From NCBI GenBank assembly GCA_040752415.1, contig JBFMGU010000144.1, positions 1-27,131 on the forward strand: 27,131 bases of DNA, read 5' to 3'. The notes under the pieces were generated by a model. The model saw only the letters and a program-made list of their open reading frames with translations, was not told where the DNA came from and searched no databases. This DNA is from Myxococcota bacterium. Its GTDB lineage: Bacteria; Myxococcota; JACRCW01. This document shows positions 1-27,131 of the stretch, in pieces; position 1 is the first letter of the stretch, and every line of letters starts with the position of its first letter. The position numbers and the translations under genes were made by a program.

Positions 1-380
1 CGCTGCGAGGCACGCTTGGGCTCAACTCGCCGGTGACGACGACGCTTCTTCAACTCCAGCCGGGACAGCCGGATACGCCAGATTTTGTCGATGCTGTCCA
101 AAGCGGCTCGCCGCCCTGGCCAGCGCCAAGCGGGTTCCCCACCCGGCAGCGGTCCACCAGGCGCAGCGTTGCCCATTCGCTGTCGTCGACGCGTCCCGGG
201 GCTCCGTGATCGGCCGTTGAAGACGCACTCGGCGCTGACCAGGGCGGCGAGTGCCCGCCGCACTCCAGGTCGTGGCCCGCTCACCCGTCTGCAATCCCGA
301 TGGGCAGCTTGCTCTGGCGCAGCACCTCCACTCCGTCACCCTGCGCTGCGCCCACGGGATGCATCGATGGAGCGCGCGTC

Positions 381-1169
381 CTACTTTCCTGCGTCGCTAC
401 GAGGCTGATCGGCGGCGGCGCTGCTCTTCCACGGGGCCGCCTTGGCACGGTCCCGAATGGTGACGACGTGTTTGCTGGATTGGTCGGTGCTGGAGAGCAT
501 GAAGGTGGGCACGGAGAAGGGAATCTCGAACACCGAGAGCGCCACGAGAAGAGTGCCGCCGTCCAGCGGGACCACGTCGGTGTGATACTCCAGGTGGCTC
601 AGGGTGCCGGCCACCTGCATGGTGCGAATGATGCCGCCGGAGGAGCCCGCGGGCGTCCGGGTGATGCGCGTGAAGGACCACCCGTCGGACAAAGGGAAGG
701 GCAGGTCCCACGTGGTGAAGCTGAAGGCGGTGGGCGCGGCCACGGCTTCCGTGCAGGTGATGGCGCGGAGCTTCTCAACCTCCGCCCGCTCCATTTCCCC
801 GCGTGCCGCCGCCACGGCTGACTCCGCCTCCGTTGCGGCGAAATAGCGGGGAGCGCCCGAGTACGCAGTCGAGTTGTCCAGGTGGCAGGCGTCGCGAATC
901 TGCGCGTACACCCACGACGGCGGCGCGTCGATCTTCGCCGCCACCATGGTCTCCACGCGACCGCCCGCGGACTTGCGCCGCACCACGGTCTCACCGTTCT
1001 TCACCAGCGCCAGGTCCTCCGTCGAGACCAGCCGCGCCAGCGGTGCGTCGGGTGCCGCGGCGTTGCCCAGCAACACGAGCAGGGACAGCGAGATCACGGC
1101 CAGGCTGGCGCGGCGGCGCGGTTCATGCGGCAACATGCACGTCGTGACTCCAAGCCCCCGTGTGACCAT
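381..1169 (-). CDS. Secreted or membrane-anchored protein, possibly START/SRPBCC (Bet v1-like) lipid-binding fold
   Basis: GGAGGTGA Shine-Dalgarno before ATG at 1169; hydrophobic signal (LAVISLSLLVLLGNAAA); START-like segments 'AKIDAPPSWVYAQIRD' and 'WDLPFPLSD'. Confidence 0.55.
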   Translation of the reverse strand: MVTRGLGVTTCMLPHEPRRRASLAVISLSLLVLLGNAAAPDAPLARLVSTEDLALVKNGETVVRRKSAGGRVETMVAAKIDAPPSWVYAQIRDACHLDNSTAYSGAPRYFAATEAESAVAAARGEMERAEVEKLRAITCTEAVAAPTAFSFTTWDLPFPLSDGWSFTRITRTPAGSSGGIIRTMQVAGTLSHLEYHTDVVPLDGGTLLVALSVFEIPFSVPTFMLSSTDQSSKHVVTIRDRAKAAPWKSSAAADQPRSDAGK

Positions 1170-1303
1170 CCTATCACCTCCCGTTGGCGCCCGCGGGAAG
1201 CCCACCGCGCTCGCGGCCCTGACCGCACGGGAACCGTGGGGCGCCGCGCTTGCGTTGGGCATGGTGTTGCAGCGTCGTTTCTGACGACGTCACGTCACGG
1301 CCA

Positions 1304-2062
1304 TCAGATCACCGATAGCAAGCCACCCGCCACCACCCACAACGCGGCTCCCACCCAGGCCGGATGGGGCACGCCACGCAAACGCTCCAGCAGGTGAAGG
1401 CCCACGTAACCCGCCACCACGTACGGCACGAACACCTCCGCGGTGGTGAAGTGGTGCAGGTCGCCCGCGTGATAGCGGAAGTAGAACGTGTTGAACGCCA
1501 CCAGCGAGAACGTGTTGGCCGCCACCTCCAGCACCATGGCATCCACCCCGACGAGAACCGCCTTCGCCGGCAGGTTGTCCAGGGCGCGCAGGCGCGGATT
1601 CTCCTCGAGCGCCTGGTGCAGGAGGTGCACGAACAACCCGTAGAGCGGCCACATCAACAGGCCCACGCCGGAGGTGTAACCGTGATGCACCGGCCACACG
1701 TGGTATTCCCAGCACGGCCGTCCCACGACGAGGACGAAGAGCGCGTCACAGCCCACCTCGGCCAGGAGCGCGCAGAAGAACGTGGCGCCCATGGTGAGCA
1801 GCAACTGCGCGGGGTCCGGCCGGAGCCAGCGTCGGGCGAGCGCGCTGGTGAACAGGTAGAGCAGCGGCGTGAAGAAGGTGATGAACGTGACGGTGAACCG
1901 CGCGTTCCGCGACGGGTCCAGCGGCGCAATGGTGCGCCCCAACCCATCCACCACGCCCCACCAGATGCCCGCGGTGACAACGACCGTGACGCCGTAGAGC
2001 GCGGCCAACGCCACCAACCAGCGCGCCACCACCACGCCCCGCAGGCCCTGCACCGAGGTCAT
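1304..2062 (-). CDS. Multi-pass membrane protein with internal duplication (weakly CmpB/DUF1113-like)
   Basis: About 6-7 hydrophobic helices; two copies of E-x(n)-YH-x4-HH; 25 nt downstream of argB on the same strand. Confidence 0.6.
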   Translation of the reverse strand: MTSVQGLRGVVVARWLVALAALYGVTVVVTAGIWWGVVDGLGRTIAPLDPSRNARFTVTFITFFTPLLYLFTSALARRWLRPDPAQLLLTMGATFFCALLAEVGCDALFVLVVGRPCWEYHVWPVHHGYTSGVGLLMWPLYGLFVHLLHQALEENPRLRALDNLPAKAVLVGVDAMVLEVAANTFSLVAFNTFYFRYHAGDLHHFTTAEVFVPYVVAGYVGLHLLERLRGVPHPAWVGAALWVVAGGLLSVI

Positions 2063-2087
2063 GATGCGTCCGCCCGCTCGACGAGGC

Positions 2088-2912
2088 TCAGTTCTTGAGC
2101 ACGGTGCCCACGCTGCCCGGCTCCAGCACGGCGCGCTTGAGCTGTCCCACGGTGAGCCTGCCCAGGATGATCACCTGGCTCACGCCTTCATCCAACGCCT
2201 TGAAGCTCTCCTCCACCTTGGGAATCATCCCCGCACCAATGGTGCCGTCCTTGATGGCCGCGTTTCCGTCGGCGCGCGTGAGCACCGGGATGCGACTCCC
2301 CGGGTCCTTCACGTCCTTGAGCACGCCGGGCGTCCCGGTGATGAGCAGCAGCGCATCCGCCTTCAGCGCCACGGCAACCTGGTTGGCCACGGTGTCGGCG
2401 TTGATGTTGAACGTGTTGCCCTGCTCGTCGGCGCCCAGGCACGCCATCACCGGCACGTAGCCGTTCTTCCCCAGCAGCCCCAGCAGCTCGGTGTTGACGC
2501 TCTGCACGTCACCCACGAAGCCAAAGTCCACCGGGTCCGGTCCCCCGCCGCTGACGACGAGAGGCGGTCTCCGCTTGGCCCGCACCGCCAGGCTGCTGGC
2601 GCCGTGCAATCCCACCGGCCGCGCCCCCGCCGCGGTGAGCCGCGCGCACAGGTCCACGTTCACCGCGCCGGCCACCGCCATCTTCATCACCTCGAGCGTT
2701 CCCTCGTCGGTGATGCGCCGCCCGCCCACCATGCGCGGCTCCATGCCCAACCGCTTCTGCAGCGCCGTGGCCTGCGGTCCACCGCCGTGCACCACCACCA
2801 CGGTGTGACCCGCCTGCATCAGCGCGCCAATGTCGGCGGCAATGGCCTTCAGCTCCTCCTGGTGGGCGGCGTCCATCAGCTCACCGCCCAGCTTGATCAC
2901 CGTGGTGGTCAT
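2088..2912 (-). CDS. argB: Acetylglutamate kinase
   Basis: VIKLGG, VVVHGGGPQ, GRRITD, NINAD, GMIPKV motifs; ATGA overlap with argC. Confidence 0.95.
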   Translation of the reverse strand: MTTTVIKLGGELMDAAHQEELKAIAADIGALMQAGHTVVVVHGGGPQATALQKRLGMEPRMVGGRRITDEGTLEVMKMAVAGAVNVDLCARLTAAGARPVGLHGASSLAVRAKRRPPLVVSGGGPDPVDFGFVGDVQSVNTELLGLLGKNGYVPVMACLGADEQGNTFNINADTVANQVAVALKADALLLITGTPGVLKDVKDPGSRIPVLTRADGNAAIKDGTIGAGMIPKVEESFKALDEGVSQVIILGRLTVGQLKRAVLEPGSVGTVLKN

Positions 2913-3958
2913 GGCCAGCTACCCGGGTCCTCAAGGGTCAGCTTCTCGTCGAGACCGAGCATCAGGTTCATGTTCTGGATGCCCTGGCCCGCGCCGCCCT
3001 TGATGAGGTTGTCGGTGACGGAGAACGCGGTGATGAGGCGCCTGCCCTCCACCGGCTCACCAAAGGACACGCCCACCTCGGCGTAGTTGCTGCCCGCCAC
3101 CGCCACCACCTCGGGCAAGCGCTTCTGCGGGATGCGCACAAAGGGCTCGCCCGCGTAGCACTCCTGGTACAGCTTCTTCACCTGCTCCGTCGACACCGAG
3201 GCATCCACGTGCGCGAACGCGGTGACGAAGATGCCGCGGACCAACGGCGCGCTCACCGGCACGAAGCGCAGCGTCACGTTCTTGGCGCCCGCCGCCTGCC
3301 AGGTGTCCAGGACCTCCGGCACGTGCTGGTGCTCCAGCGGCTTGTAGGTGCGCAGGTTGCCCGCGCGCGTGGGGTGGTGCGTGGTGGCCGTGGGCGCAAT
3401 GCCGCTCCCCGACGAGCCGGTGATGCCCACCACCTCCACCTCGCCGCTCAGCAGTCCCGCCTTGGCCAGGGGCAGCAGGGCCAGCTCCATCGTCGTGGCG
3501 AAGCACCCGGGGCTGGCCACGTACTTCGCCTTCTTGATGCGCTCACGGTTGAGCTCGGGCAGCCCGTAGACGAACTCACCGAGCAGCTGCGGGGCCGGGT
3601 GGTCCGCGCCGTAGTGCTTCTTGTAGCTGGCCGCGTCCTTGAGACGGAAATCTCCGGAAAGATCGACGATGCGCGCCCCGGTCTTCATGATCTCCGGCAC
3701 GTACTTGGCGCTGATCTTGTGCGGCAGGCCCAGCAGGACCACGTCCATGCCCTCGGCGGCCTTGTCCGGCGGGATGTCCTGGAAGCGCAGGTCGGTCTGG
3801 CCTTCCAGGTTGTGGTGCACTTCCGAGATGAGCTCGCCCACGTGGTCCACGCTGGCCACCCGCACAAGCTCGACGTGAGGATGCAGGAGCAGACGACGGA
3901 TGAGCTCCACACCGCCGTAGCCGCTGCCACCGATGACGGCTGCTTTGAACTTTTTCAT
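2909..3958 (-). CDS. argC: N-acetyl-gamma-glutamyl-phosphate reductase
   Basis: GGSGYGGVEL Rossmann motif, DLSGDFRL, YGLPEL, catalytic SPGCF, DNLIKGGAGQGIQNMN; start placed at MKKFK (3958), not the longer ORF start. Confidence 0.95.
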   Translation of the reverse strand: MKKFKAAVIGGSGYGGVELIRRLLLHPHVELVRVASVDHVGELISEVHHNLEGQTDLRFQDIPPDKAAEGMDVVLLGLPHKISAKYVPEIMKTGARIVDLSGDFRLKDAASYKKHYGADHPAPQLLGEFVYGLPELNRERIKKAKYVASPGCFATTMELALLPLAKAGLLSGEVEVVGITGSSGSGIAPTATTHHPTRAGNLRTYKPLEHQHVPEVLDTWQAAGAKNVTLRFVPVSAPLVRGIFVTAFAHVDASVSTEQVKKLYQECYAGEPFVRIPQKRLPEVVAVAGSNYAEVGVSFGEPVEGRRLITAFSVTDNLIKGGAGQGIQNMNLMLGLDEKLTLEDPGSWP

Positions 3959-4034
3959 GGCGGCGCAACCTAGCGCGCCACCACGGGGCGGGCCACCGTT
4001 CCCCGGGCGTTGTCGCTGCGCCGCGCGGCTTGCT

Positions 4035-4185
4035 ACGGACGACGGTTCTTTCCGGCGGCGCCTCCGTGCCCACCGCCACGAGCTTGAGCCTTGGCACCAC
4101 GCCGCGTTGCTGGTGCACCGGGGCGCCGCGGAGCACGCCGCCCAACGTGGCACCGTGCTGGTCTTCCACGGCCTCACCGCGAGCA
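4035..4185 (+). pseudogene. Possible N-terminal remnant of an alpha/beta hydrolase
   Basis: Translates as 'ALLVHRGAAEHAAQRGTVLVFHGLTAS', resembling the beta-strand/HG oxyanion motif; no G-x-S-x-G follows and no clear start. Confidence 0.3.
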
Positions 4186-4353
4186 ACGGAACGACACCGC
4201 CACGTCGAGGACGCCGGGGCGGGAACACACCATGCCCGAGGCCGGCTGGGACGCGGTGTGGCGGAACAATCGTGGCGTGGTGTGAGCGAACCTTGACATC
4301 ACCGTCGCGTGCTGGACACGGTCGCGCCACCTGGATCACGGGAAGAGCCGAAC

Positions 4354-5295
4354 ATGGGAATCCTCCTCGTCACGTTGTTCGCGGTGTTGCCCATGAACAC
4401 ACCGCAGGAAGTTCCCGCGCCGGCACCCGCTCCCGCGCCTGCCGACGCCACCAACCCCAACCTGGCGGAAGAGGAGGAGGAAGAAGGGGAGCTCGAGGAG
4501 CCCGCACCCCGGCCGACGCCTCCCGCGCCCGCGACCGCCCCCAGGGAGAACAAGCCGCTGGCGGCGGTGGGTGGCTTCGTTGGCACGGTGGGCACGTTGT
4601 GCGCGGGGGCGTTCGTCGGCGGGGTGGTGTCCAACTTCTGCAGCCCGCTCGGCGTCATCATCGGCGTGGCCAGCGTGCTGGGGATGGGCGTGGGCGGTTA
4701 CGCGCTGGGCAGCCTGTTGGGCAAACGTCGCGTCCCGCTGCTGTGGACCATGCTCGGCGGAAACATCCCCACCATCGTCGCCATTGTGTTGAGCTTCCCG
4801 TTGCAGGTGGTGAGCTTTGTGGTGGCGTACGTCATTGCCTACGTGGGCCTGGTGCTCACCATCTACGGCGCCATGTTCTCGTTCCTCTGCTGCATGTTCT
4901 CGCTCGCCGACGCCAGCTACGCCTCCACGCTGGGGCTCACCCTCGCCATGACCGTGGCCGGCATCGCTCTCACCGGGCTGGGGGTGCTCATCGGCGCGGT
5001 GGGCGGGACGTTGTCGCTGATCATCGACGTCATTGGCGCGAGCGTCGGTGGTGGCATCGTGGCGGCGCTGATGGCGTTGACGGGCCGGCCGCTGGCCCAG
5101 GGCGAGGACCGCCTCAACTGGGACATGCTGAAGGTTCCCGACCCCATTCCGCCCGCCGTGAAGGTCCCCGCCCAGCCGGCGCCCGAGGTCGACGAGGAAG
5201 ATGTGGAGGACGCGCCGCCCGCGCCTTCGCCCGCGCCCACTCCCACTCCCGCACCTCCACCCCCGGTAACTCCCGCGCCCACGCCGGTGTACTGA
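4354..5295 (+). CDS. Hypothetical membrane protein with Pro/Glu-rich termini and Gly-rich transmembrane core
   Basis: Signal-like N-terminus MGILLVTLFAVLP; poly-Glu and PA repeats; long hydrophobic core; strong GC3 bias. Confidence 0.75.
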   Translation: MGILLVTLFAVLPMNTPQEVPAPAPAPAPADATNPNLAEEEEEEGELEEPAPRPTPPAPATAPRENKPLAAVGGFVGTVGTLCAGAFVGGVVSNFCSPLGVIIGVASVLGMGVGGYALGSLLGKRRVPLLWTMLGGNIPTIVAIVLSFPLQVVSFVVAYVIAYVGLVLTIYGAMFSFLCCMFSLADASYASTLGLTLAMTVAGIALTGLGVLIGAVGGTLSLIIDVIGASVGGGIVAALMALTGRPLAQGEDRLNWDMLKVPDPIPPAVKVPAQPAPEVDEEDVEDAPPAPSPAPTPTPAPPPPVTPAPTPVY

Positions 5296-5321
5296 GCGCG
5301 CGGCCCGCTTCCCGTCGGGGA

Positions 5322-5708
5322 TCACTGTGGCAGGTCACCCGTGCCCAACCGGGAGAGCAGCTCCACGAAGCGCGGGATGTCCAGCGGTTTGGCCAGGAGC
5401 TCGGCGGCGCCGGCGCGCGCGGCGTCGTCGGGTTTGACGTCGGCGTAGGCAGTCATCAGCACCACCGGCGGCGGATGGTCCACCTCCCTGCGCAGGTCAC
5501 GGAGGAAATCCAGGCCGTTCTTGCGCGGCATGCGGATGTCGCTGACCACCACGTCGGGATGACAGACCTTGCACGCGTGCAGCCCTTCCAGCCCGTCGGC
5601 CGCCTGGCGCGTGCGGAATCCCTCCAGCTCCAGCAGACCCGCCAGGGACTCCCGGAGGTCCGGGTCATCCTCCACGATCAACACCATCCCGCGGTCAGGC
5701 GACACCAT
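5322..5708 (-). CDS. Single-domain response regulator (CheY-like)
   Basis: LIVEDD, phosphoacceptor in VVSDIRMP, LMTAY, AKP motifs; overlaps the end of the kinase gene. Confidence 0.92.
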   Translation of the reverse strand: MVSPDRGMVLIVEDDPDLRESLAGLLELEGFRTRQAADGLEGLHACKVCHPDVVVSDIRMPRKNGLDFLRDLRREVDHPPPVVLMTAYADVKPDDAARAGAAELLAKPLDIPRFVELLSRLGTGDLPQ

Positions 5709-7257
5709 GGGCTCCACCCTGAAGCGTGGCCTGCCGCCGGGGAATCCGGATCACGAACCGGGTGTGGGGATTCTCCACGTCGACAAACATGACGCCGTGG
5801 TGTGCTTCCACCGTGGAGCGGGACAGGCTCAGCCCCAACCCGGTGCCCTTCCCCACCTCCTTGGTGGTGAAGAACGGCACGAACACCTTCTCGGACACCG
5901 AGCGTGGCAGCCCCCGTCCCGAGTCGGTCACGGAAATCTCCACCTCGTCCCCCTGCATGGCAGCGTCGATCCGGATCCATTTCTCGTCCAGCTGCTCCAC
6001 GGCGTCGAAGGCGTTGTTGAGCAGGTTGATGAGGACCTGGGACAGCTGCACCCGTCGACACTCCACCGTGGTCCCCATGGCCGGCGCGTCCAAGTCCACC
6101 TCCAGGCGCACCCCGCGCGTCCGCAGGCGCTCCGAGCACAGGGAGAGCGCGTCCAGCACCACGTCACGCAATGGCACGGGCGCGAAGCGCTCTCCGGAGG
6201 TGTCGCGGCTGAGGGCGCGCAGCGCGCTCACCACGTTGACAATCCGCATCACGGTCCGGTCGACAACGCCGAGGTGCTCCAGGAGCACATCCGCCTGCAG
6301 CAGGTTGCGGTGCGCCAGCTTCCGCAGCAGCTGCGTGCGCGCCGAGATCACCGTGAGCGGGTTGTTGATTTCGTGCGCAATGCCTCCCGCCATCTCGCCC
6401 AGCGCGGAGAGCTTGGCGGCGTTGGCCAGCATCATCTGTTGCTTCTCGATGACCCGCGCCCGCTCCGCCACGCCGCGCTCCAGGTCCTCGGTGTACGTGG
6501 AGAGGCGGCGCATCATGGAATTGAACGCGCGCACCAGGTCGGCCATCTCGTCGTTGCTGCCGGGGTCCCGCACGGTGACGTTGAGGTTGCCCCCGCTGAT
6601 CTCGCGCGCGGCGGCGGAGAGCTCCCCCAGCGGCCCCAGCACCCGACGGAGCGTGACGTAGAACAGCACGCCGAGGGCCACGGCAAACAGCGCCATGACG
6701 CCAACCACCGAGCGCGCCAGCTGCGCCACCCCGGCGTACTTCTCCGAGGAGCGGATGGTGTAGCCCACCACCCATTCCCAGGGGTCGAAGCGCCGGTAGA
6801 TGAGCCACCACGTCTCGTCGTGCCAGGAGTAGAACACTGTTCCCCCGCTGCCCTGGCGTGCCATGCGCACCAGCTCCCGGGCGTCGGGCGAACCCGGCGG
6901 CTGCGGCTCGGGATGCAACGCAATGTTGCCCGCGCCATCAATGACCACCGGGAAGATGCCCGTGCGTTCACCCTGGTAGAGCCTGCGCAGCTCCTCCAGC
7001 TGCGAGCGTTTGTAGCCCTCCTCGTAGAAACCGCGCAGTCCCGACGCCAACAGCCTCCGGTTCCGCTCCTCCAGCTGGCCCAGCATGAGCTGGAGCTGTT
7101 CGGAGTAGGCCTGCTCAATCTGGTTGGTGACCAGCTCACGCGCGCGCAGGACGGTGACCCCCACCAGCAGCGTGGTGGCCGCCAGGGTTGCCAGGAGCAG
7201 CGCAAGGAACAGCCTGGCCCGGATGGTCCGCAATCTCCGGAGCCCGTCAGAAGTCAT
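5695..7257 (-). CDS. Membrane sensor histidine kinase (TM-Cache-like-TM-HAMP-HisKA-HATPase)
   Basis: H-box AHEINNPL, N-box QVLINLLNNAFDA, DSGRG, PFFTTK, GTGLGLS; HAMP 'DEMADLVRAFNSM'; Cache-like 'FDPWEWVVG'. Confidence 0.93.
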   Translation of the reverse strand: MTSDGLRRLRTIRARLFLALLLATLAATTLLVGVTVLRARELVTNQIEQAYSEQLQLMLGQLEERNRRLLASGLRGFYEEGYKRSQLEELRRLYQGERTGIFPVVIDGAGNIALHPEPQPPGSPDARELVRMARQGSGGTVFYSWHDETWWLIYRRFDPWEWVVGYTIRSSEKYAGVAQLARSVVGVMALFAVALGVLFYVTLRRVLGPLGELSAAAREISGGNLNVTVRDPGSNDEMADLVRAFNSMMRRLSTYTEDLERGVAERARVIEKQQMMLANAAKLSALGEMAGGIAHEINNPLTVISARTQLLRKLAHRNLLQADVLLEHLGVVDRTVMRIVNVVSALRALSRDTSGERFAPVPLRDVVLDALSLCSERLRTRGVRLEVDLDAPAMGTTVECRRVQLSQVLINLLNNAFDAVEQLDEKWIRIDAAMQGDEVEISVTDSGRGLPRSVSEKVFVPFFTTKEVGKGTGLGLSLSRSTVEAHHGVMFVDVENPHTRFVIRIPRRQATLQGGAHGVA

Positions 7258-8404
7258 GGAAGATCTTCCCGTCTTCAACAAAGATGTTCATGATCTCCTG
7301 CGGCAGGCGCAGCCGCAGCGCGTTGGCACGCTTGAGATTGAGCAGCGGAACGCCGTTGGGGGGCGTGACCACCGCCAGGGTGCCCGGGCTCTCCCCGTCG
7401 AGGATGCGGAGCGCCAGCGTGGCGGCGTGGTGGCCCTGGTTGGCGGCGTCGTCGGAGGCGGACAGCAGGATCCCGCTCTGCACCGGCTCATTCCACGTGG
7501 AGGTATCTGGCAGCCGCGAATGGTTGGCCACCCAGCGGTACACCTCCGAGGGCTCCACCTTCCGTCCACTCCGGTCATGCACCGCGTTGGCGTTGAGGAG
7601 GAAGATCGCGTCCACGCGGTCCTGGAGGTCCAGCACAAAGCGCTGCCACTCCTCGAGCTTGTCGCTGACGTGGGTCTCCTGGAGCCGCGCCGACAACGTG
7701 GGCAGGATCTGCTGGAGCTCCTTGATCTGCTCCTGGCTCGTCGTGGTCCAGTCCGCCACCACCGCAAAGGTCTTGATGGAGGGCACCACCTTCTGCAGCA
7801 GCGAGATGCACTCGCGGTAGTAGGTGGTCTGGTAGACACCGGTGAGGTTGTGTCCCGGCCGCTCCAGCGACTCGACCCTCCCCGTCCCCACGTACTTCTC
7901 CACGCCGTTGATTCCCGCGAACACCACGGGCACGTCGTCCAGGCGCAGGCCCACGTGGCGCAGGGCATCGTCGTCGGTGGTGAACACCAGGCCCGGTTTG
8001 AGCGCGGCGATCTCGCGCAGGATGGGCCGGGCCGCCTGGCGCATGCTCGGCTCGTCCGGTCGCGAGAAGGCATCCATGAAGCCCTGGTGGAGGACGTAGT
8101 CGCGCCCCTCCACCAGCCCGCCTTCCGCCAGCGTGCGCGTGAAGCCGCCCACCATCTCGCGCGTCCAGCTGAACTCGGCGTGGTAGCTGTTGGCCACGTA
8201 GATGCGGAGAGGCGCCGTCGTCTTGGCGGTGGCCGCCGCGCTGCCCGTCGTCGGGGTCGGGTCGGCGAGGCGGGCCGCCATCAGCGTGGCGCCGACCAGC
8301 AGCGTCGTGACCAGCGCGAGCCACGCCTTCACCGAGCGGCTGTCACCCGGACGCCTCCACCACGGACGGAGACGACGTTCCGAGAGCCGGCCTTGTCCCA
8401 GCAT
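7247..8404 (-). CDS. ABC-type substrate-binding protein (ABC_sub_bind-like); start could instead be GTG at 8332
   Basis: Signal/anchor helix; NSYH, 'PGLVFTTDDDA', 'PVVFAGIN', 'RPGHNLTGV', 'LNLKRANALRLRLP' motifs; stop overlaps the kinase start. Confidence 0.85.
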   Translation of the reverse strand: MLGQGRLSERRLRPWWRRPGDSRSVKAWLALVTTLLVGATLMAARLADPTPTTGSAAATAKTTAPLRIYVANSYHAEFSWTREMVGGFTRTLAEGGLVEGRDYVLHQGFMDAFSRPDEPSMRQAARPILREIAALKPGLVFTTDDDALRHVGLRLDDVPVVFAGINGVEKYVGTGRVESLERPGHNLTGVYQTTYYRECISLLQKVVPSIKTFAVVADWTTTSQEQIKELQQILPTLSARLQETHVSDKLEEWQRFVLDLQDRVDAIFLLNANAVHDRSGRKVEPSEVYRWVANHSRLPDTSTWNEPVQSGILLSASDDAANQGHHAATLALRILDGESPGTLAVVTPPNGVPLLNLKRANALRLRLPQEIMNIFVEDGKIFHDF

Positions 8405-8546
8405 CACCCCTCCGCCGCACCGCAGGCTGGGATCACGCCCGCGGAATCCCCGGTGGGCCTAGCGACCAGGAGGAGGATGGTCCAGCTCGACGCCAACCCC
8501 GTGCCGACGACGACACGGCGGTGCGCTCCAGCTCATGCCCGCGGGC

Positions 8547-11495
8547 TCACGCAAAGAGCTGCAGCAGGTCGTCACGCGTGAGGGCGGTGGCGGCGGAGGC
8601 ATCCCCCAACGCGGCCTCGAACAGCGTGCGCTTCTTCTCCTGCAATCCCAGGATGCGCTCCTCCACCGTTCCCTGCGAGACCAACCGGTACACCATCACC
8701 GGGCGCTCCTGGCCAATGCGGTGGGCACGGTCCGCGGCCTGCGCCTCCACCGCCGGGTTCCACCACGGGTCGACGAGGAAGACGTGGTCCGCCGCGGTGA
8801 GGTTCAGCCCGGTGCCACCCGCCTTGAGCGAGATGAGCATCACCGGTGCACCCTCGGCCGCCTGGAAGCGCGCGGTCACCTCGCCGCGGTTCATCGTCGT
8901 GCCGTCGAGCCGCTCGAACGCAATGCCCGCCTTCTTCACCGCCGGCTCGATGAGGTCCAGCAGCGAGGTCCACTGCGAGAACACCAGCGCCTTGTGCCCT
9001 TCCGCCACCGCGGTGCTGAGCGCGTCCACCAGCGTGTCCACCTTGGATGAAGAGGTGGCCTGCTGTCCCGGCACCAGCGCGGAGTGACACGCGGCCTGGC
9101 GCAGACGGAGCAGGGCCTCCAACGCCTTCAGCACGCTGCCACCTTCCTGCAGCAGCGCCACCACCTCGGCGCGCGTGGCGGCGAACACCGCGTCGTAGAC
9201 GGTGCGCTCCCGCTCATCCAACGTCACGCGCAACACGCTCTCGGTGCGCGGTGGCAACTCGGGCGCCACGTCGCGCTTGAGACGACGCAGCACAAAGGGA
9301 CGGATGCGCTTGCGCAGGCGGCTTGCGGCGTCGGGTCTTCCTTCCGCCAGGGGACGGGCCACGCGCTCCTGGAAATCCTTCCGCCCGCCGAGGAGCCCGC
9401 GGTTGGCGAAGTGCATGATGCTCCACAGCTCCTCCAGCCGGTTCTCCAGCGGTGTCCCGCTCAGCGCCAGCCGGAAGCCCGCCTGCAGCCCGAACGCCGC
9501 GCGCGCCACCTGGCTGTCGGGGTTCTTGATGGCCTGCGCCTCGTCGAGAACCACGGCGTCCCAGCGCTTGCCGCCCAGGATCGTCGCGTCCAGGCGCAGC
9601 AGCGCATAGGTGGTGAGCGTGACGTCGGCGTTGGCATCCAGCGCGCGGCCCGGGCCGTGGTACACGGACACCTTCAGCGAGGGGCGGAACCGCCTGAGCT
9701 CGGCCTCCCAGTTGGGCAGCACGCTGGTGGGGCACACCACGAGCGAGCCGGTGCCCAGCACGCACAACGTCTGCAGCGTCTTTCCCAGGCCCATGTCGTC
9801 GGCGAGGATCCCGCCCAGGCCGGCGCTGCGCAGGAACTGCAACCACCCCACGCCCTGCAGCTGGTAGGGACGCAACGTGGCGGTGAGGTCCTGGGGCAGC
9901 GTGGGAGCGGGCAGCTTCTCGAAGCCCTCGACGAGCGGCGCCAGGCGCTCCAGTCCCGGTGGCGGCGGCGTCTCCAGCGTCTCGCACAACGAGGCCAGCT
10001 CGGGGAGCGCGTGGTTGGAGAGTCGTCCGTCGGCCTCCCGCGCGGCGAGGAGGTCGGCCACGCGTTGACCATGCTGGTCCAGCCACGCGCGCGGCAACGG
10101 CGCCCAACCACCACCCTGCAACGGCACCAGCCCCAAGCCATCCGACCACGCGCGGAGCACCGCCGCCGCATCCACCGTCTGCGCCTCTCCCTCACCACCC
10201 TCGACGTGGAACGTGATCTCGAAGCGCACCTCGGGGAGCCCGGCGGAGGTGACGGCGGAGTCGAGCTGCAACGACGGACGCAGCCGCAGGTTGGGACTGG
10301 CGAAGCCCGCGGCGTCACCGGCCAGCGCGCCCTGCCAGCGTCGGAGCTTCTCCGCCCAGCGCATCATGTCCGTGCCGGACACCGTGATGCGTCGACCGGG
10401 GATCAGGTTCAGCTCGTCGCGCAGGCGCTGGACCAGGCGGGTCTCCGCGGCGTCGTCGCGCACGGGCACCGCGCCGCGCAGGTACACCATCCGCGCGCCG
10501 TCAATGCGCACCGAGGGCGGCGAGCCGTACACCAGCGTGGGCAGGATGGAGAGGCCGGACTCCAGCTGGTTGAGCTCCAGCATGATGCGCGGCTTCAGCT
10601 CGCGGTCGATCGGCGGCAGACGCACGCTGCGCACGTCGACGGGAATGCGCTGCGCCAGCTCCGGCAGGACACGCGCGCTGACCTCACCCAGCTGGTCCGC
10701 GGTGAAGTTGCGCACGATGGGAAGGTTCTGCAGACGCGGGCCGCTGAGCGCCGTCTCTCCCAGACGCACCACCGCGTCGCCACACAGAGCAAGGCCGGGC
10801 GCCAGCACCTCCGTGATGCGCGGGTCCCAGGTGACGGTGACAACCAGCTGCTCACCGTGATCCTCGACGACACCCAGCGGCGGCACCACCTCGTCGGTGA
10901 TGGCCACCGGCCGCCCGTCCAGCAGCACGTTGCGCGCGCCTTCCAGCACACGCATGAGCGCATCCACCTTCTCCGCCGGCAGCGGGCCACGCAGTGGCTT
11001 CTCCAGGAGGCGGTCGGCGGTGAGGTCGGCCTGTTCCACCTGCAGCGTGGCGGCCTGCGCGGGGCGCGCCATCATCGACGTGAGACTGCCCTCCAACGGC
11101 GTCTCGCTGCCGTCGGCGTGGGCCAGCATGCGCCTCAGCTGGAGCCCGCCCTCGACGCGCACGAAGTGGTAGACCACGCGCGTCCACCGGCTCTCCGCCG
11201 CCGCCAGCGGGGCCTCCTGCTGCTCGGACTGCTGGAGCGAGATGGCCGCCGCCACGGAGTGCTCGCAGGGGTCCATGCGGCTCGGGCAGTCGCACTCCCA
11301 GGCCTCGGATTCCGGGTAGAGCACCACCGTGGGCGCCACCGCACGACCCGGGGCGCGCACGCGCAGCTCGACCTCCCTGGCGGAACGGGACTGCAACGCC
11401 ACGGCGCCGGCACGGGCCAGGTTGACGCCGGTGGACCAGATCCCCGGGCGGGCGGCTTTGCGGATGGCTTCGAGCAGCTTGGCGGTGGCGGACAT
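8547..11495 (-). CDS. SWIM zinc-finger SNF2-family helicase/ATPase
   Basis: SWIM CDC-x6-CEH; Q motif [47 protein letters not shown]. Confidence 0.95.
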
Positions 11496-11565
11496 GGCGA
11501 CGGCGTTCCCTACGCGTCAGCCATCCCGCGCACAACCTTCAGCAACGGGGAACTCGGGTGCGGGA

Positions 11566-12525
11566 TCAGTCCGCCTGGAACACCTCGTCCAGCGTGCGCG
11601 CGGTCAACGCGCGAGAGAGCCAGAGGTCAAGCAGGGCGGCGTCGCGGCAGGAGCGGACCCGGGCCTGGATATCTTCCGAGGGCGCCAGCCCGCGCGCCTC
11701 CAGGACCTTGAGGACGGCGCCCGCGAGCGCGTCGGCGCGCCCTTCCTCCCGCCCTTCCTCCCGCCCTTCCTCCCGCCCCTCCGCGCGTCCTGCTTCGCGC
11801 CCTCGCTCGAGCCCTCGCTCGAGCCCTCGCTGCTCGCCCTGGCGGAGCCACTTCAGCTCGAGGTCACTGAGCTCTCCAAGCTGTCCTTGCCGCATCAACT
11901 CCTCCAGCGCGGCCCGACACGCCGCATTGACGGACCTCAGGATGAGCCCATCATAGAAAAACCGACGCTGCTCTTCCAGACCCTTTGCCGCCACGAGGGC
12001 GGCCTTCGCCGCCGACAACACGTCTTCCTGGTCACCGTGCGCCATGACGCCCAGGACCGCCAGCTCCGGCAGCTCGCGCGCCTGCTGGACGTCGGTCAGC
12101 AGGGGCAACCCCAACGGCCCCAGGGCCAGCGGTGTGAGCGCCAACTCGCCGGGCGCGCCCCCGATCGCGCGTGAGGCCCATTTCTCGACGCGCTCTTCCG
12201 CGGTCACCACCAGCAGGCGGGCGGGACAGCGCAAGCGGGCGGAGACGGCGGCAAGGTAGAGCGGCCAGCTGAACCGCTTGTCCTCGTCCACCCCGAGCTG
12301 CGCCTCCACGACGATCGCCATCGTGGGCGAGCCTGCCCGCTCCAGCACCACCACCAGGTCCGCCTGGTAGGCGCGCGGCCAGAGGTCGGCCACGTCGCCG
12401 GACTGGACCCGCGGCTCTGCGTCCGCCGGCACCACCACGTGCAGCAGGCGCGACATCAGCTCCGCCGCCAGGCTGGGCCGGTTGCGGAACAGCGCCACAA
12501 TGGCGTCGTGCTCGGGCGAGGACAT
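11566..12525 (-). CDS. Rpn-like PD-(D/E)XK nuclease-family protein with (EGRE)n repeats and C-terminal helical domain
   Basis: 'HDAIVALF' N-terminus; ADL...VEAQ catalytic pattern; GREE repeats; 'LDLWLSRALTARTLDEVF' tail; GAGGG upstream of ATG 12525. Confidence 0.8.
   Translation of the reverse strand: MSSPEHDAIVALFRNRPSLAAELMSRLLHVVVPADAEPRVQSGDVADLWPRAYQADLVVVLERAGSPTMAIVVEAQLGVDEDKRFSWPLYLAAVSARLRCPARLLVVTAEERVEKWASRAIGGAPGELALTPLALGPLGLPLLTDVQQARELPELAVLGVMAHGDQEDVLSAAKAALVAAKGLEEQRRFFYDGLILRSVNAACRAALEELMRQGQLGELSDLELKWLRQGEQRGLERGLERGREAGRAEGREEGREEGREEGRADALAGAVLKVLEARGLAPSEDIQARVRSCRDAALLDLWLSRALTARTLDEVFQAD
11739..11838. repeat. 12-bp coding tandem repeats (GREE x3, GLER x2)
   Basis: gcccttcctccc x3 at 11739-11774; gccctcgctcga x2 plus a partial copy from 11799. 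Confidence 0.9.
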
Positions 12526-12600
12526 GCGCGTGCCCTCGCACGGCACCGCGCCGTCGGCAACGCGGACCACGTCAACTTACGGGGTGGTGCCTGAGAAGGC

Positions 12601-13167
12601 TCAACAACCGGTGCGGATGGGGCGGGAGGGCGTCGTCGTGGAGGACGAGCCGCAACCGGTGCTCACCGGGCGGGACGGCGCGGGCGTCGGGGTCCAGCTC
12701 GTGGGGCGGGACGGGGTGTTCGTCGAGGAGCCGCAGCCGGTGCTCACCGGACGGGAGGGCGTGGAAACCGACGAGCCACAGCCGGTGCTCACCGGGCGCG
12801 ACGGCGTGGAGGGAGTGGAGGAGCCGCAGCCGGTGGACACGTTGCCCCCACCGCGCTCGACAGTGACACCGGTGGCCAGCTCCAGCAGCCGCGCCGCCAG
12901 CGACGAGAGCGCCCGCTGCTCCCGCGCATCCAGCTGTCCGTCCTGGTTGCGGTCCGCGCCGCGGATCTCCGCGCCCACCGTCTTGAGCGCCTCCTTCATG
13001 CGCGGGATGGACACCGTGGAGCTGCACGAGGTCTGCACCGTGCGCGCCAGCTCCCGCAGCGCCTTGTTGGAGATGTTGCCCACGTCGACACTGCTGCCCT
13101 GGTTCTTCTCCAGGCGCCGCAGCGCGTCCTGCATGGACCGCAGTCCCTTCTGGGAATCCACCTTCAT
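12601..13167 (-). CDS. 188-aa EF-hand plus TGC-repeat protein; putative substrate/precursor of the adjacent radical SAM enzyme
   Basis: GGAGGAG Shine-Dalgarno before ATG 13167; 14 nt after the rSAM stop; DRNQDGQLDARE; five [VI]-x-T-G-C units, the last at the C-terminus. Confidence 0.85.
   Translation of the reverse strand: MKVDSQKGLRSMQDALRRLEKNQGSSVDVGNISNKALRELARTVQTSCSSTVSIPRMKEALKTVGAEIRGADRNQDGQLDAREQRALSSLAARLLELATGVTVERGGGNVSTGCGSSTPSTPSRPVSTGCGSSVSTPSRPVSTGCGSSTNTPSRPTSWTPTPAPSRPVSTGCGSSSTTTPSRPIRTGC
12604..12843 (-). repeat. Five imperfect coding repeats, consensus P-S-R-P-V-S-T-G-C-G-S-S
   Basis: Cys-to-Cys spacing 16, 15, 27, 16 aa; synonymous variation between copies (ACC GGC TGC / ACC GGC TGT / ACC GGT TGC / ACC GGT TGT). 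Confidence 0.92.
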
Positions 13168-13181
13168 CTTCGGCTCCTCCC

Positions 13182-14522
13182 TCAACCAACAACGCGCAGC
13201 AGACTGGCACCGCGGCGTGGGAATGTCACGGGCGCCATCCCCTCGCGCGGCTCGTAGTGGCACCAGGAGTCCGGCCCCTCCAGCCCGTTGCCCGCGTACA
13301 GCGCCCGCACCCGGCACCCTCCCCGACACGTGTCGTGATGCCGGCAGCTCATGCACTGCGCGTTGGCGTCGATGGCGCGAAGTTGCGTGAATGCCGCGCC
13401 GCCCGCCCACAGGTCCCACAAGAGCGTCTCGCGCACGTTCCCCGACTCATACGCGCCGGGCAGGTTGAGACACGGCGTCACGTTTCCCGTCGGGGAGATG
13501 CCCATCACCACCTTGCCGGCCACGCACCCGAATCCCGGGAAGTCCGGCTCTCCCGCCTCCTCGGGGTGCGGCGCATCCAAGGTCACGCCCAGCTCCGCGG
13601 CCCGCACCCGCGCGCGGTCAATGGCGCGGCTGAAGGTGTCGCGGTCGCAGACCAGCCCGGGATTCGCCTGCGCCTCGCCGGCGGGATAGGCGGGACGCAA
13701 CAGCAGCACCCGCGCGCCCTCCTGGTGGGCCAGCTCCACCATGCGCGCAGCGTCGGGGGCGTTGCGCGGCGTGATGGTGACGGAGATGTTGAACCCCGGC
13801 GCGTAGTGCTCGCGCAGCTGCAGCATGCCGCGCAGCGCCTTCTGGAACGTGCCCGGGCCGCGGATGGCGTCGTTGGTGTCCTCGTCGGGGCCATCCAGGC
13901 TGACGCTCAGTCCCGCGGGGGGACACTCGGAGAGCGCCTGCAGCACGGCGGGCTTGAGCAGGGACGCGTTGGTGTGCACGAAGGTGTCCACGCCGACCTC
14001 GTCGGCCTTGCGTACCACGCGCGGGAGATCCTTGCGCAGGAACGGCTCCCCGCCGCCCAGCACCAGCTTCACGCAGCCCATCTCCGCCAATTGCTCGACG
14101 AGACCGGCAATCTCCTTGAAGGTCAGCTCCCCCGGCGCACGTTTTCCCGACGAGGAATAGCAATGCGCGCAGGAGAAGTTGCACGCCAGCGTCACGCCCA
14201 GGTGCGCCACCAGCGGAGCGCCGTAGCCCTGGTGCACCCGCGGCAGCTCGACGATGCGCCCCGCGAACACCCCGTCCAGTCCGAACACCCCCAGCGCCTC
14301 CAGGTCCGCGCGCGCCTGCTGCGCCTCCAGCGTCCCCACGCTGCGGGCCAGGGTGTCCACCGCGTCGTCGAGCGGCAGCTCGCGGGAGGCCACCATGAGG
14401 AAGCTCTCGGCGGCGGTGCGACGCGTGTACGCGTGGTCCGCGCGACGGTAGAGCAAGGCCCCCTCCGCCTCGACGCGCAGCGTGAACGGCACCGGCCGCG
14501 CCCTGGTCTCCGCTCTCTCCAC
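13182..14522 (-). CDS. Radical SAM/SPASM peptide maturase with putative N-terminal RRE (PqqD/MftB-like)
   Basis: CNFSCAHC; GGGEPF; SLDG; SPASM C-x17-C...C-x2-C-x5-C-x3-C-x17-C; about 90-aa N-terminal extension; GGGAGG before GTG 14522. Confidence 0.93.
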   Translation of the reverse strand: MERAETRARPVPFTLRVEAEGALLYRRADHAYTRRTAAESFLMVASRELPLDDAVDTLARSVGTLEAQQARADLEALGVFGLDGVFAGRIVELPRVHQGYGAPLVAHLGVTLACNFSCAHCYSSSGKRAPGELTFKEIAGLVEQLAEMGCVKLVLGGGEPFLRKDLPRVVRKADEVGVDTFVHTNASLLKPAVLQALSECPPAGLSVSLDGPDEDTNDAIRGPGTFQKALRGMLQLREHYAPGFNISVTITPRNAPDAARMVELAHQEGARVLLLRPAYPAGEAQANPGLVCDRDTFSRAIDRARVRAAELGVTLDAPHPEEAGEPDFPGFGCVAGKVVMGISPTGNVTPCLNLPGAYESGNVRETLLWDLWAGGAAFTQLRAIDANAQCMSCRHHDTCRGGCRVRALYAGNGLEGPDSWCHYEPREGMAPVTFPRRGASLLRVVG

Positions 14523-14610
14523 CGGACCTCCCGCGCGCCAAGCCTAGACCAACGGTGGGAACAACGGGGAGCACGGCGGAGGTGGCGCTTTGCTGCTAGA
14601 ACCGCGCCCC

Positions 14611-15771
14611 ATGACGACCACCACGGATGCCACCCTGGACCAGGCGCTCCAGCTGGTCTCCCGCCAGCAGGCGGAGATGGAGCGCACGCTCAAGCTGCTG
14701 GTCGACGAGAACTCGCACACCGCGGAGCGCGACCGCGTCAACAAGGTGGGCGCCATGCTCGCCGAGCTCTTCACCATGCCGGGGCTGACCCCGGAGTGGC
14801 GCAAGAGCGAACGCTTTGGCAACCACCTCATCCTCACCACGCCGGCCAGCGGACCGCGCACGTTGCTGATTGGTCACCATGACACGGTGTTCCCGCCCGG
14901 CACCTTCGAGGGCATGCGCGAGGATGGGGAGCTGTTGCGCGGGCCCGGCGTGCTGGACATGAAGGGCGGGCTCCTGGTGGTGCGCTTCGCGCTCAAGGCC
15001 CTCAGCGAGGTGGGCGCACTGGAGCGCATCCCGCTCGCCGTCATCAGCGTGGCAGACGAGGAAGTGGGCAGCGAGGACAGCGGGCCCCACCTGCGCGAGC
15101 TGTGCGGCAACGCCAAGGCGGCGCTGGTCTTCGAGGCGGGTCGCCTGGGCGACGCGATCATCACGCGCCGCAAGGGCACCGGTGGGATCACCGCGCGGGC
15201 GCACGGCCGGGCGGCACACGCGGGCAACGCGCACCGCGAGGGCGTGAATGCCATCTGGGCGCTGGCGCGCTTCATCGACGCGGCGCAGCGCATCACCGAC
15301 TACGACCGCGGCATCACCGTGAACGTGGGCAAGGTGAGCGGCGGCACCTCCAAGAACACCGTGCCCGACGCCGCGGAGGCGGTGATCGACTTCCGCTTCG
15401 TCCGCACCGACGACGGTCGCGACGTGGAGGCGGCCATGGCGGCGGCAGCGGACCGCGTGGCGGGCGAGGTGCCAGGCGCCCGGGTGGAGATCAGCGGCGG
15501 GGTGCGTCGGTTGCCGCTGGAGCAGACGGCGGCCTCGCGCGCGCTGATGGAACGCTACGCCGCGGCGGCGCGGGCCACGGGCCTGGGCGCGGGTGAGGCT
15601 CCGCTGCTGGGTGGTGGCAGCGACGCCAACACGGTGAGCGCCGTGGGCGTGCCGGCCATCGACGGGCTGGGGCCGCGCGGCAAGGGTTTCCACACCAATG
15701 ACGAGCAGATCGAGCGCGCCACGCTGGTTCCCAAGGCGCAGGCGCTGATCCGCTACCTGCTCACCGCATGA
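14611..15771 (+). CDS. M20 family metallopeptidase (carboxypeptidase G2/ArgE-like)
   Basis: GHHDTVF, GPGVLDMKGG, DEEVGS, VFE, AAHAG, GGSDAN, GFHT metal-ligand motifs. Confidence 0.92.
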   Translation: MTTTTDATLDQALQLVSRQQAEMERTLKLLVDENSHTAERDRVNKVGAMLAELFTMPGLTPEWRKSERFGNHLILTTPASGPRTLLIGHHDTVFPPGTFEGMREDGELLRGPGVLDMKGGLLVVRFALKALSEVGALERIPLAVISVADEEVGSEDSGPHLRELCGNAKAALVFEAGRLGDAIITRRKGTGGITARAHGRAAHAGNAHREGVNAIWALARFIDAAQRITDYDRGITVNVGKVSGGTSKNTVPDAAEAVIDFRFVRTDDGRDVEAAMAAAADRVAGEVPGARVEISGGVRRLPLEQTAASRALMERYAAAARATGLGAGEAPLLGGGSDANTVSAVGVPAIDGLGPRGKGFHTNDEQIERATLVPKAQALIRYLLTA

Positions 15772-16385
15772 TCGCCCGGCCACCCGCCGGCGTGATCTTC
15801 GACCTCGACGGCACGCTGCTGGATTCCCGCGACATGTGGTTCGCGCTGGTGTGCGCCGCCGCCGCGCGCTGGGGTGGCCCGCCGCCACGACGCGCGGACT
15901 TCGACCGCACCTTCGGACAGGCCACCGCGGCGGACATCGAGCAGTTCTTCCCCGGGCCCACCGTGGCGGAGGTGGACGCGTTCTGGTCGGAGCACTGGCG
16001 GGAGCACGCGCATCTCATCCACGCGCTGCCCGGCGCGCTCGACGTCACCGCCCAACTGCGGGCACGCGGCGTGAAGCTGGCGTGTGCCACCAACAGCGTG
16101 CGCGCCGTGGCGTTGCCGGCGTTGGAGCAGGTGGGGCTGCTCACGCGGATGGACGCGGTGGCCGCGGTGGACGACGCGCACGCTCCCAAGCCCGCACCGG
16201 ACCTGGTGCGCCTGGCCGCCGCGCGCATGGGTCTCCCCGTCGGGAAATGCGTGATGGTGGGGGACAGCGCGTTTGACGTGCTGGCGGGAAGCGGCGCGGG
16301 CTGCGGCGTGGCGGGGATTGGCGTGGACGCCGACGTGCGCATTGCGAACCTGCGCGAGCTGCCCGCAGTGCTGGGGCTGGCGTGA
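15768..16385 (+). CDS. HAD-superfamily hydrolase (phosphoglycolate phosphatase-like)
   Basis: FDLDGTLLDS, ATNS, PKPAPD, VGDSAFD; ATGA overlap with the M20 gene. Confidence 0.92.
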   Translation: MIARPPAGVIFDLDGTLLDSRDMWFALVCAAAARWGGPPPRRADFDRTFGQATAADIEQFFPGPTVAEVDAFWSEHWREHAHLIHALPGALDVTAQLRARGVKLACATNSVRAVALPALEQVGLLTRMDAVAAVDDAHAPKPAPDLVRLAAARMGLPVGKCVMVGDSAFDVLAGSGAGCGVAGIGVDADVRIANLRELPAVLGLA

Positions 16386-16415
16386 GGGCTTCGCGAAACG
16401 AGGCGCGAAGCCCTC
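16384..16415. terminator. Perfect 12-bp hairpin between convergent genes
   Basis: gagggcttcgcg (16384-16395), 8-nt loop, cgcgaagccctc (16404-16415); no U-tract. Confidence 0.55.
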
Positions 16416-16428
16416 TACCTATGTGGGC

Positions 16429-17202
16429 TCAGGGTGACCAGCCGCAGATGTTCCGTGCGCGGTCTAGGGTACGGGTATTGGAATTGTCGGTCCCATGGTC
16501 GTGGCTCATGGCCAGGTCCTCGTGAGGACGACTCGGTTGCCGCGCCTTTGACTCCTGTAGGAACTGCTGGAACGCAGCGTGCTGCAGTCGGCAGTAAGGT
16601 GCCTGCACCGCATTCTGCTGCAAAGTCCGACCACGACTATCAAGCCCATTCTCGTCGTAGATCTGAGCCCCAGTGCAATACAGGGGAACAACGAATTGGC
16701 CGTCGTCCGTAAGAAGGGCAACTTCCGCGTCTGGTGACCAAGGGATCACCTCCGTCGCCGCATAGCCGCAAACCACGGCCTGCGCGCTGCTCACGGCCTC
16801 TCGTTTTATGCATGCATACCCATACACAGGAGAGCCGTGTGCCCAGTTCCGAAATGAAATCGGAACCTCATAGTTGATGAGGAAGTCGGTCTCGCCCATT
16901 GATTCCCCGATGATGTACTCCTCAGGCGTGAACTGGACGCGGTAGCCATTATTTGGGCAACGGCACTGGTCCACGCTCATTCCTGATTCGCAGGGATTTG
17001 TGCCGGGGCACGCCTCAAACGCGTTCATTCTGACCTTGATCACAGCGTGGCACGAGTCCCATTGCTCCTGGCTCGGGGTCCATTCGCCATCATTGACGAC
17101 GTTTTGCCCGGATCCCGATGGCTCGATGGGTCCGCTCGTTGAACACGCGGCGCACGCGGCGAGAAATGCCGCCACGCAACCAAGTCTGAGGATTCTCACC
17201 AT
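16429..17202 (-). CDS. Hypothetical Cys-rich lipoprotein
   Basis: MVRILRLGCVAAFLAACAAC lipobox-like signal; multiple Cys in the mature part; open 257-codon frame in lower-GC DNA. Confidence 0.7.
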   Translation of the reverse strand: MVRILRLGCVAAFLAACAACSTSGPIEPSGSGQNVVNDGEWTPSQEQWDSCHAVIKVRMNAFEACPGTNPCESGMSVDQCRCPNNGYRVQFTPEEYIIGESMGETDFLINYEVPISFRNWAHGSPVYGYACIKREAVSSAQAVVCGYAATEVIPWSPDAEVALLTDDGQFVVPLYCTGAQIYDENGLDSRGRTLQQNAVQAPYCRLQHAAFQQFLQESKARQPSRPHEDLAMSHDHGTDNSNTRTLDRARNICGWSP

Positions 17203-17331
17203 GCGGCACCCGTTCCAGCGAGCCCCGGACAAAGTAGCGTTCCATCTGCCTATGTTCTCATTGATGACCTGCAGCCTCCGGGACATCCTCATCCCCCATC
17301 CCCCACCATCGCCCACGCCAAGAAGGCCCCG

Positions 17332-17661
17332 TTAGAACGTTGGTCGGTCTCTGGTGTTGCAGGTGCCATTGTCACAAAAGGCCTCTACTGGCTCCGCGGC
17401 GCAATCACAGGTGGTTGGCGTTGGTGGAAACGGGCACGCCATCGCCTTCTCATCGCTGGCGAATCGGGCAGCATCCTTGCGGTTCACAGAGCCTGCCACG
17501 GCGCCGCAATGGCAGAACGGGTTTTCGCATGCCTCATAAACCACAATGACGCAATCGTCGTCAACCGTGCAGCTCCGATCATAGTCTTGGACGTTAGCGT
17601 GACAGGCGCTAAGGAAAGACAACAACAGAGCAGCGGACAACCCCATGATTTGTCGGCCCAT
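17332..17661 (-). CDS. Small Cys-rich lipoprotein
   Basis: GAGGA Shine-Dalgarno before ATG 17661; LSAC lipobox; 'SCTVDDDCV...C...CHC...CP...CDC...AFCDNGTC' disulfide-rich pattern. Confidence 0.75.
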   Translation of the reverse strand: MGRQIMGLSAALLLSFLSACHANVQDYDRSCTVDDDCVIVVYEACENPFCHCGAVAGSVNRKDAARFASDEKAMACPFPPTPTTCDCAAEPVEAFCDNGTCNTRDRPTF

Positions 17662-17729
17662 CACCGCGTTCCTCACGGAGCCAAGCCGCACACAGTCTCG
17701 CGGCGATCCGAAGGTCGTGTTTCCGCGCC

Positions 17730-19793
17730 TCATAGACACTCCCCGGAGAACGAAGGGTCACAGACCAGTGTTGGAAAGATGAATTCATTGCAGTGTTCCC
17801 ACTCGCAGTAGTCGCCGGCGACTCCGCCCCAGCGGAACTTCGAGGCGCTCGACGGAATATCGAAGAGGCGAACTCCGAGATCAAAGGGGTTGAAGTCTCC
17901 GTTGCCATCAAGGAGAACCGCCGTATTGAAGTTGGCGCCCGGGAAGCGCCTGCTCACAGACAATGACCATGCAGGCCCGGGATGGGTTCCAGCAACAACA
18001 CTGGCGTAGTCCGTGACGCCGATAACCATGGCGTCTTGGAGGGAGTTGGTTCGGTTGCAAGCACCCGGAGTAATGGTCTGTGCTGCGGCATTCACGGTAA
18101 ATGGGCAAACAACCATCTTCAGATCCTTGTCCTCCACAGCGTTCTGGAACTCGTGGAAGATTAGGCGACAATCATTGCCGGACTTGATGTGATTGTGACA
18201 TGCAATATCGAATGGGCCTATCGGAGCAACATCAAGGATGTTGGTAAAAGTGAAATTCGTTCCGACTCCGGTGTCACTATTCAGGTATGGACCAGCACGA
18301 CGCGGGGGACCGAATGCAAACCCTGCCGCTGCGGGGTCATTTCCATTGGAAACCAGGAACTGGATTTGATGACGGGCGTCCGCAAACGCGATCACGTACC
18401 GATGTGAGGCATTATCAAATGCAACTCGCGGCTCCGACTTGGAGAGGGTGCCACCGGCAGGCGTGATCGTGTTGACCCCTACCCATTGCATCGTGTCCAT
18501 GTTCAATCGTGCGAATTGCGGGAACATCCCTGGATTGCTCCACACCACGACCGCTGAGCCATAGGTTGTCGCTCCTTCCCGCGAGAACGCGATGTCGGGG
18601 TTGGTAAGGGCAGTGCCATTGCCCGACGGCAACAGCGCTGTCGTTGTCAGGTGGAGCTGAGGGCCTTGCGAGGAGCTATTGTCGTCCATGGTCCATACCC
18701 TGATGGTTCCATCAGTTGATCCAGTCCTCTCGGTTGTGACCATGACACAGTCAGGAATGTCTTGGTCGCCTGCGCAGGCTAGTCGCGGAGGCGTCAAAGA
18801 CCTCGGCGCCGGAAGGCCGAGTTCCCGGGTGAAAGCGACAGTGCTGCCCGTTGTGATGTTCCCGCTGCCATCAATCACACCGGGAATGTACTTCACATCG
18901 ACGAGGTTGCCGCCACCGAACGCAGCGCTTCCGCTTCGCATGGATACGATATCCTCACGCGTCAGCTCCAGCGACGCTGCGCCTGCGGTCTGACAGACTA
19001 TCGGCCCTTCCTGCCCCGTGCTCGGCGACGCGACACATGGCGGTGTGGTGGAGCTTGGATCATTGGATCCAAAGCAGTGGACGAATTCATGCATCGCTGT
19101 TCGGTGAAACAGGGAGCCCATCGGAGGGGGACCCCCGATTTCCTCCCAATCGAGACCTGTCGGAGGTGGACCGGGCTGGTTGCCTCTTCCCGAGAACGAC
19201 CGCGGGATGGGGCGGCCGGCACACATGTCACCGCAGCCCGGGGGACATGGTGGAAAAGGAAATGCCCCACATCCGGGAGGACATAGTGGATTATTGTTCA
19301 CGCACAGGTTGCCCTGAAACGAGATGTCGCATTCGCTTCCACTAAACGCAGCCGCATGTGCATTGATGCAATTGGTTGCGCATCCTGGCGGGCACTGTGG
19401 AAAGCCGCTTGGCAGGCACCCAGGTGGGCATCCGTTCCAATTGCAGCACGTCGGTCCCGGACAGACCATGTCATGATACGTGAGGACACTATTGCCGTCG
19501 GGAACCAGGTCTTTCGGAACCCAAGAGTCCGGCGTCGAGTCCACTTCCACGGCGATGTCTGTTCTCGCGGAGCGATTCCAGAATTGCGTCACACGATCAA
19601 GGAAGCTCGCGGCTTGCGCCGTCGTTAGCTCTTCGCCGGGAAACCAGGATACCCCTGCACCGAATGTGTCCTTTACGTGGTATGTCTCGCGTCCTGCAGC
19701 CAACGTCGTCACGCCGAAGGGATAAAGTGCGGCTGCGGTTGAAGCTGCAAGAACCACCGAGCCCGCGATGACCCCGATTAATAGCCGCTTCAC
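17730..19793 (-). CDS. Secreted metzincin-like zinc metalloprotease with CPPGC repeats and probable beta-rich C-terminal domain
   Basis: Signal peptide MKRLLIGVIAGSVVLAASTAAA; HEFVHCFGSND at 19059-19091; matrixin-like 'LTREDIVSMR'; GGAGG before the GTG start. Confidence 0.75.
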   Translation of the reverse strand: MKRLLIGVIAGSVVLAASTAAALYPFGVTTLAAGRETYHVKDTFGAGVSWFPGEELTTAQAASFLDRVTQFWNRSARTDIAVEVDSTPDSWVPKDLVPDGNSVLTYHDMVCPGPTCCNWNGCPPGCLPSGFPQCPPGCATNCINAHAAAFSGSECDISFQGNLCVNNNPLCPPGCGAFPFPPCPPGCGDMCAGRPIPRSFSGRGNQPGPPPTGLDWEEIGGPPPMGSLFHRTAMHEFVHCFGSNDPSSTTPPCVASPSTGQEGPIVCQTAGAASLELTREDIVSMRSGSAAFGGGNLVDVKYIPGVIDGSGNITTGSTVAFTRELGLPAPRSLTPPRLACAGDQDIPDCVMVTTERTGSTDGTIRVWTMDDNSSSQGPQLHLTTTALLPSGNGTALTNPDIAFSREGATTYGSAVVVWSNPGMFPQFARLNMDTMQWVGVNTITPAGGTLSKSEPRVAFDNASHRYVIAFADARHQIQFLVSNGNDPAAAGFAFGPPRRAGPYLNSDTGVGTNFTFTNILDVAPIGPFDIACHNHIKSGNDCRLIFHEFQNAVEDKDLKMVVCPFTVNAAAQTITPGACNRTNSLQDAMVIGVTDYASVVAGTHPGPAWSLSVSRRFPGANFNTAVLLDGNGDFNPFDLGVRLFDIPSSASKFRWGGVAGDYCEWEHCNEFIFPTLVCDPSFSGECL

Positions 19794-20536
19794 AGGTCAC
19801 CTCCCTCGGCCAAGAACCGAACGAACTGTTCAAACGCAACGCCACGCTCAACGGGGCCATTCTGATCCCGAAGATTCACAAGAGCGTGGTCTTGGGCTGC
19901 GAGGTACACTTCGTCGTCGATTCGAGTCAGCATCAGGAGCACTTCGCTACCGACGTCACACGTCGGCTGGTGCGACACGAATTCCCACTCCGTCTCTGAC
20001 AATCGCCCTCCGGCCAAGCGAAATGACGCTGGAGGGTTGTTCTCCAGACGCTTGTACTCTGTCAAGACGGAGAAGTGGCAATCTGTAACGATGTGGCCTT
20101 CCGTGCCCAGCCAAGCGCCCCTGACTGGAACGGCACGTTCAAGACGTGCGGCAGCAACGAGAATGACGCCGGAGGCGTCAAACATGTTGGCGACAAAGTC
20201 TCCGCGGCCGGAGATCTCAGAGAGATTGGTTCCCCTCGGTTGATGCAGAGCCCAGGCCTCAACGCCCGCCGCTGCTCGATCGGGTGATTCAGGCTGGGCG
20301 CGCAATTCGGGCCAGTCGCACACACCGTCTGCCTCAATCCAGCACTTGTCGTCTATGCAGCACTCAATGCTCGACGGCTGCGTTTCGGGAACTGCGCTTC
20401 TCGGAGTGCGGTTTGCGCTCTTACCCGGTCTGGAACTGTCCTGCTGCGCCAATGCCGCGCTTCCGACAACCGCCACGAACATCGGTGCCGCCAACACCAA
20501 CGCCTTCGAACGGCTCCGCCCAAGCATCTGCCACAT
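19790..20536 (-). CDS. Secreted hypothetical protein coupled to the metalloprotease (possible prodomain or inhibitor-like beta-barrel)
   Basis: AAGGAG Shine-Dalgarno; signal peptide ending ALA; 'IVTDCHFSV...YK...LAGG...P...VGSEVLLML' pattern; GTGA overlap with the protease. Confidence 0.7.
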   Translation of the reverse strand: MWQMLGRSRSKALVLAAPMFVAVVGSAALAQQDSSRPGKSANRTPRSAVPETQPSSIECCIDDKCWIEADGVCDWPELRAQPESPDRAAAGVEAWALHQPRGTNLSEISGRGDFVANMFDASGVILVAAARLERAVPVRGAWLGTEGHIVTDCHFSVLTEYKRLENNPPASFRLAGGRLSETEWEFVSHQPTCDVGSEVLLMLTRIDDEVYLAAQDHALVNLRDQNGPVERGVAFEQFVRFLAEGGDL

Positions 20537-21220
20537 CCTCGGCTCCTTGGTTCCTAGAATTCGCGTGAAACTGAGAGATACTTCGAAATCTGCTTAATCT
20601 CTAGCCTAGGCGGAGGCGATATGCAAGCACGCCTACCGCAAGCACGGTTCCGCAGGTGGGGCTCGGCAGGCCAAGTCGCGCCAGTTTCTCGCTGCGAAGC
20701 GCTTCAGAGTCACTTCAGGAATCCGTTCCGATAGGCCTGCATCGCAATCCGCGTGCCCACATGCCTTGGGTGGACTCAACGCAACTAAACTACAGTTGCA
20801 GGTCCACGCATTCAGTGGGGAAGACTCAGAGACGATGCCAGCGGCCGTGATGCTTCGCGCCCTGAACTCGTGCCAGCCCCCCCTCCTTCATCGGATGGTT
20901 CTCGCGGTCGGTATGGACTCGACGCAGTGGTTGCTGATGCTTGGTCGCATCACCTGGGTGAAACGCGCATCAGATGGTCCGGGCTCCACTCACGAGCGGG
21001 ATGCACCGAGCCCAGGGTGTTCAGCTTGGTCCTTTGTGGGCAGGAACCCTGCCGGCGCGGTGCGCAGCCGCATGGTCTCCGGCCCACCCGGAGATCCTTT
21101 CCGGGCCGCGGTGGTCGGATGTCCGGGATGCGGTAAACGCGCTCCGGGGCGCGGTCCCCACTTTTCAGGGGTACGGTCCGGAGCATTCCGGGGTTGGAGT
21201 CAGGTGTTCGGCGACCTCGT

Positions 21221-22210
21221 TCAGCCCTGACCGCCCTCGCCGGAAGTCACCAACACGCGCTCATCAGGAGCTGCAATGAGGCCCTCGTCCTCGTCGGCGG
21301 CGGGCCCGGTGCCGGTCCGCCGCGTGGGGAAGATCTTGTCCAGGGCGTAGCGCTTGGCGCGCGTGGGATCCCCGGAAGAGATGGAGCGACCCCACAGCCC
21401 CACGTAGGTGAGGTTGTCAAAGAGCAGCCGCTTCACAGCCGCGCGCCGCGTGTTGGCCGTGACCTTGCCGTCCGCCGCCGCCTCATCACCTTCAATGAGC
21501 GACTGCAGGACCCCCAGCTTCGCTTCCAGGTCCTCGATGAGCCTGAGCGTGTAGTCGCGACCGTTGAACTCATCCAGGCGCCTCCGCGCGGTACGCGCAG
21601 CCCGGCCTGCCGCGGAGAAGAGCGCGTAGGGATCGTCGTAGGTACCGGCCAGTGAGAAGCCACTGAGCGGGATGCCGCTGGCCTGGGCGCGCAAACCCAG
21701 CTGCGCGCGCGCATCCACCACATTGCGCTTCGCAATCTCGATGTCCTCGCCCACGACTTCTCGATCCATGCTGAGGTTGATCGAGTCGTCGTCAATGGTG
21801 GTGAGGTTACCCACCAGGAGGTCCATCCAGTCGAAGTCGCGGACGGTGATGGGTGTTTCCTGCTCAAGGAACTCATCGAGATCCTCGCGCCCCTCCTGCA
21901 TCTCCCGGGCATCCGCTTCCAGACGGGACTTGGGGTAACTGCAATAGTCGCTGGAACGCTTCCTCGGCTTCTGCACCCAGCGCCGAATCTCCCGCTCCAG
22001 CGCGGCCTGATTGATCTCGCCCGGCGGTGGCATTCCCGCGTTCCCTTCCACGACCCCTTGGCGGTTCGTTGTCCGGCGAGAAACACGAACCGGCTGCGCC
22101 GGCGCCGCCCGCCGCTGGGGCGCCGACTTGCGTGGTGCCGCCTTCTTGCTGCCCACTGCCCTCTTGCTGACCGCCGCCTTCTTGCTCCCCGTCGCCTTGC
22201 GCGTAGCCAT
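21221..22210 (-). CDS. Hypothetical protein with histone-like Lys/Ala/Arg-rich N-terminal tail
   Basis: GGGAGG Shine-Dalgarno; GSKKAA x2; helical, acidic C-terminal two-thirds. Confidence 0.8.
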   Translation of the reverse strand: MATRKATGSKKAAVSKRAVGSKKAAPRKSAPQRRAAPAQPVRVSRRTTNRQGVVEGNAGMPPPGEINQAALEREIRRWVQKPRKRSSDYCSYPKSRLEADAREMQEGREDLDEFLEQETPITVRDFDWMDLLVGNLTTIDDDSINLSMDREVVGEDIEIAKRNVVDARAQLGLRAQASGIPLSGFSLAGTYDDPYALFSAAGRAARTARRRLDEFNGRDYTLRLIEDLEAKLGVLQSLIEGDEAAADGKVTANTRRAAVKRLLFDNLTYVGLWGRSISSGDPTRAKRYALDKIFPTRRTGTGPAADEDEGLIAAPDERVLVTSGEGGQG

Positions 22211-22280
22211 CGGATCGCCTCCCTTTTGTGCGTCTTTTCCGTTACGCCAGGCACGACGTCAAGCCGACGCGTGAACCAGC

Positions 22281-22419
22281 GTCACTTCCCCGACTCACCG
22301 CCACCAGCGCGGAATATTCTCCGTGGGAATCTGCCCGGCGGGCTGGTCGAGCTTCCCCAGCGGCATCCGCTCCAGACGCGGGCAGCTGGGCGCTGTCTTT
22401 GCGCGGCGTGCCAGAGATG
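22281..22419 (-). pseudogene. Frameshifted copy of the 3' end of the gene ending at 23401
   Basis: Manual alignment to 23400-23542: about 116/143 identical with three small deletions; includes the stop codon. Confidence 0.9.
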
Positions 22420-22491
22420 GGGATTGGCGTGGACGCCGACGTGCGCATTGCGAGCCTGCGCGAGCTGCCCGCGGTCCTGGGGCCGGCCTGA
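22419..22491 (+). pseudogene. Copy of the 3' end of the HAD hydrolase gene
   Basis: 68/73 identical to 16313-16385, ungapped, ending exactly at TGA. Confidence 0.93.
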
Positions 22492-22604
22492 CGCTTGGAA
22501 CATCTTGGATGCAAGCGGCGGACGGGAAACTCCGGTTCCGGCCCTTCCCCGACTCCCCGATGGCACGCGTTGGCGCGCTGCGACGCGGATGTTACGTTGG
22601 CACC

Positions 22605-23375
22605 ATGAGCCGCCAACCACGCCGCGACGACGCGCAGGGACCCTTCCGGGCCTACGAGGTGCCCGAGGAGTCCCGCTACGAGCTCTCGCACGGGCATCCC
22701 GTGGAGTGCGCGCCCGCGGGCGGCCGGCACGCCATTGCCAACGCCGCCGGTGCCATGGTCCTGGCTTCGGACCCCGCCGTCGACAGCGCGGGCGTGGACG
22801 CCGGCTATTCCCCCTCGGAGGACACGCTGCGCGCGCCGGACCTCTCGGTGGGAGGGGTTCCCCGGGCACCCGGTTGGATCAAGGGGGTGCCGCCGCTCGC
22901 CGTGGAATACGTGGATTCCGGCCAGGACGAGGAGAAGCTGGCGGACAAGATCGCTGATCTCCTGTCGGCGGGGACCCAGCTCGTGTGGGTGGTGCGCCTG
23001 GCGGGCCCAAGCCGGGTGGAGGTCCATGAGCGCGGGAAGGCGGTGCGCATGATGCTGCCCGGCCAGCTCCTCGAAGCCCCGGGCGTGCTGCAGAACCCCG
23101 TCCCGGTGCAGGCCCTCTACGAAGGAGAAGCCGCGCTCCAGGCCACGCTAAGCAACCTGCTCCAGCGGCGCGGCTACCAGGACCTGGAGGCCGTCAGGAG
23201 CGAAGGCAGGACCGAAGGCAGGGCCGAGGCGGTGCTGACGTTGCTGGCGGCCCGTGGCATTGGCGTCCCGGACGCGGAGCGCAGCGCCATCCTGGCGTGT
23301 CGCGACCCGGCCACGCTCGAACGCTGGCTGGTGCGGGCGGCCACCGCCGAGCGCCTGGACCAGGTCCTGCCCTGA
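22605..23375 (+). CDS. Uma2 (DUF820) family endonuclease with Rpn-type C-terminal tail
   Basis: 'RYELSHG', 'RAPDLSV', 'PPLAVE', 'AGTQLVWVV'; tail EGRTEGRAEAVL...LERWLVRAATA. Confidence 0.85.
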   Translation: MSRQPRRDDAQGPFRAYEVPEESRYELSHGHPVECAPAGGRHAIANAAGAMVLASDPAVDSAGVDAGYSPSEDTLRAPDLSVGGVPRAPGWIKGVPPLAVEYVDSGQDEEKLADKIADLLSAGTQLVWVVRLAGPSRVEVHERGKAVRMMLPGQLLEAPGVLQNPVPVQALYEGEAALQATLSNLLQRRGYQDLEAVRSEGRTEGRAEAVLTLLAARGIGVPDAERSAILACRDPATLERWLVRAATAERLDQVLP

Positions 23376-23400
23376 CGGCGTGGCCCCGCCCGGCCCACGG

Positions 23401-24963
23401 TCACTTCCCGGCCTTCACCGCCACCAGCGCGGAATACGCCTCCGCGGGAATCTTGCCGGCCAGCTCGTCGATGCTCCCCAGCGGCATCTTCTCCAGGCGC
23501 GCGTGCAGCTGGGCGCTGTAGTCGCGCGGCATGCCGGGGATGAGGTCCAGCTCCCACGGCAGCGCGGCGTTGAGATTGAACACCAGCGGCACCTCCACGC
23601 CCCCGCGCACCACCGTCACCGAGGGTAGGCGCACCATGATGGCCGGGCCCACCGCGCCGTCGGGGAAGCGACCTCCGCTCAGCACCTCCTGCGTCACGTT
23701 CAGCGCCGCGCCCGCCGCCTCCAGCGTGCCCACACTCCGCGTGTCCGCCGTGCGCGCGAACGTCCCGCTCATCAGTGCGCGCAACGCCGCCTCGCGCTCG
23801 CCGGGGAAGGCCAGGGTGAACGCCTCCACCACGGTGTGGATGCCGGGCATGGGCGGCGGGTTGGGCTGCCCCAGCCGCTCGTGCAGCGCGTGGAGGATCT
23901 TCAGCTCCACCACCAACGTCGGGGAGAGCTTCCTGGGGTCCAGGTCCTCGGGCACCTTCCCGCCGTGGAATGGCGCAAAGAACGAGGACGCCGGCACGCC
24001 CAGGCCCACCGCGGGATCGTCGCCCAGCGCGTTGAGGACGTTGGCCACCACGCCGGCCACGCACACCATCTGGCTCCCGCGCCACACCTCGCCCCGTTGC
24101 GGCGGCCGCTGGCGGGCCCAATCGTCGAGGAACGCACCCCGCGCCTGCGGCGTATCCAGGGCTCCCGGCGGCTCCGGCGCGCGGTACGCGTAGCGACCAC
24201 CCATCACCGCCGCCACGCGCGCCGCCGCGTCGTCCTTGGCGCCCTCCACGCTGCCCGGCGGCCCCAGCTTCCCGCTGCGCGAGGCCCGCCGCGCCACCGT
24301 CTCCACGTGCAGCCCGTAGCCCTCCACCAGCGCGCTCACCGGGTCGGACACGAACCACGGGCTCCCCACCAGCGTGGCCCGCCACTCCGCCGGCACCTCC
24401 CGCACCACGCGGTCCAGCACCAGCCACATGGACAGTCGTGCAATCCGCCCCGCCAGCGACTGCTCCAGCGTCCCGCTCGGCACGTCCAGGTCGGCGGCGG
24501 GCAGCGGGGTCCACAGCAACTCGGGCGCCGGTTTGTCGTCGTCACCCTCGCGCAGGAACGCGCCGCGCTGCGGCAGTCCCTCGGGCGCGCCCAGCACCAC
24601 CGCGCTGGCGCCGCCCGCCGTGGCCACCAGCGCCTTGTCCGCACCCTTGCCCTCTCCCAGGCGCGTGCGCAGGTAGGTCTTGAGCTGCTTGAGCACCGCG
24701 ACGCTCTCGGCGGCGTGCTGCTTGTCCAGGGCCTCCTGCGCGGCCACCGTGACGGCGTCGTCGGGGGCGGCGCGTTGCAGCACCGGCCAGCGACCCCCGC
24801 CGGGCGCATCCGCCAGCAACACCTTGCCGCCTTCACCGGTGACCGGACGCAGCAGCAGCACCGTGTCGGGCGAGCCCACCGCGGACTTCCGACAACCCAC
24901 CGCGCCAAGCACGGCGAACACGACGAGACAGGACACCAGCCGGGAGTGCATGACCGTGTGCAC
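23401..24963 (-). CDS. Lipoprotein with C-terminal helix-hairpin-helix (ComEA-like) domain; alternative start ATG 24951
   Basis: GGAGG 5 nt before GTG 24963; AVGC lipobox; 'FNLNAALPWELDLIPGM...LGSIDEL' HhH pattern. Confidence 0.75.
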   Translation of the reverse strand: MHTVMHSRLVSCLVVFAVLGAVGCRKSAVGSPDTVLLLRPVTGEGGKVLLADAPGGGRWPVLQRAAPDDAVTVAAQEALDKQHAAESVAVLKQLKTYLRTRLGEGKGADKALVATAGGASAVVLGAPEGLPQRGAFLREGDDDKPAPELLWTPLPAADLDVPSGTLEQSLAGRIARLSMWLVLDRVVREVPAEWRATLVGSPWFVSDPVSALVEGYGLHVETVARRASRSGKLGPPGSVEGAKDDAAARVAAVMGGRYAYRAPEPPGALDTPQARGAFLDDWARQRPPQRGEVWRGSQMVCVAGVVANVLNALGDDPAVGLGVPASSFFAPFHGGKVPEDLDPRKLSPTLVVELKILHALHERLGQPNPPPMPGIHTVVEAFTLAFPGEREAALRALMSGTFARTADTRSVGTLEAAGAALNVTQEVLSGGRFPDGAVGPAIMVRLPSVTVVRGGVEVPLVFNLNAALPWELDLIPGMPRDYSAQLHARLEKMPLGSIDELAGKIPAEAYSALVAVKAGK

Positions 24964-25114
24964 GTGGTCCTCCCCATGCGTCCGCCCCAAGGCCACAGCG
25001 CCCCTGCCTCGTCGGACGACGGTGCCGGACCTGTAGCACGGCGGGGCGGGGGGCGTCGTAGACGGCGTCTGGGGGTGGCGCGCGGGAGCACAAGGTTGCA
25101 GTCTTCTGGAGTCC

Positions 25115-26002
25115 ATGCCCAACGCCCTGCGCTCCGTGCTGCTCGCGTGCCTGACGGTCTCCCTGCTTGGCCTGGGGGCGCCGGCCGCCGTGTACGCGCA
25201 GGGCCTGCCCGAGGAGGCCGCGGCCTCGGACCTCGACGACGAGCTGGAGCTGGGCGAGCCCCCGCGCGCTCCCGCGCCGCGCTCCGCCGTCCCGCAGCGT
25301 GCCGGCTCGCTCTGGGACGCGCCCTTCCAACGCGTGCTGCTGCTCTCCGCCGTCACCACCCTGGGGGGCGTGGGCGCGCTGGTGTTGGGCGCGGCGTTGG
25401 GGAGCATTCCCGGCGCCACGATGATGCTGATGTCGTTGCAGCAGGTCGGGAGGGGGGACCCCAGTGGGTGGAGTGTGATGTTCCTGGGGATGATGGCCGC
25501 GGGAGCGGGGGCGGCGTTGGGCGCGGTGGTGGGCTACGTGCTGGCGCGCGCGCTTCTTCCGTGGGTGACGCCGTTGCCCGGCGCCTCGCTGTTCCCCAGG
25601 AAAGCCGCCGACACTCCCGTGGCGCTCGTCTTCAACGTCGTGGATGGCGCGGCGCACGTGGCGTTGGTGACGTTGGTGGGCGTCCTGGGCGCGGCCCCTT
25701 GGGCGCTGTGGATCGGCGCGCTGTTCCTCACCGCCGGCACGGGCGGCGCCGCCAACCCCGCGTACGCCTGCCTGGGTTGCGGTTACTACATCCTGCCCTT
25801 CGTCACCGGGGCCGCGGTGATCCTCACGCCGCTGGGCCTCGTGGCGGCCAACGCAACCTCGCCGGTGATGGCGCTGCTCATCTGGGAACAGGTCACCTAT
25901 GGCATGCCGCCCGGCGGCCTGGGTCCGTTCTCCCGTCGGGGGAGCGCCACGCCCACGCGCCGTCCGCAACCCGCGCAGGACCAGCTCGACGAGGAGGAGT
26001 GA
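25115..26002 (+). CDS. Hypothetical membrane protein with signal peptide and Gly-rich transmembrane helices
   Basis: Signal ending AYA-like 'VYA'; acidic/Pro linker; 4-5 hydrophobic segments; GC3 bias. Confidence 0.75.
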   Translation: MPNALRSVLLACLTVSLLGLGAPAAVYAQGLPEEAAASDLDDELELGEPPRAPAPRSAVPQRAGSLWDAPFQRVLLLSAVTTLGGVGALVLGAALGSIPGATMMLMSLQQVGRGDPSGWSVMFLGMMAAGAGAALGAVVGYVLARALLPWVTPLPGASLFPRKAADTPVALVFNVVDGAAHVALVTLVGVLGAAPWALWIGALFLTAGTGGAANPAYACLGCGYYILPFVTGAAVILTPLGLVAANATSPVMALLIWEQVTYGMPPGGLGPFSRRGSATPTRRPQPAQDQLDEEE

Positions 26003-26022
26003 CCCCTCCGACGAGAAACGCG

Positions 26023-27131
26023 CTAGCGCGCCGGCTTGAGATCCACCTTCACCTGGCCAGTCTGCTTGCCCCCCAGCGTCACCACGCTCTTCCACGCCTG
26101 ACATCCCGGCTGCATCACCTCCACGGTGAAGCGCGCTGCGGGGTCCACGCCCAGCAACAGCACGCGTCCCTCCCCCAGCGGAGCGCCGTCGAGGGTGATG
26201 CGCGCCCCGTCGGGGACGGCCAGGAGCAGCTTCCCGTCTCCCTTGCCCAGGCGGTGCGTGCGCAGCGGCGCGCCGGTGGCGTTGGTCTTGAGCACCGCGC
26301 GCCCGTCGGGGCCCACCTGCAGGCTCGCCTTCACGGAGTCGCCGCCGCGCGGGGCATCACCCATGCCGGTGTCCAACATGCGCGGCGCGGGCCCCCGACG
26401 CACCTCCCGCGTGGGCGAGCCCTCGGTCCATCCGTCGTCGGGAGCGGGGGTGGCGGGAGGCAGCTCCAGGTCATCCAGGCTGGGGCGGGGCGCCAGCGTG
26501 GTGTGCGCGTTCTCGTCGTCAGCGGGGGCGGCGCCGGGCTCTCCCTCCAGCGGCTCCAGGGTCAGCCCGATGTCCTCGGCGTTGGAGGGGCTGGCCCCGG
26601 CGGAGCTGTCCGAGCCCCAGATGTCATCCGCCACCGAACGCACGCTGGGACGCGGGGACTCCGCCTGCGCCACGCGCGGCATGGGGATGTTGCTGGTGCG
26701 TCTCTCCGCGGGCTCCTCGGCGTCGGCCGCCAGGATGGCCGCAATCACCGGGTCATCCAGCGGATCATCCCGCCGCGGCTCCTCGTCAGGCTCCTCCACC
26801 GTGCCCGGCACCGACGAGCTGGCGAAGGGATCCCCGTCCTCCGCCGCGGCGCTCCCCGCGGCCAGCTGCGCCCGCAGCTCCTCCACGAAGGACGGTCCCC
26901 CCAGCTGCGTGGCGTCGCTCTCCGCCGGCAAGGACATCTCCATCGTCGCCACGCCCTCCGAGTCCGCGCCCGCCAGGCGTCGACGCACCGCCTCCACGGC
27001 GCCGGGGCTGGACAGCCGGGTGGCCTGCTCCTCCAACGCGAGCGGGCCGGCCACCGCCAGGCGCGCCGCCTCGTCCAGCTCCAGCAGCTGCGTGCTGGCC
27101 GCCTCGTCGGCGGGCGCGGGGCGGGCGGGCG
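26023..27131 (-). CDS. 3' part of a gene that begins beyond the window: acidic/Pro-rich disordered region plus PEGA-like C-terminal domain
   Basis: Frame is open to the window edge; 'PDGARITLDG...VEVMQPGCQAWKSVVTL...VKVDL' PEGA-like pattern. Confidence 0.7.
   Translation of the reverse strand, partial: PARPAPADEAASTQLLELDEAARLAVAGPLALEEQATRLSSPGAVEAVRRRLAGADSEGVATMEMSLPAESDATQLGGPSFVEELRAQLAAGSAAAEDGDPFASSSVPGTVEEPDEEPRRDDPLDDPVIAAILAADAEEPAERRTSNIPMPRVAQAESPRPSVRSVADDIWGSDSSAGASPSNAEDIGLTLEPLEGEPGAAPADDENAHTTLAPRPSLDDLELPPATPAPDDGWTEGSPTREVRRGPAPRMLDTGMGDAPRGGDSVKASLQVGPDGRAVLKTNATGAPLRTHRLGKGDGKLLLAVPDGARITLDGAPLGEGRVLLLGVDPAARFTVEVMQPGCQAWKSVVTLGGKQTGQVKVDLKPAR

Follow-up and report, generated by a model that had tools for sequence, protein, structure and literature searches.

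Radical SAM/SPASM maturases are a main source of new peptide chemistry. The substrates of SkfB, SuiB and CteB are short leader-core peptides that receive one or few crosslinks. PapB/freyrasin and other ranthipeptides (NCBIfam NF047865) are built on substrates with several Cys motifs, each of which forms its own small thioether ring, and in the PapB motif C-x3-D the acceptor lies downstream of the Cys. The target of MftC is the C-terminal end of a small peptide encoded with it, where the enzyme forms a C-C bond after decarboxylation rather than a thioether; in the mycofactocin system, the RRE forms a protein of its own, MftB, and the last two residues of MftA are Val-Tyr. Enzymatic crosslinks placed on whole proteins rather than on short peptides are, to our knowledge, limited to a handful of examples, QhpC and CrpA (2026).

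As described in the available part of its report, CrpC of Methanococcus voltae is an RRE-radical SAM-SPASM enzyme which introduces ranthionine crosslinks into the adjacently encoded Cys-repeat protein CrpA (PMC13692751). SbtM, a radical SAM enzyme with a likely SPASM domain, turns a conserved -Gly-Cys(Sec)- motif into a thiooxazole, and its product is, in the portion of the source at hand, 4 Da lighter, absorbs at 304 nm and still reacts with iodoacetamide (PMC9204691). For MNIO enzymes, the accessible text describes substrates with repeated EGKCG Cys motifs, chimaeras in which such a region is joined to two EF-hand domains, and bufferin-type precursors which carry a signal peptide or transmembrane helix (PMC12452194).

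The locus analysed here lies in a 27,131-nt stretch of a Myxococcota genome (contig JBFMGU010000144.1), referred to in its entirety as the window. It consists of two genes on the same strand with a divergent neighbour:

13182..14522, minus strand: radical SAM/SPASM maturase gene (P0002), 446 aa, from the ORF and its translation; GTG start, TGA stop at 13182-13184
13168..13181, minus strand: intergenic spacer of 14 nt, reading GGGAGGAGCCGAAG, with the Shine-Dalgarno sequence GGGAGGAG at 13174-13181
12601..13167, minus strand: gene of the partner, the putative substrate (P0001), 188 aa; ATG at 13167, stop at 12601-12603
14590-15771, plus strand: M20 peptidase gene, divergently adjacent to the pair

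Coordinates and spacer sequence confirm the layout given by the initial annotation, in which the radical SAM/SPASM reading frame ends 14 nt before a gene led by a Shine-Dalgarno sequence. The N-terminus of P0001 aligns with those of its homologues. Two terminator-like sites were reported, both inside the radical SAM reading frame and none between the two genes, and a sigma-70 promoter scan of the locus returned 0 sites. The window neighbours of the pair encode an SNF2 helicase, a protein of unknown family, the M20 peptidase and a HAD hydrolase. Across 13 other loci, where 62 of the 92 called neighbour proteins were scanned, no family recurs as an accessory gene; no conserved protease or exporter was found in the same set, which makes "RiPP natural product" a less apt description than "modified protein".

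The maturase is divided into three regions:

14292..14486, minus strand: RRE-like N-terminal domain, residues 13-77, by the topology of the AF2 model
14160..14183, minus strand: CxxxCxxC radical SAM cluster motif, seen in the sequence (C114, C118, C121)
13260..13526, minus strand: SPASM domain with seven Cys (C333, C351, C390, C393, C399, C403, C421)

Scores above the Pfam cut-offs place the enzyme in the radical SAM superfamily (Radical_SAM, PF04055, 87.9 bits, cut-off 29.5) and in its SPASM subfamily (PF13186, 33.5 bits, cut-off 21.5, residues 333-393). C114, C118 and C121 are invariant in 25/25 aligned enzyme family members, as are the seven SPASM Cys, in line with the original proposal of a complete radical SAM gene with CxxxCxxC and a seven-Cys SPASM domain. 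A candidate eighth auxiliary ligand, C292, is conserved in just 20/25 of these members, and the lack of a conserved eighth Cys ligand fits an open iron site for the substrate thiolate. CteB reportedly has such a site. The available part of the CrpC report also describes an open-iron-site model with a substrate thiolate (PMC13692751).

An RRE had likewise been proposed, and the AF2 model of the enzyme (mean pLDDT 86) argues for it: the N-terminal domain, with pLDDT block means of 91-98, has the PqqD-like topology of RRE-dependent RiPP maturases, with three strands (13-17, 22-26, 31-35) and three helices (37-45, 51-62, 64-77). Profile and structure matches span the N-terminal domains of SkfB and SuiB, the PDB profile matches covering profile positions 9-347 in SkfB and 5-218 in SuiB; a search of the enzyme for Pfam PqqD gave no match at E<=0.1. 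The best solved folds for the enzyme are SkfB (hmmsearch 3e-34; Foldseek 6e-19, TM 0.66/0.76), SuiB (TM 0.70) and CteB, which have the overall fold and domain order in common with it at a sequence identity of only 16-23%. A prediction of the enzyme-partner complex from both alignments gave no verdict (score 0.12, mark 0.32) and so speaks neither for nor against the pairing.

The partner occurs in two architectures, type A, an EF-hand domain with a tail, and type B, a basic peptide of about 75-118 aa, and both accompany enzymes 59-65% identical to P0002. The two types have only the Cys units and one short helix (residues 89-99 in P0001, LSxxxxRLL) in common, and in hhalign they match through the units only (probability 97.5%). 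P0001 contains the following elements:

12868..13167, minus strand: folded N-terminal domain, residues 1-100, AF2 block pLDDT about 87-95
13024..13038, minus strand: internal unit VQTSC, at residues 44-48 of the loop that joins helix 35-44 to strand 51-53
12919..12954, minus strand: canonical EF-hand loop, residues 72-83 (DRNQDGQLDARE), D72-x-N-x-D76-G77-x-L-x-x-x-E83
12604..12855, minus strand: disordered Ser/Thr/Pro tail, residues 105-188, carrying five units
12826-12840, 12778-12792, 12733-12747, 12652-12666 and 12604-12618, minus strand: the tail units of 5 aa each, the last being the terminal IRTGC

In the AF2 model, the N-terminal domain forms helices 5-23, 35-44, 54-71, 81-85 and 89-99, and the 12-residue loop DxNxDGx[IL]xxxE is flanked by helices 54-71 and 81-85, as in an EF-hand. 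Across 15 type-A partners, D72, D76 and E83 do not vary and G77 hardly does. Around its positions 55-100, the partner family profile matches many proteins with several EF-hands, and the ESM Atlas leads for the domain, all below 0.9, are all EF-hand-like. Pfam gave no match for P0001 at E<=0.1, and for its relatives EF-hand matches below threshold only. Similarity to lanmodulin, the best Foldseek match, is weak (E 4e-3), as is that to calmodulin; the Foldseek search of the pdb set returned nothing at E<=0.001, and in VIA (wide) the best Z of 5.0 and the lanmodulin match (Z 4.7, rmsd 5.6 over 91 residues) are within noise. The tail is mostly below pLDDT 50, with 10-residue block means of 42-51 (AF2). 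Inspection of the partners noted no signal peptide; a lipobox or sorting signal was considered and rejected on this ground and on the position of the Cys units, which are internal and terminal repeats.

The five [VI]-x-T-G-C units that had been reported in the Ser/Thr/Pro tail are found there, as NVSTGC (109-114), PVSTGC (125-130, 140-145, 167-172) and PIRTGC followed by the stop codon (183-188), the last of them at the C-terminus. VQTSC is a sixth unit of P0001, in which the family alignments show no variation at C48 and little or none at T46. This sixth unit, the folded N-terminal domain with its EF-hand loop and the short type-B architecture were all overlooked in the initial annotation. 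Its observation that unit copies differ at synonymous sites was reproduced with three script-matched copies of RPVSTGCGSS (the copy at residues 154-163 was left out), which encode the same ten residues and differ in five codons (CGC/CGT, GGC/GGT, TGT/TGC, TCG/TCC, TCG/TCC). TRF reported just one 45-nt unit at the locus, with 1.9 copies and 88% matching.

A census of 28 partner homologues, which 8/19 more distant profile matches entered and 11 did not, found 103/103 Cys within the motif and a Cys as the last residue in 28/28. Those left out comprise P0094, P0095 and P0097, which have one or two residues beyond the last Cys; P0093, with Cys units and a C-terminal residue other than Cys; P0086, which has no terminal Cys and may be cut; P0088, P0101, P0141 and P0160, which are without unit cysteines; and P0102, which ends in ITSC and thus in Cys, together with P0216. 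Of the 103 units, 81 have V and 9 have I at position -4, with other residues in 13; at position -2, 79 have T, 19 have S and 5 have P, G, A or D. The best-conserved neighbour of the Cys is position -1, with G in 92 and S in 8. The terminal unit has a signature of its own, Arg at -3, in 17/28 partners. Partners contain between 2 and 6 Cys, in odd and even numbers alike, so that each unit appears self-contained; disulfide formation or other Cys-Cys pairing was rejected on the same counts.

An orthologue of the enzyme (E<=1e-80) was found in 14/401 Myxococcota genomes and in 1 further genome among 208 of one family. The partner directly adjoins the enzyme gene in 13/15 of these genomes, downstream of it in 12 and upstream, overlapping the radical SAM start, in G361. 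In the enzyme tree, the 13 orthologues with a partner form one clade (support 100/100) and the two without (G039 and G072) another. The expectation that close radical SAM homologues should have such a partner thus holds in 13/15 genomes and in 13/13 inside the enzyme's own clade. Searched against the same 401 genomes, the partner profiles yielded 12 partner matches (11 at E<=3e-25, G378 at 4.2e-8), all of which adjoin the radical SAM gene. The converse case, a repeat gene occurring without a radical SAM enzyme, was sought in the 401 genomes; the weak matches were inspected, and no gene that convincingly resembles a partner turned up anywhere but beside the enzyme. One weak profile match elsewhere is itself a paralogous EF-hand/radical SAM pair. 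Within Myxococcota, the two genes are conserved as a cassette. At 93% identity between enzymes, identity between their partners falls to 68%, with 13% gaps, and the units persist. A single-enzyme search of genome contigs added one close relative among 15 loci, 59% identical and from a MAG labelled Archangiaceae; metagenome contigs searched with generic radical SAM motif patterns gave 80 kept loci, all at most 44% identical (full-length, at most 37%), and none of them was used.

Apart from the generic Radical_SAM and SPASM domains, neither gene reaches any family in Pfam or NCBIfam, which agrees with the earlier impression that the motif stands outside the described classes. Among the best 25 of 73 NCBIfam hits, every one is below its own cut-off, and the PapB, SCIFF, QhpD and CrpC-type (TIGR04463) models are absent. 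The nearest curated family is MftC (TIGR03962), which the enzyme matches over residues 96-424 with 184 bits (E 4e-54) against a cut-off of 265; the SbtM model (TIGR04082) gives 54.9 bits against a cut-off of 350, with matches starting near position 204 of 516. Literature searches on radical SAM, EF-hand and RiPP returned nothing on this pair, and nothing was found that combines radical SAM, SPASM, EF-hand and thioether. The strings PVSTGC and VSTGCG occurred in no top-ranked paper for the unit strings, and the titles and abstract openings of the listed work on ranthipeptides in myxobacteria held nothing on the pair. Since the pairing recurs in related soil bacteria and matches no described family, it probably represents an unstudied protein-modification system.

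PapB/freyrasin resembles it in having several repeated Cys motifs per substrate and differs in that the acceptor is downstream. CrpC/CrpA shares with the pair a seven-Cys SPASM enzyme and an adjacent protein-sized substrate, and CrpA, like the partner, has a recognition region at its N-terminus and repeats its Cys motif in an array towards the C-terminus. The available part of that report establishes no dedicated protease or exporter, as is the case here (PMC13692751). According to the same text, however, CrpA consists of ten 17-residue repeats with a C-X-X-Q/D motif and an acceptor downstream of the Cys, CrpC belongs to family TIGR04463 and the system is archaeal (PMC13692751), whereas the unit described here is V-x-T-G-C, needs nothing after the Cys and is accompanied in type A by an EF-hand-like domain.

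On balance, we lean towards a dedicated pair of maturase and substrate in which each unit receives an intra-unit Cys thioether. The parts of this reading differ in strength: the partner is quite likely the substrate of the enzyme and the Cys is probably the modified atom, and a thioether, rather than other chemistry, is a tentative assignment. The enzyme would act as a RiPP-type RRE-radical SAM-SPASM maturase whose N-terminal RRE docks on the partner. Each [VI]-x-[TS]-G-C unit would thread into the active site as an extended strand, with the side chains at -4, -2 and 0 on one face, and cleavage of SAM would provide a 5'-deoxyadenosyl radical for the oxidative modification of the Cys of every unit, at six predicted sites in the window's partner. 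As the last unit ends the protein, the acceptor must be upstream of the Cys; the Cys sulfur, possibly held by auxiliary cluster I, would join a carbon of an upstream residue, most likely Thr or Ser at -2. Such a thioether would cost 2 Da per unit and remove the free thiol, and the product would probably remain a protein, with a predicted Ca-binding domain and a string of small rings. If this i/i-2 thioether were true, it would constitute a new ring type with its acceptor upstream of the Cys.

Several observations count against the thioether. The candidate acceptor positions -2 and -4 are not invariant, and with Ser at -2 the product would be a beta-thioether, which is chemically awkward. The nearest curated family, MftC, makes a C-C bond, and part of the partner is predicted with confidence to fold as a domain, which sets it apart from a classical leader peptide. 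Moreover, the conservation of Gly at -1 is exactly the site requirement for the SbtM thiooxazole, as far as the consulted part of that work describes it (PMC9204691).

The same pair may perform a different chemistry, an SbtM-like four-electron oxidation of Gly-Cys to a 5-thiooxazole, which we consider unlikely and nevertheless a serious rival to the slightly favoured intra-unit thioether. The initial annotation, which proposed a thioether, had not considered it. Two rounds of H-abstraction at the Cys C-beta would be followed by ring closure onto the preceding Gly carbonyl, yielding a cytoplasmic protein or peptide that carries 2-6 metal-binding thiooxazole sites, a radical SAM counterpart of the MNIO-made bufferins and oxazolins. 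This route needs no acceptor residue and nothing downstream of the Cys, and thus fits the terminal units in 28/28 partners and the variable positions -2 and -4, in addition to the Gly at -1 in 92/103 units. Its precedent, SbtM/SbtA, shares with this locus a radical SAM enzyme, three Fe-S clusters, a conserved Gly-Cys and independence from an acceptor residue, within the available parts of the sources (PMC9204691, PMC12538549). Against SbtM membership stand the 54.9 bits on a model with a cut-off of 350 and the genome, in which no SbtA-type precursor (TIGR04081) was found at E<=1. The reaction does not call for V/I at -4 or T/S at -2, although their strong conservation could serve recognition, and no metal-related gene is conserved beside the pair. 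The MNIO systems offer a parallel to the combination of EF-hand and STGCG seen here, in that the accessible text describes short repeated Cys motifs in a small-residue context, some EF-hand fusions and an adjacent modifying enzyme (PMC12452194). They differ in that the enzyme is an MNIO (DUF692) rather than a radical SAM protein, that the motif is EGKCG and that bufferin-type precursors have a signal peptide or transmembrane helix (PMC12452194); inspection noted no signal peptide in the partners. If the thiooxazole reading were true, radical SAM and MNIO enzymes would have arrived by convergence at one kind of precursor, which binds metal and is fused to EF-hands.

An MftC/PqqE-like reaction is far less probable. 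The enzyme would then act on the C-terminal Cys, for instance by oxidative decarboxylation followed by a crosslink, and the internal units would be extra cores freed by an unlinked protease. In that case the partner would be a precursor with several cores, from which a small thiol-derived molecule is made. No curated family scores higher than MftC, 28/28 close partners end at the unit Cys, 17/28 terminal units have Arg at -3, and the M20 peptidase gene lies next to the pair. Yet the score remains under the MftC cut-off, distant family members have one or two residues beyond the last Cys, and the internal units carry the motif of the terminal unit although they cannot be decarboxylated. In further contrast to MftC, the RRE is fused to the enzyme and the substrate contains several Cys units; no MftB-, MftD-, MftE- or MftF-like neighbours were seen beside the pair, and no M20 or other gene is conserved in the scanned neighbour proteins of the 13 other loci. 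Least likely of all is a partner that serves as a Ca- or metal-binding accessory or regulator, with the true substrate encoded elsewhere or non-peptidic: the stable predicted fold with its canonical Ca-binding loop and the sister clade without a TGC partner (G039, G072) are compatible with it, but the modelled RRE of the enzyme, the retention of units in type B, which lacks the folded domain, the confinement of every Cys to one motif and an adjacency kept in either gene order argue against it.

Returning to a maturase acting on its adjacent substrate, a more specific version is possible and somewhat doubtful: a Myxococcota-specific radical SAM lineage would install an undescribed modification on [TS]-G-C, up to six times per protein and including the C-terminus, on a folded protein which binds Ca and undergoes neither cleavage nor export, as either a Thr-to-Cys thioether ring of 11 members or a thiooxazole made by a radical SAM enzyme. 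This would amount to a new kind of intracellular modified protein, e.g., a Ca-responsive metal buffer. The two-gene cassette, with its sharply defined five-residue site and no surrounding tailoring genes, is a clean experimental target, for which the "minimal" type B and the "domain-fused" type A provide a natural pair of substrates.

In G072, the protein encoded convergently to the enzyme gives an hhalign probability of 2% against the partner profile, so that its N-terminal part is unrelated to the partner. The sister enzyme clade may perform an equivalent reaction on [VI]-x-x-G-Y-G units, in which Tyr replaces the Cys.

The radical SAM/SPASM enzyme P0002 is most plausibly a maturase acting on its partner P0001, whose cysteine units would be the modification sites, since an RRE-bearing rSAM/SPASM enzyme adjoins a protein in which every cysteine lies in one sharply conserved motif. 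A maturase of this class with an adjacent repeated-cysteine substrate is a known kind of system. The two genes were defined by ORF and translation:

13182-14522, minus strand: rSAM enzyme P0002, 446 aa
12601-13167, minus strand: partner P0001, 188 aa

The spacer between them is 14 nt long (GGGAGGAGCCGAAG), no terminator-like site was reported there, and its sequence contains the strong Shine-Dalgarno site that the initial annotation had assigned to the partner gene. P0002 scores 87.9 bits against the Pfam model Radical_SAM and 33.5 bits against SPASM; C114, C118, C121 and seven cysteines of the SPASM domain show no variation across all 25 enzyme-family members, and C292, a possible eighth ligand, occurs in only 20 of the 25. 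In the AF2 model (mean pLDDT 86), the N-terminal module comprises strands 13-17, 22-26 and 31-35 and helices 37-45, 51-62 and 64-77, which as modelled is the topology of an RRE, the PqqD-like domain of RiPP maturases. The earlier description as an RRE-rSAM-SPASM enzyme is borne out by these features. Among solved structures, the enzyme-family profile matched SkfB (3e-34, profile positions 9-347), PqqE, SuiB (positions 5-218), CteB and anSME, and the top Foldseek matches of P0002 were SkfB (TM 0.66/0.76), SuiB (TM 0.70) and CteB. No NCBIfam model was reached: the best, the mycofactocin maturase MftC, scored 184 bits (cut-off 265), all others among the matches listed fell far under their own cut-offs, and the model of SbtM gave 54.9 bits (cut-off 350).

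P0001 belongs to no Pfam or NCBIfam family. Its residues 1-100 are predicted with confidence to form five helices (pLDDT >90), and residues 105-188 are predicted to be disordered. Residues 72-83 correspond to a canonical EF-hand loop with key positions invariant across the family, and it is via this segment that the partner-family profile picks up many multi-EF-hand proteins; structure comparison of the N-domain as a whole gave no clear fold assignment. No signal peptide was noted by inspection. The cysteine units of P0001, which include the five [VI]-x-T-G-C units originally recognized in its C-terminal part, are distributed as follows:

residues 44-48: sixth unit, VQTSC, in a loop within the folded domain
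residues 110-114, 126-130, 141-145 and 168-172: VSTGC units of the tail
residues 184-188: terminal unit, IRTGC-stop

At the DNA level, only two units still form a tandem repeat (window 12724-12810; 45-nt period, 1.9 copies, 88% matches), the others having diverged in linker length and sequence.

A census of 28 partners (20 database proteins and eight read from loci) places all 103 cysteines, two to six per partner, inside a unit. Counting upstream from the cysteine, position -1 holds G (92 units), S (8), A (2) or H (1), position -2 mostly T (79) or S (19), position -3 mostly S (56), R (17) or A (13), and position -4 mostly V (81) or I (9); position +1 of the 75 internal units is mostly G (44), S (15) or A (12). 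Cysteine is the last residue of all 28 partners, and Arg occupies -3 in 17 of the 28 terminal units. Of the 19 more remote profile matches, 11 were left out of the census, as were the partners of G400, which is cut, and G407, which also fits the pattern. Among the omitted distant matches, P0094, P0095 and P0097 continue for one or two residues beyond the last cysteine, P0093 has units and no terminal cysteine, and P0088, P0101, P0141 and P0160 have no unit cysteines, which weakens the universality of the motif in the wider family.

Conservation that alternates along the unit (positions -4, -2 and 0) suggests that the enzyme binds it in extended, strand-like form. Nothing downstream of the cysteine would be required, as shown by the terminal unit, which ends at this residue. 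As to the chemistry, an intra-unit thioether from the cysteine to an upstream residue, most plausibly Thr or Ser at -2, is tentatively preferred, based on the conservation of -2 and -4 and on thioether-forming RRE-rSAM-SPASM precedents including CrpC, which likewise modifies a protein (PMC13692751). An only slightly less favoured alternative, by analogy with SbtM, is the conversion of Gly-Cys to a thiooxazole in each unit (PMC9204691). The pronounced conservation of Gly at -1 speaks for it, as does the fact that no acceptor residue would be needed, and so does the parallel with MNIO substrates, in which repeated cysteine motifs are combined with EF-hand domains (PMC12452194). As the internal units share the motif of the terminal one, C-terminal chemistry of the MftC kind is unlikely to be the general reaction.

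The enzyme family comprises about 65 clusters at at least 47% identity, followed by a gap down to 38%, and its members carry generic database names only (e.g., "radical SAM protein"). Orthologues (E<=1e-80) are present in 14 of 401 sampled Myxococcota genomes and in nine of the 208 available genomes of one family (one of the nine is new); five of 23 genomes of one genus carry the cassette. Close homologues of the enzyme had been expected to have a TGC-repeat partner, and in 13 genomes one adjoins it: directly downstream in 12, where one partner is cut by a contig end, and directly upstream, overlapping the enzyme start, in G361. The genomes G039 and G072 have no such partner, and a convergent gene of unknown family follows the enzyme instead. 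In a maximum-likelihood tree of 15 enzymes, from which a filter left out two paralogue rows, these two and the 13 with a partner fall into separate clades, each supported at 100/100.

Two partner architectures are found. Type A, an EF-hand domain with a tail, occurs in G000 (the window's genome), G001, G002, G003 and G361 and in proteins from metagenomes (alignment A3). Type B, a basic peptide of about 75-118 aa (seven sequences, alignment A2), has the layout MTVGKAG..PVATGCG..PVSTGCG..GGWK..LSxRSxxxLEKA..VSTGCG..RTGC-stop. In hhalign the two are related through the units only (probability 97.5%), and MAFFT also aligns the LSxRS..L segment of type B with the helix LSPLAARLL of type A. Since the partners are alike there only and the enzymes of type-B loci are 59-65% identical to that of the window, the enzyme would appear to require the units and perhaps this helix. 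The G227 and G407 enzymes share 93% identity; their partners share 68%, with 13% gaps, and have retained their units.

When both partner profiles were run over the same 401 genomes, all strong matches lay beside the enzyme, and no convincing repeat gene without an rSAM was encountered. The type-A profile gave five (E<=2.9e-34) in a stricter first look from which weak matches may be missing; type B matched seven enzyme-bearing genomes, all adjacent (six at E<=3e-25, G378 at 4.2e-8), and also a fragment of 35 aa located at the end of a contig. Weak type-A matches inspected in G017, G343 and G260 (1.4e-7 to 4.5e-5) revealed no Cys-unit protein, that of G343 being EF-hand-like and without a nearby rSAM. 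A weak match on contig C138 of G002 (L061) is a paralogous pair: an EF-hand protein (316 aa) that has an ASGCSG unit, ends in cysteine and overlaps the start of an rSAM 30% identical to the window's. A further pair lies on contig C3 of G000:

L175:4069-4614, minus strand: paralogous partner-like protein, 181 aa
L175:2705-4078, minus strand: paralogous rSAM/SPASM gene

The first gene overlaps the start of the second, whose product is 33% identical to P0002; the 181-aa protein contains a WVSSGCSG unit internally and an EF-hand-like DGTKGKDGVISEKEE segment, and it ends in SSGGCG-stop. This pair, together with similar ones in G002, G034 (L014) and G037 (L015), suggests that Myxococcota have a broader superfamily of EF-hand/Cys-unit proteins accompanied by rSAMs of their own. 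The enzyme/partner family is a member of none of the curated families tested, and neither the unit motif nor an rSAM/EF-hand precursor pair was found described in open-access papers and bioRxiv, in line with the initial annotation, which had not recognized the motif.

The convergent genes that follow the enzymes lacking a TGC partner are:

L047:9868-10782, minus strand: unknown-family gene, G072
L049:9800-11047, minus strand: unknown-family gene, G039

Their enzymes form the separate clade and are 47-48% identical to P0002. The C-terminus of the G072 protein reads ..VNTGYG..INTGYG..VRDGYGS-stop, and VSNSYG is present in the G039 protein; these [VI]-x-x-[GS]-Y-G units mirror [VI]-x-T-G-C-G with Tyr replacing Cys. 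The N-terminal part of the G072 protein is unrelated to the partner-family profile (hhalign probability 2%).

The system is a sporadically distributed two-gene cassette, because a scan of 62 out of the 92 neighbour proteins called at the 13 other loci revealed no recurring family and neither a protease nor a transporter nor another tailoring enzyme. The window's own neighbours encode a SNF2 helicase, a HAD hydrolase and the first two of the following:

11566-12570, minus strand: 334-aa ORF, the next one downstream of the partner (at about 30 nt)
14590-15771, plus strand: M20-family peptidase, divergent from the rSAM gene across a 67-nt spacer
16400-21200: lower-GC stretch (57-64% against about 70% elsewhere)
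16429-17316, 17332-17739 and 17730-19793, minus strand: Cys-rich ORFs without Pfam families in that stretch

The 334-aa protein matches no Pfam family at E<=1e-3, carries a C-terminal ERGLERG/EGREEGR repeat run and is not conserved beside the cassette among the scanned neighbours. The M20 peptidase is probably unrelated to the cassette, as it does not recur among the scanned neighbours of the 13 other loci. The window is contig C51 of an 11.0 Mb genome (520 contigs, about 70% GC), taken to be from Myxococcota by the database labels of close homologues, and its lower-GC stretch may be a horizontally acquired island.

Follow-up and report, generated by a model that had tools for sequence, protein, structure and literature searches.

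Within the window, by which is meant the whole stretch of 27,131 nucleotides from contig JBFMGU010000144.1 of a Myxococcota bacterium (assembly GCA_040752415.1), lies a two-gene cassette in which a radical SAM/SPASM enzyme (P0002) is predicted to modify the cysteine motifs of an intact cytoplasmic protein (P0001) that carries an EF-hand pair as an accessory module. This reading is held with a confidence somewhat above even. In detail, the enzyme, to which a recognition-like domain is fused, would act on a small cytoplasmic protein whose gene begins 14 nt downstream of the enzyme's own stop codon (window sequence), and it would target the [VIL]-x-[TS]-G-C motif, which occurs five times in a disordered tail and once in the N-terminal domain. 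The modification would be a Cys-based thioether of the sactionine or ranthionine type, possibly formed between motif copies. The EF-hand domain would serve as an accessory functional module, being neither a cleavable leader nor an obligatory recognition element, and the whole modified protein is the most likely product. The coordinates of both genes and of their features are collected in Table 1.

Table 1. Features of the cassette in the window, with the evidence for each
Feature	Position	Strand	Evidence
Substrate protein gene P0001, 188 aa, including TGA stop	12601..13167	(-)	Translation; rSAM-adjacent homologues
Shine-Dalgarno-like sequence GGGAGGAG	13174..13181	(-)	6 nt 5' of the P0001 ATG; read from sequence
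Folded domain at the N-terminus (residues 1-100; four helices), interpreted as an EF-hand pair of which one hand is canonical	12868..13167	(-)	AlphaFold2, profile
In-domain modification motif (putative) V44-Q-T-S-C48, helix 2-helix 3 connection	13024..13038	(-)	20/22 members
EF-hand loop DRNQDGQLDARE, residues 72-83	12919..12954	(-)	Translation; conserved in 17-row alignment and 22 members
Most conserved helix L87-S-S-L-A-A-R-L-L95	12883..12909	(-)	Family consensus LSPLAARLL
Ser/Thr/Pro/Gly-rich disordered tail, residues 101-188	12604..12867	(-)	pLDDT <60 (AlphaFold2)
Radical SAM/SPASM enzyme P0002, 446 aa	13182..14522	(-)	Pfam Radical_SAM 87.9 bits, SPASM 33.5 bits
RRE/PqqD-like peptide-recognition-like domain, rSAM residues 13-77	14292..14486	(-)	Topology only
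Radical-SAM cluster motif CxxxCxxC (C114, C118, C121)	14160..14183	(-)	Invariant in six orthologues
SPASM region, seven invariant Cys (C333 to C421)	13260..13526	(-)	Pfam SPASM residues 333-393; six orthologues

The substrate belongs to a small family which has been found so far in Myxococcota only and is not represented by a model in Pfam or NCBIfam; searched against both collections, P0001 matches 0 families at E<=1. Its homologues adjoin a radical SAM gene in genomes G001, G002, G003 and G361. An exhaustive phmmer search gave 17 proteins; P0013, a spurious repeat protein, is left out of all counts, and the family counts below refer to 22 members and the alignment to 17 rows. When the N-terminal "leader" alone was used as the query in a homologue search, its sole match was the query itself. 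The N-terminus of P0001 (MKVDSQKGLRSMQDALRRLEKNQ...), inspected by eye, is devoid of a hydrophobic signal-peptide stretch, in agreement with the earlier note, and because of this the product is probably cytoplasmic.

The AlphaFold2 models were built from 17 sequences for the precursor and 6 for the enzyme. In the former, residues 1-100 are modelled at pLDDT >90 as helices 5-23, 35-44, 54-71, 81-85 and 89-99, with strands at 26-28 and 51-53, and a further short strand (78-79) lies within the loop 72-83. As in a canonical EF-hand, loop position 1 marks the end of the incoming helix and position 10 the start of the outgoing one. The folded N-terminal domain of about 100 residues with a canonical EF-hand loop, which the earlier note had proposed, thus proves real and conserved by model, alignment and profile: translation places the loop exactly where it had been read, and the model bears out that it lies between helices. 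That note had also staked the EF-hand reading on conservation of the ligands among homologues, and 20 of the 22 members retain positions 1, 3, 5 and 12, along with Gly6 and the hydrophobic position 8. The same number keep a 12-residue loop of the wider pattern D.[DN].[DN][GN].[ILVF]...E, and they span 28-54% identity. The two exceptions are P0011, whose loop has 13 residues, and P0016, with Gly at position 1. D72, G77 and E83 stay unchanged in all 17 rows of the alignment, with D76 almost as constant.

From composition, 0.88 chance occurrences of the pattern D.[DN].[DN]G.[ILV]...E would be expected in the genome's ORFs of at least 100 aa, which total 13.6 million residues, and about 1e-5 in one 188-aa protein. 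It is seen 107 times in these ORFs, mostly in giant repeat proteins, and the motif is therefore in use in the organism; since the same pattern also occurs there in non-EF-hand Ca2+ repeats, the loop alone is no proof of an EF-hand. For the domain as a whole, a profile of the family searched against PDB sequences returns EF-hand proteins exclusively among the 60 matches listed (best E values 2.4e-5 for a CDPK, 7.7e-5 for lanmodulin and 1.4e-4), and EF-hand clusters make up nine of ten structure rows in the ESM Atlas. In Pfam, P0001 itself matches none of the EF-hand models EF-hand_1/5/6/7 at E<=1, the gathering threshold being unmet, and nine of 17 members give weak matches to EF-hand_5 and EF-hand_1 (best E 0.0075-0.01) that lie below the gathering scores. 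L014 and L016, distant relatives from the same phylum which also carry a VanY peptidase, score 29.5 bits with EF-hand_5 and so pass its cut-off of 25.9. Residues 1-100 are accordingly read as an EF-hand-pair-like domain whose second hand is complete and whose first is degenerate, and the complete, conserved loop of the second hand suggests that it probably binds Ca2+. The preferred assignment takes helices 5-23 and 35-44 as the first hand and puts the in-domain Cys motif in the connection between the hands, because all four helices are then accounted for. An assignment of this motif to the loop of the degenerate first hand, drawn from a weak HMMER match with CDPK (domain E 0.21), is disfavoured.

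All six cysteines of P0001 lie within a motif, as do all but two of those in the family as a whole. Five V/I-x-T-G-C motifs are found in the tail, at Cys 114, 130, 145, 172 and 188, within a region (residues 106-188) that AlphaFold2 models as disordered and where TRF detects a 45-nt repeat. The first of them follows the R-G-G-G pointed out earlier, in the stretch E-R-G-G-G-N-V-S-T-G-C (residues 104-114), and the last ends the protein, a C-terminal Cys being present in 21 of the 22 members. Over 54 tail sites, Val occupies position -4 in 48, Thr or Ser position -2 in 51 and Gly position -1 in 46. A further copy, [VIL]x[TS][GS]C, with the residue preferences of the tail motif, stands inside the domain of 20 of 22 members, 24-28 residues ahead of the loop, and the minimal members contain exactly two motifs, the in-domain and the C-terminal one. 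The V-x-T-G-C motif with its obligatory C-terminal Cys and a copy in a folded domain is an uncharacterised substrate type, for which Pfam and NCBIfam have no model. Between loop and tail, S88, L90 and L95 of the conserved helix are invariant in the 17-row alignment.

The Pfam Radical_SAM and SPASM domains of P0002 both score above threshold, and the SPASM cysteines invariant in six orthologues are C333, C351, C390, C393, C399, C403 and C421. The putative recognition domain at its N-terminus consists of strands 13-18, 21-26 and 31-35 followed by helices 37-45, 51-62 and 64-77 (AlphaFold2 model, DSSP; pLDDT 79-98), and Pfam PqqD finds no match in the enzyme at E<=10. Among the best 25 NCBIfam families listed, none meets its own cut-off: the highest score, that of MftC (TIGR03962), is 184 bits in a match to nearly all of the profile, where the cut-off is 265, and the StsB model gives 117 bits against 625. 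In Foldseek, the model is closest to SkfB (E 4e-14), followed by CteB, SuiB, PqqE and anSME, with TigE also matched; its nearest folds are hence those of the thioether-forming SkfB and CteB, and of SuiB. By analogy with such enzymes, a thioether would be the most likely chemistry on the Cys motifs. A cyclopropyl synthase of the kind of TvgB or TigE may suit the conserved Val at -4 just as well, and the resemblance to MftC together with the C-terminal Cys may fit a C-terminal decarboxylation.

Comparison of orthologous systems shows what the folded domain is not. Orthologous radical SAM/SPASM enzymes are encoded in 14 Myxococcota genomes, with a precursor gene adjoining in 12: five have an EF-hand precursor and seven an EF-less one of 75-121 aa, which carries the same motifs without the EF-hand domain and has just 9-13 residues before the first motif. 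The other two genomes, G072 and G039, hold more distant orthologues and no precursor within 1.5 kb. The enzymes of the EF-less systems are 59-65% identical to that of the window (G000), and the enzyme most similar to the latter (65% identity) is one of them. On the tree, the 12 enzymes with precursors form one clade with 100/100 support, in which those serving the two precursor types are not separated, and no feature of the enzymes was noticed that tracks the EF-hand domain. L018, the enzyme of an EF-less system and the sole such enzyme in its alignment, also has the recognition-like domain. The two precursor types have the conserved helix and the tail in common: hhalign aligns these in the EF-type with the central helix and tail of the EF-less type (probability 95.2%, E 2.6e-8), the helix reads LSPLAARLL in the former and LSxR[ST]xxxLxKA in the latter, and motif copies flank both. 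This helix would be a candidate binding element for the recognition domain. An M20 peptidase gene lies divergently beside the radical SAM gene in the window, alone among the six neighbourhoods compared (window, G001, G002, G003, G361, L018). As a maturation protease it was set aside, not being conserved in the others.

Several known systems offer parallels. The closest in general layout is CrpA/CrpC of Methanococcus voltae, in which a radical SAM-SPASM enzyme with a predicted recognition domain makes thioether crosslinks in a protein (PMC13692751). The N-terminal domain of CrpA helps processing without being essential, and what results is considered to be a modified protein rather than a released peptide (PMC13692751). 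Both systems are small cassettes with a protein-sized substrate in which repeated Cys motifs at the C-terminus follow an N-terminal domain. They differ in that CrpC belongs to TIGR04463, which is absent from the best 25 NCBIfam matches of P0002, and in that the archaeal CrpA has a C-x-x-Q/D motif in 17-residue repeats, a predicted beta-helix and no EF-hand.

The StsB/StsA and BlaB/BlaA pairs show how an enzyme most similar over its full length to MftC can nevertheless form a Cys-to-Gly sactionine (PMC10288494). Like StsB, P0002 scores best on MftC, and a conserved Gly is paired with each motif Cys; StsA is a short peptide with a leader and a core CxCxCx4GxGxG, lacking the V-x-T-G-C repeats, the C-terminal Cys rule and the folded domain. 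With mycofactocin MftC/MftA the cassette shares the best-scoring curated enzyme family and conservation of the extreme C-terminal residue of the substrate, here a Cys in place of the terminal Gly-Val-Tyr of MftA (PMC10288494). No mftB/D/E/F-like genes were found among the neighbours examined. The recognition-like domain is fused to P0002, unlike in mycofactocin, where recognition falls to a separate MftB.

The literature searched on EF-hands together with RiPPs and radical SAM enzymes or leader peptides yielded the MNIO/bufferin EF-hand fusions as the only relevant case. These likewise unite in one protein a short unstructured Cys-motif segment of RiPP type and Ca2+-binding EF-hand domains, and they have been proposed to take part in Ca2+ homeostasis or signalling, besides the function of the modified cysteines. 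They use an MNIO (DUF692), not a radical SAM enzyme, and have two canonical EF-hands at the C-terminus and a transmembrane helix before the Cys segment, whereas P0001 is probably cytoplasmic, has its EF domain at the N-terminus and bears a motif copy inside it.

What, then, would the EF-hand domain do in such a substrate? The earlier note had left a choice between a Ca2+-binding leader cleaved at GG and an intact modified protein, and the evidence favours the latter, the former being mostly unsupported. A Ca2+-binding leader that the recognition domain of the enzyme needs, and that is cut at GG to release modified VSTGC peptides, would suit a layout of N-terminal domain and C-terminal repeats resembling leader and multi-core precursors, as well as the R-G-G-G before the first repeat, the recognition-like domain on the enzyme and the contribution of the CrpA N-terminal domain to processing (PMC13692751). 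We consider it distinctly unlikely all the same, as just 8 of 22 members have a GG in the stretch from the domain to the first tail Cys, the six neighbourhoods show no C39 peptidase, no ABC transporter and no other protease or transporter that is conserved among them, the lack of a signal peptide would keep the product in the cytoplasm, and the modification motif itself is found within the domain in 20 of 22. The NHLP/Nif11 leaders, to which it had been likened, also place a large domain-derived region ahead of the modified one; the domain of P0001 differs in being optional in its family, in carrying the motif and in lacking a conserved GG and a nearby peptidase-transporter, and P0001 gave no NCBIfam or Pfam match at E<=1 that would make it one of them. 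Domain-free precursors in seven of the 14 genomes are served by orthologous enzymes, so the domain is not an obligatory recognition element. A requirement for it as a leader in recognition is not supported, the comparison within a single 100/100 clade speaking against it. A housekeeping protease may still process P0001 in trans. On these comparisons of sequence the domain would not be universally required, and a docking role where it is present may still be compatible with them. Such a role, as an uncleaved and non-essential second contact that raises the efficiency of modification or orders it, with Ca2+ purely structural, has a precedent in CrpA, where removal of the N-terminal domain lowers processing without abolishing it (PMC13692751). 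It would also fit the position of LSPLAARLL, where the domain is most conserved: this helix directly follows the Ca2+ loop and is shared with the EF-less precursors. The lack of separation between the two kinds of enzyme on the tree, and the lack of any enzyme feature found to track the domain, weigh against this role, and we regard it as unlikely, if plausible.

A different doubt concerns the loop, which might be a structural turn or an EF-hand relic in a domain that is simply a helical scaffold. This would agree with the failure of P0001 to match Pfam, with the F helix, which is short and kinked at S88-S/P89 in the AlphaFold2 model, with the weak matches that Foldseek (pdb) and VIA (wide) return for the precursor model, neither giving a clear fold match, and with two features of the loop itself: position 9 is Gly in six members, and position 13 is Gln in P0001, not a hydrophobic residue. 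This Gln does not satisfy the closing position of the EF-hand pattern in PROSITE. Without selection for metal binding, conservation of the ligands in 20 of 22 members at 28-54% identity would be difficult to account for, and the profile matches, EF-hand proteins exclusively among the 60 PDB entries listed, do not suit a mere scaffold; a loop that is no working Ca2+ site is thus quite unlikely. Since the EF loop directly precedes the shared LSPLAARLL helix and adjoins the in-domain Cys motif, it is also conceivable, if highly unlikely, that Ca2+ gates the modification, reorienting this helix and the Cys-bearing connection. Binding would then act as an on-off switch, either for the exposure of both elements to the enzyme or for a thioether staple that joins the in-domain motif to the C-terminal one. 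If true, P0001 would be a Ca2+ sensor of the cytoplasm, with a Cys crosslink, installed by a radical SAM enzyme on a folded protein, either recording its state or serving to read it out.

The favoured reading, an intact cytoplasmic protein modified on its Cys motifs with the EF-hand pair as an accessory module, belongs to a wider development, as radical SAM enzymes of RiPP type are now found acting on whole proteins besides short peptides. The occurrence of EF-hand and EF-less precursors within one enzyme clade provides a natural comparison of what a folded domain adds to such a substrate. If the domain does bind Ca2+, this family would be the first link found between a Ca2+-binding domain and a substrate of a radical SAM enzyme.

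P0002, the radical SAM (rSAM) enzyme encoded beside the precursor P0001, matches both the Pfam Radical_SAM and SPASM models. Among curated NCBIfam families the mycofactocin maturase MftC scores highest, with 184 bits against a cut-off of 265, and none of the best 25 NCBIfam families listed is matched above its own cut-off. By Foldseek, the nearest structure to the P0002 model is SkfB (E 4e-14, TM 0.61/0.69), followed by CteB, SuiB, PqqE, anSME and TigE. Its N-terminal region is predicted by AlphaFold2 (pLDDT 79–98) to comprise three strands and three helices arranged as in a RiPP recognition element, and is not detected by the Pfam PqqD model. For P0001 itself, neither Pfam nor NCBIfam gives a hit at E≤1.

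Features of the cassette, its surroundings and related EF-hand fusions
Feature	Position	Strand	Remarks
P0002, radical SAM/SPASM enzyme	window 13182-14522	-	446 aa; translation
P0001, precursor	window 12601-13167	-	188 aa; 14 nt downstream of the P0002 gene, preceded by ribosome-binding site GGGAGGAG
EF-hand loop DRNQDGQLDARE	window 12919-12954	-	P0001 residues 72-83; translation
ORF directly downstream of precursor	window 11566-12570	-	334 aa; no Pfam match; GREEGREEGREEGR repeat near C-terminus
M20/M25/M40 family peptidase gene, then HAD hydrolase	window 14590-15771	+	divergent from rSAM gene
Cys- and Pro-rich protein	window 17730-19793	-	687 aa; in low-G+C stretch
Two small Cys-rich proteins	window 16429-17316 and 17332-17739	-	lipoprotein-like N-termini; in low-G+C stretch
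EF-hand + VanY/M15 D-Ala-D-Ala carboxypeptidase fusions	L014:1093-1950 and L016:1204-2115	- and +, respectively	other Myxococcota genomes

The earlier note had described the N-terminus of P0001 as a folded domain with a canonical EF-hand loop, ending in a glycine run and lacking a signal peptide, and this description holds. The loop reads exactly as given there, ERGGG stands ahead of the first repeat of the tail, and on visual inspection the N-terminus shows no signal-peptide-like hydrophobic stretch. The AlphaFold2 models, built on shallow alignments (17 sequences for P0001), predict residues 1–100 with pLDDT >90 and disorder past residue 105. The domain has four main helices (5–23, 35–44, 54–71, and 81–99 with a kink at 86–88) and short strands at 26–28, 51–53 and 78–79; the loop starts at the end of helix 3, and the following helix begins at loop position 10. 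Searched against all PDB sequences, the family profile finds EF-hand proteins only among the 60 matches listed, the best being CDPK (2.4e-5) and lanmodulin (7.7e-5 and 1.4e-4), along with calmodulins. Pfam EF-hand_5 and EF-hand_1 are matched below threshold by 9 of 17 members. Nine of ten ESM Atlas structure rows are bacterial EF-hand clusters (TM 0.42–0.47 over 69–90 aligned residues, feature scores 0.84–0.87); by the tool's own calibration all these matches are leads only.

An exhaustive phmmer search with P0001 residues 1–108 returned 17 proteins, including one spurious repeat protein (P0013), and genome and profile searches raised the family to 22, all derived from metagenome sequence. The 12-residue loop is kept in 20 of these, under a somewhat broader pattern, D.[DN].[DN][GN].[ILVF]...E, the exceptions being a 13-residue variant and a loop with Gly at position 1; D72, G77 and E83 are invariant in a 17-row alignment. 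The ligands are therefore kept, and the check on their conservation proposed in the earlier note does not refute the EF-hand. Across 13.6 million residues of long ORFs in the source genome, D.[DN].[DN]G.[ILV]...E occurs 107 times against 0.88 expected by composition, mostly in giant repeat proteins, and its odds of arising by chance in one 188-aa protein are ~1e-5. The organism thus makes genuine use of the loop motif. Giant ORFs (1482–4687 aa) on contigs C1, C11, C38 and C45 each hold 10–15 tandem DxDxDGxxDxxE-type loops and supply the majority of the 107 occurrences; they probably encode large repeat proteins that are secreted and bind Ca2+. We conclude that the N-terminal domain of P0001 is EF-hand-pair-like but divergent, with a single complete hand that is predicted to bind Ca2+; the sequence evidence supports the EF-hand assignment well.

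What do homologues of this domain carry at their C-termini, as the earlier note had asked? Every close one bears a tail rich in Ser, Thr, Pro and Gly in which [VI]-x-[TS]-G-C occurs one to five times (54 sites: V at -4 in 48, T/S at -2 in 51, G at -1 in 46), and in 21 of 22 members the Cys of the final copy is the last residue of the protein. All six Cys of P0001 lie within motifs, as do all but two across the family. Full-length members all have two motifs or more; in the minimal ones these are a single in-domain copy and a single C-terminal copy. The cargo differs in proteins of the phylum that are only distantly related to the EF part: in L014 and L016, two canonical EF-hands passing Pfam EF-hand_5 are followed by a VanY peptidase, which suggests a Ca2+-linked cell-wall peptidase, and L015 has a CHAP-like region.

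The earlier note had offered two readings of this architecture: a leader possibly cleaved at GG, or an intact modified protein rather than released peptides. As a classical leader the domain is unsupported, because it holds a motif copy itself (V44-Q-T-S-C48 in P0001), found in 20 of 22 members at the same place, 24–28 residues ahead of the loop, with the residue preferences of the tail copies, and because the linker GG occurs in only 8 of 22. Nor do the six neighbourhoods examined share a protease or exporter, the flanking genes differing in all of them (window: M20 peptidase, HAD hydrolase, SNF2 helicase; G001: RecA, metallophosphoesterase, WD40 protein; G002: BKACE, carboxyltransferase, Ser/Thr kinase, FHA protein; G003: VWA protein, zinc-ribbon protein; G361: IS91 transposase, PBP1; L018: LRR protein). 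The M20/M25/M40 peptidase of the window is probably unrelated to the cassette, since it is absent from the other five, and the 334-aa ORF is not conserved beside the cassette in other genomes. Positions 16400–21200 of the window have lower G+C (0.57–0.64 vs 0.68–0.75 elsewhere) and ORFs without Pfam matches, among them those of the three Cys-rich proteins in the table, and may be an acquired island.

The leader reading is further weakened by sister systems without the EF-hand domain. Orthologues of the enzyme (47–65% identity, E≤1e-60) occur in 14 of 401 Myxococcota genomes; the EF-hand precursor adjoins them in five (G000–G003 and G361), and in seven the neighbour is an EF-less precursor of 75–121 aa that starts MTVGKAGG..., has 3–5 copies of the same motif with only 9–13 residues ahead of the first, and, where the record is complete, ends in RTGC like the EF-type. 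No EF-type protein was found by family profile elsewhere in the possibly incomplete genome of L018, an EF-less system whose rSAM keeps the same recognition-like N-terminal region (six-row alignment, in which it is the sole EF-less-system enzyme). Maximum-likelihood analysis groups the 12 precursor-associated enzymes in a single clade (100/100 support) with weak internal branching, and the enzyme most similar to that of the window, at 65% identity, belongs to an EF-less system; on this tree no fewer than two changes account for the EF label, and monophyly of the EF systems cannot be rejected (p-AU 0.089). Of the two readings, the intact modified protein is the favoured one. The two remaining and most distant enzymes (L047 in G072 and L049 in G039, 47–48% identity) lack a recognisable [VI]x[TS]GC precursor within 1.5 kb; their substrate may be of another kind or lie elsewhere in the genome. 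Neither precursor type is common (14 and 22 clusters at 90% identity), and every one is annotated as a hypothetical protein, from Myxococcota MAGs and metagenomes.

As to chemistry, MftC-like enzymes can be sactisynthases, as is StsB, which links Cys to Gly alpha-carbons (PMC10288494). P0002 matches the StsB model far below its cut-off, and each motif of this family pairs a near-invariant Gly with Cys. Given this precedent, the pairing and the two or more motifs per full-length member, a thioether, perhaps between motif copies, is the first choice for the product. Open alternatives by analogy would be cyclopropanation of the conserved Val, as reportedly performed by TvgB and TigE, or MftC-like decarboxylation of the C-terminal Cys. 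The closest functional analogue is CrpA/CrpC: CrpC, an rSAM-SPASM enzyme that also has a predicted recognition domain, forms ranthionines in CrpA, whose N-terminal domain precedes Cys repeats and helps without being essential (PMC13692751). In the literature searched for EF-hands together with RiPPs and radical SAM enzymes or leader peptides, only the MNIO/bufferin EF-hand fusions and one unrelated paper came up; the fusions differ in enzyme family, topology and cellular location.

The two precursor types align by hhalign from the last EF-type helix (LSPLAARLL) onward with the EF-less central helix (LSxR[ST]xxxLxKA) and tails (probability 95.2%, E 2.6e-8, much of the score being contributed by the tails); S88, L90 and L95 are invariant in the EF-type helix. 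Tails are Ser/Thr/Pro-rich in the EF-type, whereas the EF-less precursors (L038, L039, L040, L043, L044 and L045) are strongly basic through many Lys and have in common an invariant G-W after the second motif. Motif copies flank the shared helix on both sides in both types, so that the in-domain copy corresponds in position to the copies upstream of the helix in EF-less precursors. We therefore propose that the shared helix and motifs may be what the enzyme recognises, and that EF-hand elements would have been gained or lost around them.
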